Shown piece by piece: positions 1 to 64,000 of a stretch of 64,000 nucleotides of DNA. Both the position numbers and the translations under genes were made by a program. The notes below the pieces were generated by a model. It saw only the letters and a program-made list of their open reading frames with translations. It did no database searches and was not told the origin of the DNA. How positions within the stretch are numbered: the first letter of the stretch is position 1; each line of letters opens with the position of its first letter. The stretch is from the NCBI GenBank assembly GCA_038256975.1, contig JBBSJU010000002.1, forward strand, positions 65,064 to 129,063, given 5' to 3'. This stretch comes from Minisyncoccia bacterium (GTDB taxonomy: Bacteria; Patescibacteriota; Minisyncoccia; Phycocordibacterales; UBA5272).

Positions 1-896
1 CAAAAGTTGCCACGAGCGAATCGCTTGCAGCTAAAATTGCTGAATCAAAAGATGAGCAAAAAGTTGAACGGCAAACAAAAGTAAAAATTGATGAGGAGGG
101 AGTTGATTTTCAATCTGTAATTGATGGTTCGTGGCACCGTTTTACTCCTGAGCGAAGTATGCAAATCCAGCATGCACTCGGCGCAGACATATTTTTTGCA
201 TTTGATGAATGCACATCACCCCTTGCGCCTCATGAATATCAAAAGAAAGCAATTGATCGTACCCATAGATGGGCCAAAAGAAGTCTCGATGAGCATCAAA
301 AACTAGGTGCGTCGCATTCAACAGGATTACAGCAAGCACTTTTTGGGGTCGTGCAAGGTGGTTCGTATGAAGATCTTCGTCGTGAATCTGCACGTACACT
401 TGGAGCTATGGATTTCGACGGTTTTGGAATAGGAGGATCATTTACGAAAGACGATATTGGTACTGCAGTGCGCTGGGTGTGCGAGGAACTCCCAGAAGGG
501 AAGCCACGACACTTACTTGGCATTGGTGAACCAATAGATTTTTTTTACGGTATAGAAAATGGTATTGATACTTTTGACTGCGTGTCTCCAACTCGTGTTG
601 CTCGTAATGGTGCGGCATATACATTTGATGGGCGTATAAATCTAAAAAACAAAGAGTACGTAGAGGACATATCTTCAATTGAACCTGAGCTTACAAACTA
701 CACTTCAACATTTACTCGAAGTTATATCGCGCACCTATTGCGTTCAAACGAAATACTTGCCGCGACACTTATTTCAATACACAATCTGCATTTTGTAGTT
801 ACTCTGGTGGCAAAGATTCGGCAGAGTATTTTAGATGGTACTTACACAGAATTCAAAGAGCAATTCCTCAAGCGGTACTATAAGAAAGTTGATTAA
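1..896 (+). CDS. tgt: queuine tRNA-ribosyltransferase (tRNA-guanine transglycosylase), 5'-truncated by the window edge
   Basis: The translation aligns with the Tgt C-terminal half: LLGIGEPID...GIDTFDCVSPTR catalytic region and RSYIAHLLRSNEILAATLISIHNLHF tail. The frame is open from the window start. The usual CxCxxC zinc motif appears replaced (ELTNYTSTFT). Confidence 0.8.
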   Translation, partial: KVATSESLAAKIAESKDEQKVERQTKVKIDEEGVDFQSVIDGSWHRFTPERSMQIQHALGADIFFAFDECTSPLAPHEYQKKAIDRTHRWAKRSLDEHQKLGASHSTGLQQALFGVVQGGSYEDLRRESARTLGAMDFDGFGIGGSFTKDDIGTAVRWVCEELPEGKPRHLLGIGEPIDFFYGIENGIDTFDCVSPTRVARNGAAYTFDGRINLKNKEYVEDISSIEPELTNYTSTFTRSYIAHLLRSNEILAATLISIHNLHFVVTLVAKIRQSILDGTYTEFKEQFLKRYYKKVD

Positions 897-933
897 GCTT
901 GAATTTTGTGTTATTGTAATAATCTCATAACAG

Positions 934-1212
934 TTGCTGGAGAAGGGTATGATTGGGTGGTATGTTCTTTTTGTTGTCATCGGAGGGATTTCTTTTTGGA
1001 CCCTGTGGTATTTTTGGAGGAAGCCCAAGAAGGCTAGATACAAGAAACCCTTACCTCCTGTGTTTGAGCCGGTGATGGGGCAACCCATCGAAATGGGTGT
1101 GGATCCTTTTCTTCCAAAAAAGAAGACCAATCCTTTTGGGGATTCTCAAATTTTGGACGAGCTCCAGCGAAATCCTCCAGACAGACTGGGTCTTGAACCC
1201 ATCGATGATTGA
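934..1212 (+). CDS. hypothetical small membrane protein
   Basis: 92-aa ORF with one N-terminal hydrophobic helix (WYVLFVVIGGISFWTLWYFW). No recognisable family. Confidence 0.35.
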   Translation: MLEKGMIGWYVLFVVIGGISFWTLWYFWRKPKKARYKKPLPPVFEPVMGQPIEMGVDPFLPKKKTNPFGDSQILDELQRNPPDRLGLEPIDD

Positions 1213-1271
1213 TTTCCACGACGCGCTCGGGCAACTTCGCTCGGCGCGTTCTTTATTATTTAAAAATCACA

Positions 1272-1299
1272 TTGACAAAAGCCTATTTTTTGCTATACT
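1272..1299 (+). promoter_or_regulatory. sigma70-like promoter (TTGACA-16-TATACT) upstream of a roughly 210-nt structured leader of murB
   Basis: TTGACA at 1272-1277, a 16-nt spacer, TATACT at 1294-1299. Downstream, a 9-bp stem (GGCTAGCGG 1463-1471 / CCGCTAGCC 1510-1518) ends 4 nt before the murB ATG. Confidence 0.35.
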
Positions 1300-1522
1300 T
1301 CTCAGTGTGAGTGGTGAAAGCTACTCACCAAAAACAAATGAATGTCCGCGTGAGCTCCGCCGCAAGGCGGATTTCGCGTATCCGGGCATTGCTTGACGGT
1401 GTCTTGTAAAAAACTGATTTCTTGTTAGAGTTACAGAAGAGGTTTTGTTTGTTTCTATCCGTGGCTAGCGGCTGCACTCACATTAGGACATTTGTTTTTG
1501 GAGTAGACCCCGCTAGCCTCGA

Positions 1523-2551
1523 ATGGAAATACAGCACGAAGTGTCTCTAAAAGGTCATACGACTTTTAAAACAGGCGGGTTTGCTCGCCTGTTTTGTTGT
1601 GTTACTACGAGAAATGAATTGGAAGGGGCTATAGAGTATGCAGAGATACAAAAGATTCCTTTTTATGTTTTAGGAAGCGGTTCAAATGTTTTAGTAAGTG
1701 AAAAAGGATTTGAGGGACTAGCAATTAAAATTGCGATACAAGGAATTTCTTTTATGGATCATGGCGCTGATACAGTACGTATGTCTGTAGAAGCCGGAAT
1801 GTCTTGGGATGAGTGTGTCCAAGTTGTTGTTGAGCGTGGATTGTACGGACTTGAAAATCTTTCACTTATTCCTGGAACTGTTGGAGCAGCACCAATTCAA
1901 AACATCGGTGCCTACGGAGTCGAGGTGAAAGATTCTATAGAATCAGTTGAGGTTTTTAATATTGAAACAAAATCTTTTGAAACCTTTACAAAAGAAATGT
2001 GCCAATTTGGATATCGAGATAGTCTTTTTAAGAAAAGAGAAGGGAAAAAATATATTGTAGTTGGGGTACGATTTCTTCTCTCTAGAAAAGGAGTACTTAA
2101 AACAGAATACAAAGATGTGCAGAATTATTTTAAAGAAAATGGTGGAGAGGTAACACTTCAATCCGTACGTGATGCAATTATACATATTCGTACTCACAAA
2201 CTGCCAAATCTTGAACTTCTCGGAACTGCTGGTTCGTTTTTCAAAAATCCTGTAGTCAAAAGAGAGGTGATTGAGAATTTGCAAAAAGATTTCCCCCTCA
2301 TTCCTAGCTATCCCACAGAAAAAATTGATTATGTAAAAACCTCCGCCGCTTTTTTGATTGATAAGATTGCTGGTTTAAAAGGTGCACGGGATGGTGATGT
2401 GGGCACGTATCAAAACCAAGCTCTTGTTTTGGTGAATTATGGAAATACTACTGGAGAAGCTGTCCTTGCCTTTGCGCACAAAATTCAAAAAGAGGTTTTA
2501 GAAAAAACAAGAATTGTGATTGAGCCAGAAGTGCAAACACTTGGTTTTTAG
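1523..2551 (+). CDS. murB: UDP-N-acetylenolpyruvoylglucosamine reductase
   Basis: 342 aa. FAD-binding domain signature (FYVLGSGSNVLVSEKGFEGLAIKI) and MurB C-terminal domain. Confidence 0.85.
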   Translation: MEIQHEVSLKGHTTFKTGGFARLFCCVTTRNELEGAIEYAEIQKIPFYVLGSGSNVLVSEKGFEGLAIKIAIQGISFMDHGADTVRMSVEAGMSWDECVQVVVERGLYGLENLSLIPGTVGAAPIQNIGAYGVEVKDSIESVEVFNIETKSFETFTKEMCQFGYRDSLFKKREGKKYIVVGVRFLLSRKGVLKTEYKDVQNYFKENGGEVTLQSVRDAIIHIRTHKLPNLELLGTAGSFFKNPVVKREVIENLQKDFPLIPSYPTEKIDYVKTSAAFLIDKIAGLKGARDGDVGTYQNQALVLVNYGNTTGEAVLAFAHKIQKEVLEKTRIVIEPEVQTLGF

Positions 2552-2661
2552 TAGATTTCTTTTCTATTATCGCACCATTTTTACTCACAGTATTTTTTCT
2601 TTGCCATACCTCGCCCAGCCCAAAGAAAAAACATTGTTCGTTCCTGGTGCAACTAAGGTTT

Positions 2662-3840
2662 TTAATTTATTTGAGTCTCTAAAGAAAGTCTGCCATTTGC
2701 ACGTATTGTCTCTGGCATTGAGGCTTGCATAGCATTTTTAATTTTTAGAAGTGCTGTGATTCCAATCATGAGTGCGTTGTCGGTTGATAAGTGTCGTTCT
2801 GGAATGTAGGCATGTACGCCAAGTTCTGCACACAGTGTTTGAATGTGTTCTCGAATGTATGTATTCGCAGACACGCCGCCGCCAATGATAAGTGTTTGTG
2901 CATTTGTATTTTGTAACGCTTTTCTACATTTTGAAATCAGTACTTCAGTAACAGCGTCTTCAAACTCGCGTGCGATTGCTTTTTTATCATCGTCGCTTAG
3001 AATTTTAAGTTTTTGAGTAAGGTAGAGTACCGCTGTCTTTATTCCAGAGAAAGAAAAATGAAGGTCACCCGAATGAATCATGGGACGAGGAAGTACTGGC
3101 ACTCGGTCGTTTACTAGATTTTCAGTACGTGCTTCTGCTGCGAGTTTAGAGATCTTTGGTCCGCCAGGATATTCAAGTCCAAGTAAGCGAGCTACTTTAT
3201 CAAATGCTTCACCAATTGCATCGTCGCGTGTCTCGCCAATTTTTGCATATGTTCCAAATTTTTCTATGTGGATGAGTTCAGTGTGTCCGCCTGAAATAAG
3301 AAGCGCAAGAGCGGGAAATGAGAGGCTCGGCACCGTGTATCCTTCACTATGTTTTTCAAGTACAGAAGAATAAATATGTCCCTCCATGTGGTTTATTGGA
3401 TAGAGTGGAAGGTTCCAGAGAGTGGAAAGCGCTTTGGCAAAATTAATGCCCACCCAAAGCGCAGGTTCAAGCCCAGGTCCGCTGGTTACAGCTATTGCAT
3501 CTACTGCTGGTTTTTGCCATGTTAAAACTTCAGGGAGTGCTTCAAGGAGTTCTGGTTCTTGGGGAAATAGGGAAATGAAAGATTCGGGCATTGCAATAGG
3601 TGTTCGGAGATTTAAAAGCTTGGCTTCGGTTAATGTTGTTTTGAGAAGTGGTACAAGTGCTTTAGCATGTTCTCGTTTAGCAACGGCGGGAAATACACCA
3701 CCATACTCTTTATGCATATCTATTTGTGAAAGCACTTGATTTACAAGTACGGTAAAAGAAAGAGGGGTAGTATTTCCGCTTGATTCGATAATGCTGAGTG
3801 CTGTTTCGTCGCAGCTTGTTTCAATAGCCAAAATTCGCAT
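2662..3840 (-). CDS. tsaD: tRNA N6-adenosine threonylcarbamoyltransferase (Kae1/TsaD family)
   Basis: MRILAIETSCDETALSI N-terminus, HMEGHIYS metal-binding motif, GGVSAN motif. 392 aa. Confidence 0.85.
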   Translation of the reverse strand: MRILAIETSCDETALSIIESSGNTTPLSFTVLVNQVLSQIDMHKEYGGVFPAVAKREHAKALVPLLKTTLTEAKLLNLRTPIAMPESFISLFPQEPELLEALPEVLTWQKPAVDAIAVTSGPGLEPALWVGINFAKALSTLWNLPLYPINHMEGHIYSSVLEKHSEGYTVPSLSFPALALLISGGHTELIHIEKFGTYAKIGETRDDAIGEAFDKVARLLGLEYPGGPKISKLAAEARTENLVNDRVPVLPRPMIHSGDLHFSFSGIKTAVLYLTQKLKILSDDDKKAIAREFEDAVTEVLISKCRKALQNTNAQTLIIGGGVSANTYIREHIQTLCAELGVHAYIPERHLSTDNALMIGITALLKIKNAMQASMPETIRANGRLSLETQIN

Positions 3841-3973
3841 ATGGGTATACTAGCATAGACTTGTTTTAAAATTTATCTAAAAATACAAATAAAAAAACCT
3901 CATAACGCTGCGTTACGGGTTGCTTTTTGCTCGAACTTTTCGAGCGGTATGTTGGATTCTTTAATCAGTAGGT

Positions 3974-4007
3974 GATCGGCGGCCGGATGATCATCCGGCC
4001 GCCGATC
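3974..4007. terminator. perfect 34-bp GC-rich palindrome (GATCGGCGGCCGGATGATCATCCGGCCGCCGATC) at the 3' side of the GC-rich islet gene
   Basis: Read directly in the sequence. It lies 45 nt downstream of the minus-strand stop at 4052, at the compositional boundary. Confidence 0.5.
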
Positions 4008-4051
4008 AATTGCGAGCTACTTACCATTACTGGTTTTCACCCGCAGTTGCT

Positions 4052-4624
4052 TCAGGACATGCCCTTGGTGGGGATCGGCACGATGCCGACGATGGAGCGG
4101 TTGACCTGCTTGAGCTCGCCGGAGGCCAGGCGCTGGTCGAGGTCGTTGTTCACGGCCAGGAGGAGCTTGGTCTCGTAGGCGAGGCCGCTCGTCTTGTAGT
4201 CGTCGAACGTGACCAGACCGGTCTTCAGAGCGTACGCGTCGATGTCGCCGATGCCGAGCATTGCAGCCTTGTCGGTCACACTGACCACCTCGGTCTCGGC
4301 CAGGCGTTCCGGCGTCGTGACCTTGTGCTTCAGCGCGACTGCCTTCAGCGTGTTGTACTCGGCCTGGTAGCGGACGAGGACCGTCTTGGCGGACGGACCG
4401 AAGAACGTCGCCAGATCGGTGATCGCCTTGATTTCGTCGTTCACCGCGATGGCGACGTTGCTGTCGAGCTTGCCGAAGAGGTTGATGTCCGTGTTCTGGT
4501 TGAAGGTCGTCGCAATCTGCTCGCCACTCACCGTATCGACGGCGACAGCGGCGTTGGCAGCGGTGCCTGCGACAGCCAGCGAGATGGCCATGGCAAGAAC
4601 GATCGTACGGGTGTTCGTCTTCAT
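4052..4624 (-). CDS. secreted protein of unknown function (signal peptide) encoded in the GC-rich islet
   Basis: 190 aa. N-terminus MKTNTRTIVLAMAISLAVAGTAANAAV fits a Sec signal peptide. Codon usage is high-GC, unlike the neighbouring genes. Confidence 0.55.
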   Translation of the reverse strand: MKTNTRTIVLAMAISLAVAGTAANAAVAVDTVSGEQIATTFNQNTDINLFGKLDSNVAIAVNDEIKAITDLATFFGPSAKTVLVRYQAEYNTLKAVALKHKVTTPERLAETEVVSVTDKAAMLGIGDIDAYALKTGLVTFDDYKTSGLAYETKLLLAVNNDLDQRLASGELKQVNRSIVGIVPIPTKGMS

Positions 4625-4887
4625 CGGGTATTTCTCCGTTTTGGGTTGGTTGGTGGCGCCAGCATCGCAATCGACTGTGTCGGTTTAGCGAGTAGCAGGG
4701 TAGGTACCTTAAAAAGATACGCACTCTGCTACTCGCTACTGCCTAATTGATTAAGTGAAAGAGCTAAAAATAAAAACGAGCTCACTTGAGCTGTTGAACA
4801 ATATAGCAGGGTACTAAGTTTTTGTCAAACATTTTATGGACAATCCAAAAATCCGTTGTATTTCAAGGATTAATTAGTAAGAATACC

Positions 4888-4936
4888 GTTTTTATTTGAA
4901 AAGAGGGTGTTTCAACTATCTCGTTGAAACACCCTC
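4888..4936 (-). terminator. intrinsic terminator of the 4942..5142 gene
   Basis: 14-bp stem GAGGGTGTTTCAAC/GTTGAAACACCCTC (4903-4936), followed on the minus strand by UUUUCAAAUAAAAA. Confidence 0.6.
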
Positions 4937-4941
4937 GCTTT

Positions 4942-5142
4942 CTATATGATTTCTTGTACATTGACGACTCCGTTGTTTGTAAAAACCTCCACTTGTTGAA
5001 CTAGATCTTCTTCTGTACCAGTAAAGACCAGAAAGAGCCGTTCTGAATCAAGTCTTTGTCCACCGAGCCCAAGTGTTTGAGTGTCTTCGTAAGCACTTAC
5101 ACAATCCGCCCGTGTCTCAAAATAGGCAATAAAAATCTTCAC
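4942..5142 (-). CDS. hypothetical small protein
   Basis: 66-aa ORF with its own terminator. No recognised family. Confidence 0.35.
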   Translation of the reverse strand: MKIFIAYFETRADCVSAYEDTQTLGLGGQRLDSERLFLVFTGTEEDLVQQVEVFTNNGVVNVQEII

Positions 5143-5221
5143 GACACATCCTCCTTTGGGTTAGCTTAGAAGACCATTCTTATAAGCTAAGAATATAATA
5201 TCACTTATTCAGTTAGAGTAT

Positions 5222-5743
5222 TTACAATTGTGAATCTGTATAAGCATAAGACAGTTTGTTGTATTCATCTGTATGATAAGAGCAAATACCTTTATTATTC
5301 CAAAGTAAGAATTCAGAAATACCTACATCAAGTGCGAATCTGCTACACACGGTGCAATACGGCTCTCCTGACTTTTTTATATTTCCGTCCTTATCAACTC
5401 GAGTGAAATATAATTGAGAACCCTTTAAGTCTTCAGGATTTTTCTTTATTGCATCGAGAATAGCTCTCCATTCTGCGTGCATGCAACAGGTATGATCGTA
5501 TTTTGGTTTTCCTGGAAACTCATAAGTATCCAAGCATGTGCGATTATTCTCGTTATCAAGCGGAGGAGCATTATATCCTTCACCTATAATTTCTCCGTCT
5601 TTTACGATTACCGTTCCACACTTTGCTTTGAGACAAAGAGCTTTCTCGGCGACCTTAGCCGCCTCATTCATCCACTCGATCGCCTGTTCTTCTTCTGTGT
5701 TTTGCAAATATTTCATGGCAGTTTGAATCCCTTTATGGCTCAC
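5222..5743 (-). CDS. CMP/dCMP-type zinc deaminase (dCMP deaminase-like)
   Basis: HAEWRAI (H-x-E zinc/catalytic motif) and PCTVCS (PC-x-x-C) motifs. 173 aa. Confidence 0.7.
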   Translation of the reverse strand: MSHKGIQTAMKYLQNTEEEQAIEWMNEAAKVAEKALCLKAKCGTVIVKDGEIIGEGYNAPPLDNENNRTCLDTYEFPGKPKYDHTCCMHAEWRAILDAIKKNPEDLKGSQLYFTRVDKDGNIKKSGEPYCTVCSRFALDVGISEFLLWNNKGICSYHTDEYNKLSYAYTDSQL

Positions 5744-5768
5744 TCATTTTATCACTTTCTAAAGCTGC

Positions 5769-5858
5769 TGGCGGAGACGGAGAGATTTGAACTCTCGAAC
5801 AAGTTGCCTCGTTGCTTGTTTTCGAAACAAGTGCCTTCAACCACTCAGCCACGTCTCC
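5769..5858 (-). tRNA. tRNA-Ser (anticodon CGA), type II, with encoded CCA
   Basis: Minus-strand sequence GGAGACGTGGCTGAGTGGTTGAAGGCACTTGTTTCGAAAACAAG...GAGAGTTCAAATCTCTCCGTCTCCGCCA. 7-bp acceptor, Ser-type D-loop, anticodon loop UUCGAAA, long variable arm, T-arm GAGAG/UUCAAAU/CUCUC. Confidence 0.8.
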
Positions 5859-5925
5859 AAATTCCATATACGTTATAACAGTTTTATTGTCTTTTTTCAA
5901 AAATGTAGTATATTTGGATGTATTC

Positions 5926-5997
5926 GGCCCTATCGTCTAATGGTTAGGACAGCGGGTTTTCAATCCGTCAATCGGAGTTCGACTCTCCGTAGGGTCA
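5926..5997 (+). tRNA. tRNA-Glu (anticodon TTC)
   Basis: GGCCCTATCGTCTAATGGTTAGGACAGCGGGTTTTCAATCCGTCAATCGGAGTTCGACTCTCCGTAGGGTCA. Glu-like D-arm, anticodon loop UUUUCAA, T-arm CGGAG/UUCGACU/CUCCG. 72 nt, no encoded CCA. Confidence 0.8.
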
Positions 5998-6174
5998 CAT
6001 TAGTATCAATCTTCGAACATATGGTGACGGTCAAGAACGCCTTGCAAAAGCAAGGTGTTCTTGATGTGTGCCTGCCATCACGGTTACCGTGATGGTCGGT
6101 ATCCACAGACACTTGAAGAAAACTCGAATTTCTTTGCTAGGAATGTGTAAGGGTGGTAACCACACCCGCAATCA

Positions 6175-6370
6175 TATGGAGCAACAACAACCAACACCAC
6201 GGAAGGTACATCTTGAAGCAGAACGCGAACGCGCACGTAGAGCAATCCGTGAAGTCATCGACGGATTCGACTCTGTAGAAAAGACAACGTTCCCACCAAG
6301 ACGTCCTCTCGGAAGAGTCAAGAAGTCAGTACCGGCAGCTCCTCTATGGGATGCTTTGATGAAGCTCTAG
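6175..6370 (+). CDS. hypothetical small protein (start uncertain; the listed ORF begins at 6068 but its 5' part overlaps two strong hairpins)
   Basis: ORF 6068..6370. Internal ATG at 6175 (MEQQQPTPRK...). Arg/Lys-rich. No family recognised. Confidence 0.25.
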
Positions 6371-6391
6371 GTGAATTCATTCAGTGATTGA

Positions 6392-6437
6392 CCCCGAAGA
6401 AACCCGCGACGTGTGCACGGGTTTCTTCGGGGTCTTT
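6392..6437. terminator. bidirectional intrinsic terminator between convergent genes
   Basis: CCCCGAAGAAACCCG (11-nt loop) CGGGTTTCTTCGGGG, followed by TCTTT. Confidence 0.6.
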
Positions 6438-6454
6438 AATAAACACAGAAAACT

Positions 6455-7033
6455 TTAACCAACCTGTCTGACCCAATCTCTGGTAATGCTTTCAATTCGC
6501 TCTTGCTCTAATTCAGGTAAGACGTTCGTATGCATGATGATGTTTCTTGAGAGCTCAAGATCATTAAATCTAGAGTTGACCCACGCTTGATCTGGGAAAA
6601 GATCAGAGAAATCTTCCCAGTTTCCAATTATTATCTGAGCCAGATTTCCGAACATAGTATAATAAATTAAAGATGAAGATGAAGACCTTTGCGTGTGGTA
6701 TTTATTTTTTGCTTCCTTTTCTTTTAAACCACTAGCTGCCTTTTTAACTCTTTCAGGAACACATAAATCCCACCAACCTAAACCTTGCCGCTCTGCTAGC
6801 CGAGTAGATATCAGTTCTCTGGCAGAGTTTTCCAAGCAGAAAAAGGCCACATATACTGACGCCATCTTTTCAGCATCATGGACCAGAACTGGATTAAAGT
6901 CATTTTCTTCAATTCTGGCTAACGGGCTAACATCAACATGTAAACCGATTCCCGTGTTTTCCAGCTTTTTCAACTCGTCTTGTGCTAGAAAACCATCGAA
7001 GACTAACCTTTTAAGGTGGCTTATTTTTTTCAT
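6455..7033 (-). CDS. HEPN-motif protein (R-x4-H near C-terminus); putative RNase toxin/abortive-infection effector
   Basis: 192 aa. The C-terminal helix carries LSRNIIMHTNV (R-x4-H), the HEPN catalytic signature. The start codon shares a nucleotide with the stop of the upstream partner at 7033. Confidence 0.5.
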   Translation of the reverse strand: MKKISHLKRLVFDGFLAQDELKKLENTGIGLHVDVSPLARIEENDFNPVLVHDAEKMASVYVAFFCLENSARELISTRLAERQGLGWWDLCVPERVKKAASGLKEKEAKNKYHTQRSSSSSLIYYTMFGNLAQIIIGNWEDFSDLFPDQAWVNSRFNDLELSRNIIMHTNVLPELEQERIESITRDWVRQVG

Positions 7034-7644
7034 TATTCCAATAAGTTATCTCTAATGCTTTTGAAGATAGAATTATAAACACTCACGTCCGTGGTAGCGG
7101 GTAAGTGAATCTGAATGTTGTAATGAAACTCTGCAGGAAGTCCAGAAACAACGAGTGGTTTTTCTTTTCGAATCCCTTCCTCGCTTTCTTTAAAGTCAGT
7201 TTTAATTTCTTTTGGTTGAGGAGAGTCACCAAATTTAGATAATCCAACAAGTGCTTTGAATGTATTGTAATACCGTCCAACAGTCGCCTCATCCTTACCT
7301 GTAATTCGAGAAAATGCCCCCTTTATCTCAACCTCTGATGCCTTATGGATTTCTTGGTCTGTTGCAAATAAATCTTTATATAAATCAATGACTCTTTCGC
7401 CCATTACGTATTGATGTTGAGAGGCATCTTTTAGCCGATCATACGAATCAGTGGGAGTTGCAGCTTCTGTTAGAAAACCTAGTTTCTTTAAAAGAGGAAT
7501 TATGGCTCTATCATTGGAACTACCAAACCCCATTTGCTTAAGAAACTCATTTGTATACTTTATTGGCCTAGCGGCAGCTTTTGCTTTCTGAAAAAAAGCA
7601 GGAAGTCTGTTATTGGAAATAACGTATGGATATGTGTCAGTCAT
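7033..7644 (-). CDS. partner of the HEPN-motif protein (hypothetical; possible antitoxin/sensor)
   Basis: 203-aa ORF that overlaps the downstream HEPN gene by one nucleotide. No known domain recognised. Confidence 0.45.
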   Translation of the reverse strand: MTDTYPYVISNNRLPAFFQKAKAAARPIKYTNEFLKQMGFGSSNDRAIIPLLKKLGFLTEAATPTDSYDRLKDASQHQYVMGERVIDLYKDLFATDQEIHKASEVEIKGAFSRITGKDEATVGRYYNTFKALVGLSKFGDSPQPKEIKTDFKESEEGIRKEKPLVVSGLPAEFHYNIQIHLPATTDVSVYNSIFKSIRDNLLE

Positions 7645-7892
7645 GTTTTATATTTAGACTTATTATTCTATATAATAATCTTATACCTCATAGCAATATA
7701 AATCAATGAGTCAGATATTATGTCAACTATGGGGTGCTGTCCGGTATTGGATTAGTATTTTCACTATTGGAATCAAGTACTTCACGCACTGCAGTTCGAC
7801 ATCTGTCTCGATTAGGTTCACAAATACAAAAAAGAGCTACGACCACAAAGTGCAAAATGGCGATATAATCAGTATATAGCCTTAATTACGTC

Positions 7893-8618
7893 ATGAAATA
7901 CTTTAATGTAACCCAAGAAGAAATCGACTTGAGAATGTTCAATATTTTTGTTGGAATAAGTCTTGGTAACAAATTGCTAACTCCTGAACTTTGTAAACAT
8001 TATGTAGAGTGGGCACACAGAAATACAAAAGATAATTGCGTTATATTAATAGCTGATAAAATAGATGCCGTTAACTGGCAAATTTTTAGAGGGCTTTCTA
8101 GAGAAGAGTCTTTGGAGAAAGTAAAAGATAAAGGGTATGGAATTTTAGGCATGTTTGAAAAAGCAAAGAGAACTCTCGCCAAAGAAAAAGAAGATGCGAG
8201 CTACATTTCCAGGGTACATATTATATTTTGGGAAGATATAGTTAATGAAGGCTATACGGAACTCAGAAAAATATTAAATGATGAATACGAAAATAATTTA
8301 GAATTCAAAGAAAGAGTATTGTATTTTGTGAATAAATACTGCGAACTGAGAGATGTTAGTATTCTGTCAGCCGAAGATAAAGATAAGTTGGCTGGCTATA
8401 TTATTGATGAGTTACCGACGCTAATTGGTGGAATATATTGGGATGAAAAGTTGTATAACATGATATTGTATCCAACATACGTAGACAGCGGGATGAGTGA
8501 ATTTGTTTTAGATATTCGTGGTGGGAAATATTTTCATGCAGATAAATTAAAATTAAGACAAATCTGTGTTCTTGTTGAAGACTATCTAGAAAAACCTAAA
8601 ACTATTGAAAAAGAATAG
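7893..8618 (+). CDS. tRNA-dependent cyclodipeptide synthase (CDPS) homologue
   Basis: 241 aa. FNIFVGISLGNKL matches the CDPS Rossmann pocket motif (AlbC IGISAGN, YvmC VGISPFN; catalytic Ser in G-I-S). GYIIDELPTLIGG matches the catalytic Y-x-x-x-E-x-P block (AlbC NYVLAEAP, YvmC EYVIAELPFFIG). W-A...D-x-I...ID spacing resembles AlbC QWAGQRFERTDVVYVDTHID. Confidence 0.65.
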   Translation: MKYFNVTQEEIDLRMFNIFVGISLGNKLLTPELCKHYVEWAHRNTKDNCVILIADKIDAVNWQIFRGLSREESLEKVKDKGYGILGMFEKAKRTLAKEKEDASYISRVHIIFWEDIVNEGYTELRKILNDEYENNLEFKERVLYFVNKYCELRDVSILSAEDKDKLAGYIIDELPTLIGGIYWDEKLYNMILYPTYVDSGMSEFVLDIRGGKYFHADKLKLRQICVLVEDYLEKPKTIEKE

Positions 8619-8659
8619 ACGCACAATAAAGATTAGAGTGATGTAGTAAAATCAAAACG

Positions 8660-9277
8660 TTAATCTCCGTAGGTACTTCTCACGGCTTCTTTTCCTAATT
8701 GAGTATGTAAATTAATAAGAATTTTATGGTTTGATCCGTAGGACTTTTTTATTTTTGTATTCTGGTCTTCAAAATATTTTTCAGCTTCTTGTTTGGTTTT
8801 AAAAGTTGGTTTTAAAGCAGTCCCACCATTTAGAACGTGTGTTATTTTCGGCATACACTTATCGAGTGTTTTGATAAATTTTGCTTCTTCTGTATCGAGT
8901 GACTCATATTCTTGTATTGTGTTGTGAATCCAAGGGAATACTTCTTCAAATTCTGATGTAATTCTTAGGAGGGCTTCGTGTTCCACCTTGTCTTTCTTTT
9001 TCATTCCTTCATCTGAGATAGTAAGTGTTGGTGTATCACCAGCATATGCTTCGACTAGATCATGAATTAATGCGAACTGAGCAACTTTACCAAGGTCAAG
9101 ATGTGGGGCGTACGAACTTGCAATTGCGCAAGCACAGAGCCCTAACATAATGGTGTGGTCTGTGTCTGATTCAGGAGTTATTCCATCTTCGTGGAAAGTG
9201 ATCCGATTTGTTCTGGCAAAGAAGAGTGAAAGTTGTCCGAGTTCTACAACTTTCCCGGTCATTTTTTCTATATCCAT
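8660..9277 (-). CDS. HD-domain phosphohydrolase, YfbR-like 5'-deoxynucleotidase
   Basis: ESDTDHT (H..HD metal site) and IHDLVEAYAGDTPT. The overall YfbR pattern fits at 205 aa. Confidence 0.7.
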   Translation of the reverse strand: MDIEKMTGKVVELGQLSLFFARTNRITFHEDGITPESDTDHTIMLGLCACAIASSYAPHLDLGKVAQFALIHDLVEAYAGDTPTLTISDEGMKKKDKVEHEALLRITSEFEEVFPWIHNTIQEYESLDTEEAKFIKTLDKCMPKITHVLNGGTALKPTFKTKQEAEKYFEDQNTKIKKSYGSNHKILINLHTQLGKEAVRSTYGD

Positions 9278-9344
9278 CTATTTATACTACGGCATCTCTA
9301 AAAACTCGCAAGTTTCGTTTGCTATACTCTGTTATAATCTATAC

Positions 9345-9737
9345 ATGCCTTCACTTTGGTACGAAATGCTTGTAAAACCTTCCTGGACTCCATCTGGAGA
9401 AACAATTGGGCTTATCTGGACCATTCTTTATCCGATTATTATTTTCTGTTTTCTATGGGTTTGCATAAGGGCATTCAAAGGGCAAATACCAATGATGATA
9501 TTTTGGGTTTTTCTTGTAAATGCGATTGCAAACATTATCTTTACTCCAATTCAGTTTGGACTTCAAAACCTTCCTCTTGCAGCAGTCGATATTCTTGTAG
9601 TCTTAGGTACTATTATTGCCAGCATGGTTCTCATCTTTCCATATTCAAAATTAATTTTTGCACTGCAGATTCCATACTTGGTTTGGGTGTCTATTGCTAC
9701 TTTTTTACAACTCTCGATTACGTGGATGAATAGGTGA
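9345..9737 (+). CDS. tspO: TspO/MBR family tryptophan-rich sensory protein
   Basis: MPSLWYEMLVKPSWTPSGETIGLIWTILYP matches the TspO N-terminal consensus. Five predicted TM helices. The ATG at 9345 was chosen because the upstream part of ORF 9150.. overlaps the HD gene on the opposite strand. Confidence 0.7.
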   Translation: MPSLWYEMLVKPSWTPSGETIGLIWTILYPIIIFCFLWVCIRAFKGQIPMMIFWVFLVNAIANIIFTPIQFGLQNLPLAAVDILVVLGTIIASMVLIFPYSKLIFALQIPYLVWVSIATFLQLSITWMNR

Positions 9738-9738
9738 T

Positions 9739-10107
9739 ATGAAAGACAAGGGTTTTGCAGAGTATGTTGTAGGGGATTTGTTCGGCTATCTCGATGATGT
9801 TTCTGCTCGAGCAATGTTTGGTGGTTATGGAATATACAGAGGCGGGGTAATGTTTGGACTCATTGCTGAAGGAGAGTTGTATTTTAAAGTAAGGGAGGGG
9901 GAAACTAAAAAATATGAGCCTTTTGGCAGTAAACCATTTCACTATAGTCGTAAAGATAAAGGAGCAATTACAATGTCATATTGGTGCATACCTGAAGAAG
10001 TTCAAGAAGATCCTCATTTGTTTCGTGAATTGGCTGAAGAATCCTATGAGTTTGCGCTTGAAAAAGCCGTCAAAAAGAGCTCAAAAAAGAAAGTGGTGCG
10101 GAAGTAG
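9739..10107 (+). CDS. TfoX N-terminal domain protein
   Basis: FGGYGIYRGGVMFGLIAEGELYFKV resembles the TfoX_N domain. 122 aa. Confidence 0.45.
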   Translation: MKDKGFAEYVVGDLFGYLDDVSARAMFGGYGIYRGGVMFGLIAEGELYFKVREGETKKYEPFGSKPFHYSRKDKGAITMSYWCIPEEVQEDPHLFRELAEESYEFALEKAVKKSSKKKVVRK

Positions 10108-10142
10108 AAATAATCGGGAAAATGCGTATAATAGGGAAGTCT

Positions 10143-10229
10143 GGAGGATTGGATGAGTGGTTTAAATCAGCGGTTTACTAAACCGCCGACGGGTAAAACT
10201 GTCCGTGAGTTCGAATCTCACATCCTCCG
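10143..10229 (+). tRNA. type-II (Ser-like) tRNA; a canonical 7-nt anticodon loop UUACUAA gives anticodon ACU
   Basis: GGAGGATTGGATGAGTGGTTTAAATC A GCGGT TTACTAA ACCGC, a 19-nt variable arm, GTGAG TTCGAAT CTCAC, ATCCTCC G. 7-bp acceptor, Ser-type D-loop (GAGUGGUU.AA), perfect T-arm. Confidence 0.7.
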
Positions 10230-10388
10230 CTCGTGTAAAAAAGCCCTAACAAGGGCATTTTTTATTGAGCGGAGGATAGAAAGTGCTTAATGCACTTTCG
10301 TGTGAGATTCGAAAAGCTTTCCGTTATTTGTGAGGAGCTTTACTCCGAACAAATCGGAAAGGTGTACTGCTCCTGTAAGGAGAGAAAT

Positions 10389-10403
10389 TCTCACATCCTC
10401 CGC
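10389..10403 (+). repeat. direct repeat of the tRNA 3' end (TCTCACATCCTCCGC), att-like, copy 2
   Basis: 15/15 identical to tRNA positions 10216-10230. Followed by CTAAGA, as in copy 3. Confidence 0.6.
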
Positions 10404-10468
10404 ACTAAGAACTTAGTATCGGCATGACCCTAGTACCTAAATTCGTAGATTTAAGTTAAAATTAAGCA

Positions 10469-10858
10469 ATGGAAAACCGAAGTTCACAAATTTGGATAGT
10501 ACTCATCGTTATCGCAATTATTGCAGGTGGTGCTTATTGGCTTGGAAATTCTCAAAATACCAACGACCAAACTATTGATGTAAAAACAGACATCTCTATT
10601 AAATCTACGACTGCACAGGTCGGTACTTTTTATGATGGCAAAGATGGTTACTCGCTTTCTATTCCAAGCGGAAATTCTTCAACATGTGTCTGGACGTATA
10701 CTGGAGGAAACGCAGCTATTCCATATTCAGAAACAACATATGCAAGAAGTGCGACTGAAAAACACACTATCTACTCTTATGATTACTACGATTGGAAAGT
10801 TTCTTGTGTAGACGATTTTGGAAATCAGTACACAGGTATATTCCCAAAGATCGAATAA
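10469..10858 (+). CDS. hypothetical secreted/membrane-anchored protein (within att-bounded islet)
   Basis: 129 aa with an N-terminal TM/signal helix (IWIVLIVIAIIAGGAYWLG). Thr/Tyr-rich. Confidence 0.4.
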   Translation: MENRSSQIWIVLIVIAIIAGGAYWLGNSQNTNDQTIDVKTDISIKSTTAQVGTFYDGKDGYSLSIPSGNSSTCVWTYTGGNAAIPYSETTYARSATEKHTIYSYDYYDWKVSCVDDFGNQYTGIFPKIE

Positions 10859-10866
10859 ATTATTTT

Positions 10867-11484
10867 ATGGAAAATAATACAGATGAAATAATCAATTTAA
10901 GCATTGAACAGTTTCAAGAATTTCACGAGAAATTAGGCTCAGAGAATTTCCAGCTCCAGTCTCGAATATTTGAAGATTACGGAAAAAAGAAATTGGATAT
11001 CTATTTTAAATCTATTGGGTTTACCACTGTCGTTATTGGTACAGCAGGACTTATTGCAGGATTCGGATTTACAGCAATCAGTCAAATTCAAAGCGAACTT
11101 CTCTTTTTTGTAGGAGAGGCCCTACTACTGAGTTCTATTTTCTATGGTCTATTCTGGATTCAAAACATATACCAAGGTGAATTTAGATCAATTGAGGAAG
11201 AAATAAAAAGACTCAGGGAGTTTTATGACAAAAGAAATGAAAAGTATATGGTTCTTTACAACGAGTGGATGTCGAAGAAAAGCATCACTAAAAACAATCT
11301 TAAGCAGCTTCAAGAGTTTGAAAACAAATCAATTGATTTGTTTAAGACTCCAACACAGGTTTCTGTTCCAGTCATTTACTCTCCCGTCATGTACGGTCTG
11401 ATGACGTTCGGTGCCGCGGCTCTCTTAGGTTCGTTCTTTATCTACAGTCTGTTATTCAACATTTGTCATCTCTTCTTTCTTTAA
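10867..11484 (+). CDS. hypothetical membrane protein (within att-bounded islet)
   Basis: ORF 10792..11484. ATG 10867 was chosen to avoid overlap. Two to three TM segments, with a coiled stretch between them. Confidence 0.4.
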   Translation: MENNTDEIINLSIEQFQEFHEKLGSENFQLQSRIFEDYGKKKLDIYFKSIGFTTVVIGTAGLIAGFGFTAISQIQSELLFFVGEALLLSSIFYGLFWIQNIYQGEFRSIEEEIKRLREFYDKRNEKYMVLYNEWMSKKSITKNNLKQLQEFENKSIDLFKTPTQVSVPVIYSPVMYGLMTFGAAALLGSFFIYSLLFNICHLFFL

Positions 11485-11746
11485 AGAAAGATATCCCGAC
11501 TCACATGCCTCAGCAAGACACTCCAAAAAGCGCTAGAATATCTTTATAAGGCTTGAGAGCGTGGGTACTGAACTCACATGGCCCGCCAAACCAAAATTCC
11601 ACACTTTCTTTAGGTGTGGAATTTTGTGTTTCAAGCGGTATGACGGCGAGATTCGAAAGCCGGACTGAAGCCACTATATGAGTAAAGCGAATTGTGGCGA
11701 AGGAGGCGGGGTCGCGCAAAATTTGTGAAGCAAATTTATGTGTGAC

Positions 11747-11767
11747 CGAATCTCACATCCTCCGCTC
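11747..11767 (+). repeat. direct repeat of the tRNA 3' end (CGAATCTCACATCCTCCGCTC), att-like, copy 3
   Basis: 21/21 identical to tRNA 10212-10232. It closes a roughly 1.35-kb segment that begins at copy 2. Confidence 0.6.
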
Positions 11768-11794
11768 TAAGATAAGCAAAAAGCAGGTATCTGT

Positions 11795-12382
11795 TTAAGA
11801 AAGGGGTGCAAACAACTGCTTTAATTCTGTATATTTTGCAGGATCTAGTAGTGCCTCATAGAGATTTGGAATAATTTCTTTTTCCATAAACCTTCCATCT
11901 CTACCAATTTGAAGCATCTCGTCAAAACTAACGGGTTTTAGTTCAATCTTTTCTCCGCCATCGAGTGCTTGATCTGCAACTTTTCTGCAACCTTTTGCGA
12001 TAAAGAAGTAAACAACCCAATCAATCTTTGATGTAGGATGAGCTGCCTTCCAAAGTATGTATTCTTTTGCTTCGTATCCAGTTTCTTCGAGAAACTCACG
12101 TTTTGCAGCTTCCAAGATGTCTTCATTTTCTTCTACACGACCTCCACAAGCCCCAATGAAAGGTTTCTTTCCTGGTTGCTCTTGCTCAGTTAATAATATT
12201 TTTCCGTCATCAAGTACTGGAAACACGACTACCGTATCTGGTCGCTTGAGTTTTTCAAATATTTTTGTTGTTCCATCGTACATTAACTGTTGCCATTGGT
12301 AGACATCAAAGATTTTTCCTTTGTAGATACATTCTGCATGACCTGGAATCGGTTGGTTTGAGATTGGGCGTTGGATAGTCAT
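11795..12382 (-). CDS. NUDIX hydrolase (ADP-ribose pyrophosphatase-like)
   Basis: Nudix box GGRVEENEDILEAAKREFLEETG. Confidence 0.8.
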   Translation of the reverse strand: MTIQRPISNQPIPGHAECIYKGKIFDVYQWQQLMYDGTTKIFEKLKRPDTVVVFPVLDDGKILLTEQEQPGKKPFIGACGGRVEENEDILEAAKREFLEETGYEAKEYILWKAAHPTSKIDWVVYFFIAKGCRKVADQALDGGEKIELKPVSFDEMLQIGRDGRFMEKEIIPNLYEALLDPAKYTELKQLFAPLS

Positions 12383-12424
12383 ACTACTTAATTTAATTAT
12401 CTTAGTTATGTTTGTGCTAGCTAA

Positions 12425-13123
12425 TTAAGAACTTTTCTCTATCTCCTCAATTGACTTATTCCTGTGAATTATTTCATCGTTGCGAACTGAAAGGAAAAAT
12501 TCATACTGATTTTTTGGTTCACGTCCGTACCACTTCAAAAAGTCACTATGGATAGATTTGTTTTTAAGTTCATCGCCTCGTTTTTCTAAAAAGCGACTGT
12601 ATTGCTCAAAAGCATGACTTTCGAATAAGAAGTTAAGTTCATACGAGTACCGAGGGTTAATAACGTATAAAAAATATGACGCCCAAAAGTAAAAGAAGGC
12701 AAAAAGCATTGGGATAAGGGTGTGACGGATTATTCCTGCACATTCTTCTTTCTCTGCAAGCTTGGAAATGACGACCACGTGCATCGTCTCGTTATCCTGG
12801 GCTATTTGAGCAAATTGAGCCACATCTGATAGCTGGAGCGCCTTTTTCTCATGAGAGTAAAAAAGGGTTAAAAGAGTGTAAACAGACGAAGCCCAAGAAT
12901 GATAGGGCACACGAGCAATTACTTCAACCGAGCGAAACTTTAAATATGATGGTTCTTTTCCGTACACAAAATTTCCACACCACACAAGAAATTTTCCGAG
13001 TAAGAGCGGTAGCAGACTTGGTTGGTAAGAGTCGTAACTTGTTTTGTATTCTTTGAGGAAAGAATCATCATTAAGTTTTTGGTTGAGCACTTCAAGCTCT
13101 TCGTTGTTTCGCTGTAATTCCAT
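12425..13123 (-). CDS. alternative oxidase / plastoquinol terminal oxidase-like di-iron carboxylate protein
   Basis: Four-helix di-iron ligand pattern: EVIARVP (E), NETMH (E-x-x-H), FESHAFEQYSRFL (cf. AOX LEEEAIHSYTEFL), RNDEIIHRN (cf. AOX RADEAHHRDVNH). Confidence 0.5.
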   Translation of the reverse strand: MELQRNNEELEVLNQKLNDDSFLKEYKTSYDSYQPSLLPLLLGKFLVWCGNFVYGKEPSYLKFRSVEVIARVPYHSWASSVYTLLTLFYSHEKKALQLSDVAQFAQIAQDNETMHVVVISKLAEKEECAGIIRHTLIPMLFAFFYFWASYFLYVINPRYSYELNFLFESHAFEQYSRFLEKRGDELKNKSIHSDFLKWYGREPKNQYEFFLSVRNDEIIHRNKSIEEIEKSS

Positions 13124-13134
13124 ACAAGAATATT

Positions 13135-13635
13135 TTATTGTAAAACGCCTTCATGCTTGAGGAGCCACTCCTTTTTATCAAGACCACCAGAGTAGCCAGC
13201 AAGAGATCCGTCACTTGCAAATACTCGATGACAGGGAACAATGAGGCATACTGGATTTGTGCCGATAGCAGTACCAACGCTTCGCACAGCCTTTTCATTT
13301 CCTGTACGCTTTGCAATGTCTTTATATCGCGCCACCTGACCTACTTTTATTTTTCCCACAGCATTCCACACTGCAATTTGACCTTTTGTGCCCGTGACAG
13401 CAACGGGAATATTTTGAAGTGAATGTTTAGCATCTTTGAAATACTTTTTGAAATCAGTGTCGTACGAACCTTTGGTAACCTGCTTTACTCGATACGTATC
13501 GAGGTGTTTTTCAAGATATTTTTCTACAAGTGTTGCCTGGGTGTCAAAAAATACACCAATTACCTTTTTGTCCTCTCCGTAGAGATAGGTGAGTGGCCCA
13601 ATGGGAGTTGAGATCGTTGATGAAAAAAGTGTCAT
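13135..13635 (-). CDS. ogt: methylated-DNA-protein-cysteine methyltransferase
   Basis: Active-site IVPCHRV motif and C-terminal DNA-binding domain. Confidence 0.8.
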   Translation of the reverse strand: MTLFSSTISTPIGPLTYLYGEDKKVIGVFFDTQATLVEKYLEKHLDTYRVKQVTKGSYDTDFKKYFKDAKHSLQNIPVAVTGTKGQIAVWNAVGKIKVGQVARYKDIAKRTGNEKAVRSVGTAIGTNPVCLIVPCHRVFASDGSLAGYSGGLDKKEWLLKHEGVLQ

Positions 13636-13657
13636 ATTTGTATTGTAGCAAGAGTCT

Positions 13658-15406
13658 TTACATTGTCACCACTTGGCGAGAAATGAGTCGTTTGTACGGC
13701 TCGCATTCTTTTGCAAGTTCTTCGTGTGTACCAATACCTGCAATTTGCCCATGGTCCATAACGATTATTTGGTCTGCATCTCGTACTGTAGAAAGGCGGT
13801 GGGCGATAATGATACCGGTGCGACCCTTGAGGGCATCTTTCATTGCGTCATGGATTAGAGCTTCATTTTCAGCATCGAGGCTACTTGTCGCTTCGTCGAA
13901 GATAAGGATTGAAGGGTTTTTAATTAAGGCACGTGCAATACCAACACGTTGGCGTTCGCCACCAGAGAGCTTCACACCTTTTTCACCGATGATAGTGTCG
14001 TAACCGTGTTCAAGACGATCAAAGAATTGGTCAATGCGAGAAAGTTTCGCGACACGGTCTAAATCTTTTTCCGCTTCAGCCTTCTTTTCCTCTGCGACAC
14101 CGAAAAGAATATTATATTTAAGAGTTTTGTCGAAGAGTTCCACATGTTGTTCTACATAACCAATACTTCTTCGATACTCTTCGAGATTGATGTCTCGTAA
14201 GTCTGTGTCATCAATGGTAATAGAGCCGGACGTTGGGTCAAACGCTCGCAAGAGAAGCTGAATGATGGTTGTTTTTCCAGCGCCAGAGTGCCCAACAAGG
14301 GCATAGGTTTTGCCTGATTCGAATGACAGACCTAAATTCTCTAAAGCTTTTTGTTTTTCAACTCCAGGATAGATAAAGTTAATTTTATTTAGATGAATGT
14401 TCTTAAAGTTAGGATTATAGGGAATAACTCCTGATTTTTCTTCAAAGAGAGGTTTCTCATTGAGTAATCCAAACAACGCAGCAATCTGTGATGTCTGAAG
14501 TAGTATTCGTCTAAAGTATCCATTTACTTCACCGAGGCGGTTGAATACCATGTTGCCCCAGAAAATGATAGGAATGAGTGAGCCCGGAGTCAGAGCTTTT
14601 TGATATACCAAATACAACGCAAGACAAAGGATCCCAACTTTCGCTATGGCTCCAAATAAATCACGTCCGTGCATGACTTGTACATTTTTTATCCATATTC
14701 GCTCACTTTCACGCGCTAGTATTTCCCAGGTGGTCAGCAGATCATTTGAGGTCTGCTTCTCAGTACCGCTCATTTTAATGAGTGTGGCGTAGCGTAAAAA
14801 CTCAGAGTGGTTTTTATTTATTACATCCCACTCGTCATTGTTTTTAGAAACTTTTTTATAAAAACGCGGTGTCCATAAACCAATGAGAGTAAAGGGGACA
14901 CAAATCGTAATGGTGATAAACCATCCCAACAAAGGGTCTATAAAGAAAAACATTCCAATCGCAATAAAGATGAAAAGAAGCGTCGGAATGAGCTCAGAAA
15001 AAAGCATATAAATAGTGTTTTCAAGTGCTGACTCTCCTTTTTGAATAACTGTTTGCTTTAGTCCAGAATGTTTAAGAAGCGTTTGTCCAGCGGGCATATT
15101 ACTCAAGAGCTCGTAGGTTTTTTCTCGAACAGTATGAGGGACTATGTATTCAATTTTCTTAACCTCATATGTTGTTTTGGCATAGGAAAGTAGAATACGC
15201 CCTATTTCTACAGTAAGGAGGAGCCAGACAAGATTGAAAAGTGTGTCGGTGGTTGTTTGGGTAATTAATCCGTCTACCAACTTACCACTTATATATGGAA
15301 AAGCGATACTTGAAAGCTGTATAAGTAAGGTAAGTAAAAAAAGAAAAGAGAGCTCTTTTTTAAATAGTTTTATATAGATTGAGGTTGTTGAGAGAAAATT
15401 TTTCAT
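13658..15406 (-). CDS. ABC transporter, fused permease/ATP-binding (MsbA-like exporter)
   Basis: Six N-terminal TM helices. Walker A GHSGAGKTT, signature LSGGERQRVGIARAL, Walker B ILIFDEATSSLD. Confidence 0.85.
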   Translation of the reverse strand: MKNFLSTTSIYIKLFKKELSFLFLLTLLIQLSSIAFPYISGKLVDGLITQTTTDTLFNLVWLLLTVEIGRILLSYAKTTYEVKKIEYIVPHTVREKTYELLSNMPAGQTLLKHSGLKQTVIQKGESALENTIYMLFSELIPTLLFIFIAIGMFFFIDPLLGWFITITICVPFTLIGLWTPRFYKKVSKNNDEWDVINKNHSEFLRYATLIKMSGTEKQTSNDLLTTWEILARESERIWIKNVQVMHGRDLFGAIAKVGILCLALYLVYQKALTPGSLIPIIFWGNMVFNRLGEVNGYFRRILLQTSQIAALFGLLNEKPLFEEKSGVIPYNPNFKNIHLNKINFIYPGVEKQKALENLGLSFESGKTYALVGHSGAGKTTIIQLLLRAFDPTSGSITIDDTDLRDINLEEYRRSIGYVEQHVELFDKTLKYNILFGVAEEKKAEAEKDLDRVAKLSRIDQFFDRLEHGYDTIIGEKGVKLSGGERQRVGIARALIKNPSILIFDEATSSLDAENEALIHDAMKDALKGRTGIIIAHRLSTVRDADQIIVMDHGQIAGIGTHEELAKECEPYKRLISRQVVTM

Positions 15407-15469
15407 AGTAAATAATAATAAAGAGACACCGCCCCTTATGTGTTAATCCCATAATTGTAACAAAAAGGT

Positions 15470-16393
15470 CTAGCTTGCGTGGAGGGCGAGATAAATGTCT
15501 TCAAGGGCGCGTACTCCATCGCCGGCGGCGATATTGTTTTGGTGATAAAGAACGTCGGTGCAGTCACCAGCGGCCCAGATGCCTAGTACAGAAGTTTTCT
15601 GTGTTCGGGGATCAATTTTAATTTGTCCACCATCTGTCATGTCCACGAGTCCTTTCACAAGGTCTGTTGCGGGAATCTGTCCAATCTCCACGAAAACACC
15701 TCCACAGTCAATGCGATGCACTTCATTCGTAACTGCATCTTTGTATGAAATACCAGTTACAAATTTCTCACCATGAACCTCTGTTGGAATTGCATTTTTA
15801 ATAATCTTAAGATTAGGGTGTGCTGAAAGTTTTTTTACTGTAATTTCATCAGCTCGAAATGTCTCACTTCGGTTGAGTAGGGTAACGCTTTTGCAGTACG
15901 CAAGAAGTTGAGCGGCAGATTCAAAGCCTGCATTTCCACCACCTACTACAACTACGTCCATTCCTGAGAAAAGGGGACCATCACACGAAGCACAATACAC
16001 AACACCTTTGTGTTCGAACGTGTCACTTCCTGGAATACCAAGCTTGCGACGCGCACTTCCTGTAGAAATGAGAATTGTTTTTGACTCCAGCACCTCACCT
16101 GATTCAAGGCTTACTGAAAATCCAGTATCATTTTTTTCTACTTTCGAAACATAAAAGCCTTCTTTAAAAGTCAGGAATTCTCCCTTGTATTCATAAGCAT
16201 GTTTCTTGAAGCTCTCAGCAAGTTCATTACCTCCTATGTGTGGGGTACCAATCCAATTTTGAATGTCAGAGGAAACAGTAGACTGTCCACCCCATTCTTT
16301 GATAACCATACATGTTCTAAGTTGTTTGCGAGCGGCATATACTGCTGCTGCAGTTCCTGCTGGGCCTCCACCAATGATAATAAGATCAAACAT
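15470..16393 (-). CDS. trxB: thioredoxin-disulfide reductase
   Basis: FAD motif IIIGGGPAGTAAAVYAAR, redox CASCDG, NADPH motif VVVVGGGNAGFE. Confidence 0.85.
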   Translation of the reverse strand: MFDLIIIGGGPAGTAAAVYAARKQLRTCMVIKEWGGQSTVSSDIQNWIGTPHIGGNELAESFKKHAYEYKGEFLTFKEGFYVSKVEKNDTGFSVSLESGEVLESKTILISTGSARRKLGIPGSDTFEHKGVVYCASCDGPLFSGMDVVVVGGGNAGFESAAQLLAYCKSVTLLNRSETFRADEITVKKLSAHPNLKIIKNAIPTEVHGEKFVTGISYKDAVTNEVHRIDCGGVFVEIGQIPATDLVKGLVDMTDGGQIKIDPRTQKTSVLGIWAAGDCTDVLYHQNNIAAGDGVRALEDIYLALHAS

Positions 16394-16444
16394 AATGGTT
16401 TGTGATTAGATCTGTTGTTAATAGGGTAATAATACCAAAAGAAA

Positions 16445-17674
16445 CTACTTTCGTCGTCGCAGGAATGCGGGAACTGCACCCCAGTCATCAGTATCGTCTT
16501 CAATAACATTAACCACATCTCCTTGCTTTTGTGTTGAATTAGAGTTTGCTGTGCTTGTTGCTTCTTTTTTTGTCTCTATTTCTTGAACAGGAAGAACATT
16601 ATGAATCTCTTTTCGTTCTAGCTCAGGATTCCTATTAATCGGCTGCTGCATTGATGACTGAATTTGAGAGGCATTCATGTTGCCACCAAAAAGTGGGGTT
16701 GTTCGCTTGTTGCCACTTATCGTAGGGAAGCCAGTTGCGATAACGGTAACCTTAACTTCATCTTTTTTAAGCGTATCGTCTTTGAATGCACCAAAGATAA
16801 TCTTTGCATCTTTGTCGACTGATTCAGTAATAATCTTGGCTGCCTCTTGAACTTCAAAGAGTGAAAGATCATCACTTCCTGAAATAGCAAAGAGTACTCC
16901 GCGAGCTCCATGAATAGAAACATCGAGTAATGGGGAATTGATGGCCGCATGAGCCGCCTCGACTGCTCTGTTTTCTCCCGCTCCTCGCCCTACACCCATG
17001 AGCGCTGTTCCTGAATCTTGCATTACTGCCCGTACGTCTGCGAAGTCAACGTTCATGATTCCAGAGTTTGAGATAAGCTCAGAAATTCCTTCCACTGCCT
17101 GCTTTAATACCTCATCACACATTGCAAAAGCATCTTTAAGGGATGTGTTTTTATCTACTGCTGCAAGAAGCTTGTCGTTCGGAATAACAATAAGAGCATC
17201 AACATTTTGCTCAAGCTCAGCTAATCCCTGCTCCGCGATCTTCATTCGTTGCGCACCTTCGAAGAAGAATGGTTTTGTTGTGACTGCAACCGTGAGCACA
17301 CCTTCGTCTTTAGAGATTTTTGCAATTGTTGGCGCCGCGCCTGTTCCTGTTCCACCACCCATACCACAAGTGATGAATACCATGTCTGCACCCTTCACTG
17401 CATTTTGGATTTCTTCTTTTGTTTCTTCTGCGGAACGTTTTCCTACATCAGGATTCATTCCTGCACCGAGACCCTTGGTGAAGTTTTTACCAATATGAAT
17501 TTTTCGTTCAGCAAGACAATTGTGGAGGTCTTGGACGTCAGTATTTACCGCGATAAATTCTACGTTTTTAACACGCGATTCAATCATGTGATTAATTGCT
17601 CCCTTTCCTGAACCCCCGACACCAATAACTTTAATTCTGGCAAAATTTTCGATTTCTGGATTGATTTTTGGCAT
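16445..17674 (-). CDS. ftsZ: cell division protein FtsZ
   Basis: GVGGSGKGAINHM, tubulin signature GGGTGTGAAP, C-terminal tail. Confidence 0.9.
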   Translation of the reverse strand: MPKINPEIENFARIKVIGVGGSGKGAINHMIESRVKNVEFIAVNTDVQDLHNCLAERKIHIGKNFTKGLGAGMNPDVGKRSAEETKEEIQNAVKGADMVFITCGMGGGTGTGAAPTIAKISKDEGVLTVAVTTKPFFFEGAQRMKIAEQGLAELEQNVDALIVIPNDKLLAAVDKNTSLKDAFAMCDEVLKQAVEGISELISNSGIMNVDFADVRAVMQDSGTALMGVGRGAGENRAVEAAHAAINSPLLDVSIHGARGVLFAISGSDDLSLFEVQEAAKIITESVDKDAKIIFGAFKDDTLKKDEVKVTVIATGFPTISGNKRTTPLFGGNMNASQIQSSMQQPINRNPELERKEIHNVLPVQEIETKKEATSTANSNSTQKQGDVVNVIEDDTDDWGAVPAFLRRRK

Positions 17675-17789
17675 AAAATATTACAATAAACGCACGTGTT
17701 TTTGAATAGCTATATAGTATCAGAAAGGTGTGTCAAGCACAAAAGGATCGGAAGGAAAGAGAAAGATGACATTTTCAATATCTGTGTTA

Positions 17790-18965
17790 TTACGGTAGGA
17801 ACTGTTTGAAGAATTGAATAATTGCTCGGAAAGTCTGAGAGAGTGTTTCCGTAGCGCTTCCAACACGTCCCACCGAAGCGTCACTTTGGAGGAGTGCAAG
17901 CCCACAAGCAACTCCAAGATTTGGATCTTTAATCTTGCCTTTTGTTATGGTTGTAAGCTCTTGAGAGTCTGTGGTTACAGGAATGCGTAAGATATCTTTA
18001 GCAATTTCAAGAATGAGTTTCTGATTAGAGCCACCACCGAGGAGAATGGCACCTGCAGGAAGTAATCCACTACGGTGGATTTTTCGTAACTGCGTATCAA
18101 GGAGTTCAAAAATATCAGTGGTGCGCGCACGGACAATCTCATCTATCTTTCGTTTTGAAACAATGCCTTCGTAGGAACCACGTTTCATTTTTTCTGCGTC
18201 TTCAATAGAAACTTTAAGTCCAAGAGCAATATCGTTGGTGATATCGTTACTTCCTATTTGAACGGTGTGTACGAGAAGGGGAACAGAGTGTTCGTATACT
18301 ACCATGGTCGTTGTCTCTGCGCCGATATCAATAACTGCTGAGCCAGTGGTGCGTTCCTTTTTTGAAAGTACACATAAGCTTGTTGCAATAGGACTTGCAA
18401 TTGTATCGTCCACATCAACACCGAGTGATTCAAAGATTGCGTGGAGCTCCTCTATTTGCTGCTCAGGATAGATAACGAAGAGTGTTTTTACTTCAAGTTT
18501 TCCACCGATGAGACCGAGTACTTTTGCAAGTACGTCTTTATTATCGAGCTTCCATTTTTGTGGAATTACGTGAAGAATCTTTTGATTTTTTTGCTCACCC
18601 AGCGTGTCTTCTGAATTTTGTATAGCACGGTTTGTATCAAGGGTAGTAACTTGGCTATCAGCACGTGTAATTACTGCGTGTCCTGTGCCTTGAATTGAAG
18701 TAAGTCCAAGGCCGTGAACACCAACCACAACTCGAGTAATGGGGTATCCTGACTGTTTGCTTGCAAGAGAAAGCGCGCGCTCTATTGAACGGGTAACATC
18801 AGGAGTTGAATCTATATATCCGCGACGCATCCCATTGTTTTCAACTGTTATGACCGCACGAATGCTTGGATATGTGTCATGTTCGGCACGCTCACCAACG
18901 ACCACTTTTATGTAAGAGGTGCCGATATCAATTCCGGTCACTATAGTCGTATGGGTTCGTGGCAT
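17790..18965 (-). CDS. ftsA: cell division protein FtsA
   Basis: Actin-like ATPase fold (VTGIDIGTSYIKVVVGE..., ILLGGGSNQ). The ATG at 18965 is preferred over the TTG at 18974. Confidence 0.85.
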   Translation of the reverse strand: MPRTHTTIVTGIDIGTSYIKVVVGERAEHDTYPSIRAVITVENNGMRRGYIDSTPDVTRSIERALSLASKQSGYPITRVVVGVHGLGLTSIQGTGHAVITRADSQVTTLDTNRAIQNSEDTLGEQKNQKILHVIPQKWKLDNKDVLAKVLGLIGGKLEVKTLFVIYPEQQIEELHAIFESLGVDVDDTIASPIATSLCVLSKKERTTGSAVIDIGAETTTMVVYEHSVPLLVHTVQIGSNDITNDIALGLKVSIEDAEKMKRGSYEGIVSKRKIDEIVRARTTDIFELLDTQLRKIHRSGLLPAGAILLGGGSNQKLILEIAKDILRIPVTTDSQELTTITKGKIKDPNLGVACGLALLQSDASVGRVGSATETLSQTFRAIIQFFKQFLP

Positions 18966-19032
18966 GTGGAGCAAATTGTTTTAAGTACTTTTGTTCTTGT
19001 TTCTCCATTGTACTCCCTTGTTAGTATCCTTT

Positions 19033-19359
19033 CTAATGAAGACAACTGTGGATGAAGAGAAAAAGAATAAAATCACGATATGAAAGAGAATACTCTTTTG
19101 CTTGTAAACGCATTACTTTAAGTGACATGTAGATCTCACCTGTATTTTGTGAAAGAGGGAATGCTAAGGTGTTCGGGGTGTATAGTTTTTTCCGATGTGT
19201 TTTATTGAGATGCTGGATATTTTTTTCAGTGCTGAATATCAAATGTAACGTGTATTTTTTGCCGAGTATTTTTTGCGTAACATCAAAAAACGGTAAGGAC
19301 GGAATTGTCCCTACCGTTTCTCGAATGATTGTAATTTGTTCTTTCTCTAACGTTGTCAT
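19033..19359 (-). pseudogene. ybeY: ybeY-like endoribonuclease gene, truncated: the zinc motif is interrupted by in-frame stops
   Basis: The N-terminal region matches YbeY (KYTLHLIFSTEKNIQHLNKTHRKKLYTPNTLAFPL). The ORF ends ...IHSCLH-TAG. The same frame continues as K-G-Y-TAA, a degenerate version of HGxLHLxGYDH. It is only 108 aa. Confidence 0.45.
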
Positions 19360-19362
19360 TTT

Positions 19363-19614
19363 TTATCGTCGGCCTTTCTTTTTCGGAGGAGTGAGTTTGC
19401 CGAGCTTCTTTAAGCGGTTGTACGTTTTTGTTCGTCCGATCTTGAGGAGTTTTGCCTTCTTTACTTTGAGAGGAGAAAGTGCGCGTGTAGCATATCGCTG
19501 GCTTCGTTTCTTCGGGATGATTCCTGACTCCTGAACTCTTTTTGTGAATCGTCGAAGTGTACCTGCTGCTGGTTCATTCTGTCCTTGTTTTATTTCTACG
19601 TAAGCGGTTGGCAT
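19363..19614 (-). CDS. rpsU: 30S ribosomal protein S21
   Basis: MPTAYVEIKQGQNEPAAGTLRRFTKRV matches the bS21 N-terminus. Basic C-terminus. The start is taken at the second Met (19614). Confidence 0.7.
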   Translation of the reverse strand: MPTAYVEIKQGQNEPAAGTLRRFTKRVQESGIIPKKRSQRYATRALSPLKVKKAKLLKIGRTKTYNRLKKLGKLTPPKKKGRR

Positions 19615-19722
19615 AAGTAACCATATTTTTACCACATTCACGTTTGTTTTGCAATGATAAAGGGCGTTTAAGTAATGTTATTTGACATTAAGATGGTTTC
19701 TTGAGATGAATGAGGATACCCA

Positions 19723-20181
19723 ATGTTGGGTGTTCTTTTGGAGTTTGTCATGATAATCCGTAGAGGTGATATGGGAAACGGCGCTACCCTCTCCCTTGAG
19801 GCGTGTGGGCAAGGAAACTACTTGATCATGGCTGGTAGTGGATCAAGGAATGAGCTTGGTGAATATCGTTTTGTCGAATTCACCAGAAGTGGCTCCAAAT
19901 CACCGGAGACATGCGGGGTATTGGCTGTACTGCGACAACAGTTGATGTTTTGTGGGCAGGAGGATCGTCGAGGCATTATTTCTTACGAGACAGAAGGAGG
20001 GTGTCTTCAGGTTATGCAGGATAAGGATGGGGATGAGTATGTGCGCACTGTTGGTCTGGGTGTTGATACCGAAGTACGTCCTCTTCGTCTCACACCACAA
20101 AATACCTCGGAGTTAGTTCGGGAAACCATCATTAACCTCCTTCATGCAATGAGGGTAGATGAAGGTAAATACCCACAATGA
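19723..20181 (+). CDS. hypothetical protein (moderately GC-enriched)
   Basis: 152-aa ORF with its own downstream terminator. No family recognised. Confidence 0.4.
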   Translation: MLGVLLEFVMIIRRGDMGNGATLSLEACGQGNYLIMAGSGSRNELGEYRFVEFTRSGSKSPETCGVLAVLRQQLMFCGQEDRRGIISYETEGGCLQVMQDKDGDEYVRTVGLGVDTEVRPLRLTPQNTSELVRETIINLLHAMRVDEGKYPQ

Positions 20182-20203
20182 ATGAAATGTCTGCAGAAAC
20201 AGA

Positions 20204-20240
20204 AGAGCCCACGATGGTCGTGGGCTCTGTTTATTTTGTC
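20204..20240. terminator. bidirectional terminator between the 19723 gene and hisS
   Basis: AGAGCCCACGA tgg TCGTGGGCTCT, then GTTTATTTTG. Confidence 0.6.
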
Positions 20241-21538
20241 TGATGGTCTTTGAGGTGTTTAATGTAATCGCTTAGTTCATCAATCTTTACTGTTTCTTGA
20301 GATCTGTTTTCCATATCGCGCACAATTACTGAGTGTTCCAGCGCTTCCTTTTGTCCAAAAATAAGTACGTAAGGAATACCAAGTTTCTCTGCAATGCCAA
20401 GCTGACTACCCAGACTGTCTTTTGAAATCGATTGCTCAACAGGGATGCGTGCTTTCCGCAAGATTTCCAGTACCGCAAGACTCTTTAACTTTGCTTCAAA
20501 ACCAAGCTGAACAAAAAATACTTTCGGCTTCTTCATGATTCGTGGGGCGAGGTTTTTGAACCACGGACGTTCAACGATTCTATCCATGCCGAGTGAGCCA
20601 CCAACGGCAGGGATGTCTTTTTTAGAACCAATCATTTTACCAAGGTAATCGTAGCGTCCACCAGCTGCAATAGTTACCAGACTTCCATCTTCAGTCTTTT
20701 CCATTATTTCAAACACGGTGTGAGTGTAGTAGGAGAGACCACGTACCAAAAGTTTGTCGATTTCGTAGGTGATGCCCATATCATCGAGGTATTGGAGCAC
20801 TTCTTTGAAATGTTTTTTACCAGAGCTTGAAAGGAAACTTACTGCATCTGGCGCACCTTGGTTTATTTCTTTCGTAACGGGGTGTTTTGAGTCGAGGATA
20901 CGAAGTGGGTTTGTTTTGAGCCGCTCTTGGTCTACTGCTGGTAAGTCTTTGAGATGTTTTTTGTAGTAGTTAGTAAGTGCACGAATATATGCAGGACGAG
21001 ATTCTTTATCACCAATTGAGTTTATATTAACAATTAAATCTTTTGCGCCCGCTTCAGTAAGTACGGTATAAATAGTCTTGATAATGAGAGCATCTAAAAT
21101 ACTGCAATCACTTCCGAGTGCATCGACGTCAAATTGATAGAATTGGCGATAGCGTCCTTTTTGCGGATTGTCATGACGGAATACGGGGCCGGAGTGATAA
21201 AGAAGCACGGGCTGGGGAAGTGATTGCATGCCGTGCTCAATGTATGCACGCATAAGCCCTGCGGTTTGTTCTGGTCGCATAGCGAGGTGGTCACCACCTT
21301 TTGTTTTTAAGGTGTACATCTCTTTGTCGATAATATCTGTGCCAACACCAACAGCTGACGTAAATGTATTTTCGTGTTCAAGGATGGGGGTCTCTATTGG
21401 TTTAAAACCATAGTACACGGAAACTTCTTGTGCTTTTTCAAAAAGTCCTTGAAATTTGTAGTAGGCATCTCCAATAATGTCGCGTGTTCCTTTTGGAGAT
21501 TGAAGTGAATTTACATTCTGTGTGTTTTCTTTTGACAT
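20231..21538 (-). CDS. hisS: histidine--tRNA ligase
   Basis: Class II aaRS motifs and anticodon-binding domain. The N-terminus resembles HisRS (GTRDIIGDAYYKFQ...). Confidence 0.85.
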   Translation of the reverse strand: MSKENTQNVNSLQSPKGTRDIIGDAYYKFQGLFEKAQEVSVYYGFKPIETPILEHENTFTSAVGVGTDIIDKEMYTLKTKGGDHLAMRPEQTAGLMRAYIEHGMQSLPQPVLLYHSGPVFRHDNPQKGRYRQFYQFDVDALGSDCSILDALIIKTIYTVLTEAGAKDLIVNINSIGDKESRPAYIRALTNYYKKHLKDLPAVDQERLKTNPLRILDSKHPVTKEINQGAPDAVSFLSSSGKKHFKEVLQYLDDMGITYEIDKLLVRGLSYYTHTVFEIMEKTEDGSLVTIAAGGRYDYLGKMIGSKKDIPAVGGSLGMDRIVERPWFKNLAPRIMKKPKVFFVQLGFEAKLKSLAVLEILRKARIPVEQSISKDSLGSQLGIAEKLGIPYVLIFGQKEALEHSVIVRDMENRSQETVKIDELSDYIKHLKDHQTK

Positions 21539-21579
21539 AGTGTATACCAACTCTTCTACATATCGATTACTGTTTCAGT

Positions 21580-22272
21580 TTACGGGGTTTTAGTTAAAAC
21601 GTCCACTGAGCCAGGAAAAAGTGATATCTGGGTGAATGGATAGAGGCGTACGAGCGTTCTTCCAATGATTTGCGTTCGTTTAATGGGGCCGATTTGCCGT
21701 GAATCAAGGCTCAGTGGTCGATTGTCTCCCATCATGAAGTATTCATCTGCGCCGAGCGTCAAAACCTTTTTTGTTCGCCCGTCTGTATTTTTAATGTACG
21801 TCTCATTGAGTATAAGCCCTTCAGGATGAGTATTGTTTGTAACGATGGTGGTTGTGCCATCAATAGTGATCTGTTCTCCTGGAAGCCCAATGATCCGTTT
21901 AATGAGGTATCGGTTGCCATTTTCTGGACCAGATTTGAATACTACTACGTCACCACGTTTAGGTTCTTCCAAAAAAGTGTATGAGAATCGATCGACAATA
22001 ATGTAATCGTATGGTTCAAACGTCGGTACCATCGAAGTTTGCTGTACGAGAAATGGTTGAATAAGGAAGGTTTTAATAATCGTAAAGAAAAATCCAACTG
22101 TCGCAATAAAACGGAGCACTTCTTGAACCTTTGCGTACCATGCCGCACGTCGTGCCACAGCGCGTTCCTCCTTTGTTTTCCTCAGGTTGTATAAAATAAA
22201 AAAGAACTCAAGAATCTGATCTGCTATCCAGTCCAGGGGGTTTCGCATAAAATATTTTCTATAGTGTATCAT
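21580..22272 (-). CDS. lepB: signal peptidase I
   Basis: N-terminal TM anchor, SMVPT (catalytic Ser box), LIKRIIGLPGEQI, GDNRPLSLDSR. Confidence 0.8.
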   Translation of the reverse strand: MIHYRKYFMRNPLDWIADQILEFFFILYNLRKTKEERAVARRAAWYAKVQEVLRFIATVGFFFTIIKTFLIQPFLVQQTSMVPTFEPYDYIIVDRFSYTFLEEPKRGDVVVFKSGPENGNRYLIKRIIGLPGEQITIDGTTTIVTNNTHPEGLILNETYIKNTDGRTKKVLTLGADEYFMMGDNRPLSLDSRQIGPIKRTQIIGRTLVRLYPFTQISLFPGSVDVLTKTP

Positions 22273-22280
22273 AGAAGAAT

Positions 22281-22871
22281 ATGATAATCGTTGGGCTTGG
22301 AAATCCTGGGAAAGAATATGAATCTACACGACATAATGTTGGGCGAATTGTTGCGAGCTATGTTGCCAAACTAACCAAAGCTGATGTTTTCGAAACTGAC
22401 GGCATGCTTCGAGCGCAGAAAACAAAAACAATGATTGCCGATAAAAAAGCAATAATTGTGCTCCCAGATACTTTCATGAATCTTTCCGGGAAAGCAGTTG
22501 GTCCTTTGATTAAGTCGCCTAAAGATTTAACAAAATTAGTTGTTATGTATGATGATCTTGATCTTGCTCGGGGGACCTTCAAGATTTCTTTTAATCGCAG
22601 TTCTGGTGGGCATAACGGAGTTCAGTCGATTATTAAAGCAGTGAAATCCGAGGCCTTTATTCGGGTTCGGGTTGGGATTTCGCCAACAACAACGGGAGGT
22701 AAATTGAAAAAACCACTTGGTGAGGAAAAAGTAGGCAAGTGGATTCTTGGTGTTATGAAAGACGAAGAAAAAGATGGACTGAAAAAACTTTCAAAAACGG
22801 TCCTCCAGGCTCTCGAAATGATTGTTGAAGAAGGTTTACCGAAAGCAATGTCAATATACAATGGGAAGTAA
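22281..22871 (+). CDS. pth: peptidyl-tRNA hydrolase
   Basis: MIIVGLGNPGKEYESTRHNVG N-terminus and the overall Pth fold signature. Confidence 0.85.
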   Translation: MIIVGLGNPGKEYESTRHNVGRIVASYVAKLTKADVFETDGMLRAQKTKTMIADKKAIIVLPDTFMNLSGKAVGPLIKSPKDLTKLVVMYDDLDLARGTFKISFNRSSGGHNGVQSIIKAVKSEAFIRVRVGISPTTTGGKLKKPLGEEKVGKWILGVMKDEEKDGLKKLSKTVLQALEMIVEEGLPKAMSIYNGK

Positions 22872-22891
22872 AAAAGGGGCTATTTCAAAAA

Positions 22892-22977
22892 GAAGGTTTT
22901 AAGAAACACGCATAAAATTCTGGTGAATTTTTGCTACGCTCGCTCCGTCGAGTCTGCGCAAGTTTCTTAAAACCTTC
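22892..22977 (+). repeat. structured repeat element copy 1: 16-bp closing stem around a conserved roughly 54-nt core, 20 nt downstream of the pth stop
   Basis: Stem arms GAAGGTTTTAAGAAAC (22892-22907) and GTTTCTTAAAACCTTC (22962-22977). The core contains the palindrome AAATTCTGGTGAATTT. The core is about 85% identical to the reverse complement of 27572-27626. Confidence 0.6.
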
Positions 22978-22996
22978 TTTTTTCAACTCAAATAAT

Positions 22997-23030
22997 AAAA
23001 CCACCGATTTGGTGGTTTTATTATTTATTT
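22997..23030. terminator. bidirectional terminator between pth and rpsA
   Basis: AAAACCACC gattt GGTGGTTTT, then ATTATTTATTT. Confidence 0.65.
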
Positions 23031-23040
23031 CAGAAAAAGA

Positions 23041-24177
23041 TTATTCTTTTGAAATGTAGGTGAGCGTCATTCGCTGCTCTTTCGGTTCAAAGAATGTGAT
23101 TGCAAAGTCGTATACTTTTCCAAGCCCGAGTGATGATTTCATTTTTTCTTCACTTGCAAACTCTGAAATGTGTACAAGGCCGGCCACTCCTTCATTGATA
23201 GAAGCAAGCGCGCCATGTTTATTGAATTTAATCACAACACCTTTTACAATATCTCCTTTCTTGAATTTCTTTTCTGCTTCAAGCCACGGGTTTACAGTAA
23301 GGGCTTTTACAGAGAGTGATACTTTTCCATCCTTTACTTCGATAATACGGGCCTTTACTTTGTCACCGACTTTGAAAAGCGTCTTAGGGTCATCAATAAG
23401 TGACCATGACATTTCAGAAATATGGATGAGTCCTTCAAGTCCGTCTTCGAGTTCTACAAAAGCGCCAAATTCCACAACACCAGTTACCTTACCTTCAACT
23501 TCGTCACCAACGGCATATTTGTCCATAACCTCTGTCTTCTCTTTTCCGTCAACATCTTTTTCAGAGAAAATGAGCTTACCTTCTTTTGGCATTGCACCAA
23601 TGACGCACACAGAAATACGTTTTCCAATAAGTTTCTTAAGTTCTCGCAAGATTTTTTCTTTGTCGCCATCCATAACGCGAGGGTAGTTCTCGCTCTTAAG
23701 TTGTGATGCGGGAAGGAATCCAGCCACACCTTGCCAGTCAAGAATAAGTCCACCTTTATTTGCCTCTTTGATAACAAGATCAAATACGGTTTTTGCTTTA
23801 ATAGCTTCTTCGGCGTCACTCCACATCGCGGCCTGCTTTGCCTCTTTGAGTGAGAGTTCTACATGACCATTTTCATTTTCAGTTTCAATGATCTTCGCTT
23901 TAATAGCGTCACCAACGTTTATCTTTTTAATAACATCGCGAGCTTGGATGAACTCTGTTCCATAAATGATACCAACCCCATGAATACCAAGGTCAACATA
24001 GATTGCTGACTTCTTGATAGATACTACAGTGCCGTCTACAACGTCGTCTGCTTTGAGGCGATGAGGAGCTGTGTGAACTGCATTTTTAAGTTGTGTGTTA
24101 TTTGCGTCACCGTAAATGTTTGCGTTTTGTAATTCTGGTTTCATAAATATTAATTTGTGTTCTTCATTATTAAACAA
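23041..24177 (-). CDS. rpsA: 30S ribosomal protein S1 (four S1 domains)
   Basis: Repeated S1 OB-fold motifs (GTVVSIKKSAIYVDLG..., GKVTGVVEFGAFVEL..., GVVIKFNKHGALASI...). Confidence 0.8.
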   Translation of the reverse strand: MFNNEEHKLIFMKPELQNANIYGDANNTQLKNAVHTAPHRLKADDVVDGTVVSIKKSAIYVDLGIHGVGIIYGTEFIQARDVIKKINVGDAIKAKIIETENENGHVELSLKEAKQAAMWSDAEEAIKAKTVFDLVIKEANKGGLILDWQGVAGFLPASQLKSENYPRVMDGDKEKILRELKKLIGKRISVCVIGAMPKEGKLIFSEKDVDGKEKTEVMDKYAVGDEVEGKVTGVVEFGAFVELEDGLEGLIHISEMSWSLIDDPKTLFKVGDKVKARIIEVKDGKVSLSVKALTVNPWLEAEKKFKKGDIVKGVVIKFNKHGALASINEGVAGLVHISEFASEEKMKSSLGLGKVYDFAITFFEPKEQRMTLTYISKE

Positions 24178-24370
24178 AAAAATTCCTCAGGAAAAAGGAA
24201 TTGAGCTTTTTTCCTGCACGAGATGGATTTGCCTTGTCAGAAAGGGAAGAAGGGCAAATGGTTACAAGCTCGTGTTTGTTGTTAATTTGAAATGAACTCG
24301 GTAATTAAAGCACAGCTTCTAATAAAAGGCAACAAAAAAACCGCACATAGTGCAGTGTTTATTCTGAATT

Positions 24371-24401
24371 CCTCAGCGCGGTCCCCATGACCGCACTGAG
24401 G
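24371..24401 (-). terminator. hairpin (CCTCAGCGCGGTC..GACCGCACTGAGG) downstream of the GC-rich islet gene pair
   Basis: Near-perfect 13-bp inverted repeat just past the stop at 24409. A T-rich run follows on the minus strand. Confidence 0.45.
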
Positions 24402-24408
24402 AAGATTC

Positions 24409-24642
24409 TCAGGCAAGAATCAGACTCATTCGCTGATCCTGACGTTGCCCTGCGTTGCGTTGACGGGCTTCTTGGGTCAGGTTTTTCAGTGCCGCTTGGC
24501 ATCGCTGTCGATCATCAGCAGGGATCTTTCCTTGCAGGGCAGCATTCAGCCTTGCTGAACTCTCCGTGATCGTAGACATAGGGGTCTGTCCATTTACCGT
24601 GCGACCCTCGCGGATCGCTTGATTGAGAAGTTCGCGACTCAT
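24409..24642 (-). CDS. hypothetical small protein (GC-rich islet), translationally coupled to the upstream gene by an ATGA overlap
   Basis: The internal Met of ORF 24409..24750 sits exactly at the stop of the upstream ORF. The minus-strand sequence reads ATGA at 24639-24642. Confidence 0.4.
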   Translation of the reverse strand: MSRELLNQAIREGRTVNGQTPMSTITESSARLNAALQGKIPADDRQRCQAALKNLTQEARQRNAGQRQDQRMSLILA

Positions 24643-24908
24643 GCTTGTACTCCTTGCTGTTGGAACGAAAGTGCCCGTGCCGGGCGTTCCGAGGATGTAA
24701 GTCCCCGTCGTTGCATTTCCAATTTCAATACCAGACGATGAGCTTTCCACTCACGTAGAGTTTCGCTGGTGAAGCCCTGGGCGCCAGCATTTGCTTCGTC
24801 AATCTTGTCGTCGAGCGCACGATGCGCTGCGACAATACGGCTATCCGGCATCGCACCGGAAATATTTTGTGCGACACTCACAGCGCTTTCGATGGAGATG
24901 TTCGACAT
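24639..24908 (-). CDS. DUF465 (YdcH)-like small protein (GC-rich islet)
   Basis: 89 aa. AAHRALDDKIDEA...ETLREWKAHRLVLKLEMQRRG resembles the coiled DUF465 pattern. High-GC codon usage. Confidence 0.4.
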   Translation of the reverse strand: MSNISIESAVSVAQNISGAMPDSRIVAAHRALDDKIDEANAGAQGFTSETLREWKAHRLVLKLEMQRRGLTSSERPARALSFQQQGVQA

Positions 24909-25058
24909 GATTACCTCGTGAGCCCCTTTTGAGTAAACTACAATGTATTCGGGCTTTTAAATACAGAGTAGTCTTTATAAAGAACAACCTTTCCTTTATA
25001 CTACTAAACTCATTTTTGTAAAGGCTACTGTCCCCAGGTTCCTTGATACAATTAACGC

Positions 25059-26036
25059 ATGAAAAAGATTGTGACAATCGGTGGTGGTACCGGAAGCTTC
25101 ACTATTCTCTCAGGGCTCAAGGATATTCCTGACGTGCAAATTACTGCTGTTGTTTCTATGTCCGATGATGGGGGTTCTACAGGTGTTCTTCGAGACGAAC
25201 TCGGGGTGCTCCCTCCTGGAGATGTGCGACAGTGTTTAATCGCACTTTCTGAACATTCGGATATCGTTCGAAAATTAGTGGGATATCGTTTTGAAGAAGG
25301 AGGTCTCTCGGGTCACAGCTTTGGAAATATTTTTCTTGCGGCACTTGAGAAGGTGACAGGAAGTTTTATAAAGGGGATTGAAGTGGCAAGCGACATCTTA
25401 AAGGTTCGTGGGTCCGTTATTCCCGTAACGGATGATAAGGCTCATCTTTATATCACACTCGAAGACGGAACTCTTTTAAAAGGTGAGAATGCAATTAATC
25501 ACGCCGACATGCAGGCGGGCGGGGTTGCAAATATATATTATGAAACTAATGTTGTACTTAATGCCCGTGCGCATGATGCTATAGAGGACGCAGACGTTAT
25601 TATTCTCGGCCCAGGAAACTATTACTGCTCAGTACTTCCTAATATTGCGGTTTCTGGTATGGTTGAGGCTTTACAGAAAACAAAAGCTAAAATTATTTTT
25701 CCTATAAATCTTACAAACAAAAAAGGCCATACATTGTATTGGACTGCAAAAGGCTACGTTGAAGATATTGAACGGTATCTCAAAAGACCGCTTGATATTG
25801 TTTTGGTGAATAGCCTTCCACCATCGAAAGAACAGTTGGAGAAATATGAGCTTCAAGAGGGAGATGGGGTGCTTGTTGTCGACGATCTTCCTACGAACAA
25901 GAAGACCGTTCGATTACCGCTTTTATCTCAAGGGGCAGTTTCTTTTCAGAAGGCAGACGTTATTGCTGAGAGCCGGAGTTTTATTCGTCACGACAGCACT
26001 CTTCTTGCTCAAGCGATACAAGATTTGTTGAAGTAA
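25059..26036 (+). CDS. yvcK: gluconeogenesis factor YvcK/CofD-like (UPF0052)
   Basis: MKKIVTIGGGTGSFTILSGLK...TAVVSMSDDGGSTGVLR matches the YvcK N-terminus. Confidence 0.8.
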   Translation: MKKIVTIGGGTGSFTILSGLKDIPDVQITAVVSMSDDGGSTGVLRDELGVLPPGDVRQCLIALSEHSDIVRKLVGYRFEEGGLSGHSFGNIFLAALEKVTGSFIKGIEVASDILKVRGSVIPVTDDKAHLYITLEDGTLLKGENAINHADMQAGGVANIYYETNVVLNARAHDAIEDADVIILGPGNYYCSVLPNIAVSGMVEALQKTKAKIIFPINLTNKKGHTLYWTAKGYVEDIERYLKRPLDIVLVNSLPPSKEQLEKYELQEGDGVLVVDDLPTNKKTVRLPLLSQGAVSFQKADVIAESRSFIRHDSTLLAQAIQDLLK

Positions 26037-26084
26037 TAGTGCAGATGTACTTTTTCACGATTTTGACTTAGAATCCAAGGACAT

Positions 26085-26104
26085 GCCGGGGTGGCGAAAT
26101 TGGT
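26085..26104 (+). repeat. 20-nt duplicate of the tRNA-Leu 5' end (decayed tandem tRNA copy)
   Basis: GCCGGGGTGGCGAAATTGGT is identical to 26179-26198. The following 70 nt retain CACTTGCC..CAAG of an anticodon arm but cannot fold into a tRNA. Confidence 0.5.
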
Positions 26105-26178
26105 CAAAACGAACAATTGTCACTTGCCGGCAAGTCGGATGTTTTAACTCAAAACATCTGTAGATAAAAATAAATAAC

Positions 26179-26260
26179 GCCGGGGTGGCGAAATTGGTAG
26201 ACGCACTTGCCTTAGGAGCAAGCGAGGTGACTCATGGAGGTTCAAGTCCTCTCCCCGGCA
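26179..26260 (+). tRNA. tRNA-Leu (anticodon TAG), type II
   Basis: GCCGGGGTGGCGAAATTGGTAGACGCACTTGC CTTAGGA GCAAG, long variable arm, GGAGG TTCAAGT CCTCT, CCCCGGC A. Confidence 0.85.
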
Positions 26261-26279
26261 CAAAAAATAAAAAACAAAA

Positions 26280-26305
26280 AAAGAGTGCGCGCACTCTTTT
26301 TTTGT
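26280..26305 (+). terminator. intrinsic terminator after tRNA-Leu
   Basis: AAGAGTGCGCGCACTCTT followed by TTTTTTG. Confidence 0.6.
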
Positions 26306-26336
26306 TTGTGATAAAATCTGTTCAACCCGTACCAAT

Positions 26337-27506
26337 ATGCCACCAACACACGCAAAAAATCCATACGAGAATGCAATCTTTTGGGTTGATGTTGAGAAGA
26401 TTGTTCCAAATCCGTATCAACCTCGGCGTGAGTTTGATGAGCAAGCACTCAAAGAACTATCTGATTCAATTAAACAATATGGGATTTTACAACCACTTGT
26501 TGTTTCGCGTATTGAAAACTGGAATGAAGATGGAAGTTTGAATGTAAGCTACGAGCTTATTGCAGGTGAACGTCGATTGCGAGCATCAAAATTAGCTGGA
26601 CTCACACAGGTTCCTGTACTTATTCGTGTTGGTGATGACTCTCGTGCAAAACTCGAACTTGCTATTCTTGAAAACTTACAACGTGAAGACTTGAATCCTG
26701 TTGATCGCGCCAAGGCATTCGCACAACTTTCATCTGAGTTTAATTTAAAGCACGGTGAGATTGGGCAAAAGATGGGAAAAAGTCGGGAATATGTTTCAAA
26801 TACATTACGACTTCTTACTCTACCGGAAGATGTGTTGAGTGCACTTGCCACAGGAAAGATTTCAGAAGGGCATACTCGGCCGCTCATGATGCTTATCGAT
26901 CGTCCTGAAGAGCAACTCACCTTGTTTAAGGAAATGCTTTTACGAAAGATGACGGTGCGTGAAGCTGAAGGCATTGCACGACGGATTGCGTATGACAAAG
27001 TGCGCAAAAAGGATCGCTTCTTTGATCCAGATATCGCTGAAATTGAAGGCTCACTTGCTGAAACGCTGGGTACTCGAGTACATATTGAAAAGAGGGAAGT
27101 TGGTGGAAAAATCTCAATCGACTTCTTCTCATATGAAGAGTTGCAATCTATTTTAGATCACATCAAAACAGGAGCTCCTGTTTCAAAATCAGGCATGCGC
27201 GAAATGATTGATAGGGTGAATCCAAAAGGTATGATGGCAGCCAGCTCTGTGATTCCTGCGGTTGCTCAAGATGTTGCCCCAGAGCAAACAATTGTTGAAG
27301 CACCTCTCGAACATCCGATGGTTGCCACAAATACAGTTGTAGAAACAACACCTCTTGAAAACGCTTTGCCTGTCGAGCATCCAGTGTATACAGAAAGTCT
27401 TGAGCAAGAAGAGAATCTCATTGATGATAGATCAAAAGAAGAAGTTAAAAAAGAAGAGAACACAGATGATCCTGACCTATATAACATTAATAACTTTGTT
27501 GTTTAG
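26337..27506 (+). CDS. parB: ParB/Spo0J-family partition protein with extended C-terminus
   Basis: ParB box ELIAGERRLRASKLAGL and an HTH region. 389 aa. Confidence 0.75.
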   Translation: MPPTHAKNPYENAIFWVDVEKIVPNPYQPRREFDEQALKELSDSIKQYGILQPLVVSRIENWNEDGSLNVSYELIAGERRLRASKLAGLTQVPVLIRVGDDSRAKLELAILENLQREDLNPVDRAKAFAQLSSEFNLKHGEIGQKMGKSREYVSNTLRLLTLPEDVLSALATGKISEGHTRPLMMLIDRPEEQLTLFKEMLLRKMTVREAEGIARRIAYDKVRKKDRFFDPDIAEIEGSLAETLGTRVHIEKREVGGKISIDFFSYEELQSILDHIKTGAPVSKSGMREMIDRVNPKGMMAASSVIPAVAQDVAPEQTIVEAPLEHPMVATNTVVETTPLENALPVEHPVYTESLEQEENLIDDRSKEEVKKEENTDDPDLYNINNFVV

Positions 27507-27513
27507 ATAAATA

Positions 27514-27546
27514 AAAATACCGCCTCAAGTGCGGTATTTTTATTTA
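27514..27546. terminator. bidirectional terminator between parB and gatB
   Basis: AAAATACCGC ctcaagt GCGGTATTTT, then TATTTAT. Confidence 0.65.
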
Positions 27547-27552
27547 TCCCAT

Positions 27553-27645
27553 ACACACTAGTTTAGAAATGCCTTGCGCAGGCGGGCAGTCGAGCGGAGC
27601 AAAAATTCACCAGAATTTTATGCGTGCATTTCTAAACTAGTGTGT
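27553..27645 (-). repeat. structured repeat element copy 2 (inverted): 19-bp closing stem around the conserved core, 20 nt downstream of the gatB stop
   Basis: Arms ACACACTAGTTTAGAAATG (27553-27571) and CATTTCTAAACTAGTGTGT (27627-27645). The reverse complement of core 27572-27626 matches 22908-22961. Confidence 0.6.
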
Positions 27646-27665
27646 ATTTTGGATGAGAGAGCGTG

Positions 27666-29081
27666 TTATTTACTCAACTCTTCTTTCAACAATTCTTGGA
27701 ATAGCCCCGGATTACCGGATCCCTTAGATGCTTTCATACATTGCCCCACAAAGAACATCAAGATGCTTTCTTTTCCTGACTTAAATTCAGCAACTTGATT
27801 TGGGTTTGACGCAATTGCTTCACGCACAAGAAGCCGGAGAGCCTCAGGGTCATTTTTCTGAATGAGGCCATGCTTTTCTGCGAGTTCTTTTGGAGACATT
27901 TTTTCACCTTGTACAAGCATTGCAAGAATATCTTTCGTACCTCGACTTGAAAGTTCGCCCTTGTCTGTCATAAGGAATAATTCTGTGAGTGCTTCAGCAG
28001 ATGGAAGTCTTGAGCCTTCTTTTTGTAAGAGGCCAGGAATATCCACGGTGAGATAGTTTGCAGCTGTTACGAGCATCTCTTTTTTGTTTGAGATACCGGT
28101 GATTGTGTCAAAAAGAACCCCATATACTTCATCAGAAACCAACTGTTCAGCTGTTTCTGATTTTAATCCCAAAGCTTGCAAGCGTACTCGTTTCTGCTGT
28201 GGAAGTTCTGGAAGTTCTGAGCGGATTTTTGCTACATTAAATTCTGGTACTTGTGAGAGATAGAGTTTAGGTAGATCTGGGTCAGGGAAGTAGCGGTATT
28301 CTTCAGCAGTTTCTTTTTTACGCTGACTGAACGTTGTGTTTGTGCTGTCATCCCAGCCGCGCGTCTCTTTTACAAACGGAACACCATTTTCAATCATTTC
28401 AATTTGTCGTGCTGTTTCGTATTCGATGGCTTTTTCTACTGATCGAAATGAAGCAATATTTTTTACCTCAACATATTTTGAAGCGGGTTTATTTGGATCT
28501 TCCGAAACAGAAATATTTACTTCGATGCGCATCTGGCCTTTTTCAATATTTGCATCTGAGACACCAAGTGTCCGTAAAAGAAGCTGTAGTTCACGTGCGA
28601 AATTTCCGGCCATTTTGGCGTTTTTAATTACTGGCTCTGTTACGAGTTCCATGAGGGGAACACCGGCACGATTGAAATCAACAAGTGAAGAGCCTGTTCC
28701 GTGAGAAGATTTTGCGGTGTCTTCTTCAAGGTGAATACGAGTGAGTTTTACTCCCGCTAGTTCGCCACCAGAGACCAGAGGATATTTATACTGACTAATC
28801 TGGTACCCTTTTGGAATATCTGGGTAAAAATAATTTTTACGATCAAATTCAGTAAAGTCAGGAATGATGCCATTAACAGCAACGCCCACTGTAATAACTT
28901 TCTTAATTGCTTCTTTGTTGGCGACAGGGAGGCTTCCAGGCTGGGCAGTACACACAGGACAAACATTTGTGTTCGGTAGCTCATTATCTGGCTCATTTTT
29001 ACATCCACACCACATTTTTGAGGCGGTTTTGAGTTCGGTATGGACCTCGAGTCCAATGGTTGTGTAATACTCCTTTGACAT
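27666..29081 (-). CDS. gatB: Asp/Glu-tRNA(Asn/Gln) amidotransferase subunit B
   Basis: MSKEYYTTIGLEVHTELKT... GatB N-terminus and the C-terminal YqeY-like domain. Confidence 0.85.
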   Translation of the reverse strand: MSKEYYTTIGLEVHTELKTASKMWCGCKNEPDNELPNTNVCPVCTAQPGSLPVANKEAIKKVITVGVAVNGIIPDFTEFDRKNYFYPDIPKGYQISQYKYPLVSGGELAGVKLTRIHLEEDTAKSSHGTGSSLVDFNRAGVPLMELVTEPVIKNAKMAGNFARELQLLLRTLGVSDANIEKGQMRIEVNISVSEDPNKPASKYVEVKNIASFRSVEKAIEYETARQIEMIENGVPFVKETRGWDDSTNTTFSQRKKETAEEYRYFPDPDLPKLYLSQVPEFNVAKIRSELPELPQQKRVRLQALGLKSETAEQLVSDEVYGVLFDTITGISNKKEMLVTAANYLTVDIPGLLQKEGSRLPSAEALTELFLMTDKGELSSRGTKDILAMLVQGEKMSPKELAEKHGLIQKNDPEALRLLVREAIASNPNQVAEFKSGKESILMFFVGQCMKASKGSGNPGLFQELLKEELSK

Positions 29082-29203
29082 GAAGGTAGTATAGCAAAAA
29101 GGTGCTTATTTAATAATAAAGATTAGGTGTTTGACTAGTGTCTATTTTAATGTTAATGAATTAAGGTAATCACGGATGGTCCGTGAAGGGAAAAGGAAAA
29201 AGA

Positions 29204-29782
29204 ATGAAGCTGATCTTTATTGTGCTGCTCTCTGTACTTTCCAGTTCTGTATTTGCTGGCGGTGGCAACGTGCAGTTTCTGTATGCCACTGATCCAGGAG
29301 CTACGGTTACTCCGGAGTATCTCTGGAAAGGTGAAAATTGCGGAGGTCTCAGTTTTGTGGACCTCTACGAAGATTCCAGGTTTTTTACGAACAATGTTAT
29401 CGACTGCGCAGTCTCCGACAATTTCTTCGTTGGTACTGAGCTTTCCGCAAACAATCGTGGAGAGACCGCCAAGCTCGGTATCGGAAGATCTTTTTCCGTT
29501 CCGGGTATGAAGGTCTTCCGGGTCACTGCGTATCCTGGTGTTTGGAGTGAGTTTGGCGACCAGCCGCAAGTGAAATTTGTTTGGTTGACCAATGATTGGC
29601 AGCTGACCGACACCTTAGCGATGTATTCCACTGGCTTTTTTCGCGCCAGAAAAGATGCTCCAGATCTCTATCAGCCGCAGGTGTGGCTGAAGAAGGAGGG
29701 GATAAATTTTCAGCTTGGATGTGAGGTGCTGGGAGTTGGTAATCACTCTGATTTCCAGATCGCCATCAAATATGTGTTTTGA
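29204..29782 (+). CDS. secreted beta-rich protein with an OMP-like C-terminal beta-signal (…FQIAIKYVF)
   Basis: Signal peptide MKLIFIVLLSVLSSSVFA. The last nine residues alternate hydrophobic residues and end in Phe. Confidence 0.45.
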   Translation: MKLIFIVLLSVLSSSVFAGGGNVQFLYATDPGATVTPEYLWKGENCGGLSFVDLYEDSRFFTNNVIDCAVSDNFFVGTELSANNRGETAKLGIGRSFSVPGMKVFRVTAYPGVWSEFGDQPQVKFVWLTNDWQLTDTLAMYSTGFFRARKDAPDLYQPQVWLKKEGINFQLGCEVLGVGNHSDFQIAIKYVF

Positions 29783-29803
29783 TGCGCCAAAAGATGAATG
29801 GTA

Positions 29804-29830
29804 AAGGCCCGATGAGTCGGGCCTTTTATA
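29804..29830 (+). terminator. intrinsic terminator
   Basis: AAGGCCCGA tgag TCGGGCCTT, then TTATAAT. Confidence 0.6.
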
Positions 29831-29868
29831 ATGTCGAACATTTTTAATAATCTAGGTATAATGTATCA

Positions 29869-30897
29869 ATGAAAAAAATTCGAGTAGGAATCAATGGATT
29901 TGGTCGCATCGGCCGAGCCTTTTTACGGGTTGCACACAAAAATCCTGAGATAGAAGTTGTTGCAGTAAATGATCTTGGTGATGTCCATAACCTTGCGTAT
30001 CTTTTGCAATACGACACCGTATATCGAAATCCTGGTTTTTCTGTTGCTGTATCTGCAGATGCAAAATCAATTCTTGTTGATGGTGCACCCCTTACATTTC
30101 TTCAAGAAAAAGATCCAACTCTTTTACCGTGGAAAGCTCTTGATATAGATGTTGTTGTTGAGTCTACCGGACTTTTTGCAACATACGAAAAATCTCAAGC
30201 TCATATTCAAGCGGGTGCAAAGAAAGTCGTTATCTCAGCTCCCGCAAAGGGTGATACTGGTAGTGCGCAAGGTGAAACTATTTTGATGTCGATTAATGAA
30301 GAAAAGTTTGGCACGTGCGATATCACTTCAAACGCATCATGCACCACAAATGCCGCTTCACCACTCATCTCTATTTTAGATGAAGCGCTTGGTGTAGAAA
30401 AAGCAATTCTAAATACTGTTCATGGCTACACAGCAAGCCAAGGAATTGTGGATGGTCCAAACAAAAAAGATTTTCGAGAGGGCAGAGCTGCGGCGATGAA
30501 TATTGTTCCATCATCAACTGGTGCTGCTATTGCGGTTACTAAAGCATTTCCAAAATTAGAAGGACTTTTTGATGGTATTTCTATTCGAGTTCCTGTTGTT
30601 GCTGGCTCTATTGTTGATATTACTTTTATTGCAAAGCGAGATACAACCAAAGAAGAAGTAAATGCTATTTTAGAAAAAGCAGCTAAGAGTGAAAAGTGGA
30701 ATAAAGTTTTCTCAGTGACGCACGATCCAATTGTCTCAACAGATATTCTTGGAGAAAGCCACGCTTCAATTGCGGATTTGGAAATGACGCGAGTTGTTGG
30801 AGGAAACTTAGTAAAAGTTTTAGGATGGTATGACAATGAAATGGGGTATACATACACACTTGTGGATCATGTACTGAAGACAGGGAAGACTATTTAA
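29869..30897 (+). CDS. gap: glyceraldehyde-3-phosphate dehydrogenase
   Basis: INGFGRIGR NAD motif, catalytic ASCTTN region, 342 aa. Confidence 0.9.
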   Translation: MKKIRVGINGFGRIGRAFLRVAHKNPEIEVVAVNDLGDVHNLAYLLQYDTVYRNPGFSVAVSADAKSILVDGAPLTFLQEKDPTLLPWKALDIDVVVESTGLFATYEKSQAHIQAGAKKVVISAPAKGDTGSAQGETILMSINEEKFGTCDITSNASCTTNAASPLISILDEALGVEKAILNTVHGYTASQGIVDGPNKKDFREGRAAAMNIVPSSTGAAIAVTKAFPKLEGLFDGISIRVPVVAGSIVDITFIAKRDTTKEEVNAILEKAAKSEKWNKVFSVTHDPIVSTDILGESHASIADLEMTRVVGGNLVKVLGWYDNEMGYTYTLVDHVLKTGKTI

Positions 30898-30960
30898 TTT
30901 TTGACAAAAGATAGTTCGAAGTGTCTAATACAGGAAGTTGCTCTTTGAGTTTGTTCAAAT

Positions 30961-31012
30961 GTGGTCATAGCGAAAAGTTGCTTACAAATAGGCTATTCTT
31001 CGCTATGACCAC
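30961..31012. promoter_or_regulatory. 14-bp inverted repeat (GTGGTCATAGCGAA ... TTCGCTATGACCAC) with a 24-nt spacer, in the gap--31049 intergenic region
   Basis: Read directly in the sequence. It could be a terminator for gap or an operator-like site. Confidence 0.3.
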
Positions 31013-31048
31013 ACTAGGTCTTGGTTCTTCCTCGGATGAGAGGGAAAA

Positions 31049-31747
31049 ATGGGCAAATTAGCCCAAGGGGACACGGTTATGAATGAATTCGCAATCGCAG
31101 ATGTATTGCCTGGCAAACTGAACGCATTGGTGAAAAATATCATGCTTCAGACCGGTGAGACTGACCCGAATAAGGCAGTCAAACTTATCAACTCGGGCAA
31201 GTGGGTTGCTGCAGAGTGGGACCGTTCGTGGCACCGAGAAAACGGCCTCATTCGATTCTCGGTTGGACCTACGGATGGAGCTACGAGTGATCAATTGGTG
31301 TCTCGTCTGGAGGCGAGGAATGTCTTGAGTTTCGCTGATCAAGGATTTTACTCAGGGTGTGAGTCAAGCAAAGGAATTGTGACCGAAATCGCGGTCCTTC
31401 CAGGCACTCTTTTTCCCCACAAGAAGCCGAGAACAAATAACTTTTTGACTGAGGTAAAAAATCGTGGGCTCTTGAAGCCGAGCCGAAAAATAGCTTTTTT
31501 GATCGCTGAAAAGTTCACACATAATGAGATCAAAGCTATGGGATTAGGCTACATTATTGTAATGCCTGGGTCGATCGAGTGTCTCCCAGATTTCGGTCGC
31601 CATCCAGAAACGTTTTCTGTGGCGCGTGTTCCGGAGTCTGGATCTTTGGCTCTTACGGATCTTACCAACACTCTGGTAGCAGACTCTTTAGGGTGGGATC
31701 GTGAAGATTGTGCGTTTGCATTCACGGTTTCAGAGCGCCAGCTCTAG
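31049..31747 (+). CDS. hypothetical protein (moderately GC-enriched)
   Basis: 232-aa ORF. No family recognised. Its own terminator follows. Confidence 0.45.
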   Translation: MGKLAQGDTVMNEFAIADVLPGKLNALVKNIMLQTGETDPNKAVKLINSGKWVAAEWDRSWHRENGLIRFSVGPTDGATSDQLVSRLEARNVLSFADQGFYSGCESSKGIVTEIAVLPGTLFPHKKPRTNNFLTEVKNRGLLKPSRKIAFLIAEKFTHNEIKAMGLGYIIVMPGSIECLPDFGRHPETFSVARVPESGSLALTDLTNTLVADSLGWDREDCAFAFTVSERQL

Positions 31748-31770
31748 CTCTGGGGTTGCAAATAGTCGAT

Positions 31771-31803
31771 ACCCCGCTGTGTCTTGCAGCGGGGTTTTGT
31801 TTT
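31771..31803 (+). terminator. intrinsic terminator
   Basis: CCCCGCTG tgtcttg CAGCGGGG, then TTTTGTTTTG. Confidence 0.65.
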
Positions 31804-31839
31804 GTCGAATATTTTTTATGAACCAGGTATAATGGAAAA

Positions 31840-32295
31840 ATGAAAATCTTTCTCTCGTCAGATCATGCTGGATTTGAACTTAAAGAGCGGGTGGAGAAAT
31901 ATCTCCTCTCACTTAATCACGATGTGCAAGATTGTGGGGCAGAAACATATATTGAAACCGATGATTATCCAGATACTATTTCACCTGCAATAGAAGCACT
32001 TATTCAATTTGGAGTTGAAAATGCACGAGCCATTATTTTTGGTGGTTCAGGGCAAGGCGAGGCAATTATCGCAAACCGATACCACGGGATTCGTGCAGGG
32101 CTCTACTACGGGGGCAACTTAGACATCGTGCGACTTATGCGTGAACATAACAACGCAAACGTACTTTCGCTTGGCGCACGCATGATGCGGTTTGATGAAG
32201 TTCAGGCTGCGGTTGATATTTTTTTGGATACTCATTTTTCAACAGAGGAACGTCATGGGCGTCGCATTGCAAAAATTGATGCTATTACAAAATGA
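31840..32295 (+). CDS. rpiB: ribose-5-phosphate isomerase B
   Basis: MKIFLSSDHAGFELKE N-terminus (RpiB/LacAB family). Confidence 0.85.
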   Translation: MKIFLSSDHAGFELKERVEKYLLSLNHDVQDCGAETYIETDDYPDTISPAIEALIQFGVENARAIIFGGSGQGEAIIANRYHGIRAGLYYGGNLDIVRLMREHNNANVLSLGARMMRFDEVQAAVDIFLDTHFSTEERHGRRIAKIDAITK

Positions 32296-32984
32296 GTATG
32301 CACATTATTCCCGCAATTCTGCCCGAAAATTTTGAAGAAATAGAAAATAAAGTTGCACGTGTGGCTAAGTTTGTACCTTGGGTCCAAGTAGATCTCTGTG
32401 ATGGTAAATTTGTGCCATCTCAAACATGGCCATACAATGATGGTGGTTTCGAAAATATTCCACAAGATACTGAGCTTCCTTTTTGGCAGGATATAAACTA
32501 TGAATTTGATTTGATGGTTGCTGACCCAGTGTTCGCTGTTGAAAAAGTAATGGAGCTTGGTGGCATGCGTGCTGTGCTTCATGTGGGCTCGGCAAAAGAA
32601 GATGAAATGCTGAAAGCGCTTCGTGCGCTTGAGCACTACGATATGGAAGCTGTACTTGCGATAGATAACAATAGACCTCTCGAAGAGCTCTTTGCACTCC
32701 TTGATAAAGATCATCAGGTACACGCTGTGCAATGTATGGGTATAGAGCGACCCGGATTTCAGAGGCAGTTATTCGATGAGCGAGTTCTCGGAAGAATTAA
32801 ACTGATTAAAGAAAAATATCCCGAGATGACTGTTTCTGTTGATGGTGCTGTAAACGAAGAAACAGCACATCTTCTTGTTGAAGCAGGAGCAGATAGACTT
32901 ATTTCTGGTAGTGCAATCTTTGAGTCAGGTGATTCCCTTGGTACAATAAAGAAGTTAGAACGATTGTTCAATACTACCCAATAA
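32292..32984 (+). CDS. rpe: ribulose-phosphate 3-epimerase
   Basis: IIPAILPENF..VDLCDGKFVP N-terminus and C-terminal SVDGAVN...GADRLISGSAIF. Confidence 0.75.
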   Translation: MSMHIIPAILPENFEEIENKVARVAKFVPWVQVDLCDGKFVPSQTWPYNDGGFENIPQDTELPFWQDINYEFDLMVADPVFAVEKVMELGGMRAVLHVGSAKEDEMLKALRALEHYDMEAVLAIDNNRPLEELFALLDKDHQVHAVQCMGIERPGFQRQLFDERVLGRIKLIKEKYPEMTVSVDGAVNEETAHLLVEAGADRLISGSAIFESGDSLGTIKKLERLFNTTQ

Positions 32985-33835
32985 TGATGCAAACCCTTAC
33001 TGATGAAAAAATAGAAATGCTTACACAGAAAGCGAATGATATTCGTCAGTCGATAATCAAAATGCTTGTGGAAGCGGGAAGCGGACACACTGCCGGACCT
33101 TTAGGTATGGCTGATATTTTTACCGCGCTCTATTTTTATATTATGCATCATGATCCACAGAATCTTACGTGGAAAAATCGTGATCGACTTATTCTCTCAA
33201 ATGGACATATTTGCCCAGTACTCTACGCAACTATGGCACATGCCGGATACCTTCCAGTTGAAGAGCTTCAAACGTTGCGTAAGTTTGGGTCAAAACTTCA
33301 GGGGCATCCACATCGAGAATATTTTTCTGCACTTGAAACTTCATCAGGTCCGCTCGGATCTGGACTTTCGCAGGCAGTAGGTATGGCGCTCGCTGATCGG
33401 TTAGATAATGGCATAAAGTCATCAGTATTTTTTTATACAATGCTCGGCGATGGGGAATTAAATGAAGGACAAGTGTGGGAGGCGGTACTCCATGCAGGGA
33501 AAGAAAAGTTGCGGAACATTATCGCAATTGTTGACCGTAATAACATCCAGATTGACGGGTATACCGAAGATATAATGCCTCTCGAGCCCCTTGCGGATAA
33601 ATGGCGAGCGTTTAATTGGCATGTACAAGAAATAGACGGACACAATTTTCAAGATATTATTTCTGCTGTTGGCGAAGCGCAAGCGGTATTTGATCGACCG
33701 TCTGTCATTATTGCCCATACTATTCCTGGCAAAGGAGTAAAGATGTTTGAGAATGATTACAAATGGCACGGTATGCCTCCAAACAAGGAACAGGGTGCGC
33801 TCGCAATTGAGGAATTAAAAAAGATGAATAATTAA
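32984..33835 (+). CDS. transketolase, N-terminal (TPP-binding) subunit
   Basis: GSGHTAGPLGMADIF, GDGELNEGQVWEA. Confidence 0.85.
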   Translation: MMQTLTDEKIEMLTQKANDIRQSIIKMLVEAGSGHTAGPLGMADIFTALYFYIMHHDPQNLTWKNRDRLILSNGHICPVLYATMAHAGYLPVEELQTLRKFGSKLQGHPHREYFSALETSSGPLGSGLSQAVGMALADRLDNGIKSSVFFYTMLGDGELNEGQVWEAVLHAGKEKLRNIIAIVDRNNIQIDGYTEDIMPLEPLADKWRAFNWHVQEIDGHNFQDIISAVGEAQAVFDRPSVIIAHTIPGKGVKMFENDYKWHGMPPNKEQGALAIEELKKMNN

Positions 33836-33838
33836 TTT

Positions 33839-34042
33839 ATGAAAACAATAAAAACAATCATTGGCGGGATTTTTCTTTTTGGTGGAATCGTCGTGTTTCT
33901 TTGGGGATTGTACGCATTCATTCCGTCTATCTTGGGAATGAACGCTGAGATATCTTTTGCGGGAGCAATTGCAGGAATTGGCTTTGTAGCAATCCTTGTG
34001 GGTGCGGTTTCATTCTGGATTGGAAAGACGCTTCTCAAATAG
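33839..34042 (+). CDS. hypothetical small membrane protein (2 TM)
   Basis: 67 aa, two hydrophobic helices. It sits between the transketolase halves. Confidence 0.35.
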   Translation: MKTIKTIIGGIFLFGGIVVFLWGLYAFIPSILGMNAEISFAGAIAGIGFVAILVGAVSFWIGKTLLK

Positions 34043-34090
34043 CTTTTCTTGTGTGTTTCTAGTGTTTTGGTGGTATAATTTGAGGCACAT

Positions 34091-34423
34091 ATGCAATTAT
34101 TTTTAGACATCGTATTTCAATTAAGTGTTTTCGCGGTAAATATTCTTTTACCACTCTCACTTGCGCTTATAATCGTTGGTTCCGCACTTCTACACAGAAG
34201 TATTTTGAAATCAGCATTCTTCTCAGGAGTTGCTGTTGCGGTTTTTTATCTTATTATTTTAGGTGTTCAAATGAAACAAATTGCTGATTCTGGAACAGCA
34301 CTTGCTGATGTTTTTGCAAACGTACAGGGTGTTATTGGCCTTGTGCTCACTATTGTACTTCCGATCATTATCGGTATCATTGTAGCGATTGTAAGTAGTC
34401 GTCGTTTCAAGAAGATTGTTTAA
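34091..34423 (+). CDS. hypothetical membrane protein (3 TM)
   Basis: 110 aa, hydrophobic. Confidence 0.35.
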   Translation: MQLFLDIVFQLSVFAVNILLPLSLALIIVGSALLHRSILKSAFFSGVAVAVFYLIILGVQMKQIADSGTALADVFANVQGVIGLVLTIVLPIIIGIIVAIVSSRRFKKIV

Positions 34424-34448
34424 TAAGAGTTTAATTAAAAACAAAACG

Positions 34449-34478
34449 ACTCATTTGAGTCGTTTTGTTTTTTGTGAT
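34449..34478 (+). terminator. intrinsic terminator upstream of the transketolase C-half
   Basis: AAAACGACTCA tt TGAGTCGTTTT, then GTTTTTT. An extended -10 (TGATATACT, 34480-34488) follows. Confidence 0.6.
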
Positions 34479-34506
34479 GATATACTAAGAATAATACAAA
34501 GCCTGT

Positions 34507-35469
34507 ATGAAAATAAACTCGTCGGATGTTCAATACGCTCCTATTCGTCAAGGGTTTGGCGAAGGGTTGCTTGAGGCAGGAGAAAAAGATTCTCGCATTG
34601 TTGCTTTATGTGCAGATTTAACCGATTCGACTAAAATTTCTTTATTTAAAGAAAAATTTCCAGAACGTTTTTTTGAAGTAGGAATCACAGAACAAAATAT
34701 GTCAGGAGTTGCTTCAGGGATGGCGGCTATGGGTAAGGTTCCATTTATGGCGTCCTACGCAATGTTTTCTCCTGGGCGGAATTGGGAACAAATTCGCACC
34801 ACTATTAGTTATAATGATGTAAATGTAAAAATTGTCGGCGCCCATGCGGGAGTTTCTGTCGGTCCAGATGGGGGTACACATCAAGCTATTGAAGACATTG
34901 CTCTCATGCGGGTTCTTCCACGAATGACTGTTGTGGTTCCATGTGATGCTGTTGAAGCAAAAAAGGCCACACTCGCTATTGCTGAAACAGTGGGTGCTTC
35001 GTATATTCGTCTTGGTCGTGAAAAGACTCCAATTGTTACTGACGATGCAACTCCGTTTGTACTAGGAAAGGCGTATACGATTTTTGAGTCAGAGGTGCGG
35101 AATGACGCAAAGAAGGTCGGAATCATTGCGTGCGGTACGCTTGTGTATCACGCAATCGGTGCAGCCCAAAAGTTGGAAGAAGAAGGATGTGAGGTTGCGG
35201 TTTTAAATCTTCACACAATTAAGCCTCTTGATGCCGAAGCGGTTCTTTCTTTTGCAAAACGCTTCGAAAAAATTGTCACCGCAGAGGAACATCAGGTTGC
35301 GGGTGGTATGGGAAGTGTGATCGCAGAATTCTTGGCTCAAAATTATCCTGTGCCAATGCGATTCATTGGTATACAAGACAAATACGGACAATCTGGTACC
35401 CAAGACGAACTTTTCAAACACTATAAACTTACCGCAGATGATGTTGTCAGAGCGGCAAAGGAACTTTAG
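34507..35469 (+). CDS. transketolase, C-terminal (pyrimidine-binding) subunit
   Basis: GITEQNMSGVASGMAAMGKVPF, the transketolase central/C-terminal domains. Confidence 0.85.
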   Translation: MKINSSDVQYAPIRQGFGEGLLEAGEKDSRIVALCADLTDSTKISLFKEKFPERFFEVGITEQNMSGVASGMAAMGKVPFMASYAMFSPGRNWEQIRTTISYNDVNVKIVGAHAGVSVGPDGGTHQAIEDIALMRVLPRMTVVVPCDAVEAKKATLAIAETVGASYIRLGREKTPIVTDDATPFVLGKAYTIFESEVRNDAKKVGIIACGTLVYHAIGAAQKLEEEGCEVAVLNLHTIKPLDAEAVLSFAKRFEKIVTAEEHQVAGGMGSVIAEFLAQNYPVPMRFIGIQDKYGQSGTQDELFKHYKLTADDVVRAAKEL

Positions 35470-36295
35470 TTTTTAACTGAAGCAGTGTGGCGTATACAGG
35501 CTCAAGGCTTCCGTCATCCTCAATAACAAGGTCAAACTTTTCTGCAAATCTTGGAAGTAAATCTATCTTTTCCTCTGGATCTTTTTCATTGAGAAGCCCT
35601 ATCCGAACTATGTGATGGTGATTCTGATCCAGTACCATCCTTGCATCGCTAAGTGAATCGCCAAAAAGGAGCACATCTTTTCTTTCAAGAAGTTTTTTGT
35701 GTGTTTCGGGAAAAGATTTCAATATATTTTCATCTTTATTAAGTGCGTGAATGAGTGGGGGAATGTATGAGCTAACAAGATCATCTTTATATTCAAATCG
35801 ATTAGAAATGATAGTTACATTTTCAAATAAAATACTGTGACGCTCAAGAAAAGATCGGATTGAATCAAACCCTGTGCCAGATGCTGAAAAAATAATTATC
35901 GGAATCTGGTTTTCTTTTGCAAAACAAAACAAATTAACAACTCCTTCTCTAACAAGAAGACTCTTGTGGTACGATACTTCGTGGATGTTTTTTTGAGAAA
36001 GTTTATGTTTGATGAGTAATTGAATGTGTTTTTGCCACCACTCTTCCATTTTCTGCGTCTTTATTTCCAAAGGAATACTGGGATCAAGTTCAATAGGTTG
36101 GTATGTAGACATTAAAGCATGTGCTTGTTTTGAGTACTCTTCGTTTAGAATATTTTCATTTCTAAAAATGGAAATAATGGAAGGGGTTTTTACTATCCCG
36201 TTATATTTTTTGTTTATTGTTCCATCAAAGTCAAAAATGAACGCTACTTTCTCCGAGTGTATTTTTTTAATTTTTTCTTGGAAAGGAGTGTTCAT
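35447..36295 (-). CDS. HAD-superfamily pyrimidine 5'-nucleotidase (UMPH-1-like)
   Basis: DFDGT (HAD motif I) and FGDSLSD (motif IV). 282 aa. Confidence 0.55.
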   Translation of the reverse strand: MNTPFQEKIKKIHSEKVAFIFDFDGTINKKYNGIVKTPSIISIFRNENILNEEYSKQAHALMSTYQPIELDPSIPLEIKTQKMEEWWQKHIQLLIKHKLSQKNIHEVSYHKSLLVREGVVNLFCFAKENQIPIIIFSASGTGFDSIRSFLERHSILFENVTIISNRFEYKDDLVSSYIPPLIHALNKDENILKSFPETHKKLLERKDVLLFGDSLSDARMVLDQNHHHIVRIGLLNEKDPEEKIDLLPRFAEKFDLVIEDDGSLEPVYATLLQLKTKVPLPL

Positions 36296-37290
36296 TATTG
36301 TATTTCTTGAGGTTTATAGTTTTCAGGTGTTGAACGAAGGAATTGTTCAAGTTCTTCTCTGGTGAGTAATCCCTTTTGTGCACCAACATACTGTACAACT
36401 GAAGCGGAGTTTACTGGCGCCCACATAATAGCCCCAAGTGGAGTAAGTCCAAGCGCCAGTGCCGAAACAAACGTTGAGGCAAAGGAATCTCCTGCACCAG
36501 TGCGTTCAAGGGGTGGTTTTGCGTCAGGGTAGGGTGGCATAAAGTAACTCTTACCTTCAGCCAACATATATGCACCACGCTTACCATCAGTGATGACAAC
36601 TATTTTTGGTCCGCGTACATGGATTGACTTCAAGAGATCCGGAACAGGTGACGTAGTGTCTCCAAGTAGTCCCTGGGCTTCTTCAACATTACAAACAAAT
36701 ACCTCTGTGCGTGCGTATAAGCTCTTGAGTCGGTCCAAACCAAGTTTTAGTTGGTAAGTACCAGGTTGGAAAGCAAGCTTCACACTCGGGTGTTTTTGAA
36801 GGTAGTCAGTAATGGTGTCGTGAAAATTTTCTGCTTCTTCGGCAAAAGAACTTAAGTACATCCATTTTGGGGCTGCGAAGTGAGCGGGAAGGTTGTATGT
36901 GTAGGCTTCGTGTTTGATAAGAATCGTTCGTTCATCCTGAAACCAAAGTACGTAATGATAATTTGTTTTCTTGCCTTCATGCCGAACAATGTATTCAATA
37001 GAAACATTGTCGTCTTTTAGGTGGGTTATACATTTATCAGCATACATATCATCTCCAATATTTGTAATCAAGGCAGAAGAAAGTCCGAGGCGTGCGGCTG
37101 CAACGCTTGCATTTGCTGAATTACCTACAGCGGGGAGTTCGTATACTGCTTCATATGGAATTTTGGTTCCAAAATCTAGACAAAGTTTGGCATTTTTTTG
37201 ATTTGCATCATAGTGCACCTCTGCTTCCTGTAGGTGAATAAAGGCATCAATTACTGTGTCGCCAATAGCTACAAAATCGTATTCTTTCAT
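36295..37290 (-). CDS. PfkB-family carbohydrate/nucleoside kinase
   Basis: N-terminal GDTVIDAF and C-terminal GAGDSFASTF (PfkB signature 2). Confidence 0.75.
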   Translation of the reverse strand: MKEYDFVAIGDTVIDAFIHLQEAEVHYDANQKNAKLCLDFGTKIPYEAVYELPAVGNSANASVAAARLGLSSALITNIGDDMYADKCITHLKDDNVSIEYIVRHEGKKTNYHYVLWFQDERTILIKHEAYTYNLPAHFAAPKWMYLSSFAEEAENFHDTITDYLQKHPSVKLAFQPGTYQLKLGLDRLKSLYARTEVFVCNVEEAQGLLGDTTSPVPDLLKSIHVRGPKIVVITDGKRGAYMLAEGKSYFMPPYPDAKPPLERTGAGDSFASTFVSALALGLTPLGAIMWAPVNSASVVQYVGAQKGLLTREELEQFLRSTPENYKPQEIQ

Positions 37291-37294
37291 GGTT

Positions 37295-37927
37295 CTATTG
37301 TACCGTACGTTTGTGTATTTTTACTATCTTACGCGACCCTCTGAAAACCACGGAAATCATATTGCCAAGTGTTTGTAGGTGTTGCAAATAAAGAGCTTCC
37401 GTTTCGACACCAATCCGGAGTCTTTTTAAGAGTTCCTCTCGAGTTTCTTCCCCCTGGATGTCTTTCAGGATTGCCTTTTTAATAGCCTCCGGGCTTTTAA
37501 TTGCGTACAATACCTGACCACCATTTTTAGTTATACGCATAAGTTCTGACAAAGCTCTTTCGGTTGATGCAGCAGGGCTACTTAAAAAAATTCCATGGAG
37601 TACATTCCGAGAGAGGGTGATGTCAAAAAGATTATCGCCGTACGGAAGAGCTTGGATGTCTCCATGTGTGAGGTATGGATGATTTGGGGATGGTGTTGAG
37701 ATATTAAAATCTACTCCATAGGCGTGGTCATTTCCTAATGTTTTTTTGAGGTACTGTACAAATTCACCTGCCCCTGCACCGACATCAAGAAGGACAGCTT
37801 CTCCGAGTTCTTTTTCAGAAATAGAAAAATCATCCTGGTATTGTTCGAAGGTAATTTTTAACGCAAGAGAGGTTTTCGATTCTTGCGCGAGATGATGTTG
37901 TTCTATGAGATGCTCAACGCTTCGCAT
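37295..37927 (-). CDS. class I SAM-dependent methyltransferase
   Basis: VLLDVGAGAGEF (motif I). Confidence 0.6.
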   Translation of the reverse strand: MRSVEHLIEQHHLAQESKTSLALKITFEQYQDDFSISEKELGEAVLLDVGAGAGEFVQYLKKTLGNDHAYGVDFNISTPSPNHPYLTHGDIQALPYGDNLFDITLSRNVLHGIFLSSPAASTERALSELMRITKNGGQVLYAIKSPEAIKKAILKDIQGEETREELLKRLRIGVETEALYLQHLQTLGNMISVVFRGSRKIVKIHKRTVQ

Positions 37928-37939
37928 TCAAATAGTATA

Positions 37940-39385
37940 CTATTTTCCGTCAAGAAAGTTTTGAATATGTCTTCGGGCATCATTTGTTTTTACATACTCG
38001 AGCCATTTGCGAGTTGGTTTTGCGCTTTCTTTTGTTTCTATCTCAACAATATCAGAGCTTGTAAGTGGGGTAGAGAGCGTTGCCATTTTTCCATTTACCT
38101 TCACCCCCGCTAAATGACTTCCTAAATCAGAGTGAATGGCGTATGCAAAATCAATAGGGGTTGCACCACGAGGAAGGTCAACCACTTCACCTTTCGGCGT
38201 GAGAACAAACACTCGTTTATCAAACACCTCAGCTTTGAGTATATTCATGAGCTCGTGAGATCCAACATCTTCTTGCCAGTGGAGTAATTGCTGTACCCAC
38301 GTGGTATTTTTGGCAATTTCTTTAGAGATATTATCTTTACCAACTTCTTTGTACATCAAGTGGGAAGCGATACCAAGTTCGGCTTCGTCATGCATTTTCT
38401 GAGTACGGATTTGTATTTCCACCGTGCTTCCGTCTCCCGTAAAAATAGTTGTATGGAGACTTTGGTAGCCGTTTGGTTTTGGAACCGCGATGTAGTCTTT
38501 AATGCGGCCAGGAATTGGTCGCCAGTTTTTATGGATAACACCAAGAGCTCGATAACATTCTTCAGGCGAGTCTACGATGATACGAATTGCGATGAGATCG
38601 TAGATTTTATTAATATCCATGTCGTATCGCTCCAACTTTCGCCACAATGAATAGAGGTGCTTTGCGCGGTAACTAATCGAAGTCTTGATGTTTTGTTCTG
38701 CAAGCTTCCGTTTTAGTTTCCGGAACATTTTCTGGACATGTTCATCATCATCTTGTTTACGTGTCTGCAAAAGTTTAACAACTTTTTTATAATCATTCGG
38801 ATATACGTAAGGAAAGGCGTAATCTTCGAGCTCTCCTTTCATTTTTGCAATTCCAAGTCGGTCAGCAAGACGTGCGTGGATTTCAAGGGTCTCAACCGCA
38901 ATACGCATCTGTTTTTCTTTTTTAACGAACTCAAGAGTTTGAATATTGTGAAGACGGTCAGCAAGTTTGATAATCACAACACGGATATCTTTCGCCATTG
39001 CAATAAAAAACTTTCGGAGCGATTCCACGTGTCGTTCAACTCCTTGGTATTTTAATTTTCCAAGTTTGGTGACACCTTGTACAAGGAAGGTGATGTCTTC
39101 TCCAAATTCTTTTTTGAATTCTTCTTCAGTAACTTGCGGACAGTCTTCAAGCACATCGTGGAGCATGGCGGCACAAATGGTGTGACTGTCTATGTTGAGT
39201 TCAGCTACGTTTTTTGCAGTTGCAAACACGTGGTTAAAGTATGGTTCACCATTTTTTCGTTCTTGACCCTCGTGAGCCTTTTTTGCAAAATGGTATGCCT
39301 TTTCAATGAGTGCAATCTCAGAGAGCTTCTTATCCTTAAGAAGGGGTTTTAATTCGGAAAAAGGTTTCGTTGGTATGGTTGCCAT
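37940..39385 (-). CDS. rel: RelA/SpoT-family (p)ppGpp synthetase/hydrolase (short form: HD + synthetase + TGS)
   Basis: HD motif AAMLHDVLED, synthetase domain (YQSLHTTIF..), TGS domain (VFVLTPKGEVVDLPRGATPIDFAYAIHSDLG). Confidence 0.85.
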   Translation of the reverse strand: MATIPTKPFSELKPLLKDKKLSEIALIEKAYHFAKKAHEGQERKNGEPYFNHVFATAKNVAELNIDSHTICAAMLHDVLEDCPQVTEEEFKKEFGEDITFLVQGVTKLGKLKYQGVERHVESLRKFFIAMAKDIRVVIIKLADRLHNIQTLEFVKKEKQMRIAVETLEIHARLADRLGIAKMKGELEDYAFPYVYPNDYKKVVKLLQTRKQDDDEHVQKMFRKLKRKLAEQNIKTSISYRAKHLYSLWRKLERYDMDINKIYDLIAIRIIVDSPEECYRALGVIHKNWRPIPGRIKDYIAVPKPNGYQSLHTTIFTGDGSTVEIQIRTQKMHDEAELGIASHLMYKEVGKDNISKEIAKNTTWVQQLLHWQEDVGSHELMNILKAEVFDKRVFVLTPKGEVVDLPRGATPIDFAYAIHSDLGSHLAGVKVNGKMATLSTPLTSSDIVEIETKESAKPTRKWLEYVKTNDARRHIQNFLDGK

Positions 39386-39432
39386 TTCTTATATACAACC
39401 ATCTTATAGCGAAGAAGACAAGTATTTCTTAA

Positions 39433-41850
39433 TTATCTTTTTCTGCGTGTACTTGCAGAATTAATAATGTCGATAACTTCATCAAGACTTATTGTCTCAA
39501 CATTCATGCTGTCAGGAATATAAATACGCTGCAAACCCTGCTTTACAAAGAATCCTGACTTTGAGTTCAAGATTTGAATTTCACGTTTTGTTTTTGGATG
39601 AATCCCAACAGTACGCACAAGTGTTGCACCTTTTGGCAATGCTTTAGGTGTGTTTAAAAGTACCACTGCTTGCTCAAGGGTTATGGTGTATGCATCGAGT
39701 GGTTTTTTGATAGATCTAAATTCTCGGTTACGTCCAACGTATGGCCCAAAGCGTCCGTTGTTTGCAATGATAGGTTCTCCTGTTTTTGGATCTGTGCCCA
39801 AATCGCGTGGAAGCTCAAGAAGTTTAATCGCCATTTCAGCAGTAAGATCTTCTGGCTTGAAACGCGGAGGAAGACTTGCTCGTTTTGGCGTAGGCACTAT
39901 TGGCGCTGCGACTTCATCTGCAACTTTCTTTTTCTTTCCTTTTACTTTTGGTTCTTTATTAGGACTTTTGCCAAGTTGCACGTATGGTCCAAAACGTCCC
40001 GTGAGAAGATAAATAGCTTCGCCTGTTTTTGAATCGAAAGCAAAAGGTTTTTCTTCACCAACTTCCTGACCATCAAGCGTCAGTGCGCCTGTACATTCTG
40101 GGTATCGAGAACAAGATAAAAATTTCCCACTTTTACCGAGCTTGATAACCATGTCACTTCCACAAATAGGGCATCGAATAGAAGCGTCTGCTTTTCCTAA
40201 ATCAGTTGCTTTGCCCGCACTCTTATCTTTCTCTTTTACATCTTTAAGAAATGGTTTGTAAAACTCTTCGAGAGTTTTTCTGTATGTGCGTGTGCCGTTT
40301 GCAATTTCGTCGAGCTCGTCTTCCATTTCTGCGGTAAATGAGTCGCTGATATATTTTCCAAAGTGTTCTTCAAGGAAACTACTCACTACATCGCCGGTGT
40401 CAGTGGGGAAGAGTGTTTTACCTTGTTTCTCCACATATCCACGTTCTTCGATGGTAGAGATGATAGATGCGTATGTAGAAGGTCGTCCAATACCACGCTT
40501 TTCAAGTTCTTTAACCAGTCCTGCTTCGGTATAACGGCTCGGTGGTTCTGTTTGTTTTTGTAACGATCGAAGTTCAAGAACTTTCAAAGCATCTTGTGCT
40601 TTGAGTGCGGGTAATTCAACATCTTCACCCTTACCATCTGGATCAGCAAGCAACCATCCTGGGAAAAGAGTAATCGAGCCGTTTACAGAAAAGTTTGGAA
40701 TAGTTTCTTTGCTTCCAACGACATTGGCTGAAATTTTTGTACGTAACACTTTTGCGTCACTCATTTGTGAAGCAAGTGTTCGTCCCCAAATGAGTCCGTA
40801 GAGTTCTTTTTCATCATCAGTTGCACCAGCATGCCCTACACTTGCATGTGTTGGCCGAATTGCCTCGTGGGCTTCCTGAGCATTTTTTGATTTTGTTTTG
40901 TATTGTCGAACTTCAAGATAGTCTTTGCCAAATTGTTTTGTAACAACGCTCGCTATTTCTGCAACTGCTTGGGCTGACATGTTGGTACTGTCGGTACGCA
41001 TGTAAGTAATGAAACCTTTTTCGTACAACTTTTGTGCTACGCCCATGGTACGTGATGGTGAGAATCCTAAACGTGAACTCGCTGCTTGTTGCAAAGTAGA
41101 TGTAGTAAATGGAGCCTTCGGACTTCGCTTTGCTTCGCTCTGGGACACGTCCACTACATTCCAATCGTGTGCGTTTCCAATATTAAGGATGCGGGCAACC
41201 TCATCTTTCGTTTTTGGTTCTTCGTCGCACGTAAGTGTGAGCTTTATTTTTTTTGCTGCAGTTGTTTCAAAGTCGCCATCGAGTACAAAGAAAATTTCAG
41301 GAATGAACGCGCGAATTTCTCGTTCTCGTTCCATGATGATACGCAGTGCAGGGGACTGCACTCGCCCAGCCGAAAGTCCATAACGTACTTTTTTCCAGAT
41401 AAGTCCAGAAAGGTCATAGCCCACCAATCTATCAAGAACACGACGCGCCTCCTGAGCTTCTTTCAAGTTCATGTCAATTGCGCGAGGATGCTTGATGGCT
41501 TCAAGCACTGCTTCTTTCGTGATCTCATTAAATGTCACACGTTCTGCGTCTTTCAGGTCGCAGGCTTCTTGTATGTGCCATGCAATCGCTTCGCCTTCTC
41601 GGTCGGGGTCGGTTGCTAAAAGCACTTGGGATGCCTTTTTTGCAAGCTTTTTTATTTCAGCAACTACCGCGTCTTTTCGAGGAGAAATCTCATATGTCGG
41701 AACAAAGCCAGCCTCAATATCAATAGCTTGCTTATTAGATTTAGGAAGATCCCGAACATGCCCAATGCTGGCACGTACGGTATATTCGCCATCGAGATAT
41801 TTTTCGATAGTCTTGGCTTTAGAGGGAGATTCTACAATTAAGAGCTTCAT
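39433..41850 (-). CDS. topA: DNA topoisomerase I
   Basis: Toprim N-terminus MKLLIVESPSKAKTIEKYL..., catalytic Tyr region, C-terminal zinc ribbons. Confidence 0.9.
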   Translation of the reverse strand: MKLLIVESPSKAKTIEKYLDGEYTVRASIGHVRDLPKSNKQAIDIEAGFVPTYEISPRKDAVVAEIKKLAKKASQVLLATDPDREGEAIAWHIQEACDLKDAERVTFNEITKEAVLEAIKHPRAIDMNLKEAQEARRVLDRLVGYDLSGLIWKKVRYGLSAGRVQSPALRIIMEREREIRAFIPEIFFVLDGDFETTAAKKIKLTLTCDEEPKTKDEVARILNIGNAHDWNVVDVSQSEAKRSPKAPFTTSTLQQAASSRLGFSPSRTMGVAQKLYEKGFITYMRTDSTNMSAQAVAEIASVVTKQFGKDYLEVRQYKTKSKNAQEAHEAIRPTHASVGHAGATDDEKELYGLIWGRTLASQMSDAKVLRTKISANVVGSKETIPNFSVNGSITLFPGWLLADPDGKGEDVELPALKAQDALKVLELRSLQKQTEPPSRYTEAGLVKELEKRGIGRPSTYASIISTIEERGYVEKQGKTLFPTDTGDVVSSFLEEHFGKYISDSFTAEMEDELDEIANGTRTYRKTLEEFYKPFLKDVKEKDKSAGKATDLGKADASIRCPICGSDMVIKLGKSGKFLSCSRYPECTGALTLDGQEVGEEKPFAFDSKTGEAIYLLTGRFGPYVQLGKSPNKEPKVKGKKKKVADEVAAPIVPTPKRASLPPRFKPEDLTAEMAIKLLELPRDLGTDPKTGEPIIANNGRFGPYVGRNREFRSIKKPLDAYTITLEQAVVLLNTPKALPKGATLVRTVGIHPKTKREIQILNSKSGFFVKQGLQRIYIPDSMNVETISLDEVIDIINSASTRRKR

Positions 41851-41958
41851 AACTTACTATTCTATAGTATACATGCTGTTTTATTGCAAGTTTCTTGTTT
41901 TTGAAAACACCTCGTTTGCATACAAAGTGGAAGAAAAATAATGATATAATTAAAAATA

Positions 41959-42399
41959 ATGAATACAAATAGTGTGACCACTGAAATGGAAGATATAAAA
42001 ATAAATGTAAAGTTAAAGATTTCAGCACTATGGATAGCTATGCTATTTGTCTTTGCATATGTGGATATTTTTGCATTTTATAAACCAGGAATTATTGAGG
42101 GGATACTGGCGGGGAAAGTAGCTATTTTCGAGGTTAATCAAATGTTCTTGTTCTTCACTACGCTGTACATTTTGATTCCAAGCATGATGGTTTTCCTTTC
42201 TTTAGTATTAAAACCTAAAGCAAATCGTATCACTAATATCATAGTAGGTACGTTGTATGCTGTAAGTATTTTAGGTAGTTGTATAGGAGAAACATGGGCT
42301 TTCTATATATTCGGCAGTATTGTAGAAATTTTATTACTATTATCGATTGTTCGTTACGCATGGAAGTGGCCCAAACAGGAAAGTTCCAGTAGTTATTAG
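41959..42399 (+). CDS. hypothetical membrane protein (4 TM)
   Basis: 146 aa, hydrophobic. Confidence 0.4.
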   Translation: MNTNSVTTEMEDIKINVKLKISALWIAMLFVFAYVDIFAFYKPGIIEGILAGKVAIFEVNQMFLFFTTLYILIPSMMVFLSLVLKPKANRITNIIVGTLYAVSILGSCIGETWAFYIFGSIVEILLLLSIVRYAWKWPKQESSSSY

Positions 42400-42577
42400 T
42401 CGATGGGTTAAGTTAAATAGAGAGTAAGAGAGATCACTGTTAACGCGGTGGTTTTTCTTTTATCCTTCAACCCCCGATTCAAAGGATATATATGTCGCTA
42501 AAGATATACTGCACGCGAAATTTGTGTCAAGGGCTGTTCTCTCACCTAAAATACGCAAAGATTTTATGGAAATGTTA

Positions 42578-42606
42578 TTGACAATGTACACTTGTCATGT
42601 TATATC
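42578..42606 (+). promoter_or_regulatory. promoter P1 (TTGACA-17-TATATC) overlapped by an operator-like inverted repeat TGACAA-N7-TTGTCA
   Basis: TTGACA at 42578-42583. The IR TGACAA (42579-42584) / TTGTCA (42592-42597) lies inside the spacer. Confidence 0.5.
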
Positions 42607-42657
42607 AGGTATGGTAGGGTGTAGGGGATAAGACCTTGTACAGAGAAGAAACCGGCA

Positions 42658-42666
42658 TGGTATAAT
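42658..42666 (+). promoter_or_regulatory. extended -10 element (TGgTATAAT), promoter P2 of the phd/doc operon
   Basis: TGGTATAAT read at 42658-42666. The ATG of the small ORF lies at 42681. Confidence 0.45.
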
Positions 42667-42680
42667 CTATATTAAAGAGT

Positions 42681-42848
42681 ATGACAACACTTGCCTTAAA
42701 CAACACTGAGAAGAAGCGCCTCAAAGTTCTTGTCAAAAAAGGCTACACGAATCTTCCTAAAAAAGAAAAAAAGGAAGCTATCACTTTTATTGCAAAAGAT
42801 TTTTCTACACGCTTTGAAGGTGTGATGAAGAAATTGGCGAATGCATAA
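42681..42848 (+). CDS. putative Phd-like antitoxin (55 aa; below the ORF-track cutoff)
   Basis: Manual translation MTTLALNNTEKKRLKVLVKKGYTNLPKKEKKEAITFIAKDFSTRFEGVMKKLANA. The stop TAA (42846-42848) overlaps the doc start (ATGCATAA). Confidence 0.5.
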   Translation: MTTLALNNTEKKRLKVLVKKGYTNLPKKEKKEAITFIAKDFSTRFEGVMKKLANA

Positions 42849-43266
42849 AGTAATCTACGTAGATTTAGATGCTGTACTGTTGATGATAGAAGTCATCGGA
42901 GACTATCCGCATCAAATGCTCGGCAAGTACATACCTAACATTGACCAGTACTGGATTGAAAACGTCGGTTCATCTATCGAGCGAGCATACTTCGTTTGCA
43001 GTTCACAAGGATTGGATAAGTATGAAGTTGCTTCTAGAATATTCTATAACATCGCTAAAGGGCATTTTACGGGAGACGGCAATAAAAGGTCTGCGTTAAT
43101 ATGTACGTATGTTTTCTTAATGTTTAATAATTTGTTTATAGCAGATCCAAATATGGTATACGCATTTGCACGTAGAGTGGCACGATCGAAAGGGTCAAGA
43201 AAAAGCGCTTTCTGGTTAAGAGAGTGTGCTAAGTTCTTTAAGAAGAACTCTTCAGAGATTCAATAG
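42841..43266 (+). CDS. doc: Doc (death-on-curing) Fic-family toxin
   Basis: Fic/Doc motif HFTGDGNKRSAL (H-x-F-x-D-G-N-K-R). 141 aa. Confidence 0.8.
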   Translation: MHKVIYVDLDAVLLMIEVIGDYPHQMLGKYIPNIDQYWIENVGSSIERAYFVCSSQGLDKYEVASRIFYNIAKGHFTGDGNKRSALICTYVFLMFNNLFIADPNMVYAFARRVARSKGSRKSAFWLRECAKFFKKNSSEIQ

Positions 43267-43448
43267 TTTACTTACGGTAGTGGCATAATTAAGCGTCGCA
43301 CATCCCCCATTCGACGAATGTTAGCGTCGCAAAAGATATATTGTGCGACACTATATTAAATTAACAAAGCCCCGCTTTATCTTACTTTGAGCTATCACTT
43401 TGATTGGCCAGTAAAATATTTGACGGGGCTATTTTGTTCGCACTTCCC

Positions 43449-43796
43449 TCATGCCGTGGAGGCGATAGGTGTGCCAGTTTTGTGGATGTAAGATGTCAAC
43501 CGTTCGAACATCGCAGTGTAGAAGTCTTCGTTGCACCTCCAGGAGCAAACTTGACTTGACACCTCCGTCAGCCTGTCAACAACAAAGCCGTACGGAAGGG
43601 TTACTTTTTTGCAACAAGCGCAAGGGTTCATTGGTACTACAAACTCCCCTGCGCCGCTCCCCTGCTTCTGTTTGAAGGGAACTACATTTCCCTCTTTTTG
43701 GTCAGGCTGTTTTCCTCGGGACTCCTGCCGAGGATTATCGAGTCGTCCATATCCTGCGTTTGAGGCCTTGTTCTTTCTTTGAGGCTTCATACCCAA
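43449..43796 (-). CDS. hypothetical protein: basic disordered N-terminus and a Cys cluster (CACC..C.W.C)
   Basis: 115-aa ORF, moderately GC-enriched. Its 5' end overlaps the alternative upstream start of the helicase ORF. Confidence 0.35.
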   Translation of the reverse strand: MGMKPQRKNKASNAGYGRLDNPRQESRGKQPDQKEGNVVPFKQKQGSGAGEFVVPMNPCACCKKVTLPYGFVVDRLTEVSSQVCSWRCNEDFYTAMFERLTSYIHKTGTPIASTA

Positions 43797-43867
43797 TCTC
43801 CTCTCTGTTGATGGGTACTTATAGTTCTATCACGGAAAGTCTAAGTTGCAAATTGAGTTATACTCTT

Positions 43868-45547
43868 ATGTACATGACCCAGGAAGACGCTTTATCTATT
43901 TTAAAACTTGGACATTCTGTATTTCTGACAGGTGGCGCTGGCTCTGGTAAAACTTATGTACTAAACGAATATATTACATGGCTTAAGTCGCACGCTATTG
44001 CAACTGCTATTACTGCTTCCACTGGAATCGCCGCAACACATATCGGAGGTACTACCCTTCACTCTTGGTCTGGAATCGGAATCAAAGATCGACTCACCGA
44101 ATATGATCTTGATGAATTAGAGCAAAAGAAAAATCTATATACACGATACAAAGGCACCCAAGTGCTTGTTATTGATGAAATCTCGATGCTTCATGCTCAT
44201 CGGCTCGATATGGTTGATTTGGTTGCGCGAACTATTCGCAAAGACAGTCGTCCATTTGGTGGTATGCAGGTGGTGTTTTGTGGAGACTTCTTTCAGCTTC
44301 CTCCGGTGAGTAGAAATAAGGAAGTGAGTATAAATGATTTTGCATTTAATGCGAAAGTTTGGAAAAAACTAAATCCTGTTGTTTGTTATCTGACTACTGA
44401 GTATCGTCATACCGGAGACAATCTTTCTTTGGTTTTACGAGACATGCGTTCAGGCACTCTTGAAGATAATTTAAAACGCACACTTGTGGGTTCAACAAAA
44501 AAGAGTGTTGCTCACATTACTCATACAAAACTCTACACACACAATGAAGATGTTGACCGTATTAATAATACTGAGTACGCGCAAATATCTGACGAGGAAA
44601 AAGTTTTTGAGATGAAGACAAAAGGTAAAGCAAATCTTGTTGATAGTCTGATACAGAGTTGTCTTGCACCAGAGACTTTAAAACTTAAAATTGGCACAAG
44701 AGTTATGTTTGTAAAAAACGATCAAGGAAAGCGATATAACAACGGTACGCTCGGGGTTGTTATAAAGTTTACCAATCTTGGCTTCCCTATTGTAAAAACA
44801 GTCTCGGGGCCTGAATTGACGGTCACAGAAGATGCTTGGAGGATAGAAGAAGATGGAAAAGTGAAGGCGGAAATAAAGCAAATTCCATTGCGATATGCCT
44901 GGGCTATTACCGTGCACAAATCGCAAGGAATGACGCTTGATGCTGCCCAGATTGACCTCTCAAAGACATTCACGTTCGGAATGGGCTATGTTGCCCTTTC
45001 ACGTGTGCGAACCATAGAAGGCGTTGAGCTTTTAGGTTTCCATGATGATGCGCTCCTTATGCACCCAGAAATTTTAACTCTTGATAAAGAGCTCCATGCG
45101 AAATCTGTTCGGGCACAAAGTGCATTAGAAAAATATTCTACAGCTGAGCGTATAAAACTTCACGAGGCTTTCATTACTCGTGCTTACGGCAGTATCGAGG
45201 AGCAAGAAGAATCTCAAAGTGAACACGAAGAAAAAGTTCCTACTCGAATGATTACAAAAAAATATCTTGAAGAAAAGCTATCTCTCCAGGAGATCGCAGA
45301 AAAAAGAGACCTAACTCCAGGAACAATTATTTCCCATATTGAAGATCTGGTAAAAGAAGGAGTCAACCTTAATATAAAATATTTACTCACCCCTATTCCC
45401 CACCATAAAATAATCTCCGGAATCATTACAAAAAATCCTGAAGCAAAACTCACAGAAATTATACAACTGTGTAAATCTAAAAAAGTTGAAACTTCTTTTG
45501 AGGATATTCGATTGGTTCGTGCTTATTTAATTAGTACAAGAATCTAG
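43868..45547 (+). CDS. Pif1/RecD-like ATP-dependent DNA helicase with C-terminal HTH domain
   Basis: Walker A FLTGGAGSGKTYV, Walker B VLVIDEISML, Pif1-type motifs (WAITVHKSQG). C-terminal LSLQEIAEKRDLTPGTIISHIEDLV helix-turn-helix. The start is taken at the internal ATG 43868. Confidence 0.7.
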   Translation: MYMTQEDALSILKLGHSVFLTGGAGSGKTYVLNEYITWLKSHAIATAITASTGIAATHIGGTTLHSWSGIGIKDRLTEYDLDELEQKKNLYTRYKGTQVLVIDEISMLHAHRLDMVDLVARTIRKDSRPFGGMQVVFCGDFFQLPPVSRNKEVSINDFAFNAKVWKKLNPVVCYLTTEYRHTGDNLSLVLRDMRSGTLEDNLKRTLVGSTKKSVAHITHTKLYTHNEDVDRINNTEYAQISDEEKVFEMKTKGKANLVDSLIQSCLAPETLKLKIGTRVMFVKNDQGKRYNNGTLGVVIKFTNLGFPIVKTVSGPELTVTEDAWRIEEDGKVKAEIKQIPLRYAWAITVHKSQGMTLDAAQIDLSKTFTFGMGYVALSRVRTIEGVELLGFHDDALLMHPEILTLDKELHAKSVRAQSALEKYSTAERIKLHEAFITRAYGSIEEQEESQSEHEEKVPTRMITKKYLEEKLSLQEIAEKRDLTPGTIISHIEDLVKEGVNLNIKYLLTPIPHHKIISGIITKNPEAKLTEIIQLCKSKKVETSFEDIRLVRAYLISTRI

Positions 45548-46122
45548 TCTTCAGAGAATTGAATATTGAACTTTTTATCTTTAAGGCGCGCAGAAAGTTT
45601 TGTGATGGTTGAGAGTAAAATTGCTGCGGAGTCACCCTTGTTTTCCTTTGTGATATGAATTGAAGCAACGGGCTCTTCCCCGACTAAATATATTAGTTCC
45701 CCACATCTTCTTTTGTCGACTATTGATTTAAGTATAGACTTTTCTCTGTCTGATAATGGCGCAGATTCGAGATAACTGTAAAAAATTGGCACAGCATTTT
45801 CTTTGTTTTGTCTGCCATGTATAAACTCAACAAATCCTGTCAGTGGAAAATGTGCCTCCGTCATTTGCTTCATTTTTTTGAAAAGAGTTCTCACTGTCTC
45901 ATCTGCTGATGTTGTGTCAGCCACTCCAACAATTTCATAGTATGCTTGTTTAATTTGTTCAGATGTAGCTGAGGTGGTCTGAACAAGCCACGCTAACTCT
46001 TCAAACATTTTTTGGTCAGGAGTAAGTGGTTTTTTATCCTGTATATTTTGGATTAAACTTTCGAGCATATTTTTCTGGGACTCTCTCATTATAACGTCCA
46101 AACTAACTTTCTCAAAAGACAA
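45544..46122 (-). CDS. hypothetical protein, third gene of the EVE-DUF45 operon
   Basis: 192 aa. No recognisable domain. It begins 11 nt after the stop of the DUF45 gene. Confidence 0.45.
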   Translation of the reverse strand: MSFEKVSLDVIMRESQKNMLESLIQNIQDKKPLTPDQKMFEELAWLVQTTSATSEQIKQAYYEIVGVADTTSADETVRTLFKKMKQMTEAHFPLTGFVEFIHGRQNKENAVPIFYSYLESAPLSDREKSILKSIVDKRRCGELIYLVGEEPVASIHITKENKGDSAAILLSTITKLSARLKDKKFNIQFSED

Positions 46123-46133
46123 GAGACGGTTTG

Positions 46134-46670
46134 TTATTTAAATTTAGATATGACGTGATCTCGTGTTTCAAATCTCCGTTCTTTGTAGTCTGGAATGGTA
46201 CGAGAAACTAAATTCCAAAAACTTTTTGAGTGATTGAATTCCCCGAGATGACACAGTTCGTGCACAACAATATAATCTGCTAGGTGTTCTGGAAGCAGTG
46301 CTATTTTGTAGTTGAAATTTAAATTCCCTTTTCTTGAACAGCTCCCCCATCTTGTTTTCTGTTGTCGAATAGTTATGGCATTCCATTTGTATCCGTACTT
46401 TACATTGAAGTGCGTAAGACGTTCTTCTATAAATGTAAGTGCTTTTATTTTTAATGCAGCAATTTCTTTTCTAGAGAGTACAACCTTTGTGATTTTTGGA
46501 TATTGTTCCATCAGCTTCACTTTCTTTTGTATCCAGTTATTCTTGTCTTGAAGAAATTTTTCTACGACAGACGAATTTACGTTTTTAGGTACAGTTACTA
46601 CCACTTCCCCGCCTGGTTGGATGCGAATGCGAAGATATCGCGATGTAGGATGTATTTTTATTGTATACAT
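46134..46670 (-). CDS. DUF45 / YgjP-like zinc metallopeptidase (M48-like; UTP pyrophosphatase family)
   Basis: TRWGSCSRKGNLNFNYKIALLPEHLADYIVVHELCHLGEFNHSKSFWNLV is the diagnostic WGSCS...HELCHL...H block. Confidence 0.75.
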   Translation of the reverse strand: MYTIKIHPTSRYLRIRIQPGGEVVVTVPKNVNSSVVEKFLQDKNNWIQKKVKLMEQYPKITKVVLSRKEIAALKIKALTFIEERLTHFNVKYGYKWNAITIRQQKTRWGSCSRKGNLNFNYKIALLPEHLADYIVVHELCHLGEFNHSKSFWNLVSRTIPDYKERRFETRDHVISKFK

Positions 46671-46671
46671 C

Positions 46672-47148
46672 TTATGTATTTCCTAAATCAATGATTCGAT
46701 TAAAATGAGCAGAGCTTACTGATTGAATTGAAAGTCGAGACCCTTTCCGCGCCAACATGATTCCTGCTAACTTGTGGTCCCTCTTTATTTCTTCCAATGA
46801 TACTGCTCGTGCAAGTTTTTTGACGAATGCAAAATCTACACATTCCCAGATAGGTTTTTCTTTTGTTGATTTTGAATCAAAGTGTTCATCCTTGGGATTA
46901 AGAGCACTTGCATCTGGGTGTGACTTGCTTACCACTTTTGCTATGCCGTAGACTCCTGTAAGTTTGGTGCTTGAGTGATAAAAGAGGGCTAAATCCCCCA
47001 CTTTCATTTGATCTCGCATATAGTTGCGGGCTTGGTAGTTTCGCACGCCGTTCCAAGGGGTTTTCTTGTCTTTCTTAAGATCGTCTATGGAATAGCAATC
47101 AGGTTCGCTTTTGATAAGCCAGTGGTTCATAGAGTATTTGACAATCAT
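46672..47148 (-). CDS. EVE (PUA-like) domain protein
   Basis: MNHWLIKSEPDCYSIDDL... is the EVE N-terminal consensus. The true start may be the Met at 47130. The stop abuts the DUF45 start. Confidence 0.7.
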   Translation of the reverse strand: MIVKYSMNHWLIKSEPDCYSIDDLKKDKKTPWNGVRNYQARNYMRDQMKVGDLALFYHSSTKLTGVYGIAKVVSKSHPDASALNPKDEHFDSKSTKEKPIWECVDFAFVKKLARAVSLEEIKRDHKLAGIMLARKGSRLSIQSVSSAHFNRIIDLGNT

Positions 47149-47187
47149 ATCATTGAGGGTTGCCTATTGACGCACTATGATTATGAT

Positions 47188-47215
47188 TTGACAGAGCAAT
47201 TAATTAATGTAATAT
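47188..47215 (+). promoter_or_regulatory. promoter TTGACA-16-TAATAT driving candidate ncRNA 1
   Basis: TTGACA 47188-47193, 16-nt spacer, TAATAT 47210-47215. Confidence 0.55.
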
Positions 47216-47221
47216 GATATC

Positions 47222-47545
47222 CAGCTAGTTGATGGGTAAACATTCTTGGTGCAGATGCTTGGTCAGAAGATCGAGAGTAGCTGCGAGTTCAGGGGAAGTC
47301 ACAATGGACTCCTCACAACTCAGCCAGTCGTAGAGGTTTACTATCGAAGTTGGCGGAATCCGCTTCGGAGTGGGATGAAGTAGGTGTTTAAGGTTTGCCC
47401 CATGCAGCCTAAGACGCCGAAATAACATTTGGAGGAAACATGCACCGGGCTTGCGCACTTTGTCGCTTGGCGGGAATTGTTAACATTCGCCCTGATACTA
47501 GCTGCTCCACGCCGCCGTGCTCACACTCGGCGGATTTTCATTTTC
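47222..47545 (+). ncRNA. candidate structured sRNA 1 (about 320 nt, GC-richer than surroundings), class unknown
   Basis: Bounded by the promoter above and an intrinsic terminator. The ends pair (CAGCTAGT at 47226 with ACTAGCTG at about 47497). Internal hairpins include CGAAG..CTTCG. No convincing ORF with an RBS. Confidence 0.4.
47512..47545 (+). terminator. intrinsic terminator of candidate ncRNA 1
   Basis: CCGCCG tgctcacact CGGCGG, then ATTTTCATTTT. Confidence 0.6.
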
Positions 47546-47553
47546 CGAGAATG

Positions 47554-47582
47554 TTGACAGTTTGTTATGCATGATGTACTCT
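47554..47582 (+). promoter_or_regulatory. promoter TTGACA-17-TACTCT driving candidate ncRNA 2
   Basis: TTGACA 47554-47559. The -10 hexamer is weak. Confidence 0.4.
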
Positions 47583-47587
47583 AATCT

Positions 47588-47855
47588 TTGGTTGATTCAG
47601 GTAGAGCATTCGCACTATTGCCCGGGGGCAATACGTTTAGTTAAGTCGTGTTCATACCGATTCGAATGGGATGTATACACCATGGTCGATAGAGCGGTTG
47701 AGATCCCTCTGGGCTTTCCTGCAAATATCCCATGAGACCAGCGTGCGCGCGAAGTTGCGCTGCAAAGGTTTGTGTCCATTCACCTGAATCAACCTTCTTT
47801 TCTTTGGTAGTGGGAACTGCCTTGCCTCGCTGCTGACCACAGCGAGGCTTTTTTA
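47588..47855 (+). ncRNA. candidate structured sRNA 2 (about 270 nt) with a 13-bp terminal closing stem, class unknown
   Basis: GGTTGATTCAGGT (47590-47602) pairs with ACCTGAATCAACC (47782-47794). Internal hairpins include TATTGCCCGGGGGCAATA. It shares the 5' motif ATTCAGGYAGAGCAT with candidate 3. It ends with the terminator at 47824-47855. Confidence 0.45.
47824..47855 (+). terminator. intrinsic terminator of candidate ncRNA 2
   Basis: CCTCGCTG ctgaccac AGCGAGG, then CTTTTTT. Confidence 0.65.
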
Positions 47856-47884
47856 TTGACGTAAAAGAAAAAAGTCGATAGTAT
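47856..47884 (+). promoter_or_regulatory. promoter TTGACG-17-TAGTAT driving candidate ncRNA 3
   Basis: TTGACG 47856-47861, 17-nt spacer, TAGTAT 47879-47884. Confidence 0.5.
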
Positions 47885-47890
47885 ATGACT

Positions 47891-48054
47891 ATTCAGGCAG
47901 AGCATGTGGTTGAAGTAGCGCGCGTACCTCCCCCGGTTCGCCACGTATTCCCCACATGGAACCCTTGTGAAGATTATCAGGGGTTCGCCTGAACCTCATC
48001 TTGCATACTATTGATGGCCTTATCTTCCTCGGGTCATCCCCGCCCGAATCAGGG
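47891..48054 (+). ncRNA. candidate structured sRNA 3 (about 165 nt), class unknown
   Basis: Starts ATTCAGGCAGAGCAT. Internal pairings (CATGTGG/CCACATG; TTCAGGC/GCCTGAA). Ends with the terminator CCGCCC gaatca GGGCGG TTTTTT (48030-48053). Confidence 0.45.
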
Positions 48055-48081
48055 CGGTTTTTTATTGTATTGTGAAATCTT

Positions 48082-48483
48082 TTAGAGTGTAAACAGTAAT
48101 TCAAAGTTAGTTTTAATTCCCGCTTCTTCGGCAGTGCCTTCGTCCACACTTCTTTTCTTGAGAATCATTTTTCCATTTTCTTTAAATACACCAATTTCAG
48201 TTCCGCCTCCTGCCCACCAGCAAAGAATTCCAGATAATTCTCCAGCTTCAAGTTCTGTGGGTTGTACAGAAGCACAGGTTCCATCATGCGTACCCGCATC
48301 AGAGTCTTTTCCATTGACACTAACGGTTACTTTTGTTTGCGGAGGATTCACTCCTTCGGCTTCTTTTGTTTCAAATGACCAGGTAATTGCAATAGGTGCG
48401 GGGTTTTGTTTTTGTTGATAATTGAAGCATAAATAAATACTTGCGATGACAACTAGGAGAATGACGGTTGCTTGTTTGTACAT
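48082..48483 (-). CDS. hypothetical secreted/membrane-anchored protein
   Basis: 133 aa with an N-terminal hydrophobic helix (ATVILLVVIASIYLCF). Confidence 0.4.
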   Translation of the reverse strand: MYKQATVILLVVIASIYLCFNYQQKQNPAPIAITWSFETKEAEGVNPPQTKVTVSVNGKDSDAGTHDGTCASVQPTELEAGELSGILCWWAGGGTEIGVFKENGKMILKKRSVDEGTAEEAGIKTNFELLFTL

Positions 48484-48584
48484 ATACTAAACTATAGCGT
48501 AGTTGGGTCGATAAGGTAAAGAAATAAATATAAAAACTCGCGGCCACTGTGGACCGCGAGCACACTCACCCCGAAAAGGAGGCC

Positions 48585-48989
48585 TTATTCGAGTTTTTTG
48601 TAATCTTGGCACTGTACATACAACTCATCGCAACGTGCCAAAATTCGAAGAAACGTCGGGTCTTCTCGAAGTCCCGACAGAATGCGGATAACTGGGACCA
48701 TCAAGGGTGGTCCATGAGAAATTTCCAGCTCCGCAAAATCGTCCGTTGACATCTGTTTTTTTCGATGGATGCCGACTGAAGTAGTCAGGCCATCCTTCAT
48801 CCAGCGAATACTCCCTGTTTCGCTAAATGACCCCATGAATAGGGCGTTAGGCACTTTCAGGGACAGCCTTCCAACCAACTCTAGAAACAACGCATTAGGT
48901 ATCTCGTGGGCGTTCACTATTAGCTCCTTCTCACCCCAAGCCAATCTTGGGTACAGGAGTAACATACCACATATATATGCACAGGTCAA
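48585..48989 (-). CDS. hypothetical protein
   Basis: 134-aa ORF. No family recognised. Confidence 0.3.
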   Translation of the reverse strand: MTCAYICGMLLLYPRLAWGEKELIVNAHEIPNALFLELVGRLSLKVPNALFMGSFSETGSIRWMKDGLTTSVGIHRKKQMSTDDFAELEISHGPPLMVPVIRILSGLREDPTFLRILARCDELYVQCQDYKKLE

Positions 48990-49012
48990 TAGTCACTTGA
49001 TTTTGGTCTGGT

Positions 49013-49927
49013 TTAGATAATTTTAGTCACTCGTCCACTCACCTTTGGAAATTCACCTTGAGTATTGTTGCATTCTTTGCAGTACACCATGCCATCATAT
49101 TTTGAAATACAATCATCACAACAAATAAATTGAAGATGACATTCATCGTCGGCACAGTTCTCTACTCGTTCAGTAGTGTTTAAACAGATTGAGCACTTCC
49201 CTATTACGTCGCGTTCACCAGGCTTACAAAAATCCATTTTCTTTCGTTTATCAAATACATATAGAGTTCCTTCAAAATCTTTTCCAGGATACTTTTCCAT
49301 GTAGCTTACAATTCCACCATCTAGTTGGTAGACATCTTTAAAACCCTGCGTCTTTAAATATTGAGATGCTTTTTCACATCGTACACCGCCAGTACATACC
49401 GTAAGCACGGTTTCATTTTTATGGACTTTTAATTTTTCAAGTGATGCAGGTAAATCACGAAAGTTCATCGTTTCTGGATCAACAGAATCTTTGAATGTTC
49501 CAACGCCAATCTCGTATGAATTACGCATGTCTATAACCTTGAAACTTTTTCCTTCACGATACCAAGTATGTAATTCTTCTGGTTTGAGATGTGTCGCGGT
49601 TTCTTTTTGAGGGTTAAGTTCTACGTCGGTAATTTTAGTGGTTACTATTTCTGGGCGTACTTTTATAGAAAGGCGCGGAAAGGTGTCTTCTGGACCGGAG
49701 CTCTTTTTCCAATGAATATCGGTAAAATGTGGAATCTTTTTCATCTCCTCGATGTACTGCTCCGTTGCTTCTTTGGTCCCGCCTACGGTACCATTTATGC
49801 CTTCGTGCGCGACAATGATACGTCCTTTCAGGTTAAGGCGTTCACAAAGCTCTCTCTGGGCATTTTTAAGAGCCTCAGGATCAGTGATGGTTGCGTATTT
49901 GTAATACAGTAAAATTTGGAAATCCAT
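49013..49927 (-). CDS. trhO: rhodanese-domain tRNA uridine(34) hydroxylase (YceA/TrhO, UPF0176)
   Basis: YYKYATITDPE N-terminus, rhodanese active-site CTGGVRCEKAS, C-terminal Cys-rich tail. Confidence 0.8.
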   Translation of the reverse strand: MDFQILLYYKYATITDPEALKNAQRELCERLNLKGRIIVAHEGINGTVGGTKEATEQYIEEMKKIPHFTDIHWKKSSGPEDTFPRLSIKVRPEIVTTKITDVELNPQKETATHLKPEELHTWYREGKSFKVIDMRNSYEIGVGTFKDSVDPETMNFRDLPASLEKLKVHKNETVLTVCTGGVRCEKASQYLKTQGFKDVYQLDGGIVSYMEKYPGKDFEGTLYVFDKRKKMDFCKPGERDVIGKCSICLNTTERVENCADDECHLQFICCDDCISKYDGMVYCKECNNTQGEFPKVSGRVTKII

Positions 49928-49966
49928 ATCAACAGCTTATCCAGAAATATAGCAAAAAAGTAAAAA

Positions 49967-51370
49967 TTGCCCAAAAATGGGTGTGCTAGTATTGGATACA
50001 TGCGAGGCACTACTCCGTTTGTTGATAGAATTCCACCACAAGATTTGGAGGCTGAAAAAGCGTTACTTGGTTCTATTATGCTTCGACCGGATGTGGTGTT
50101 TGATGTGCTCGATAGTGTTGAAGCGGAATCTTTTTATTCTGAACGTCACCGTGTTATTTTCAAAGCGATGTTTGAGCTTGCATCTAAGCGTGAACCAATT
50201 GATCTCCTTACAGTGACTACAAAACTTCGCGAGCAAAAAGAACTTGAAGGCATTGGCGGTACTCCATACGTAAGCGAACTTTTAAATACCGTTCCTTCAG
50301 CTACAAATGTGGATTATTATGCTGAGATTGTTCGCAAGAAGGCAGTTTTGAGAAACCTTATCAATGCTTCTCATCATATTGGCGAACTCGCCTACAGTGA
50401 AGAAAAACAACTTGAGCATGTACTTGAAGAAGCCGAGAAGCGAATGTACAACATTACAAATATTTCCAAGGGTCAGAAGTTGGAAAAAATTGAAGATCTT
50501 CTTGATGACGCATGGGATCGCTTTGAGAAACTTCAACAATCAGGACAACAAACACGTGGCGTACCAACAGGGTTTGCTGAAATTGATAATAAGCTTTCTG
50601 GTTTTCAAAAAGCAGACTTAATTATTCTTGCCGCTCGCCCTTCCGTTGGTAAAACCTCTCTTGCGCTCGACTTTGCCCGACATGCTGCGGTAAAAGAAAA
50701 TATCCCCGTGGCCATCTTTTCGTTAGAAATGAGCAAACAGCAACTTGTTGATCGTATGGTCTCTGCGGAGTCGCACGTAGACTCATGGAAGTTGCGCACA
50801 GGCCGTCTTTCTTTGGATGAAGACTTTACACGGCTCCAAGAAGCGATTGCTCGTCTTGCGAAGGCTCCTATCACTATTGATGATCAGGCTGGTAACTCTA
50901 TTATGCGCATGCGAAGCGTGATGCGGAGATATAATTCTCAACACCCCGATGCCCCTATTGGACTTGTTGTTGTGGACTACTTACAGCTTATGACGACTGC
51001 TAAAAATTACGATAACTTAGTAAATCAGGTTACGGAAATTTCTCGATCATTGAAAGGCTTAGCGAAAGAGTTTGATGTGCCTGTGATTGCCCTCTCACAG
51101 CTTTCTCGTGCTGTAGAAGCTCGTGGTGGTAAACCTCGACTCTCTGACCTTCGTGATTCTGGTTCCATTGAACAAGATGCTGACGTTGTTGCCTTTATTC
51201 ACCGTGAAGACAAGTATCAAGATAACCCAGAAAAGCCAAACATCGTGGAAATTTTAATTGAAAAACATCGAAATGGTCCAACAGGAAAAGTTGAATTATA
51301 CTTCGATGATAAGAAGACAAGTTTCTTGAGTATAGAAAAAAGCGACTTCACTGCGGGTGCTTCATTTTAA
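49967..51370 (+). CDS. dnaB: replicative DNA helicase
   Basis: N-terminal IPPQDLEAEKALLGSIML, Walker A ARPSVGKTSLAL, RecA-like C-domain. The start may be the Met at 50000. Confidence 0.85.
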   Translation: MPKNGCASIGYMRGTTPFVDRIPPQDLEAEKALLGSIMLRPDVVFDVLDSVEAESFYSERHRVIFKAMFELASKREPIDLLTVTTKLREQKELEGIGGTPYVSELLNTVPSATNVDYYAEIVRKKAVLRNLINASHHIGELAYSEEKQLEHVLEEAEKRMYNITNISKGQKLEKIEDLLDDAWDRFEKLQQSGQQTRGVPTGFAEIDNKLSGFQKADLIILAARPSVGKTSLALDFARHAAVKENIPVAIFSLEMSKQQLVDRMVSAESHVDSWKLRTGRLSLDEDFTRLQEAIARLAKAPITIDDQAGNSIMRMRSVMRRYNSQHPDAPIGLVVVDYLQLMTTAKNYDNLVNQVTEISRSLKGLAKEFDVPVIALSQLSRAVEARGGKPRLSDLRDSGSIEQDADVVAFIHREDKYQDNPEKPNIVEILIEKHRNGPTGKVELYFDDKKTSFLSIEKSDFTAGASF

Positions 51371-51373
51371 TCT

Positions 51374-51982
51374 ATGGATCCTATTGAAAAATTATCAGAA
51401 GAGTTCACAAAGTTTCCTGGTATTGGGCCACGTCAAGCGCGACGTTTTGCCTACTATATTCTGTCACAATCAAAAGAGTCTCATGAATCTATTGTCAGCG
51501 CTATGAGTGTATTACGAAGAGATGTTGCGCAATGCCCATCGTGCTTCGTGTATTTTACTCGGCGTAATAATGAGGCCGAGTGTTCTGAATGTCGAGATCC
51601 TCGGAGGAATAAAACTACGCTACTTGTTGTTGAAAAGGACATTGATTTACAGACCATTGAAAAAAGTCGAGTTTATGACGGCCTTTATTTTGTACTCGGT
51701 GGGAGTGTCCCATTACACGAACAAACTCCATCATCAAAGGTTCGTATTCAAGAGTTAGTTCGTCGGGTTAAAAAACTTGCTGAAACTGGTTTGCAAGAAG
51801 TTGTTGTTGCTCTCGCTGCAACACAAGAAGGTGACCACACATACAAGTATATTCAAACCATTCTTGGGCAATTAGTCCCAGCTATCAAAGTGAGCATTCT
51901 TGGACGAGGACTTTCTACTGGTACGGAGATAGAGTATGCCGATCCGAGTACCCTTTCACAAGCTCTCTCAAATAGAAAATAA
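51374..51982 (+). CDS. recR: recombination protein RecR
   Basis: FPGIGPRQARRFAYYIL HhH, C4 zinc finger CPSCF...CSEC, Toprim domain. Confidence 0.9.
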   Translation: MDPIEKLSEEFTKFPGIGPRQARRFAYYILSQSKESHESIVSAMSVLRRDVAQCPSCFVYFTRRNNEAECSECRDPRRNKTTLLVVEKDIDLQTIEKSRVYDGLYFVLGGSVPLHEQTPSSKVRIQELVRRVKKLAETGLQEVVVALAATQEGDHTYKYIQTILGQLVPAIKVSILGRGLSTGTEIEYADPSTLSQALSNRK

Positions 51983-52012
51983 AAATCCCGCAAGCTGCGG
52001 GATTTTTATTAT
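51982..52012. terminator. bidirectional terminator between recR and rplU
   Basis: AAAATCCCGCA agc TGCGGGATTTT. Confidence 0.65.
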
Positions 52013-52323
52013 TTGATTGAGTCAATTTTTACTTTTACGAAAAGTTGTCGATGACCATTCTTCTTTTGGTATCGGCTTTTAGCTCGATATTTTAAAACGA
52101 TAACTTTGTCAGCTCGCCCAATTTCCTCTACCGTTGCTTCAACCTTTGCTCCCTTCACGTACGGCGCGCCAATAGCTGTAGTAGATCCGTCTACGAGAAG
52201 TACTTTGTCAAAAGTTACTTTATCCCCCACTTTTTGGGTATCTGAAAGCTTCTCAATTTTAATAGAGGTGCCTGGGGCAACCTTGTATTGCTTTCCGCCT
52301 GTTTCGATTACTGCAATTTCCAT
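52009..52323 (-). CDS. rplU: 50S ribosomal protein L21
   Basis: MEIAVIETGGKQYKV...KVLLV...GHRQ. Confidence 0.85.
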   Translation of the reverse strand: MEIAVIETGGKQYKVAPGTSIKIEKLSDTQKVGDKVTFDKVLLVDGSTTAIGAPYVKGAKVEATVEEIGRADKVIVLKYRAKSRYQKKNGHRQLFVKVKIDSIK

Positions 52324-52428
52324 AAGTACCTATAATACCTTATTTTTTGCCTTTTGCAAGAGTTCTTGCCTTTGACAAAAGCCTGTCGATTTGTAGTAAT
52401 TAGAGTATTGCAGACAGAGGGGAATTTC

Positions 52429-52938
52429 ATGGAGACAAAACAAAAGAGTCTTCTCGTTCTGGACTTTCAAAACTTGTGGCGAACTATGGGCAAGAAGCTA
52501 CCGCTTGCTGAGGTAAGGAATAAAATTGAGGCCAAGCAGCATGCGCACGTCTCAATGGCAACAATCTTTCTCGCTCAGTATTTCGTAGCGGAGAGAGGTA
52601 GTGTTTGGGAGAGAAAGCTTTACGAAGATGCTGAACGGTTTGGTTTTGAGGTGAGGGTTGTTCCTCGTCCTTCTGTTTGTCAGGAAATGGATTTTGTTGA
52701 TATTGCAATAATGGATTATTGCAGACAGAAAGCGCCGGAAATCAAGTCTTTGATTATTGGGACGGGTGATGGAGACTTTAAACCAATTTTCATTGACCTG
52801 CGCGCACGCGGGATTGAAGTTTCATTGGCGTATTACGATATGCCCAGCATCAATCTTTTACGAGTTGCAAGCCATCATTTTCAGCTTAAGGCTGGATGCA
52901 TGTGTCAAAATAGGAAGCGTTTTTTGTCTGGACGTTAA
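52429..52938 (+). CDS. NYN-domain (LabA-like) protein
   Basis: VDIAIMDY...LIIGTGDGDFKPIFIDLRARGIEV matches the NYN/LabA core. The start is taken at METKQKSLLVLDF. Confidence 0.55.
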   Translation: METKQKSLLVLDFQNLWRTMGKKLPLAEVRNKIEAKQHAHVSMATIFLAQYFVAERGSVWERKLYEDAERFGFEVRVVPRPSVCQEMDFVDIAIMDYCRQKAPEIKSLIIGTGDGDFKPIFIDLRARGIEVSLAYYDMPSINLLRVASHHFQLKAGCMCQNRKRFLSGR

Positions 52939-52965
52939 CGCGTCGCCCCAACCTAGGGCGACGCG

Positions 52966-53625
52966 TTATTTTTTTGAGCTATTTTTCCACTCTTCTATTT
53001 TTTTATGATCACCTGAAAGAAGAACATCTGGGACTTTGTATTTTTTATTTTTCCAAACAAATGTTTCTGGTCGAGTGTATGTTTCGTGAGCTGATATTCT
53101 ATTTTCTTCAGGTGAAAGATTATTACCAAGAACGCCGTCTATATGGCGTGATACGGCATCAATTACAATCATCGCAGGTAACTCCCCTCCCGTGAGTACA
53201 TATTCACCAATACTCCACTCCTCTGCTTTGAGAATCTTTTTTACTCGAGCATCAACACCTTCATATCTACCGCAAATAAGAATAATGTCAGTTATTTTTT
53301 TTGTGATAAGTTCACGAGCAATAGTATTTGTGAATTGTGTTCCTCCAGGTGAAAAAATAATTGTTTTAACTTTTGTCTTTTTGTAGCGAACAATCTTTTT
53401 TTGTATTTTTTCGACTGCACGCAAAATAGGATCCGGCGTCATCACCATTCCGGGTCCTCCGCCATACGGCCTGTCGTCTACTCGTTTCCACTTGTCCTTA
53501 CTTTCAGCGCGGGGATTATAAAAGAACCACGACACTTTTTTTGCTTCCTTTGCACGCTTTAAAATTGAGTCGGAAAGGTACGACTCAAACATGTTGGGAA
53601 AAAGGGTTATAACGTGAAAACGCAT
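52966..53625 (-). CDS. trmD: tRNA (guanine37-N1)-methyltransferase
   Basis: MRFHVITLFPNMFESYL, DDRPYGGGPGMVM. Confidence 0.85.
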   Translation of the reverse strand: MRFHVITLFPNMFESYLSDSILKRAKEAKKVSWFFYNPRAESKDKWKRVDDRPYGGGPGMVMTPDPILRAVEKIQKKIVRYKKTKVKTIIFSPGGTQFTNTIARELITKKITDIILICGRYEGVDARVKKILKAEEWSIGEYVLTGGELPAMIVIDAVSRHIDGVLGNNLSPEENRISAHETYTRPETFVWKNKKYKVPDVLLSGDHKKIEEWKNSSKK

Positions 53626-53677
53626 ATATTTCCCTACTATACACAAAAACCACCTTTTTGTGGTGGTTTTTGAGGGT

Positions 53678-54001
53678 TTAAAGGCCTTTAATTTCTTGCA
53701 TTACCTGCTCTACCGTGGGTACTTCTGGAGTTGTTTGTTTGGCTACCGTTCTTTCGCTTCCAGCCGGCTCGTTAATCTTAAGGTTTACTCGCGCGTTGTT
53801 TTTCATTCCAACGACTCGGAGAATGGTACGCAACGCTTTCGCTGTTGCCCCTTCTTTTCCAATGACCTTGCCCATATCAGCAGGATTGATATCAAGAGTA
53901 AGGAGTACTCCCATCTCATCAACTTTTCGAGCTACTTGTACATCATCCGGATTGTCTACTAATGCCTTTACTACCGTTTCGAGAAATACTTTGTCTTCCA
54001 T
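53678..54001 (-). CDS. KH-domain RNA-binding protein (YlqC/UPF0109-like)
   Basis: MEDKVFLETVVKALVDNPDDVQV...MGKVIGKEGATAKALRTILRVVG. The start is taken at the internal Met to match family length. Confidence 0.55.
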   Translation of the reverse strand: MEDKVFLETVVKALVDNPDDVQVARKVDEMGVLLTLDINPADMGKVIGKEGATAKALRTILRVVGMKNNARVNLKINEPAGSERTVAKQTTPEVPTVEQVMQEIKGL

Positions 54002-54115
54002 AGGGTTGTGTATGTTATAGAGCGTTTGTAAGCACGCGCTTACGCAGTACATAATATCTTGCTCACGTGCTTTGGTCAAACAAAAACATCTGCGCGAGGC
54101 AGATGTTCTGGAGAT

Positions 54116-54406
54116 TTATTTTTTCTTAACTTCTTTTTTCTTTGAAGGGAGAAGGTTTCGCTTTTTACCTTCGATAACACCCTTGTTTATAAGGAGATTA
54201 AATACAGTATCAGATGGTTTTGCACCAACAGAAAGCCAGTGTTTTACTCGTTCTACATTTGGATTAAACACGCCCATTTTAACATTGTATGTTCCAACGG
54301 TTTCCACCGCCTTTCCTGACTGAGCTGCGTTCTTTGAGTCAGTTGCAACAAGCCGAAAGTGCGGGTCGTTTTTTCGTCCTATTCTTTGAAGTCTTAGTGT
54401 AAGCAT
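54116..54406 (-). CDS. rpsP: 30S ribosomal protein S16
   Basis: MLTLRLQRIGRKNDPHFRLV. Confidence 0.85.
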   Translation of the reverse strand: MLTLRLQRIGRKNDPHFRLVATDSKNAAQSGKAVETVGTYNVKMGVFNPNVERVKHWLSVGAKPSDTVFNLLINKGVIEGKKRNLLPSKKKEVKKK

Positions 54407-54428
54407 GGGTTATAAAATACCTGAAAAT

Positions 54429-56381
54429 TTACTTTGAGTCAATAACACGAGCGTAATCAATAAGGCGCTCCTCGATATTTACCCCCTTGACCTGAATCTT
54501 CATTTCATCACCTAATTTAAAGATTTGTCCACTATTCTCTCCATAAATGAGGTCTTTCTTTTCATCATACATGTAAAAATCAGACCCAAGATCACGGAGC
54601 TTTATCATTCCCTCGCATTTTGTGGCAGAATCCTCAACGTAGATTCCCCATTGTGACACACCAGAGACAACCCCATTGAATGTCTGACCTATACGGACTG
54701 ACATATAGAGTACCTGCATGTATTTTACAGAACCTCGTTCAGCATCAGCAGCCTCTTTTTCTCGGAATGAACAATGTGCACAAAGTTCTTCGTAGAATTT
54801 TTTAGCCGAAGCTTGGGTACGTTCGCCTGCTAAATATACCGCAAGAAGTCGATGCGCCATAGTGTCTGGATAGCGACGAATGGGCGAAGTAAAGTGTGAG
54901 TAAAAATCAAATGCAAGCCCATAGTGACCGACATTATCGGTACTATATATCGCTTTCTGCATTGCTCGAGTTACATATACCTGCAAGAGTCCACCCTCTT
55001 TTGTTCCTTCAAGCGAAGAAAGAATTTTATTTATATCTTTTGATGGCACAAGGCCGTTGGTGAAATTAATAGGATGCCCGGCATTCCGTAAAATATTAGC
55101 AAGCTTGAGCATACGATCTTCGTCTGGCTCTGGATGGACGCGGTATATGAAAGTATGTTCTTGTGGGTTTGGAAGATTTGAAACGTATGTTGCAACACCT
55201 TTGTTTGCAGAGAGCATCCATTCTTCAATCATTTTATGTGTGTCACCGCGAACTTTTTTATAAACAGAAACAGGAAATCCTTTATCATCAAGTTTGAATT
55301 TCACCTCTTCTGTCTCAAGTGAAAGAGCTCCATTTTCAAAACGACGTTTTTGGATTTTTTTCGCTAAAACATTCAGCGTATTGAGTGCTTCATAATGAAG
55401 TCCACCGCCGGCATCTAAAATTTCCTGCGCTTCTTCATAGGAGAATCTTTTTTGAGAATGAATCACTGATCGCCCAAACCAGCTTCCCACCATTTCCGCA
55501 TTTTCATTTACCTCAAAGACTGCGCTAAACGTAAGACGATCTTTTCCTTCTACTAAACTACAAAGATTATTTGAGAGCACTTCAGGAAGCATGGGAATGA
55601 CACGGTCTACAAGATACACCGATGTTGCACGAAGTTTTGCTTCTTTATCGAGTGCAGTACCTTCGCGGACATAGTGGGACACGTCGGCGATATGAACTCC
55701 TACTTCATAATTTCCATTTGGAAGTTTTTGGAATGAAAGTGCATCGTCAAAGTCTTTTGCATCAAATGGGTCTATGGTGCAGGTCAGTACATTTCTAAAA
55801 TCTCTTCGATCCTTGAGGTCTTCTTCAGTGATACCTTTTTCTTCAATTTGTCGTGCTTCTTCCTCTACGTCTATAGGAAAACTAGTGTTAAAACCTCGCT
55901 CAAGCGCGTATGCCGAGACTTCAGCGTCGTTGTTGCCCGGTTTACCTAAGACAGTGTGTATTGCTCCCCACGGGCTTTTTTTAGAGTCAGTCCACTCAGT
56001 GATTTTTGCGAATACTTTTTGCCCCGCCTCCGCACCATTGAGCGCAGATTCTGGAATCATGATTTCCGTGTACATTTTTGCATCCTGGGCTTTTACAAAG
56101 TACACCCCTTTTTCTTTGAAAAGAGTCCCTGCAAAACCATGTTTGCTTCTACGAATAACCTCAAGTACTTCTCCGACAAATTGCCCAAACTTATTCTTAC
56201 CTGTTATTTTTACTCGTACTGCATCACCGTGAAGGGCTGTGTTGAGATCGTGTTGCGGTATTTCAACACTTTGTTCAAGGGTGAGCACTTTTACAAACCC
56301 AAAACCTTTTGTATTGATCCCAATTGTTCCTTCGAGTTCATCGCCGTATTGTGGAGTGATGAATGATTGTGTTTTGGCCAT
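54429..56381 (-). CDS. rnr: ribonuclease R / exoribonuclease II family (RNB + S1)
   Basis: Cold-shock-like N-terminus, RNB catalytic region (HYGLAFDFYSHFTSPIRRYPD), C-terminal S1. Confidence 0.85.
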   Translation of the reverse strand: MAKTQSFITPQYGDELEGTIGINTKGFGFVKVLTLEQSVEIPQHDLNTALHGDAVRVKITGKNKFGQFVGEVLEVIRRSKHGFAGTLFKEKGVYFVKAQDAKMYTEIMIPESALNGAEAGQKVFAKITEWTDSKKSPWGAIHTVLGKPGNNDAEVSAYALERGFNTSFPIDVEEEARQIEEKGITEEDLKDRRDFRNVLTCTIDPFDAKDFDDALSFQKLPNGNYEVGVHIADVSHYVREGTALDKEAKLRATSVYLVDRVIPMLPEVLSNNLCSLVEGKDRLTFSAVFEVNENAEMVGSWFGRSVIHSQKRFSYEEAQEILDAGGGLHYEALNTLNVLAKKIQKRRFENGALSLETEEVKFKLDDKGFPVSVYKKVRGDTHKMIEEWMLSANKGVATYVSNLPNPQEHTFIYRVHPEPDEDRMLKLANILRNAGHPINFTNGLVPSKDINKILSSLEGTKEGGLLQVYVTRAMQKAIYSTDNVGHYGLAFDFYSHFTSPIRRYPDTMAHRLLAVYLAGERTQASAKKFYEELCAHCSFREKEAADAERGSVKYMQVLYMSVRIGQTFNGVVSGVSQWGIYVEDSATKCEGMIKLRDLGSDFYMYDEKKDLIYGENSGQIFKLGDEMKIQVKGVNIEERLIDYARVIDSK

Positions 56382-56403
56382 AATTACCCCTTAGTATACC
56401 TGA

Positions 56404-57459
56404 TTATTGATTTATCAATTCCTCCAGTGTTTCCGACACATTTACTAGACCTCCTTTTTTAATGTTATTCACAACACTGTGAATAATAGCACCGCCAAGT
56501 AAGCAGAGTGTCTTTTCTATTTCAATGGGTGTAAGTTCGTATTTGTTGCCTTTAAAAGTAATTGGAAATCCATTATTTACGAAAGTTATGTTTTTATACA
56601 AAACATCTTTATGAATTTCATCACCAGTACGAAATGGTGACACAGAGAATTCTCTGTCAGAAGAAGAAACGCTTATCAAGTATATATTTTTATTAGAGAT
56701 AAGTTTATAGATTTCCTCTTTTGATAATATATTTGATCCGGTGGCACCAACTATAACATCGGGTTCTTTATCTAAAATAAAAGAAATAAGTTCTTTGTGT
56801 CCTTGTTTTGTATCAAAACCAACAACGTTAAAATTATTTTGTTTGAAAATCTCAAAAATTGCTTCTCCAATAGGCCCAAGACCGACAATTAGTATTGCTG
56901 GCTTATAAACTTTCTCTGATAAGTAATCATTTATCCTTTCAAAACACAATCGAGCAATAAGCGGACTTTCTTGAATTAATTTTATTGATGATCTGGCAAC
57001 ATTTATGACAGGAAATGAAGGTTGACTATTCTCAAGTTTTCTGAAACCAGAAGATGTCTGTTCAACGGCAAAAAGTATATTCTCTCTTTCTTGAAATACT
57101 TTTATAAGTTCTGCACCATCATCAAGTAAAATAACTTCTGCTTTTTCTGGTATTACTTTTAATAAATTTTCACAGTTATTCCTGTGTTCTTCATCAAAAG
57201 AGGATCCTAGAAACTTTGGCTGTATAACAGTTACACCTATTTTTTCGATCTCTTTTACTACATTTTTGTTCGTAGAATATGCCTTACCGAGAAGAATTAT
57301 TTTTGTAGGTTCAAATCCAAAATCAATAAGTAATTCAAACATTTTCAACTGTGGTCCAAGAATGTGCTGACAACAAACAAGATAGACATTAGATATATCC
57401 TTCTGATGATTTTTGAAATGTTTAAAAACTTTATTTAATAATGGATATTGATAACTCAT
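56404..57459 (-). CDS. Rossmann-fold NAD-binding protein with an S-adenosylhomocysteine-hydrolase-like layout; function uncertain
   Basis: ILIVGLGPIGEAIF (GxGxxG) followed by VGATGSNILSKEE...NKNIYLISVSS parallels the AdoHcyase NAD domain (VTTTGC..IVCNIGHFD). 351 aa, which is shorter than canonical AdoHcyase. Confidence 0.3.
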   Translation of the reverse strand: MSYQYPLLNKVFKHFKNHQKDISNVYLVCCQHILGPQLKMFELLIDFGFEPTKIILLGKAYSTNKNVVKEIEKIGVTVIQPKFLGSSFDEEHRNNCENLLKVIPEKAEVILLDDGAELIKVFQERENILFAVEQTSSGFRKLENSQPSFPVINVARSSIKLIQESPLIARLCFERINDYLSEKVYKPAILIVGLGPIGEAIFEIFKQNNFNVVGFDTKQGHKELISFILDKEPDVIVGATGSNILSKEEIYKLISNKNIYLISVSSSDREFSVSPFRTGDEIHKDVLYKNITFVNNGFPITFKGNKYELTPIEIEKTLCLLGGAIIHSVVNNIKKGGLVNVSETLEELINQ

Positions 57460-57472
57460 ATAATCCCATATT

Positions 57473-59755
57473 CTATTTCGCGTATGCGTTTGCTTCGTCG
57501 AGTTTTACTGAAAGAATACGTGAAGATCCGTCAGCATCAAGGGTTACGCCATAGAGTGAGTGCGTGCGGGCCATTGTTTCTCGATTATGAGTGATCACAA
57601 TGAGTTTTGAATGTGCACTGAGCTCATTTAACACTGCGCCGTATTTCTTAGCGTTTGACTCATCAAGTGCGGCATCTGTTTCATCGAGAATCAAAAATGG
57701 TGGCGGATTTACCTGAGAAAGTGCAAAGAGAAGTGCAATTGAGGCGAGCGCCCTTTCTCCACCGGAGAGCATGGCAATATCTTTCACTTTTTTATGAGGA
57801 AGCGACACAGTCACATCAATGCCAGTTTCTGTTTCCTTTTCTGCATCATCTACATCTTCTTCCGTGTCAGATTTTCTTTGACGTTTTTCTTTCTCAATCA
57901 AATCAAGCTTTGCTTCCCCGCCTCCAAACATAGTGTGGAAGAATTTTTGGAAATGATTGTTAATAGTTGCGAGACCTGTTTCAAATTGTGTCGCCAGAGT
58001 TGTGCGGAGTTCCTCCATGACTTGCTCTAGTTTTTCTTTACTTGTTTCAAGGTCTCGGATTTCGTTTGATAAAAATTCATCACGCCCACTTACTGATTCA
58101 TATTCTTTTGTCACCTCGTCAACATTCACGAAGCCAATGTCTTCAATGCGAAGTTTGAGACGTTCGATCTTTTTTCGGTGTTCGTCTTGTGTGTGAGGGT
58201 CAAAAGGGGTAAGGGTGGTGTTTTTGTATTGTAAAACAGATGCTCCAATGAGTACGGACGCTTCGGCAAGCTCAGCTTCAAAGCGTTCTTTTCGTTCGCG
58301 GAGCTGGGTTATTTTGAGCTCTGTAAGAGAAAGTTTTCCTTGGAGTTCTGCTTGTAGACGTTCAAGTTCAAAAACTCGACGTTCGTCTACGAAAGCATTT
58401 TCTTTGTACGAATCTTTTGCTTCCTCTGCTTGTTTCTTTTGTGCGAGTGCTTTTTCAAGCTCATGCGTGATACGTGTTTGGTCTTCAGTGGCCACACGTA
58501 AGTCTTCTTTGAGTTTTTGGACGGAAAGAAGTAGTTCCTTAGTGTCTACTTTTTGAACAGCAGATTGTGTATGTGGAGCATTCTCTAAGAAAGACTCAAA
58601 AGAATGAAGACGTGCTTTGAGTAAGTTGAAAAGCGCAGGAAGCTCTTGAAACTCTTTGTGTTCATAACGCCAAATAACCTTTTCGTGTATTTCTTTAATA
58701 GATGAAGCAAATTCCGCAACTTCTTTTTTTGAAACGTGCCCATCTTCGCTCAGTTGTATTTTCTCCGCTTCCCCACTGTGTGTTTTTTCGATATTTTTTT
58801 CTAAAATACGAAGCTCTGTTTCAAGCGAAATAACAGAACGAATAATGATATTTTTTTCCTGTTCATATTTTCTAATTGCTTCCTCAGCCCGAACTAAGTT
58901 CGTAGTTATTTCTGTTGGAAGCGCTACCTGTTTTTTGTTCGTATGTTCGGTGATTTCTTGAGTGATTTTTCCGAGCTCTTTTTTAAGACCCTCAAATGTG
59001 TGCGGCTCTTTAGACTCTAGATCATGAATATACGCTTCTTCTTGTGCGAGATAGGTGTGATAGAGACCCGAAAGCTCACTCCGAAGCTCTGTCCCCTTTT
59101 GAACTTTATCAATTTGTTTTTTGAGAAATTGTACGTGCGGGGCTATTTCACGGCGACTTATTTGTGCCTCGCGCATGTTTTCAAGAACTGTCGCAAGCTT
59201 TTTTTCGCTTTCTTTGAGACGCCACTCGTAGATACGCAGACCAAGCGCGTCCTGAACCATTTCCTTACGCTCTTTTACCGATGAGTGCAGTACCCTGTCG
59301 GCTTCGCCTTGAGAAATAATGTGGTGATGGGATGTGCCAATGTTGTTATGTGCAAGGAGTTCCTGAATGTCCTTCAAGCGCACTTTCGTACCATTGATTG
59401 AGTAGTCGTTTGTTCCATCAGCAAATATTTCTCGCCCGAGCACTATTTCAGGAAAAGATGCATAGGTAGAATCGTTTGTGTCTTGAGCATTATTTTTGAA
59501 GGTAAGATCGACTCTCGCGCGTGACATCTGCCCTAGACCTTTAGAGCCTTTAAAGATGAGGTCACTGCCTGTTTTTCCACGCATTGATTTAACTGATTGC
59601 TCGCCAAGTACAAACCGAAATGCTTCAGCAACGTTTGATTTACCCGATCCGTTTGGACCCACGATTCCTGTCACCGAACTATCAATACGAAATGTCGTTT
59701 TTTTTGCAAACGATTTAAATCCAGTGAGTTCTATTTTCGTGAGTTCCATGATCAA
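57473..59755 (-). CDS. SMC-family chromosome segregation ATPase, short form (760 aa, no evident hinge)
   Basis: N-terminal Walker A GPNGSGKSN, long coiled-coil middle, C-terminal LSGGERALASIALLFAL, and LILDETDAALD. Confidence 0.7.
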   Translation of the reverse strand: MIMELTKIELTGFKSFAKKTTFRIDSSVTGIVGPNGSGKSNVAEAFRFVLGEQSVKSMRGKTGSDLIFKGSKGLGQMSRARVDLTFKNNAQDTNDSTYASFPEIVLGREIFADGTNDYSINGTKVRLKDIQELLAHNNIGTSHHHIISQGEADRVLHSSVKERKEMVQDALGLRIYEWRLKESEKKLATVLENMREAQISRREIAPHVQFLKKQIDKVQKGTELRSELSGLYHTYLAQEEAYIHDLESKEPHTFEGLKKELGKITQEITEHTNKKQVALPTEITTNLVRAEEAIRKYEQEKNIIIRSVISLETELRILEKNIEKTHSGEAEKIQLSEDGHVSKKEVAEFASSIKEIHEKVIWRYEHKEFQELPALFNLLKARLHSFESFLENAPHTQSAVQKVDTKELLLSVQKLKEDLRVATEDQTRITHELEKALAQKKQAEEAKDSYKENAFVDERRVFELERLQAELQGKLSLTELKITQLRERKERFEAELAEASVLIGASVLQYKNTTLTPFDPHTQDEHRKKIERLKLRIEDIGFVNVDEVTKEYESVSGRDEFLSNEIRDLETSKEKLEQVMEELRTTLATQFETGLATINNHFQKFFHTMFGGGEAKLDLIEKEKRQRKSDTEEDVDDAEKETETGIDVTVSLPHKKVKDIAMLSGGERALASIALLFALSQVNPPPFLILDETDAALDESNAKKYGAVLNELSAHSKLIVITHNRETMARTHSLYGVTLDADGSSRILSVKLDEANAYAK

Positions 59756-59761
59756 TCTTGG

Positions 59762-60343
59762 TTACATTGTATCAAAAGTACCCCTTTTGTTTTTAATAAA
59801 GAGCATAAGGATAATAACAAGCAAAAGTGTTGTGATTGCCATGAATGGAATTGTGATGAATCCATACTCAAGAATTTCTGTTTGGCTACACGAAGGAAGA
59901 ATTGCATTTGCGCTGCAAGGCACAAGTCCGTCTGCTGTACTTTGAGAACCATACATTGCAATCATGTGGATTATCCAGTGGTATATAGAGACAAGGAGTC
60001 CTGCACTTGCAAGTAGGATAATATACGGTTTAATCAGTTTTTCTTTTCGCCACGCAGCAACACCCAGAAGTAAAATCATTGGATATATTGCAATTCTTTG
60101 ATACCAACAAAAATCACATACCGCAAAAAGATAAAGGTTTGAATACGTAAGTGCGCCAAAGGTGGCAAAGAGACTGATAAGAAAAGCAAAAACAAGCGCA
60201 TTCTCATTCAATTGTGCCCGTACCCATTCGGTATACGGTAATACGTAGCTAAAGCGGAAGATAAAAAGGATAACAATAAGTGGAATGGACAAGAGTACTA
60301 AAGTACTCACAATGTCAGTAAATAACGCTTCAGGCATATGCAT
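59762..60343 (-). CDS. disulfide bond formation protein B (DsbB/BdbC family)
   Basis: CDFCWYQRIAIYP matches the BdbC C-x-x-C-W-Y-Q-R motif. Four TM helices and a second Cys pair. The start is taken at the internal Met to avoid overlap with the divergent gene. Confidence 0.6.
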   Translation of the reverse strand: MHMPEALFTDIVSTLVLLSIPLIVILFIFRFSYVLPYTEWVRAQLNENALVFAFLISLFATFGALTYSNLYLFAVCDFCWYQRIAIYPMILLLGVAAWRKEKLIKPYIILLASAGLLVSIYHWIIHMIAMYGSQSTADGLVPCSANAILPSCSQTEILEYGFITIPFMAITTLLLVIILMLFIKNKRGTFDTM

Positions 60344-60403
60344 GAAGTATACCGCTATAATGCAAAAATTTACAGCGGGAACTTTTTCCAGTATAAAGAA
60401 ATT

Positions 60404-61165
60404 ATGAAAATAGGATTTGTTGGAAAAGGTGGCAGTGGAAAGTCGACCCTCTCGACCCTTTTTGTGAAGTACCTTGAGCAATCTGGGAAAAAGGTTCTAG
60501 CTATAGACGCTGACTACAACATGGACCTCACTAATAATCTCAAAGGTCCAAAAGAGATGTGTTTTATTGGTGCAGGAATGCCGGACGTCTTGGCGCACAT
60601 AGAAAAAGGATACAACACTGCTCATGTGCATGGTCCGGAGTGTAAACATGAACACGAATTACTTGTGAGTCCTGAGTTCGCACTTTCTCCTCTTGATGCT
60701 GTATCTGAAAAGTATTCTTTTCCAGTAAGTGAGCATGTGCGTCTTATGAGTGCGGGGCCTATTACCAAGGCTATGCTTCAGTCGCAAAATTGTAATCATG
60801 AGCTTATTGAAGCACTCAAAGTATATCTTCCCTTTTTGAAATTACAAGAAAATGAGTTCGCTGTTATTGACGAGCGTGCCGGTATTGATGGTTTAAGTAC
60901 AGGAGTAACAAGTGGTTTTGATGTTGCAATTGTAGTTGTTGAGGCCACAGAAAACAGTATGCGAGTGGGAAAACAGATTATTGATCTCCTTGAATTTTTT
61001 GGCACCAAGTATTTATTTGTTCTGAATAAAGTTGTTGATGAAGCGAAAGAGGTGGATATGTTTATAGATTTTTACAAAAATGTTCCCGACATTATTGTGC
61101 CGTTTGAACGCGAACCAGGACTTACTTTTGCGGAAAAGATTTTAGAGAAAGTTAGACGAGAATAA
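60404..61165 (+). CDS. P-loop ATPase of the MinD/ParA/Mrp/CooC superfamily
   Basis: Deviant Walker A MKIGFVGKGGSGKST. Walker B region VIDERAGI. Confidence 0.6.
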   Translation: MKIGFVGKGGSGKSTLSTLFVKYLEQSGKKVLAIDADYNMDLTNNLKGPKEMCFIGAGMPDVLAHIEKGYNTAHVHGPECKHEHELLVSPEFALSPLDAVSEKYSFPVSEHVRLMSAGPITKAMLQSQNCNHELIEALKVYLPFLKLQENEFAVIDERAGIDGLSTGVTSGFDVAIVVVEATENSMRVGKQIIDLLEFFGTKYLFVLNKVVDEAKEVDMFIDFYKNVPDIIVPFEREPGLTFAEKILEKVRRE

Positions 61166-61220
61166 AAGGAGTACATAATTGACACAGCGATATATTGTGT
61201 TATAGTGTCTTTTATCCGCA

Positions 61221-61463
61221 ATGACGCGGTGTAAAGAGGTCTTTCCAATGAAAACTTTCAGTAAAATTTTCGTGGTTGCCGGGCTGTTTGCTCTTACTTT
61301 CATCCTGGTTTCCAGTGGTTACGCAATTGTTTCCGACCGTAGTTTTTTCGCCGCTGCTGGCACAGTTGCCCTCTGGCTGTTCACAGCTCTGGCTTTCTTG
61401 ACCCTCTTTTTTTCCACCTGGCTGACAACCACAGACGGTCGCCGCGCCGCTTTGGGGCTGTAG
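61221..61463 (+). CDS. hypothetical small membrane protein
   Basis: 80 aa, two TM helices. Confidence 0.35.
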   Translation: MTRCKEVFPMKTFSKIFVVAGLFALTFILVSSGYAIVSDRSFFAAAGTVALWLFTALAFLTLFFSTWLTTTDGRRAALGL

Positions 61464-61465
61464 CC

Positions 61466-61858
61466 ATGGACGATTACATCGGGCGTCTTATGGAAGCCAA
61501 AAGTTCACACGAGACTCAGAGTGTTCTGGTTTACATCACCACTTCCGGTGATGTAAATGATCCAGACCTCCTGTTCAACGCCCTTCTCTTTGGTTTTCGA
61601 CTTCGTGAAAACCAAAAGCGTGGTGCAAACAAAATGTTGATCATGCCTGAAAAAGTATTGATTAACCTCGGTTGTAAGATAATTGAAAAGACGCAGTCAC
61701 CTTTTCACCTTGTGGATCTTATGGAAAAGGTCCCGATCCTACAGGATCTGGTGGTTGATAAGTTTAAAAAGGTCATACCTTTCACGAGTCAGTTCGTGAA
61801 GGAAATGATTTTGGAAAATCGACACCTTCGGCCAGAGCTAAAAAGGATGTTCAGGTAG
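61466..61858 (+). CDS. hypothetical protein
   Basis: 130-aa ORF, 2 nt after the previous stop. Confidence 0.35.
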   Translation: MDDYIGRLMEAKSSHETQSVLVYITTSGDVNDPDLLFNALLFGFRLRENQKRGANKMLIMPEKVLINLGCKIIEKTQSPFHLVDLMEKVPILQDLVVDKFKKVIPFTSQFVKEMILENRHLRPELKRMFR

Positions 61859-61867
61859 GTGCCTTCC

Positions 61868-61906
61868 GCCCCCAACACAAGGATGTGTGGTTTGGGGGTT
61901 TTTTGT
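61868..61906 (+). terminator. intrinsic terminator
   Basis: CCCCCAACACA...TGTGGTTTGGGGG, then TTTTTTG. Confidence 0.55.
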
Positions 61907-62097
61907 AATTAAAATAATCAGATATAATAAACATGACGATATGAATACAAACCTCAGACTCGCTACCTCCTTAATAGTTGTTACTTCTGCACTTTACGGC
62001 GTGTACATATTTATTCAGTAATTTTTTAGTCGATTTCCTTCCAGGATTTTTTTAAAGGTGTACAATAGTAGTAGGCGGTTTCGCCTTCATAATATAT

Positions 62098-62532
62098 ATG
62101 TCTTATTTAGCGCGTTTTCATAATAAAAGTACAGGACTTCTTCTTATCCGAATAGCTCTTGGACTTGTGTTTGTGTATCATGGATGGGGAAAGGTATCTG
62201 ATATGTCTATGACTATCGGATTTTTCGGATCTCTTGGGCTTGCGCCAATTTGGGCGTACGTAACAGCTTGGGTAGAGCTCCTCGGCGGACTCCTCATGCT
62301 TGCGGGCGTTTGGGTGCGTGAAGTAGCAGTTCTTTTTGTTATTGTAATGCTTGTTGCTATTTTCAAAGTTCACTTGGCAAATGGTTTTAACTTTATGCAG
62401 GGTGGGTATGAATTTCAACTAGTTCTCCTTCTTGCCTCACTTGCGATGGTGTTTACAGGTGCTGGAAAGTACGCCTTTTTGAAAAGCAAATCGTGTCCAA
62501 ACTGCAAAGACGGTGTGTGCATGTGTAAGTAG
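62098..62532 (+). CDS. DoxX-family membrane protein with C-terminal Cys-rich tail
   Basis: LLIRIALGLVFVYHGWGKV (DoxX). Tail CPNCKDGVCMCK. Confidence 0.65.
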   Translation: MSYLARFHNKSTGLLLIRIALGLVFVYHGWGKVSDMSMTIGFFGSLGLAPIWAYVTAWVELLGGLLMLAGVWVREVAVLFVIVMLVAIFKVHLANGFNFMQGGYEFQLVLLLASLAMVFTGAGKYAFLKSKSCPNCKDGVCMCK

Positions 62533-62554
62533 TTTTTCAAGTAGTGTAAAAAAT

Positions 62555-62586
62555 AAAATCCGCAAGCAGCGGATTTTATTTTTTTA
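62555..62586. terminator. bidirectional terminator
   Basis: AAAATCCGC aagca GCGGATTTT, then ATTTTTTT. Confidence 0.65.
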
Positions 62587-62593
62587 ACTTACT

Positions 62594-63388
62594 CTACTTT
62601 GAAAACCAGGGAACGAAAGCGTTTGTTTTTCGTGTATACGTTTGATATTCAGAATTATTTCTATATTTTGCTTCAAGCATTGGTACACCTGAGACAAATC
62701 GTAAAAGAAAGGTAATGAGAATAGGACTTAAAAATACAATTGGCCAATACACAATACCCACTACCATGAGTGCCATTCCCCACCAAATGAGTGACTCCCC
62801 AAAGTAGTTTGGATGACGAGAATATTTCCAAAGTCCGGACTGCAGTATTGTTTCATTATCCTTTCTGTATTTCAAGAAAGTATCAAGCTCTTCATCACTA
62901 CGGGCTTCGAAGTAAAATCCAAGACAGAAAATAAAAAGTCCAAAAAGATTCAGCAATGAGAAAGATTCCGAAGAAAGCGTATTTGCAAAGATAATAGGAA
63001 GTCCTACTATACCGATGATAATTCCCTGGAGAAGATATATCTGCAAAATACTTCGAATATGAAAATAAAGTTTCCCGTATTTTGTCCAGGCATTTCTCCA
63101 CGTTTGATAGCGAAAATCTTCACCCTTATGTCTGTTACGTCGATAGATGCGAATAGAAAGCCGACTTCCCCACACTATCGTACAGAGTGTGATGATACTT
63201 GCGCGTAAATCTTGTGGAATATCTGAGCAAAAGTAGGTATATGTTGCGAGTGCAATAAAGCCTATTCCATAAGCAACATCCATAACAGAATTATCTTTCT
63301 TTGTGAGTGCGTAGAGCCATGTAGCTACGAGTACCACAGCTACGGCTTTCATTGAAAAAAGTACAATTTGAAGAAGTTCTATTTGCAT
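62594..63388 (-). CDS. ICMT/DUF1295-family membrane methyltransferase-like protein
   Basis: SGLWKYSRHPNYFGESLIWWGMAL C-terminal motif. Multiple TM helices. Confidence 0.6.
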   Translation of the reverse strand: MQIELLQIVLFSMKAVAVVLVATWLYALTKKDNSVMDVAYGIGFIALATYTYFCSDIPQDLRASIITLCTIVWGSRLSIRIYRRNRHKGEDFRYQTWRNAWTKYGKLYFHIRSILQIYLLQGIIIGIVGLPIIFANTLSSESFSLLNLFGLFIFCLGFYFEARSDEELDTFLKYRKDNETILQSGLWKYSRHPNYFGESLIWWGMALMVVGIVYWPIVFLSPILITFLLRFVSGVPMLEAKYRNNSEYQTYTRKTNAFVPWFSK

Positions 63389-63488
63389 GAATATATTTTA
63401 TCACGTACGGAAAGAAATTATTGTATTTATGGTGAGAAAACCACAAAAATACATTTAAATGCCAACATAAAATTATGGAATAGGTACA

Positions 63489-63516
63489 TTGACAAATATA
63501 CTAAATATGATATAAT
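63489..63516 (+). promoter_or_regulatory. consensus sigma70 promoter TTGACA-16-TATAAT
   Basis: TTGACA 63489-63494, TATAAT 63511-63516. GGAGG at 63573, just ahead of the ATG at 63580. Confidence 0.55.
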
Positions 63517-63579
63517 GCAAACAAGGCTAAAGAAAGCCTCGATCGTTGAAAACCCACATCAACTCGCGCCCGGAGGCGC

Positions 63580-64000
63580 ATGAAAATGACGACTTACAAG
63601 TATGAAGATGAGCATTGGAAAGCAGGTTGCAGTGTACTCTTTATGCATCTCGCAATCATCATCGTGGGCACCGCTATCCCCGTTTTGTGGTTTAGCTTGG
63701 ACGGCGACCTCTGCTTTCTGATTTCTATTGTGGGAGCACTTATACACTTTGTGATGAGAAGGAAGGAATTTCGTTTCGAAGTTCCTGAAAATTCCTCCTA
63801 TCTTGTGACATGGGACGAGAAGCTTTATGCTGCTGGTCCTGGGGTCTGGTGGAAAAGCATGGGTGCTGATGTCAAGGAAGACAATAAATTTTCGAAGGAA
63901 CGGAAACTGACTACTGGAAATGACACTATTCCTTGTAAGGATGGTGCACGTATTGAAGCAAAATACGGTATTCAGTGGTCTACGGTCGATGCAGCGATTT
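63580..64000 (+). CDS. membrane protein, possibly SPFH/band-7-like (3'-truncated by the window)
   Basis: MKMTTYKYEDEHW..., one TM helix, then TIPCKDGARIEAKYGIQWSTVD, which resembles the SPFH pattern. Open to the window end. Confidence 0.3.
   Translation, partial: MKMTTYKYEDEHWKAGCSVLFMHLAIIIVGTAIPVLWFSLDGDLCFLISIVGALIHFVMRRKEFRFEVPENSSYLVTWDEKLYAAGPGVWWKSMGADVKEDNKFSKERKLTTGNDTIPCKDGARIEAKYGIQWSTVDAAI

Follow-up and report, generated by a model that had tools for sequence, protein, structure and literature searches.

Mobile DNA beside tRNA genes includes islands inserted by tyrosine integrases as well as cargo without an integrase of its own; in the tycheposons of Prochlorococcus, cargo arrays come with partial tRNA repeats. 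In the window studied here, by which we mean the whole 64,000-nt stretch of DNA that was analysed, a tRNA-Ser gene is followed by two small units without open reading frames (ORFs), unit 1 and unit 2, and by a two-gene cassette between them. Tandem arrays of islands have been described at tRNA and tmRNA genes, e.g., the ssrA-linked islands of Dehalococcoides (PMC3146451). The locus resembles tyrosine-integrase islands in its apparent insertion 3' of a tRNA gene whose integrity is preserved by the copy of the 3' end that the insert brings along, in its direct repeats beginning in the T-loop, and in the serial accumulation at one tRNA. Unlike such islands, however, the units measure only 110-270 nt, contain no ORF, have no integrase nearby, add an antisense copy of the tRNA tail and a core with RNA-type covariation, and belong to a system in which one core family serves nearly all tRNA types. 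The att-like flanks, the lack of an own recombination module and the position next to a tRNA are shared with CIMEs, integrase-less satellites and tycheposon cargo, a pattern that the two-gene cassette fits quite well. Unlike for CIMEs and satellites, searches of viral contigs and of 120 listed loci gave no cognate autonomous element that uses the same tRNA tail, and the small units are not, as far as the data show, deletion derivatives of a larger element.

Other comparisons concern small or structured elements. Like MITEs and REPINs, the units are small, ORF-less, hairpin-forming, multi-copy, intergenic and sometimes tandem, but their arms copy the neighbouring tRNA instead of a fixed family sequence, their interior is conserved, and one arm is the working 3' end of a gene; nor do they have the family-wide terminal inverted repeats, ordinary target-site duplication or transposase of MITEs. 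As in integron attC sites and the attP(+) hairpin of CTX-phi, inverted copies pair within a strand and rebuild a duplex that mimics the chromosomal target, in a strand-specific manner and with structure conserved above sequence. In contrast to these sites, the units lack R'/R'' boxes (GTTRRRY; RYYYAAC), intI and a dif-like site, their ends are tRNA-derived, and they add an invariant three-way-junction core. Finally, the units are predicted to form an acceptor/T-arm coaxial minihelix like that of the tRNA-like domain of tmRNA, YrlA, mascRNA and viral tRNA-like structures, with an extra domain leaving from the 7/49 junction and a 3' end that sometimes has an encoded CCA. Unlike in these RNAs, the T-loop of the unit is replaced by a large conserved domain, and the unit mimics the neighbouring tRNA, not one amino-acid identity; the units match no Rfam family.

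Results

The tRNA-Ser gene and its repeated tail

The locus comprises the following features, given with window coordinates and strand.

10143..10230, + strand: tRNA-Ser (ACT), the host gene, found by ARAGORN and the Rfam tRNA model
10237..10263, + strand: terminator-like hairpin (A-run, GCCCT/AGGGC stem, T-run), centre of a long palindrome
10267..10277, + strand: antisense arm of unit 1, part a, GAGCGGAGGAT, 11/11 complementary
10278..10299, + strand: hairpin H1, 22 nt, splitting the antisense arm exactly at the acceptor/T-stem junction
10300..10313, + strand: antisense arm of unit 1, part b, GTGTGAGATTCGAA, inverted repeat I15
10314..10388, + strand: core of unit 1, type B, with motifs common to other loci
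10389..10405, + strand: direct repeat 1, TCTCACATCCTCCGCAC, the sense arm closing unit 1, followed by TAAGA
10417..10436, + strand: trailer motif TATCGGCATGACCCTAGTAC, conserved in L085, L329/L330 and L021
10469..10858, + strand: cassette gene 1, hypothetical protein of 129 aa with a hydrophobic N-terminus, from the ORF list
10867..11484, + strand: cassette gene 2, hypothetical protein of 205 aa with 29 homologues
11561..11588, + strand: tRNA-like 3' end with CCA, GTGGGTACTGAACTCACATGGCCCGCCA, D1 family, 64% identity to the tRNA end
11592..11626, + strand: terminator-like hairpin opening unit 2 (I18, 13-nt arms, 100% complementary)
11646..11758, + strand: core of unit 2, type A, a three-way junction (covariance model R2)
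11745..11767, + strand: direct repeat 2, CCGAATCTCACATCCTCCGCTC, the sense arm of unit 2, followed by TAAGA
11795-12382, - strand: NUDIX gene, convergent, its stop following direct repeat 2 and TAAGA

The host gene at 10143-10230 (+) was identified by ARAGORN as a tRNA-Ser with anticodon ACT and a long variable arm, and scores 54.1 bits against the Rfam tRNA model in Infernal. The repeated stretch consists of the last ~21 nt of this tRNA-Ser(ACU), starting at T-loop position 57 and reaching the discriminator, with CTC behind it. Within it, the 14-mer CTCACATCCTCCGC occurs in three exact copies in the 64 kb (at 10217, 10390 and 11752) against 0.21 expected from shuffles, a count of three being reached in 0/100 shuffles, and no further copy is present in the window with up to two mismatches. 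When extended to 28 nt, the match to the tRNA end has 71% identity at the proximal repeat (10378-10405) and 89% at the distal one (11740-11767), and CTAAGA stands directly 3' of both. The preliminary description, made from the sequence alone, had reported both the direct recurrence of the tRNA 3' end downstream and the CTAAGA after each copy, and our counts (three exact copies of the 14-mer, ~0.2 expected) and the sequence bear it out on both points. These results support the conclusion that the repeats are not random, run in direct orientation, derive from the tRNA and are confined to this locus. As for a generic repeat family, the architecture around the repeats recurs at other loci, but their sequence is unique to this one.

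Two units with similar arms and different cores

Unit 1 (10264-10405, described as ~170 nt) is ORF-less. The antisense arm completes a long palindrome with the tRNA 3' end, inverted repeat I1 (10222-10247/10252-10277), and in the predicted fold 10267-10313 pairs with the 3' half of the tRNA (z = -11.4). The first part of the antisense arm, GAGCGGAGGAT, is the reverse complement of the acceptor 3' strand, the discriminator and CTC, and mimics the acceptor 5' strand; the second, GTGTGAGATTCGAA, is the reverse complement of the T-loop and the T-stem 3' strand, and within it TGTGAGATTCGAA (10301-10313) matches at 13/13 positions. The inverted, hairpin-interrupted fragment of the tRNA end noticed earlier is thus real (GAGCGGAGGAT, TGTGAGATTCGAA and H1), except that it starts at 10267 and not at 10268. 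In other units, hairpins stand at the position equivalent to H1, often with AACTGCTT at the apex. The type B core holds, in order, a long hairpin AGCTTTCCG...CGGAAAGG, TGTACTG and a small hairpin CTCCTGTAAGGAG; its motifs TCGAAARRCTTTYC...GRAAAGG-YRTACTG-hairpin are common to the window, L019, L228 and L213, with relatives in L021, and L213 and L021 have the same arm plan. Type B is known from few copies (5-6 sequences), and compensatory changes affect 9/13 of its predicted pairs in five sequences.

Unit 2 (11589-11767, ~180 nt, ORF-less) lies directly behind the CCA-ended tRNA-like 3' end at 11561-11588, yet its arms, GAGATTCGAA and CCGAATCTCACATCCTCCGCTC, match not this adjoining end but the tRNA-Ser(ACT) 1.4 kb upstream. 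In its type A core, helix P1 is formed by GAGAUUCG (within 11648-11657) and CGAAUCUC; the core also contains AAAG-CC-GGA, a variable hairpin, GAGGCGGGGUCGCG, a second variable hairpin and UGUGACC. Against covariance model R2, built from 116 metagenome members with the window excluded, 11646-11758 scores 68.5 bits (E 1.7e-21), and the next-best match in the window has 13.9 bits, confirming unit 2 as a member of a large, core-defined family. An anticodon-like loop seen by eye in a variable hairpin of unit 2 (possible UCA) was dropped, the loop having 5 nt and being unconserved. The arms of unit 1 are the same as those of unit 2, around a different core.

Several earlier claims change in this light. 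The 158-bp segment between the tRNA and the first repeat had been taken for a decayed islet, but represents a small-unit architecture that recurs elsewhere and is complete here; the distal repeat, more than a mere attR bounding a 1.35-kb island, is the 3' arm of unit 2, a member of a family with a covarying core; and the inverted fragments, rather than debris, are a defining part of the units. The tRNA-like fragment placed near 11662 is present, but GAGATTCGAA lies at 11648-11657.

A cassette recurring behind tRNA-Ser genes

At the other loci that have it (L085, L329/L330 and L021), the trailer motif TATCGGCATGACCCTAGTAC is always found 9-12 nt past a tRNA-Ser end or its repeat, and in L329 it directly follows a tRNA-Ser. 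Cassette gene 1 belongs to no Pfam family and has 82-85% nucleotide identity in L084-L086. The 29 homologues of cassette gene 2 are all from Patescibacteria wherever the source names them, and in the distant Patescibacteria L087, L329 and L331 they lie 0.2-1.6 kb downstream of a tRNA-Ser. The cassette occurs behind tRNA-Ser genes of differing anticodons; 25 nt beyond its last gene, L329 has a diverged tRNA-Ser-like 3' end. In the window, GTGGGTACTGAACTCACATGGCCCGCCA is a fourth tRNA-like 3' end of the locus, absent from the preliminary description, and the conserved cassette ends with it on the right: the similarity to L084, L085 and L086 reaches 11586-11588 and stops before unit 2. At 11588, these close cassette relatives differ, as L086 has no unit, L084 a unit with a different core and the window a type A unit.

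On the distal side, the tRNA-Ser(ACT) is conserved in the related genome L006 (NUDIX gene 81% identical, no other flank shared), where its anticodon stem shows a compensatory change; the NUDIX gene is again nearby, but other genes lie between the two and there are no 3' repeats. When the NUDIX gene was used as a synteny anchor, 0/80 loci shared any neighbour, even at 87% identity, and none of the genes of the 5.8-11.8 kb tract, proposed earlier as a possible accessory region bounded by tRNA-Ser(CGA)/tRNA-Glu, accompany NUDIX homologues elsewhere; the NUDIX gene is a poor anchor and probably itself cargo. Exact-protein look-up returned one 1-kb contig, identical to the window, for NUDIX and no match for TfoX. 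Close relatives are present in the Logan runs SRR19962009, SRR30862795, SRR30862820 and SRR22045393.

A family of units behind many tRNA genes

The units follow a fixed plan: a tRNA or tRNA-like 3' end, a terminator hairpin, an antisense copy, a conserved core and a sense copy. The antisense copy spans the T-loop, T-stem and acceptor strand, and is split by a hairpin in unit 1 and about one third of the family; the sense copy runs from T-loop position 57 through the tRNA end. In 1.35 Mb of Patescibacteria loci, 8 out of 96 tRNAs (Ser, Cys, Trp, Leu and His) are accompanied by a copy of their own last 16 nt with at most two mismatches, seven of these copies being direct and 98-269 nt downstream and one inverted and 37 nt downstream. 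In an unbiased sample ~11% of tRNAs (8/70), or about one Patescibacteria tRNA gene in ten, carry a unit, and which tRNA does so varies between genomes.

The type A motif has at least 120 matches in metagenomes and none in viral sequences, and the type A/C core family (models R1/R2) has at least 116 members. Many hits stem from the Hainich groundwater sites. Among the 120 matches listed, 85 have a tRNA just upstream on the same strand, nearly all isoacceptor families being covered; of these listed 85, the T-stem mimic fits the adjacent tRNA with at most one mismatch in 70, a full sense copy is present in 51 and an acceptor mimic in 28. In about one third of the units with an acceptor mimic, the palindrome also takes in the discriminator together with a further 6 nt of genomic trailer. 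Cores at least 80% identical are found behind tRNAs for Arg, Glu, Lys, Leu, Trp, Ser and Val, and on one contig the units of a Trp and a Thr tRNA share an 82% identical core with different arms. Tandem arrays exist, and one tRNA cluster has a unit behind every tRNA; decayed, truncated and tandem-duplicated units, and hairpins inserted within the sense arm, are common. Many units are separated from the tRNA by a strong bidirectional terminator; the tRNA-Cys unit of L224 has none after the tRNA and one after the sense copy. A CCA in the distal copy with none in the gene was found in 8/38 cases and the reverse in 0/38, an asymmetry consistent with the distal copy as the original end that was displaced. 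The proportion of tRNAs with an encoded CCA (19% of unit-bearing and 26% of unit-free ones) is uninformative.

The core fold

RNAalifold predicts 33 pairs in the core from 30 sequences, 21 of them with compensatory changes. In the 116-sequence alignment, which was fitted to the model so that slid and shuffled controls are the relevant comparison, 92.3% of cells pair, compared with 69.1% when shuffled and at most 44% when slid. Both sides change in 32 out of the 33 pairs, and the covariation score of 0.507 against 0.150 was reached by 0/500 shuffles. A G.U pair in P3 is near-invariant (30/30 in the seed, 97/112), which places the fold on the tRNA-sense strand, and about 30 unpaired or helix positions are invariant. 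With Rfam 15, nothing but tRNA passes, and no hit overlaps a unit at E<=10 in the window or E<=1 in 16 other loci. The core is conserved in the manner of a functional RNA, or of folded single-stranded DNA, and matches no Rfam 15 family; the strong covariation and invariant positions suggest a selected molecular function, beyond a purely selfish-DNA model. A full-text search of open-access papers and preprints, including the invariant 12-mer, found no description of the units.

Three other candidates were set aside. Hammerhead-type motifs were looked for by eye and dropped. A retro-element primer-binding site for mature tRNA was rejected because, where the gene has no CCA, the antisense arm complements the genomic trailer and not CCA. 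A leader or riboswitch was also rejected, the downstream genes being 58 co-directional versus 34 convergent and functionally unrelated.

Searches for a recombinase and for attP

A Pfam scan of 50 window ORFs, which excluded ORFs 39433-41850, 54429-56381, 57473-59755 and most ORFs <150 aa, revealed no integrase (Phage_integrase), resolvase or transposase domain, in agreement with the integrase absence reported earlier, and no recombinase, TnpB or reverse transcriptase recurs among the neighbours of the 120 listed family loci. In 2.9 million viral contigs there was no attP-like copy of the tail 19-mer or of core motifs: the 19-mer matched only two phage tRNA-Ser genes, both inside phage tRNA arrays, and two specific core patterns had 0 matches. 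A loose pattern, GGGGTCGCG..CGTGACC, gave 120 listed matches in these contigs, all due to chance in high-GC phages, and was discarded.

Discussion

With somewhat more confidence than doubt, we propose that the locus arose by serial insertion of miniature elements that mimic the tRNA tail, together with a cassette, and we infer how such elements spread. No empty and filled pair was found among truly close relatives, so insertion is deduced from the architecture and the patchy distribution. The stack would run outward from tRNA-Ser(ACU) through unit 1, the cassette with its own tRNA-like CCA end, and unit 2. In each unit, the sense and antisense copies of the tail would pair and close a conserved folded core, a three-way junction in the case of unit 2. 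A single long palindrome takes in the tRNA-proximal copy, terminator hairpin and antisense arm, and leaves the tRNA gene both intact and terminated; the distal sense copy is the direct repeat noticed in the preliminary description. We picture the units as selfish, non-autonomous insertion elements that may enter when a small excised form recombines, in the Campbell manner, inside the tail that it shares with the tRNA, moved perhaps by an enzyme encoded elsewhere or by the host's own machinery, with a core that might work as RNA or as folded single-stranded DNA. As new insertions would pile up at the tRNA, the unit farthest from it is probably the oldest; and because the arms of unit 2 fit tRNA-Ser(ACU) and the adjoining end differs, a later insertion of the cassette between the tRNA and an older unit must be assumed. 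Gene conversion acting in concert on ancient, vertically inherited units could also produce the pattern of similar cores behind different tRNAs. The serial tRNA 3'-end integration suggested earlier thus survives in the serial-insertion look at tRNA-Ser, but not in its att islets, given the recurrent architecture of the units and the covarying core of unit 2.

A more far-reaching version of this proposal is possible but doubtful: the units might be mobile elements of a class not described before, tiny, ORF-less and based on structure, with tRNA genes as their homing targets. A conserved three-way-junction RNA of ~100 nt, which may be catalytic or else serve a trans-acting enzyme as its handle, would be carried in a hairpin copying the tail, with the antisense arm as a re-writable guide by which one core lineage could address any tRNA gene.

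Unlikely, yet deserving serious attention, is the idea that the units are not mobile at all but host noncoding RNA genes or tRNA trailers, transcribed together with the tRNA or right behind it, in which an acceptor/T-arm minihelix mimic and a core are processed by RNase P, RNase Z and the CCA-adding enzyme for a task linked to tRNA, the arms being kept matched by selection and the cores of a genome made uniform by gene conversion. The structure on the tRNA-sense strand, the strong covariation and the ~30 invariant positions would all be expected on this account, as would the location of H1 at precisely the acceptor/T-stem junction, from which the D and anticodon arms branch off in a genuine tRNA. 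Units like that of the L224 tRNA-Cys, without a terminator after the tRNA and with one after the sense copy, the encoded CCA in which the sense copy often ends, and the absence of a mobility gene at the listed loci point the same way. However, only ~11% of tRNAs (8/70) have a unit and the carrier differs by genome, and the frequent decayed, truncated, tandem and hairpin-interrupted copies have the look of turnover, not of a maintained gene. Moreover, the terminator-like hairpin between the tRNA and many units, strong and bidirectional, speaks against simple co-transcription, and the antisense arm complements the genomic trailer rather than the mature tRNA end.

The classical reading, that the repeats are att sites left in the tRNA-Ser 3' end by decayed serial tyrosine-integrase elements or by integrase-less satellites moved in trans, seems to us distinctly improbable for the locus as a whole. 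The repeats are direct and begin in the T-loop, one of the sublocations where integrases that target tRNA genes are known to cross over; furthermore, L006 has other content between tRNA-Ser(ACT) and NUDIX, and the cassette recurs behind tRNA-Ser genes of several anticodons, with a tRNA-Ser-like end after its last gene in L329. For the cassette alone this reading is reasonable. For the units, by contrast, it meets a complete copy of a recurrent architecture where a 158-bp islet was supposed, and a distal repeat belonging to a 113-nt element with a covarying three-way junction, whose covariation and near-invariant G.U pair are unexpected for integrase arm sites. No integrase is found among the 50 window ORFs or recurs near the 120 listed family members, no attP-like copy exists in the 2.9 million viral contigs, and many integrase specificities would be required for similar cores to serve different tRNAs. 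Chance similarity, or the decay of tandemly duplicated tRNA-Ser genes into pseudogene fragments, is very improbable even though the copies are short (15-28 nt) and partial tRNA genes are common in prokaryotic genomes, as three exact 14-mers compare with 0.21 expected, ARAGORN and Infernal detect no 5' or body remnants of a tRNA before the copies, and the plan with antisense copy and conserved cores recurs behind many tRNAs.

If the units are what they appear to be, about one tenth of the tRNA genes in a very large bacterial radiation have an unannotated structured element next to them. Duplication of tails by such units would then confuse the annotation of tRNA fragments and island callers based on att repeats. 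That one core lineage is found behind different tRNAs, with arms matching each, poses the testable question of how a gene-less 150-nt element could be retargeted, and the units may help to explain the exchange of cassettes at tRNA genes in small, recombinase-poor genomes.

The same organisms have another kind of tRNA-associated insert, free-standing GIY-YIG homing-endonuclease inserts, which lie on the 5' side of tRNA genes, as opposed to the 3' side for the units, and duplicate the tRNA 5' end. These are 310-353 nt long with a protein of 84-94 aa; no GIY-YIG ORF is present in the window. ORF-less versions of 70-180 nt occur beside them, and it is plausible that the two represent an autonomous/miniature pair. 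Were the more far-reaching version of our proposal true, tRNA genes would, with these 5'-side GIY-YIG and miniature inserts, be the main landing pads for selfish DNA and cassettes in Patescibacteria. The link of the GIY-YIG inserts to the 3'-side units is limited to co-occurrence at 7 of the 120 listed loci and a similar small hairpin.

Two units and a cassette behind tRNA-Ser(ACT)

The window comes from the chromosome of a Patescibacterium, with genes including FtsZ/FtsA, MurB, TsaD, HisRS, GatB and DnaB, and its proteins have their relatives in Paceibacteria/Nomurabacteria-type MAGs. Within it, a tRNA-Ser gene is followed by two small ORF-less units with a cassette between them:

10143-10230, plus strand: tRNA-Ser with long variable arm, anticodon ACT (ARAGORN; Infernal tRNA model, 54.1 bits)
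10231-10405: unit 1
about 10406-11588: cassette of two hypothetical genes
11589-11767: unit 2

The preliminary description had reported direct repeats and an inverted fragment of the tRNA 3' end, with no integrase present, and all three observations hold. The 14-mer CTCACATCCTCCGC, taken from the tRNA 3' end, occurs exactly at 10217, 10390 and 11752, with no further copy in the window even at two mismatches; about 0.21 copies are expected, and three matches were reached by none of 100 shuffles. The distal (11740-11767) and proximal (10378-10405) repeats, each 28 nt long, are 89% and 71% identical to the tRNA, respectively, and both are directly followed by CTAAGA. The inverted fragment consists of GAGCGGAGGAT (10267-10277) and TGTGAGATTCGAA (10301-10313, 13/13), which together are the reverse complement of the tail and are separated by a 22-nt hairpin; GAGATTCGAA lies at 11648-11657. 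In the 50 ORFs of the window that were scanned, no domain of an integrase, resolvase or transposase was found.

The order tRNA, unit 1, cassette, unit 2 follows from where homology ends and from the differing sequence beyond. Three Logan contigs (L084, L085 and L086) carry close relatives of both hypothetical genes at 82-85% nucleotide identity, in alignments limited to window positions 10408-11588, and the homology stops exactly past a fourth tRNA-like 3' end, GTGGGTACTGAACTCACATGGCCCGCCA (11561-11588). Beyond this pseudo-end, L086 continues with unrelated genes, L084 with a unit of about 170 nt that has a different core, and the window with unit 2. Both units share one plan: a tRNA or tRNA-like 3' end, a terminator-like hairpin, an antisense arm, an interior of about 75-95 nt and a sense arm that starts within the T-loop. 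The antisense arm copies the T-loop and the T-stem 3' strand in both units, and the acceptor strand as well in unit 1. Start to start, the tRNA end and repeat 1 are 173 nt apart, and the pseudo-end and repeat 2 are 179 nt apart. The 158-bp segment had been taken for a decayed islet, a reading that we abandon because unit 1 shows the plan of unit 2, which is general behind other tRNAs.

The tRNA itself looks like a conserved extra isoacceptor, kept in two species alongside a normal tRNA-Ser(GCT), rather than an error: in the related species (L006, 9323-9412, minus strand) it has a compensatory anticodon-stem change, and tRNA-Ser(GCT) lies 235 nt away. An A34 anticodon such as ACT is highly unusual in a split codon box, and among 280 tRNAs scanned the sole other A34 anticodon was Arg(ACG).

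Tail-mimicking units recur behind many tRNAs

We searched 1.35 Mb of Patescibacteria loci, fetched originally for another purpose and containing 96 tRNAs, and found the last 16 nt of a tRNA copied nearby (at most two mismatches) in eight cases (Ser, Cys, Trp, Leu and His). Seven copies are direct, 98-269 nt downstream, and one is inverted, 37 nt downstream (L021); a hairpin and an antisense copy are present in all eight. In an unbiased genome sample, units follow 8 of 70 tRNAs.

Three core types can be distinguished. Type A (unit 2) reads ...TCGAAAG-S-CGGA, hairpin, YGAG-G-S'-Y-GGGGTCGCG, hairpin, YGTGACC, the last being joined directly to GA and the remainder of the T-loop. Type C (L084, L019) has the left half of type A, and type B (unit 1; L019, L228 and L213, with relatives in L021) reads TCGAAA, a long hairpin RGCTTTYC...GRAAAGG, YRTACTG and a small hairpin. 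The type A pattern occurs in at least 120 metagenome contigs and had no matches in viral contigs. A same-strand tRNA ends 25-93 nt upstream of 85 of the 120 matches listed, and these tRNAs comprise Arg, Leu, Val, Trp, Ala, Glu, Ser, Tyr, Met, Pro, Lys, Gly, Asn, Asp, Phe and Thr.

The arms follow the adjacent tRNA and the core keeps its fold

Among the 85 units, the T-stem mimic has at most one mismatch to the adjacent tRNA in 70, a full sense copy (T-stem and acceptor strand) is present in 51, and an acceptor mimic in 28. Units with an acceptor mimic carry a small hairpin, often with a AACTGCTT apex, exactly between the acceptor and T-stem mimics, at the position from which the D and anticodon arms emerge in an actual tRNA. 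In about one third of them the palindrome also takes in the discriminator and six bases of the gene's trailer; therefore, the antisense arm is the partner of the genomic, tRNA-proximal copy and not of the mature tRNA. Of 38 units that have a full sense copy and follow a tRNA gene without encoded CCA, eight have CCA at the end of the distal copy; units whose gene does encode CCA all have it there too (4/4), so the reverse was never seen. This asymmetry, albeit in small numbers, agrees with a distal copy that is the original end, displaced by an insert which supplied the proximal copy.

RNAalifold on 30 sequences predicts a three-way junction for type A, with a closing helix P1 formed by the T-stem mimic and part of the T-loop, a 3-bp helix with a covarying S/S' position (C-G in 19, G-C in 10), and a variable hairpin plus the long helix P3. 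The lower seven pairs of P3 (GGUCGCG/YGUGACC) are invariant, with G.U in 30/30, and its upper part covaries freely. The folded strand is the tRNA-sense strand, as RNA or single-stranded DNA, because on the opposite strand C.A mismatches would take the place of the near-invariant G.U pairs. R1, a covariance model of the type A/C core, found 13 matches in 1.33 Mb of genome loci, type C included (L084, 53 bits; L019, 50 bits), and 116 in 0.55 Mb of metagenome loci. In these 116, 92.3% of cells are paired, against 69.1% with partners shuffled and at most 44% with partners slid, controls that weigh more than the raw percentage as the alignment was fitted to the model. Both sides have changed in 32 of 33 pairs, and the covariation score is 0.507 against 0.150 in the control, with 0.507 reached by 0 of 500 shuffles. 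R2, built from the 116 metagenome sequences with the window excluded, matches 11646-11758 at 68.5 bits (E = 1.7e-21), the next-best window match scoring 13.9 bits. No family in Rfam 15 matches the units.

Signs of spread and turnover, and a proposed history

tRNAs of different types are followed by cores at least 80% identical: single-linkage clustering put 22 cores behind Arg, Glu, Lys, Leu, Trp, Ser and Val into one group and joined Ala, Arg and Glu in another. In one contig (L247), units behind tRNA-Trp and tRNA-Thr have an 82% identical core and an unusual long P3 in common, with different arms, and in another (L224) every tRNA of a four-tRNA cluster (Cys, Leu, Lys, Leu) is followed by a unit. 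Tandem copies (77-94% identity), truncated copies, extra hairpins inside the sense arm and unmatched arms are frequent. Clustering of all ORFs within 4 kb of the 120 metagenome units gave housekeeping genes; recombinases, TnpB and reverse transcriptases were not among the recurrent neighbours.

The best account of the repeats is that they mark serial insertions at the tRNA 3' end, of two miniature tail-mimicking elements and one cassette. In the simplest scenario, an old type A unit would first have stood directly behind the tRNA, the cassette would then have entered between the two, bringing its own CCA-ended tail, and unit 1 would have entered last. The cassette has to follow unit 2 in this order because the arms of unit 2 match tRNA-Ser(ACT) and not the adjacent pseudo-end. 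We infer that small excised forms may have entered through recombination inside the shared tail of 20-50 nt, a route that reproduces every junction seen, including the fixed joint GTGACC|G57 (G57 being the T-loop position where the sense copy starts) and repeats that sometimes reach the terminator; it leaves the matching of both arms to a new tRNA unexplained. A live alternative is that the units are old and vertically inherited, with cores that evolve in concert. The strength of core conservation suggests some activity.

The 205-aa cassette protein (10867-11484) has 29 homologues, and those that a source names all belong to Patescibacteria. In all long contexts fetched, a tRNA-Ser of the same orientation stands a short way upstream of the homologue:

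L087: tRNA-Ser(GCT), 1.6 kb upstream
L329: tRNA-Ser(GGA), 0.6 kb upstream; a diverged tRNA-Ser-like tail 25 nt past the stop of the homologue
L331: tRNA-Ser(TGA), 0.2 kb upstream; a 125-nt unit and tail repeat between

The cassette is thus either a tRNA-Ser-targeting, integrase-less module, as had been proposed before, or an old neighbour of tRNA-Ser genes. A motif, TATCGG-(3-4 nt or hairpin)-GACCC[GT]AGT[AG]C, stands 9-12 nt after a tRNA-Ser 3' end or repeat in four lineages (window 10417-10436; L085 19-38; L329 5376-5395; L021 8174-8220, minus strand), and could be a trailer, promoter or small RNA. In L329 it comes straight after the intact tRNA, an arrangement that comes nearer than any other to an empty unit 1 site. 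L006 shares the tRNA-Ser(ACT) and, at 81% identity, the NUDIX gene; three other genes lie between the two, and 3' repeats are absent.

In the window, the NUDIX gene (11795-12382, minus strand) adjoins unit 2. None of its 80 homologous loci (up to 87% identity) has a neighbouring gene in common with the window, and in several (L054, L058, L012, L026) the homologue adjoins a unit-carrying tRNA. The gene may itself be mobile cargo.

Inserts on the 5' side and other neighbouring genes

In these organisms the 5' side of tRNA genes is colonised too. In the window:

26179-26261: tRNA-Leu(TAG)
26085-26104: direct copy of its first 20 nt (GCCGGGGTGGCGAAATTGGT)

The 74-nt insert between them, with two hairpins, is a 5'-side counterpart of the 3'-side units. 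Comparable 5' inserts of 68-184 nt occur in L006, L054, L058, L074 and L233, the one at the tRNA-Ser(ACT) of L006 being 112 nt long with a AACTGCTT-loop hairpin. The commonest neighbour of the metagenome units (7 loci), a GIY-YIG nuclease of 84-94 aa immediately upstream of the tRNA (PF01541, E = 3e-13 to 1e-15), belongs to a separate class of 5'-side inserts. These are 310-353 nt long, duplicate 12-35 nt of the tRNA 5' end, and have an ORF running into it:

L273: 541-937
L229: 401-797
L278: 8612-9018
L217: 1373-1678
L028

Several share their tRNA with a type A 3' unit. The miniature 5' inserts may have their autonomous relatives in this class.

The variable tract from tRNA-Ser(CGA)/tRNA-Glu to tRNA-Ser(ACT) contains two adjacent overlapping genes (6455-7644, minus strand) encoding Swt1-like HEPN (PF18731) and DUF5343 (PF17278) proteins, which look like a toxin-antitoxin or defence pair. 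A 241-aa ORF (7893-8618) weakly resembles cyclodipeptide synthase, below threshold (PF16715, 24.9 bits; cut-off 27); enzymes of this kind act on aminoacyl-tRNAs, and finding one in a Patescibacterium would be a surprise. A 232-aa ORF (12425-13123, minus strand) matches the alternative oxidase family (PF01786, E = 3e-11), which is unusual for the group.

Follow-up and report, generated by a model that had tools for sequence, protein, structure and literature searches.

Hairpins between convergent genes

Two hairpin elements lie between convergent genes in the window (the whole 64-kb stretch of DNA analysed here), one between pth (PF01195) and an S1-domain gene, and the other between gatB and parB, with pth and gatB as the upstream genes. 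Both hairpins are found where the original prediction had placed them, and they share the conserved core that it described. The core 28-mer ACGCATAAAATTCTGGTGAATTTTTGCT occurs exactly twice in the window, at 22908-22935 (+) and 27598-27625 (-), and has a count of 0 in 100 shuffles. The first 28 nt are thus 100% identical in the two copies, the difference being confined to the GC-rich tail. The fold z-scores against shuffled sequences are -7.5 (copy 1) and -8.2 (copy 2). As predicted, the two closing stems pair perfectly and are unlike in sequence, but the lengths given for them (16 and 19 bp) are too short, the real stems having 21 and 22 bp. With the boundaries originally drawn, each element is spaced 20 nt from a stop codon, from the pth stop (22869-22871) to 22892 and from 27645 to the gatB stop (27666-27668).

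Each element adjoins a terminator hairpin, also as predicted, at ∼22997-23019 and 27513-27541. The bidirectional terminator hairpin at 22997-23019 is present in all relatives and is older than the element and not part of it; among relatives its stem undergoes compensatory changes (CCACC/GGTGG, CCGCC/GGCGG and CCTCC/GGAGG). The hairpin at 27513-27541, for which the fold was computed, lies in the interval between parB and the element and is likewise pre-existing, with a counterpart in the relative L161. A simple terminator scanner made no call at either of these hairpins, though the terminators are evident, and the consensus promoter and terminator scans are uninformative. Several Logan contigs stop inside the pth/S1 terminator (window 22997-23019, with counterparts in L161, L164, L167 and L169).

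Searches with Rfam 15 returned only tRNAs for the window at the gathering threshold, and no credible match on the element for 22600-27900 at E≤10. An exact-protein lookup of Pth matched only the same strain (L040), and one of GatB gave no record. Elsewhere, the window (12425-13123) and L161 (184-876) carry a gene for an alternative oxidase (AOX, PF01786); the genome is apparently patescibacterial.

Fold of the element

The element is built around a module of 53-75 nt with two hairpins in a three-way junction, in the order P1 - H2' - 2 nt - H1' - P1, read on the reverse complement of the orientation used in the original prediction. The closing stem P1 is copy-specific and ranges from a few bp to 47 bp (median near 17-20 bp), and short tails complete each copy beyond it. 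Hairpin H2' consists of a 3-bp lower stem, a 5'-G(N)A/GA-3' internal loop, an upper stem of 3-6 bp with free sequence, and a GNNG loop. Hairpin H1' has the consensus CAAAAAUUC-ANYA-GAAUUUU with a bulged A, or in full GCA-AAAAUUC-ANYA-GAAUUUU-(bulged A)-UGC. In four copies (L025 2080-2141, L134 1246-1307, L043 1671-1735 and L079 2611-2675) the H2' apex is replaced by long AT-rich hairpins of 11 to ∼20 bp; because of these apical insertions, the H2' tip is seen to tolerate large expansions.

Copy 1 is an insert of 118 nt (22872-22989), with its structured strand (-) antisense to pth. The P1 5' arm (22962-22982) pairs with the 3' arm (22887-22907) in 21 perfect bp. Between them lie H2' (22937-22958), with its lower stem, internal loop, 3-4 bp upper stem and the loop GACG on the - strand, and H1' (22910-22934; GCA AAAAUUC ACCA GAAUUUU, bulged A, UGC). 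The insert ends in an element-borne tail, GAAAUAGCCCCUUUU on the - strand (22872-22886). Copy 2 is an insert of 120 nt (27546-27665), with its structured strand (+) antisense to gatB. The 5' arm of P1 (27551-27572) pairs with the 3' arm (27626-27647) in 22 perfect bp, enclosing H2' (27575-27598; upper stem of the GGC/GCC type, loop GGGCA) and H1' (27599-27623). The copy 1 tail is homologous to copy 2 at 27648-27665, the alignment having GCTNTNTCA in common. The P1 stem sequences of the two copies have no match elsewhere in the window, on which ground the idea that these stems are guides or local copies was rejected.

The fold belongs to one strand only, which at both flagged sites is the strand antisense to the upstream gene. 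Across 127 non-redundant copies, folding energy is better on the structured strand in 106, by a mean of 6.4 kcal/mol (Wilcoxon p = 7e-17). A rigid segment parser accepted only 21 of the 127, and minimum-free-energy parsing was used instead. In the helices around H1', G·U pairs number 327 on the structured strand versus 182 on the other. The dinucleotide-shuffle z-score is also lower on the structured strand in 84 of the 127 copies (p=1e-4); the G+T fraction is 0.503, so base composition is not the cause of the asymmetry. Of the 24 sequences of the tRNA-linked subfamily (class B, below), 22 have G·U at one particular H1' pair and two have A-U; read from the opposite strand, the conserved G·U would be an A·C mismatch.

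Empty sites in close relatives

Contigs of identical gene order were located through their Pth homologues (94, 87, 85 and 77% identity), and empty sites were found on nine syntenic contigs from six relatives (L161, L162, L163, L164, L165, L167, L169, L170 and L171). The distance from pth to the S1-domain gene is 35-46 nt in all traced relatives versus 169 nt in the window, and that from parB to gatB is 43 nt in L161 versus 159 nt. In L161, a 94% relative, both sites are empty. At site 1, L161, L162, L164 and L167 have only GGAAAATAA running directly into TAAAACC (the terminator), likewise L169 and L171. Aligned relatives thus have the terminator alone, to which the window adds 118 nt (22872-22989) and 120 nt (27546-27665). 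The empty sites have neither P1 arm nor tail, so the hairpin, a tail of ∼15-19 nt and a stub of 5-8 nt came together. No element copies were found in the relatives' syntenic regions (eight of the nine searched).

All these relatives are without the element, and the 94% ones are closer to the window than the 77% one is, so that a single insertion at each site is a more parsimonious account than precise deletions that occurred repeatedly. Both flagged copies are therefore recent insertions that brought both stem arms with them. The original prediction had argued for structural selection rather than a recent MITE; its case against a recent insertion is not supported, in view of the absence of the copies at the syntenic sites of relatives with 77-94% identical Pth and of the arrival of the arms with the insert.

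The insertion point is AAATAA by the stop codon, equivalent to TTATTT after the terminator on the structured strand. At site 1, AAGTAA (22866-22871) and AAATAA (22990-22995, +) flank the insert and may be a 6-bp target-site duplication. At site 2, TTATTT is present at 27540-27545 and 27666-27671, and the relative already has AAATAAAAATAA in tandem, which makes the case ambiguous. The flanks of other copies have no common target motif. The 20-nt spacing, earlier read as a sign of function for the upstream gene, stems instead from target preference and the element-borne tail: it is identical at the two sites because both insertions lie at AAATAA/TTATTT by the stop codon and the homologous tail is of fixed length.

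A repeat family of Patescibacteria

A search for the core beyond the window shows that the element belongs to a large family. A scan of species-representative genomes (one per species) with a core 20-mer found 39 loci, ∼31 of which have the full element. All of these ∼31 are in Patescibacteria, and the remaining 8 of the 39 are bare chance matches. The carriers are labelled Paceibacterota, Nomurabacteria, Zambryskibacteria and Minisyncoccia, together with Saccharibacteria-labelled MAGs. A metagenome scan with the hairpin loop left free gave at least 120 loci; among the matches listed, the loop is AGCA in 87, AGUA in 15 and AACA in 5, and the ACCA loop of the window is rare (2 copies). A covariance-model search, which the original prediction had proposed, found further divergent copies in fetched DNA, including a third copy in the window. 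More than 150 copies were collected in total, three of them in the 64-kb window, and the density of the element is ∼1 per 20-50 kb. A scan of IMG/VR (2.9 million viral contigs) gave 0 copies. Literature searches by topic and by sequence string found no description of the element, which is a previously unannotated, widespread repeat family of ultra-small (CPR/Patescibacteria) bacteria.

All copies are intergenic, and their orientation relative to the flanking protein genes is random, with 22, 21, 19 and 17 copies in the four classes. No recurrent linked protein family was found, the neighbours being housekeeping genes. The largest shared neighbour cluster (8 of ∼140 loci) involves the CCA-adding enzyme in a conserved tRNA neighbourhood, and others involve FtsA, RecG, BipA, FtsK, DprA, CysRS and MscL. 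No transposase, integrase or reverse transcriptase lies beside any copy, in flanks of up to 10 kb.

Covariation across the family

A hand-checked subfamily seed alignment (A6) has 98.4% of its cells paired, with both partners changing in 8 of the 17 pairs. In a larger alignment of 111 distinct sequences, fitted to the covariance model (A7), 96.9% of cells pair and compensatory change occurs in 16 of the 17 pairs (228 cells). The A7 covariation score is 0.332 versus 0.097 in shuffles, with 0 of 500 shuffles reaching the observed values, and only 27-49% of cells pair in slid-partner controls. An alignment of class B (A10) shows similar covariation, with one lower-stem pair being CG in 10, GC in 7, AU in 4 and UA in 3; H2' is only 75% paired there because the rows with 5-bp stems are out of register by one column. 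MAFFT alignments that mix subfamilies mis-register H2', and subfamily and covariance-model alignments were used instead.

The scan patterns fixed H1', so variants of this hairpin come only from model matches. These include AAUGUUU/GAACAUU, UUUUUC/GAAAAA, AAAUUUUC/GAAAAUU and AAAUUUG/CAAAUUU, and two neighbouring copies in L003 have H1' stems that differ yet are compensated. The element fold is under selection. The original prediction had reached this view from covarying closing stems, and its conclusion stands on the family-wide covariation; the pair of window stems does not count as covariation. The two stems belong to different family members, and their inner parts have homologues elsewhere (e.g. 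in L070). P1 arms differ between copies, the inner 10-17 bp being shared only within subfamilies. For annotation, this is a warning that the apparent 'covarying stems' of two copies can be different members of a mobile family.

Copies linked to stable-RNA genes

Class B copies combine a short P1 with a long H1' (GGUCGCG.../...UGUGACC). Each is found 17-100 nt downstream of a stable-RNA gene and without exception shares its strand, and at least 18 different genes are involved: tRNAs of at least 16 identities, tmRNA (L074) and 5S rRNA (L101). Rfam 15 found only tRNA, tmRNA, rRNA and a group I intron on class B loci. The L101 contig (1-1030) carries the 3' end of 23S rRNA with a group I intron, followed by 5S rRNA, a hairpin and a same-strand element.

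Directly after the class B H1' comes a direct duplicate of the tRNA 3' end, starting from C56 of the T-loop and often reaching into the trailer (matches of 30/30 in L100, 39/39 in L116, ∼40 nt in L076, more than 41 nt in L051, 22 nt in L096 and 23 nt in L086). The 5' arm matches the reverse complement of the tRNA segment exactly, down to the discriminator, CCA and trailer bases, so that it was made at the DNA level and is not a tRNA minihelix design. Such a locus reads tRNA-T / spacer (often a terminator) / T' / element / T. Direct repeats of the tRNA 3' segment flank the insert, and the tRNA gene itself is intact; no integrase lies beside these repeats, and the spacers are mostly 17-100 nt. 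Tandem 152-nt units, each with a tRNA 3'-end copy, a 57-nt spacer and the element, directly follow tRNA-Ser in L114 (6359-6760) and L116 (270-650). In L060 (- strand, within a 184-nt interval between tRNA-Gly and the element) there is a second tandem element with the H1' UUUUUC AGCA GAAAAA, followed by the apparent 3' end of another tRNA.

The third window copy is a divergent class B member at 11648-11767 (+), detected at 11683-11751 (+) with 33.9 bits (E=2e-7). It consists of the P1 5' arm GAGAUUCG (11648-11655, +), an expanded H2' (11659-11707, +), a long H1' with the compensated apical stem AAAUUUG/CAAAUUU (11710-11747, +) and a trailing copy of the tRNA-Ser 3' end, CGAATCTCACATCCTCCGCTC (11747-11767, +). 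The tRNA-Ser gene itself lies at 10143-10230 (+), and its 3' end is duplicated behind both copy 3 and a further insert. In L166, a 77% relative, the bare tRNA-Ser is followed directly by an acetyltransferase gene. ARAGORN assigns to this tRNA-Ser the anticodon ACT, which is unusual for bacteria; L166 has the same gene.

The further insert (insert X, 10300-10404) is a different, unrelated two-hairpin sequence that contains GGTGTACTGCTCCTGTAAGGAG and is flanked by two copies of the tRNA-Ser 3' end, one inverted and one direct, which is the plan of the flagged family. Relatives of insert X are present in L006, L039 and L131, and a hybrid of X and the element in L056. Two overlapping ORFs of 129 and 230 aa (10469-11484), neither with a Pfam match, lie between the tRNA-Ser 3'-end repeats; this arrangement suggests a small integrated islet.

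Two groups of copies have a bearing on possible host roles. Copies linked to tRNA-Arg(tcg) are kept in five lineages, whose adjoining CCA-adding enzymes are only 53-69% identical, and in each lineage the H2' stem is different yet complementary. This pattern suggests long-term selection in place and a host-level function over pure selfishness. Other copies lie inside tight tRNA operons, as in L147 (tRNA-Lys, 24 nt, the element, 1 nt, tRNA-Leu), with the same order in L012 and L045. Judging from this layout, tRNA-operon copies (e.g. in L147 and L012) would be transcribed, and tRNA-processing enzymes could release them.

Possible nature of the element

The flagged hairpins are probably, though far from certainly, copies of a non-autonomous mobile element of Patescibacteria (CPR), in which the strand-specific fold is the selected feature. 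The folded single strand, as ssDNA or as a transcript, would be what an enzyme encoded elsewhere recognises and then copies or integrates, and selection for recognition would maintain the structure. P1 would be perfect because the copies are young, and possibly also through mutual correction of the hairpin arms during replication. The tRNA-linked layout may be the product of a small circle or folded strand exchanging within the tRNA 3' segment. Possible routes include a DDE-type mechanism with a 6-bp duplication, an IS200/IS605-like single-strand mechanism, and attC/CTX-like exchange of a folded strand. Against the mobile reading, searches found neither an autonomous parent element nor an identical donor copy, only one of the two sites has a visible target-site duplication, and terminal inverted repeats are not conserved between copies. 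The lack of linked enzyme genes and of copies in IMG/VR also counts against it, as does the retention of the copies linked to tRNA-Arg(tcg).

A possible, although distinctly less likely, identity for the element is that of a host small RNA, or of the RNA component of an RNP. It would originate from stable-RNA operons (tRNA, tmRNA, 5S), from which RNase P, RNase Z or RNase III would free it, and copies of the flagged type would be dispersed extra genes or retro-copies. In favour of this reading, the structured strand is always that of the adjoining stable-RNA gene, copies occur within tight tRNA operons (L147, L012, L045), and orthologous copies are retained with compensatory change across lineages 53-69% identical; the near-invariant H1', the conserved G·U and the tandem G·A loop are typical of protein-bound RNAs. 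However, the window copies lie behind terminators on the structured strand, with no promoter found in the (itself uninformative) consensus scan, and they are dispensable in close relatives. Copy number and stems also vary widely, and the 5' arm copies the target past the structural boundaries of the tRNA, which points to an origin at the DNA level. The mobile-element and small-RNA readings are not mutually exclusive.

A more specific and rather improbable scheme is a gene-less integrative element, in which the three-way junction is a scaffold and the closing stem reproduces both strands of the target (e.g. the last ∼21 nt of a tRNA gene plus trailer), so that the folded strand mimics the double-stranded target. 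A host recombinase would accept the mimic, and one strand exchange would integrate the folded strand. The logic would resemble that of attC or CTX, except that the stem would be re-writable and would copy its target, and Patescibacteria would use it widely. In a variant, the scaffold would double as a small RNA matured by the tRNA-processing machinery.

The hairpins were first read as a cis-acting element in the 3' UTRs of pth and gatB, with a role in stability or processing, or as a terminator-associated sRNA for these genes; this is now very unlikely. Both copies do lie between the stop codon and the terminator of these genes, and are thus probably co-transcribed with them, and a T-run follows the P1 hairpin of copy 1 on both strands. 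Nevertheless, the fold is specified on the antisense strand, the same intergenic regions of relatives with 77-94% identical Pth are without the element, orientation to protein genes is random across the family, and the fixed 20-nt spacing comes from the element's own tail. Hardly any weight can be given to a double-stranded site for a dimeric protein (a palindromic operator, a parS- or dif-like site, or a DNA-uptake signal), in spite of the perfect palindrome in H1 (AAAATTC-N4-GAATTTT), its high sequence conservation and the position of copy 2 next to parB, since strand-specific G·U pairs and a bulged A are meaningless in duplex DNA, adjacent copies in L003 have different, compensated H1' stems, H2' keeps its pairing with free sequence, and a density of ∼1 per 20-50 kb is far under that of uptake signals.

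Several known structures were rejected by inspection: hammerhead, K-turn, group II intron D5/D6, SRP RNA and tmRNA; parS or dif sites; and a primer-binding site for mature tRNA, the arm pairing with the genomic trailer and not with CCA.

Comparison with known mobile and structured repeats

The element resembles bacterial MITEs and interspersed palindromes (Correia, ERIC, BOX/RUP/SPRITE, Coxiella QMITE, Rickettsia RPE and bcr1) in being short, non-coding, multi-copy and located in AT-rich intergenic regions, in having filled and empty sites between strains, and in forming stable stem-loops in transcripts or strands. Compensatory changes have been reported for ERIC and for bcr1, an interspersed repeat of B. 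cereus. With its small, non-coding, multi-copy inserts (118-120 nt) and presence/absence polymorphism, the element shares these features of a MITE, but it lacks terminal inverted repeats common to all members. The arrangement is reversed compared with a MITE that has family-wide terminal inverted repeats: conservation here is in the apex, and it is the long inverted repeat that is copy-specific. It differs from MITEs also in that the parent IS is not known, a target duplication is seen at one site only, and the 3' ends of tRNAs are duplicated by one subfamily. According to a review (PMC10969869), QMITE2 is located in 3' UTRs and Correia terminal inverted repeats are cut by RNase III; Patescibacteria are absent from its taxonomic list of MITE-like repeats. 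Our search for literature that mentions Patescibacteria together with such repeats found none.

Integron attC sites, the attP hairpin of CTX phage, the ends of IS200/IS605 elements, and REP/REPIN sequences with their RAYT are all folded single-strand sites. They have strand-specific hairpins with extrahelical bases, a structure more conserved than the sequence, and an enzyme encoded elsewhere. The element is like them in its strand-specific fold with a bulged base. Single strand exchange of such a folded strand would give the order tRNA end, spacer, inverted copy, element, tRNA end. Unlike for attC, IS200 and REP-RAYT, no integrase or HUH transposase was found near the element. An attC site has conserved outer boxes and a variable centre, and the layout here is the opposite, with the conserved module inside and the variable stem outside. 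In REPINs the arms are the conserved part, whereas here they are copy-specific.

Integrative elements that target tRNA and tmRNA genes, a subject treated by Williams in 2002, reportedly leave attL/attR repeats of the tRNA 3' end, with the T-loop as one sublocation. The likeness extends to the direct repeats from T-loop C56 past the tRNA 3' end, the use of tmRNA and the intact tRNA gene. However, the 'island' is only ∼90-200 nt here and has no integrase (although the islet in the window carries two ORFs), and there is an extra, inverted copy of the target, which forms a stem with the displaced tRNA end. Three points set the element apart: the conserved apex combined with copy-specific stems, the lack of a linked enzyme, and the direct plus inverted duplication of tRNA 3' ends.

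Significance for Patescibacteria

Genomes of Patescibacteria are tiny and streamlined and are thought to be poor in repeats. The element is a widespread structured repeat family with covariation-grade support and no Rfam entry, and it is still inserting in a lineage known only from metagenomes. The 3' ends of tRNA, tmRNA and 5S genes are its hot spots, and it is a marker for strain-level genome dynamics. If it is true that the stem copies the target, this would be a new way to specify integration sites. The family would add a new class of mobile or RNA element to a very large share of bacterial diversity.

Follow-up and report, generated by a model that had tools for sequence, protein, structure and literature searches.

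Organization of the repeat copies

The window, that is, the whole stretch of 64,000 nucleotides analysed, contains three copies of a hairpin element within 16 kb. All three lie between convergent genes, and each occupies the space between a stop codon (that of pth for copy 1, of gatB for copy 2 and of a NUDIX gene for copy 3) and a terminator, always in one orientation relative to that gene (table 1). A first-pass annotation had placed a second structured repeat at positions 27553-27645, with arms of 19 nt, and this repeat proved to be real: the shorter arms are contained in perfect arms of 22 nt, at 27551-27647, which enclose 53 nt, and the core matches positions 22908-22961 of copy 1 in inverted orientation. 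The reverse complement of the copy 2 core shares with this region 37 nt (CACGCATAAAATTCTGGTGAATTTTTGCTnCGCTCG) with one difference, followed by around 12 divergent nt and then by an identical CTGCGCAAG. The window has two exact occurrences of the 28-mer ACGCATAAAATTCTGGTGAATTTTTGCT, one per strand, and none of 100 shuffles gave a match to it, even with 3 mismatches. As the matched stretches contain G+C, the similarity is not limited to A/T runs of low complexity.

The arms of the two copies are unrelated in sequence and each pair is 100% self-complementary, in agreement with the copy-specific arms and compensatory changes first described for them. The 5' arm of copy 2 has no second occurrence in the window, and the arms of copies 1 and 2 have no other match there with up to 3 mismatches allowed. 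The annotation was also right that both copies have the same orientation to the upstream gene, since each lies between the stop codon (pth on the + strand, gatB on the - strand) and a bidirectional terminator. Either strand of copies 1 and 2 folds far better than shuffles (z of about -7 to -8). On the + strand, copy 2 begins 3 nt past the terminator-like hairpin common to parB and gatB, a hairpin also present in the relative L035, which itself has no element. The gatB mRNA would bear the complement of the copy 2 strand that folds, from the stop codon to the terminator.

Table 1. Coordinates of the element copies and of neighbouring features in the window.
Feature	Position	Strand	Remarks
Terminator-like hairpin near copy 3	11594..11632	+	AAATTCCACAC...GTGTGGAATTT, then TGTGTTTC; some 15 nt before copy 3, read along the folded strand
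Copy 3, divergent family member	11648..11754	+	18.4 bits, E 0.018 with the full covariance model
pth (peptidyl-tRNA hydrolase)	22281..22871	+	same relation to copy 1 as gatB to copy 2
Copy 1, complete hairpin element	22887..22982	-	inferred fold strand, antisense to pth and codirectional with the S1-domain gene
Copy 1 arms	22887-22907 / 22962-22982		21 nt, 100% complementary; 54 nt between
Bidirectional terminator-like palindrome, pth / S1-domain gene	22976..23040		kept in relatives without the element
Bidirectional intrinsic-terminator-like hairpin	27506..27548		common to parB (+) and gatB (-); 18-nt arms, 100%
Copy 2, complete hairpin element	27551..27647	+	+ strand antisense to gatB, strand inferred to fold
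Copy 2 P1 5' arm	27551..27572	+	ATACACACTAGTTTAGAAATGC; 22 nt, 100% complementary to 27626-27647
Copy 2 P3	27575..27596	+	UGC / GCA internal loop / GGC-GGGCA-GUC hairpin / GA / GCG
Copy 2 P2	27599..27623	+	GCA-AAAAUUC-ACCA-GAAUUUU-(A)-UGC; 10-bp hairpin, bulged A, ACCA loop
Copy 2 P1 3' arm	27626..27647	+	pairs with 27551-27572
gatB	27666..29081	-	

Distribution of the family

The copies in the window are members of a dispersed family of elements of approximately 95-120 nt, found only in genomes of the ultra-small Patescibacteria (CPR). The family search used the exact 20-mer AAATTCTGGTGAATTTTTGC against 185,579 species genomes and matched 26 stretches, 24 of them with the full motif, from 19 assemblies. 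All but one of these assemblies carry the name of a CPR lineage, and the remaining one is labelled only 'bacterium'. In metagenomes the 20-mer matched 20 stretches, of which around 13 are real, and it had no match in viral contigs. A covariance model identified 41 copies in 330 kb, copy 3 included; copy 2 scored 74.9 bits (E 2e-15, + strand) and copy 1 scored 73.9 bits (- strand). The copy number is low, with three in the 64 kb of the window and at most four seen per MAG. Distinct core subtypes are present within one genome, and in L025, L050 and L003 pairs of copies lie 50-200 nt apart.

Comparison of the whole window with Rfam 15 at the gathering threshold returned only four tRNAs. Permissive Rfam scans, run on each of the three copies, returned only microRNA-precursor hairpin models, at 9-22 bits against gathering values of 72-250, and none for copy 3. 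Searches of the published literature, by topic and by the literal core sequence, found no description of the element, and the family is apparently undescribed.

Conserved fold and folded strand

Each copy is organized as a three-way junction, in which a long variable stem (P1) closes a conserved core with two hairpins (P2 and P3), and folding predictions recover this three-way fold in nearly all copies. P1 is mostly around 18-35 bp long and almost wholly Watson-Crick, and its sequence varies from copy to copy. Read along the folded strand, the core is 5'-..UUGCG(S)A-[P3b hairpin]-GAGCA-N-AGCA-[7-bp P2b]-A(C/G)CA-[P2b']-A-UGCGUG..-3', and the bases of its junction, of its GGA/GA internal loop and of its P2 loop are conserved. 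In the covariance-model alignment 96.5% of the cells in the helices are paired, and 14 of 17 pairs show double changes. The covariation score was 0.374 versus 0.113 in shuffles, none of which (0/500) reached the observed value, and controls with slid partners had 30-50% of cells paired. For helix 3 (P2) the paired cells amount to 99.7%, with double changes in seven of ten pairs. These compensatory changes demonstrate a conserved structured fold, which is the fold of one strand, RNA or DNA alike.

L040a and L040b have identical arms and junctions, and P2b and P3b that are completely different yet paired. P3b accepts an additional hairpin of around 45 nt in three loci (L018, L052 and L054). P2 is invariant in sequence in 35 of the 41 copies; in the six divergent ones its stem is wholly replaced and still paired, as in L040b (AAUCCGCC/GGCGGGU) and L013b (AAUGUUU/GAACAUU). 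The P2 loop is UGGU on the gatB/pth strand, and in four copies it becomes the complement of AGCA. Copy 3, which follows the NUDIX gene in the same layout as copies 1 and 2, has a P1 of only 8 bp (GAGATTCG/CGAATCTC), a larger P3, with the GGA/GA internal loop retained, and a P2 that is extended (GUCGCGCAAAAUUUG-UGAAG-CAAAUUUAUGUGUGAC) and contains two G·U pairs when read on the + strand; this strand folds at -43.2 kcal/mol versus -33.8 kcal/mol for the - strand. When inspected by eye, none of the hammerhead, twister and kink-turn cores fits across the family, and neither does a dif/lox-like geometry. A loop-loop pairing of the SRP Alu type, between ACC of the P2 loop and GGU of the P3b loop, fails for the tetraloop subtypes.

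The wobble pairs show that it is the antisense strand of gatB, pth and the NUDIX gene that folds. On this strand the non-Watson-Crick pairs of P2 and P3 comprise 22 G·U versus 3 A·C, counted in an alignment that is fitted to the model strand and leans towards it. A hand segmentation of P3, independent of covariance-model fitting, favours the same strand by 7 wobbles to 1. The P1 wobbles were tallied as 10 versus 5, or about 11 versus 2 after the spurious arm alignments of degenerate copies are set aside. Both G·U pairs of the copy 2 P3 lie on the + strand and become A·C on the gatB strand, and among 22 copies P3 folds better on the strand opposite gatB/pth in 20. G·T wobble is the most tolerated mismatch in DNA hairpins as well. 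G·U pairs are rare in P1 (around 1.5%), a scarcity that fits DNA-templated palindrome correction as well as or better than selection at the RNA level.

Genomic context

Other copies of the family are located between two tRNA-Thr genes, directly after tRNA-Ile or tRNA-Lys, or upstream of genes, and about 40% of all copies are not downstream of a codirectional gene in the gatB/pth type of orientation. Given these many contexts, the element is not tied to gatB or to 3'UTRs. Relative to the folded strand, a terminator flanks 11 of the 41 copies at the 5' end and 3 of 41 at the 3' end, and L015, L017 and L045 have a tRNA gene immediately upstream on this strand. At the tRNA-Thr locus (L009 and L053) the tRNA operon runs antisense to the strand that folds, an arrangement that is awkward for a passively co-transcribed RNA. 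Consensus scans found no conserved promoter in either orientation and called no intrinsic terminator (G+C-rich stem plus U-tract) at the element itself; separate terminators lie alongside. There is no rule for a U-tract after P1 in either orientation: among 32 copies, a T-rich tract borders P1 in 5 on the folded strand and in 8 on the other, and some copies (for instance copy 1, L050 and L052) have an A-tract and a T-tract at the P1 base.

The ORFs of around 40 loci, compared all against all, showed only housekeeping recurrences (FtsA and SpoU), and no partner protein was found among the neighbouring genes of these loci. Pfam scans covered ORFs of at least 150 aa in the left and right flanks of the window, plus the genes adjoining each copy, and revealed no transposase, reverse transcriptase, integrase, Nop-domain protein or RNase III among the window ORFs. 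Genes for a transposase, integrase, HUH nuclease or reverse transcriptase are absent from the scanned ORFs of the 64-kb window and do not recur in the approximately 40 loci, and no Y1-transposase-like match appeared among the scanned window ORFs or the recurrent neighbours. The scanned ORFs include no rnc gene, in a window of only 64 kb. GC skew gave no sign that the inverted copies straddle a replication origin.

Gain and divergence of copies

The first-pass annotation proposed looking for the element in orthologous gatB 3' UTRs. In five relatives (L035, L038, L028, L031 and L033; GatB identities of 97, 96, 96, 87 and 84%) the gatB-parB spacer measures 30-52 nt and has no element, and the pth-S1 spacer is likewise without it in two 96% relatives, L028 and L029. 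Presence/absence polymorphism thus exists at both orthologous sites. Because the element is missing there, it was gained or imported and is not an ancestral feature of the gatB 3'UTR; the gain at the gatB site was recent. The gene order between copies 1 and 2 is the same in relatives without the element. Relatives reached through the neighbouring NUDIX gene differ in gene order and have no copy, so that this comparison does not date copy 3. In comparison with L028, A-rich direct repeats of low complexity flank the element 4-18 nt outside the arms (TAAATAA at gatB; AAGTAA/AAATAA at pth), and the TAAATAA repeat at gatB finds no support in the relative L035. No termini are conserved among the inserted blocks, whose flanks beyond the arms are unrelated. 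Insertion into a pre-existing palindrome was rejected, as the empty sites hold no arm sequence.

In the orthologous pairs L009/L053 (between the tRNA-Thr genes) and L008/L050 the arms differ by compensated changes; as a filled/empty pair, L008 and L050 were uninformative, their flanks being not alignable. L001 and L025b, on one contig, have in common their diverged arms and 13 nt of flanking sequence. Related copies in a single assembly duplicate along with their arms, which then drift by compensated changes, and cores and arms combine as mosaics. A role of the arms as spacer-like guides was rejected after exact scans of the arms of copy 1, copy 2 and L004 against viral contigs, with two nulls: the five viral-contig matches to an arm 19-mer do not extend and lie inside coding sequence (KEGFKK), and are therefore attributed to chance.

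Possible nature of the element

The reading that we favour, and on which we remain evenly divided, is that of an occasionally mobile candidate structured RNA, in which a long stem brackets a functional junction. The strand opposite gatB would be transcribed into a small structured RNA, from a start of its own or through read-through of the neighbouring terminator or tRNA unit; as the folded strand of the window copies lies after a terminator, transcription of these copies would need read-through. P1, being long, free in sequence and nearly perfect, would provide a double-stranded bracket, as an RNase III-type processing stem or a protection stem, and this bracket would let the conserved junction be released and work at any landing place. 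It is conceivable that RNase III processes P1. The junction would be the functional module and may bind some protein or ligand. New copies would arise rarely, by copy-and-insert or by recombinational import, and would settle preferentially in gene-free spots beside terminators and tRNA genes.

The main rival is a folded single-stranded DNA mobile element, whose junction would be recognised in trans by a transposase, HUH nuclease or recombinase; we regard it as a serious but rather unlikely explanation. Such an element would be selfish, and its arms would be kept perfect by hairpin-templated (quasi-palindrome) repair instead of by selection on RNA, in line with their nearly pure Watson-Crick pairing. 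It would account for the differences in presence between close relatives at two sites, for the mixture of core subtypes in one genome and the clustering of copies, and for the failure to find a promoter. The antisense position to the tRNA operon in L009 and L053 needs no transcription, and terminators and tRNA 3' ends, which adjoin the copies, are classic landing sites of mobile DNA. However, none of the transposase, integrase, HUH and reverse-transcriptase genes sought in the window and among recurrent genes of the loci was found, the inserted blocks lack conserved termini and related flanks, and what look like target duplications (TAAATAA; AARTAA) are short A-rich repeats that find no confirmation in L035. 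The low copy number and the lack of matches in viral contigs also count against a selfish DNA, and orthologous copies, whose junction is conserved and whose loops are purine-rich, persist across species, which speaks for an in-place function. A bolder reading, which we offer tentatively and hold to be unlikely, is a new CPR-specific small mobile structured nucleic acid, whose junction of around 53 nt would be the active module, travelling with a copy-specific perfect duplex and settling behind terminators and tRNA genes. The module could then serve its own copying as a recognition or catalytic core, act as a novel self-cleaving ribozyme, or be the site at which a CPR ribonucleoprotein binds. 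To our knowledge, a conserved junction with free arms is the inverse of every known bacterial hairpin repeat, in which the arms are conserved and not the loop.

According to an earlier reading the element is a cis-acting 3'UTR RNA of the mRNAs of gatB, pth and NUDIX, on the same strand as these genes, which would stabilise the mRNA 3' end or sense tRNA through a UGGU loop complementary to the tRNA 3' end ACCA. The wobble analysis already disfavours this reading and we consider it improbable: on the gatB/pth strand the noncanonical pairs are A·C mismatches and not G·U, P3 is weaker in 20 of 22 copies and the loops are pyrimidine-rich. This strand does give a very stable hairpin, and it is certainly transcribed, as the window copies all lie between stop codon and terminator in the same relative orientation; in addition, pth and gatB act on tRNA-linked substrates and other copies touch tRNA genes. 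Against this stand the empty gatB and pth 3'UTRs of relatives, the diverse contexts, with about 40% of copies not behind a codirectional gene in this orientation, and the failure of T-box and all other Rfam models to match; the reading as an RNA of the gatB/pth 3'UTRs, implied by the first-pass annotation, is not supported. It is highly improbable that P2 acts as a site in duplex DNA, although its palindrome (AAAATTC-4 nt-GAATTTT, or GCATAAAAT-8 nt-ATTTTTGC) is invariant in 35 of 41 copies and has a half-site geometry that, read from the sequence, resembles operators or dif/lox-type sites. As an operator or tyrosine-recombinase core, the mutually inverted copies 1 and 2 could flip the 4.6-kb segment between them; the gene order there, however, is unchanged in relatives without the element. 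Nor does a duplex site require P3 and P1 to covary or P2 to keep its pairing when the stem is wholly replaced, as in the six divergent copies, and strand-asymmetric wobbles make no sense for duplex DNA. Equally hard to credit is an elaborate bidirectional terminator or insulator cassette. The location of all three window copies between convergent genes and the A- and T-tracts at the P1 base of copy 1, L050 and L052 would suit it, but each window copy has a separate canonical terminator next to it, which relatives that lack the element retain, T-rich tracts at the P1 edge are limited to the 5 and 8 of 32 copies given above, and a terminator has no need of a conserved junction sequence.

Comparison with known systems

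Rickettsia palindromic elements, REP/REPIN, Correia/NEMIS, ERIC and MITE-like repeats are non-coding bacterial units that form hairpins and are dispersed in intergenic DNA, also in reduced genomes; the Rickettsia, Correia and ERIC elements are about 100-150 nt long. The CPR element resembles them in being hairpin-forming and intergenic, variable in presence between relatives and often near terminators. In those elements, however, the arms are conserved and the centre is free, whereas here the junction is conserved and the arms are copy-specific. The CPR element also has few copies per genome instead of tens to hundreds, no parent IS/RAYT and no conserved termini, and it shows strong covariation in its internal helices and a strand-asymmetric wobble. 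It is not a MITE as defined by conserved terminal inverted repeats or by a parent transposon, as its arms are unrelated within the same window and the same MAG and no transposase is found in the window or recurs in the loci. REP/REPIN sequences are conserved imperfect palindromes of 20-40 nt with a GTAG or CGTC tag, high copy number and a RAYT transposase (for REP tags see PMC3733652). No conserved arm sequence or tag of that kind is found here, with 3 copies in 64 kb and no more than 4 seen per MAG.

Orphan structured ncRNA motifs of the Weinberg/Breaker type, such as the raiA motif, come from comparative genomics (PMC2864571, PMC11109978 and PMC10861870). The CPR element is like them in its multiple helices, covariation, conserved unpaired nucleotides in junction and loop, and restricted phylogenetic range. 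It differs in its closing stem, which is unusually long, nearly perfect and free in sequence, in being insertion-polymorphic and locally clustered with no fixed gene association, and in having neither an entry in Rfam 15 nor an evident promoter or terminator of its own. RNase III processing stalks, which bracket rRNAs and intervening sequences, are long regular duplexes formed by flanking sequence. Like them, P1 combines free sequence with constrained length, and its approximately 18-35 bp fit a two-turn dsRNA substrate; in contrast, it has fewer G·U pairs than typical RNA stems, and the bracketed candidate RNA is only around 53 nt long.

Stems that are variable but palindromic, closing a loop with conserved motifs, are also known from TIGR-Tas systems of CPR bacteria and phages, where the units form tandem arrays beside a Nop-domain Tas gene and the loops contain box C/D and two variable spacers of 8-12 nt (PMC12045711). 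The likeness extends to the CPR hosts and to the variable, consistently palindromic stems around a conserved-motif loop. The copies described here are nevertheless solitary, with a loop that is conserved rather than spacer-like; the core as read has no RUGAUGA or CUGA boxes, and no Nop-domain match was found among the scanned window ORFs. Class C bacterial group II introns insert after intrinsic terminators. All three window copies, and 11 of 41 overall, similarly lie just downstream of a terminator and co-oriented with it. Unlike these introns, the element is only around 100 nt long, has no intron domains or reverse transcriptase, and is only partially associated with terminators.

A T-box consists of a stem I with a specifier loop and a T-box/antiterminator in a 5' leader, with UGGN pairing to the NCCA end of tRNA. 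Such a tRNA-sensing leader was considered because of the UGGU loop and the tRNA-related neighbours. No match was obtained even at E values up to 10; the element lies 3' of genes, the UGGU is on the strand disfavoured by the wobbles, and the loop varies in four copies. Integron attC sites carry R''/R' boxes (RYYYAAC/GTTRRRY) at the base of the stem, extrahelical bases and a variable centre, and are accompanied by cassettes and IntI. Here the stem bases differ in each copy and have no R boxes, the centre is conserved and the neighbours are housekeeping genes.

Significance

CPR/Patescibacteria make up a large share of bacterial diversity, and almost nothing is known of their non-coding RNAs and small mobile elements. 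The analysis of this window adds a compact covarying motif, conserved in several CPR lineages and recorded neither in Rfam nor in the literature searched, with an unusual architecture, a conserved junction closed by a free, near-perfect long stem, and with clear evidence of recent gain. For annotation, it warns that a hairpin behind gatB and pth does not amount to a conserved 3'UTR signal of those genes. If the element acts as RNA, it would represent a new class with a built-in excision stem that is independent of context; if it acts at the DNA level, it would be a sign of a mobilisation system so far unrecognised in bacteria whose genomes are very small.

Structure of the element

The hairpin beside gatB is present where the first-pass annotation placed it (27553-27645), but extends slightly further (copy 2 in the table below). 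Its arms are 22 nt each, 100% complementary and 53 nt apart; those of copy 1, beside pth, are 21 nt each, also 100% complementary and spaced by 54 nt. The claimed similarity between the two cores in inverted orientation was borne out by alignment: CACGCATAAAATTCTGGTGAATTTTTGCTnCGCTCG is common to both, the cores then diverge for about 12 nt, and CTGCGCAAG is common again. The 64 kb contain the 28-mer ACGCATAAAATTCTGGTGAATTTTTGCT exactly twice, once on each strand, and none of 100 shuffled sequences contains it, even with three mismatches permitted; the similarity is no artefact of low-complexity A/T runs. As annotated, the arms are copy-specific: their sequences are unrelated between copies 1 and 2, each pair is fully self-complementary, and neither pair recurs anywhere in the window. 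Folding energies on both strands are approximately -39 to -42 kcal/mol (z about -7 to -8).

The fold in all copies is a three-way junction, composed of a long closing stem formed by the arms (P1) and two hairpins (P2 and P3). In the model-fitted alignment, canonical pairs account for 96.5% of the cells, and both sides change at 14 of 17 pairs. Covariation scores 0.374, compared with 0.113 when shuffled (0 of 500 shuffles reach it), and sliding the partners by 1-3 columns as a control reduces pairing to 30-50%. P2 is invariant in most copies; in L040b (AAUCCGCC/GGCGGGU), L013b, L050b and L003b its stem is fully replaced yet paired, and its loop remains A(C/G)CA. P3, segmented by hand in 22 copies, gave 127 Watson-Crick pairs, eight wobble-type pairs and no other mismatches, with several pair types at five of seven positions and a conserved internal loop. 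The tip hairpin of P3 (P3b) tolerates an extra hairpin of about 45 nt in L018, L052 and L054. Sequence conservation in the junction strands, internal loop and P2 loop shows that the constraint exceeds pairing. Between copies 1 and 2, P3b differs in having a GACG tetraloop or a GGGCA pentaloop; these are different core subtypes, and the two copies are therefore not recent duplicates of one another.

Features of the window and of related loci. L handles denote sequence stretches from other genomes, metagenomes or viral contigs (a/b, copies within one stretch); for element copies, the strand is the one that folds.
Feature	Position	Strand	Comment
Palindrome	3973-4008		36 nt, perfect, G+C-rich (TGATCGGCGGCCGGATGA/TCATCCGGCCGCCGATCA)
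Region after palindrome	4010-4750		740 nt; both strands carry long ORFs that overlap, without Pfam matches
Inverted repeats	4404-4459, 4686-4738		Long
HEPN_Swt1-like / DUF5343	6455-7033 / 7033-7644	-	Adjoining, stop/start overlapping
ORF	10792-11484		
Spacer	11485-11593		About 110 nt from ORF end to terminator hairpin, apparently non-coding; no Rfam match at E up to 1
Terminator-like hairpin	11594-11632		Copy 3 begins about 15 nt beyond
Copy 3	11648-11754	+	Divergent, extended-P2 subtype
pth	22281-22871	+	Stop codon, then copy 1, bidirectional terminator, convergent S1-domain gene
Copy 1	22887-22982	-	Arms 22887-22907 / 22962-22982
tRNA gene	26179-26260		
Palindrome	26267-26312		Loopless, 23+23 nt, directly 3' of tRNA gene; presumably its terminator
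Copy 2	27551-27647	+	Arms 27551-27572 / 27626-27647
gatB	27666-29081	-	Stop codon, then copy 2, bidirectional terminator, convergent parB
L003 pair	7365-7436, 7474-7545	-, -	Tandem, beyond tRNA-Cys, tRNA-Leu and terminator (seen in orthologue L051)
L025 pair	6306-6372, 6499-6564	-, +	Divergent from one common bidirectional terminator
L050 pair	746-813, 863-930	-, +	
L018, L052, L054	~2050-2141, 6245-6349, 239-343		Short P3b replaced by ~45-nt A/U-rich extended hairpin; junction and P2 unchanged
L015, L017	2812-5855, 4739-7790		Related assemblies; degenerate copy directly 3' of tRNA-Ile(tat), tmRNA gene 2.6 kb further
L065	1-427		Large serine recombinase gene (Resolvase/Recombinase/Zn_ribbon_recom)

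Distribution

The exact 20-mer AAATTCTGGTGAATTTTTGC was scanned against one genome per species and matched 26 stretches. Two of them, L006 and L010, are chance matches within coding sequence; in the remaining 24, from 19 assemblies, the core is otherwise complete. A Patescibacteria (CPR) label (Paceibacterota, Nomurabacteria, Zambryskibacteria, Saccharibacteria or "Patescibacteria group") is attached to all of the 24 except one, which is labelled merely "bacterium". Metagenomes added 20 stretches, of which about 13 are real, and the 20-mer scan of viral contigs gave no match. The same core is found in nearly every copy, between long inverted arms whose sequence differs from copy to copy; the longest reach 33-34 perfect pairs (L004, L024). 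A covariance model trained on 22 copies found 41 in the 330 kb of collected sequence, including six without the 20-mer. One of these six is copy 3, not listed in the first-pass annotation (E 0.018 in the full-model scan of the window, which revealed no member besides the three copies). The element is confined to CPR bacteria, with a few occurrences per genome.

The folded strand

The non-Watson-Crick pairs are strongly asymmetric, being G·U on the strand opposite gatB and pth where they would be A·C on the gatB/pth strand. The counts of G·U against A·C are 22 versus 3 for P2/P3 in an alignment fitted to the folded strand, 7 versus 1 for P3 in an independent hand segmentation, and 10 versus 5 for P1 (about 11 versus 2 without the spurious arm alignments of degenerate copies). 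The extended-P2 subfamily (L003, L015, L019, L051 and copy 3) conserves two G·U pairs on this strand, P3 by itself is more stable on it in 20 of 22 copies, and copy 3 folds at -43.2 kcal/mol against -33.8 on the other; the loops are purine-rich on it as well. Wobble asymmetry and fold stability therefore assign the strands listed in the table, and the family is a three-way-junction element that is conserved, covaries and belongs to one defined strand. In all three window copies this strand runs antisense to the gene that has the element in its 3'UTR, and has the same direction as the convergent gene, yet lies beyond that gene's terminator.

Gain, persistence and exchange of copies

GatB homologues provided a graded identity series for comparing sites. 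The gatB-parB spacer, 159 nt in the window, measures 52 nt in L035 (97% identity), 43 nt in L038 and L028 (96%), 47 nt in L031 (87%) and 30 nt in L033 (84%), and none of these five orthologous spacers carries the element. As L035 retains the window's terminator, the difference consists of the element and short unrelated flanks. At pth-S1 the terminator is conserved as well, and the spacer of 169 nt in the window corresponds to one of 43 nt in L028 and L029. The empty sites have no arm sequence, which rules out landing in a pre-existing palindrome and means that the entire hairpin was gained or lost as one block. A-rich direct repeats (TAAATAA; AAGTAA/AAATAA) border the blocks; they are low-complexity, and the one at gatB is unsupported by L035. 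The last five codons of gatB (27666-27680; L035, 3337-3351) encode the same peptide, EELSK, with several synonymous differences including the Ser codon class (TTG AGT AAA versus CTC TCG AAG). These differences hint at an exchange of the gatB 3' end and its spacer by recombination, as opposed to a simple insertion.

Orthologous copies persist across species in the tRNA-Thr(ggt)/tRNA-Thr(cgt) spacer (L009/L048 and L053) and in L008/L050, L020/L022, L003/L051 and L015/L017, their arms differing by compensated changes. The element is occasionally gained and then kept in place over long periods. L001 and L025b, two copies on one contig, share 13 nt of 3' flank together with arms that have diverged by compensated changes, so the arms were carried along in duplication. 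Mosaics also occur: L004 and L024 have an identical 84-nt centre within unrelated perfect outer arms of 24-25 bp, L040a and L040b have the same arms with different P3b and P2b (the 7-bp stem of P2), and one arm type accompanies differing core types in L007, L025a and L021. Gene conversion between copies across the conserved junction would account for them. Copies cluster, with three inside a 16-kb part of this window and pairs in L025, L050 and L003 that are spaced by 50-200 nt (40-130 nt for the coordinates in the table).

Genomic context

In gene content the window is unremarkable, a housekeeping region of a Paceibacteria-type CPR genome, with homologues from sources including Nomurabacteria, Pacebacteria, Taylorbacteria and Harrisonbacteria. 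Among the window ORFs scanned against Pfam, none matched a transposase, an integrase, a reverse transcriptase, a Nop-domain protein or RNase III. Copy 3 is flanked by a 230-aa ORF without Pfam match and by a convergent NUDIX gene. No neighbouring gene recurs among the loci. Relative to the folded strand, 11 of 41 copies have a terminator no more than 110 nt upstream, against three of 41 with one downstream. L015, L017 and L045 are immediately preceded on this strand by a tRNA gene; in L009 and L053, by contrast, it is antisense to the flanking tRNAs. Neither a consensus promoter at the copies nor a U-tract rule after P1 was found.

Elsewhere in the window, whose genome has about 40% G+C, Rfam gave only sub-threshold microRNA hairpin noise for the G+C-rich palindrome and the region after it. 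The HEPN_Swt1-like/DUF5343 pair resembles a small toxin-antitoxin or defence module. In L065, a relative whose NUDIX protein is 82% identical, about 2.5 kb separate the serine recombinase gene from the NUDIX gene, and the region lacks synteny with the window. A 19-mer from a copy-1 arm, AAAGAAGGTTTTAAGAAAC, matches five viral contigs (L059-L063); it reads Lys-Glu-Gly-Phe-Lys-Lys, and the matches are attributed to chance because they do not extend and their surroundings are coding-like.

Interpretation

The first-pass annotation implies an RNA structure acting in cis in the 3'UTRs of gatB and pth. The geometry, with a copy after each of the two stop codons, fits this reading; the wobble asymmetry and the orthologous spacers contradict it. 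The main rival is a mobile element of folded single-stranded DNA, for which the near absence of G·U in P1, the copies antisense to tRNAs and the missing promoters would be natural; against it, neither an enzyme nor conserved ends are seen, and the copy number is not high.

No Rfam family matches the element, and we found no paper on it. Bacterial palindromic repeats are alike in size and dispersal, but with inverted logic, since conservation here is in the centre and the arms vary freely. Orphan structured RNA motifs are alike in covariation, and TIGR stem-loop units only in having a variable palindrome around conserved motifs and in host range. There is a modest chance that the element is something categorically new. 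We favour the possibility that the strand antisense to gatB gives rise to a small RNA as the acting form, in which the long duplex, free in sequence, may serve as a processing or protection bracket that would free the junction from its context.
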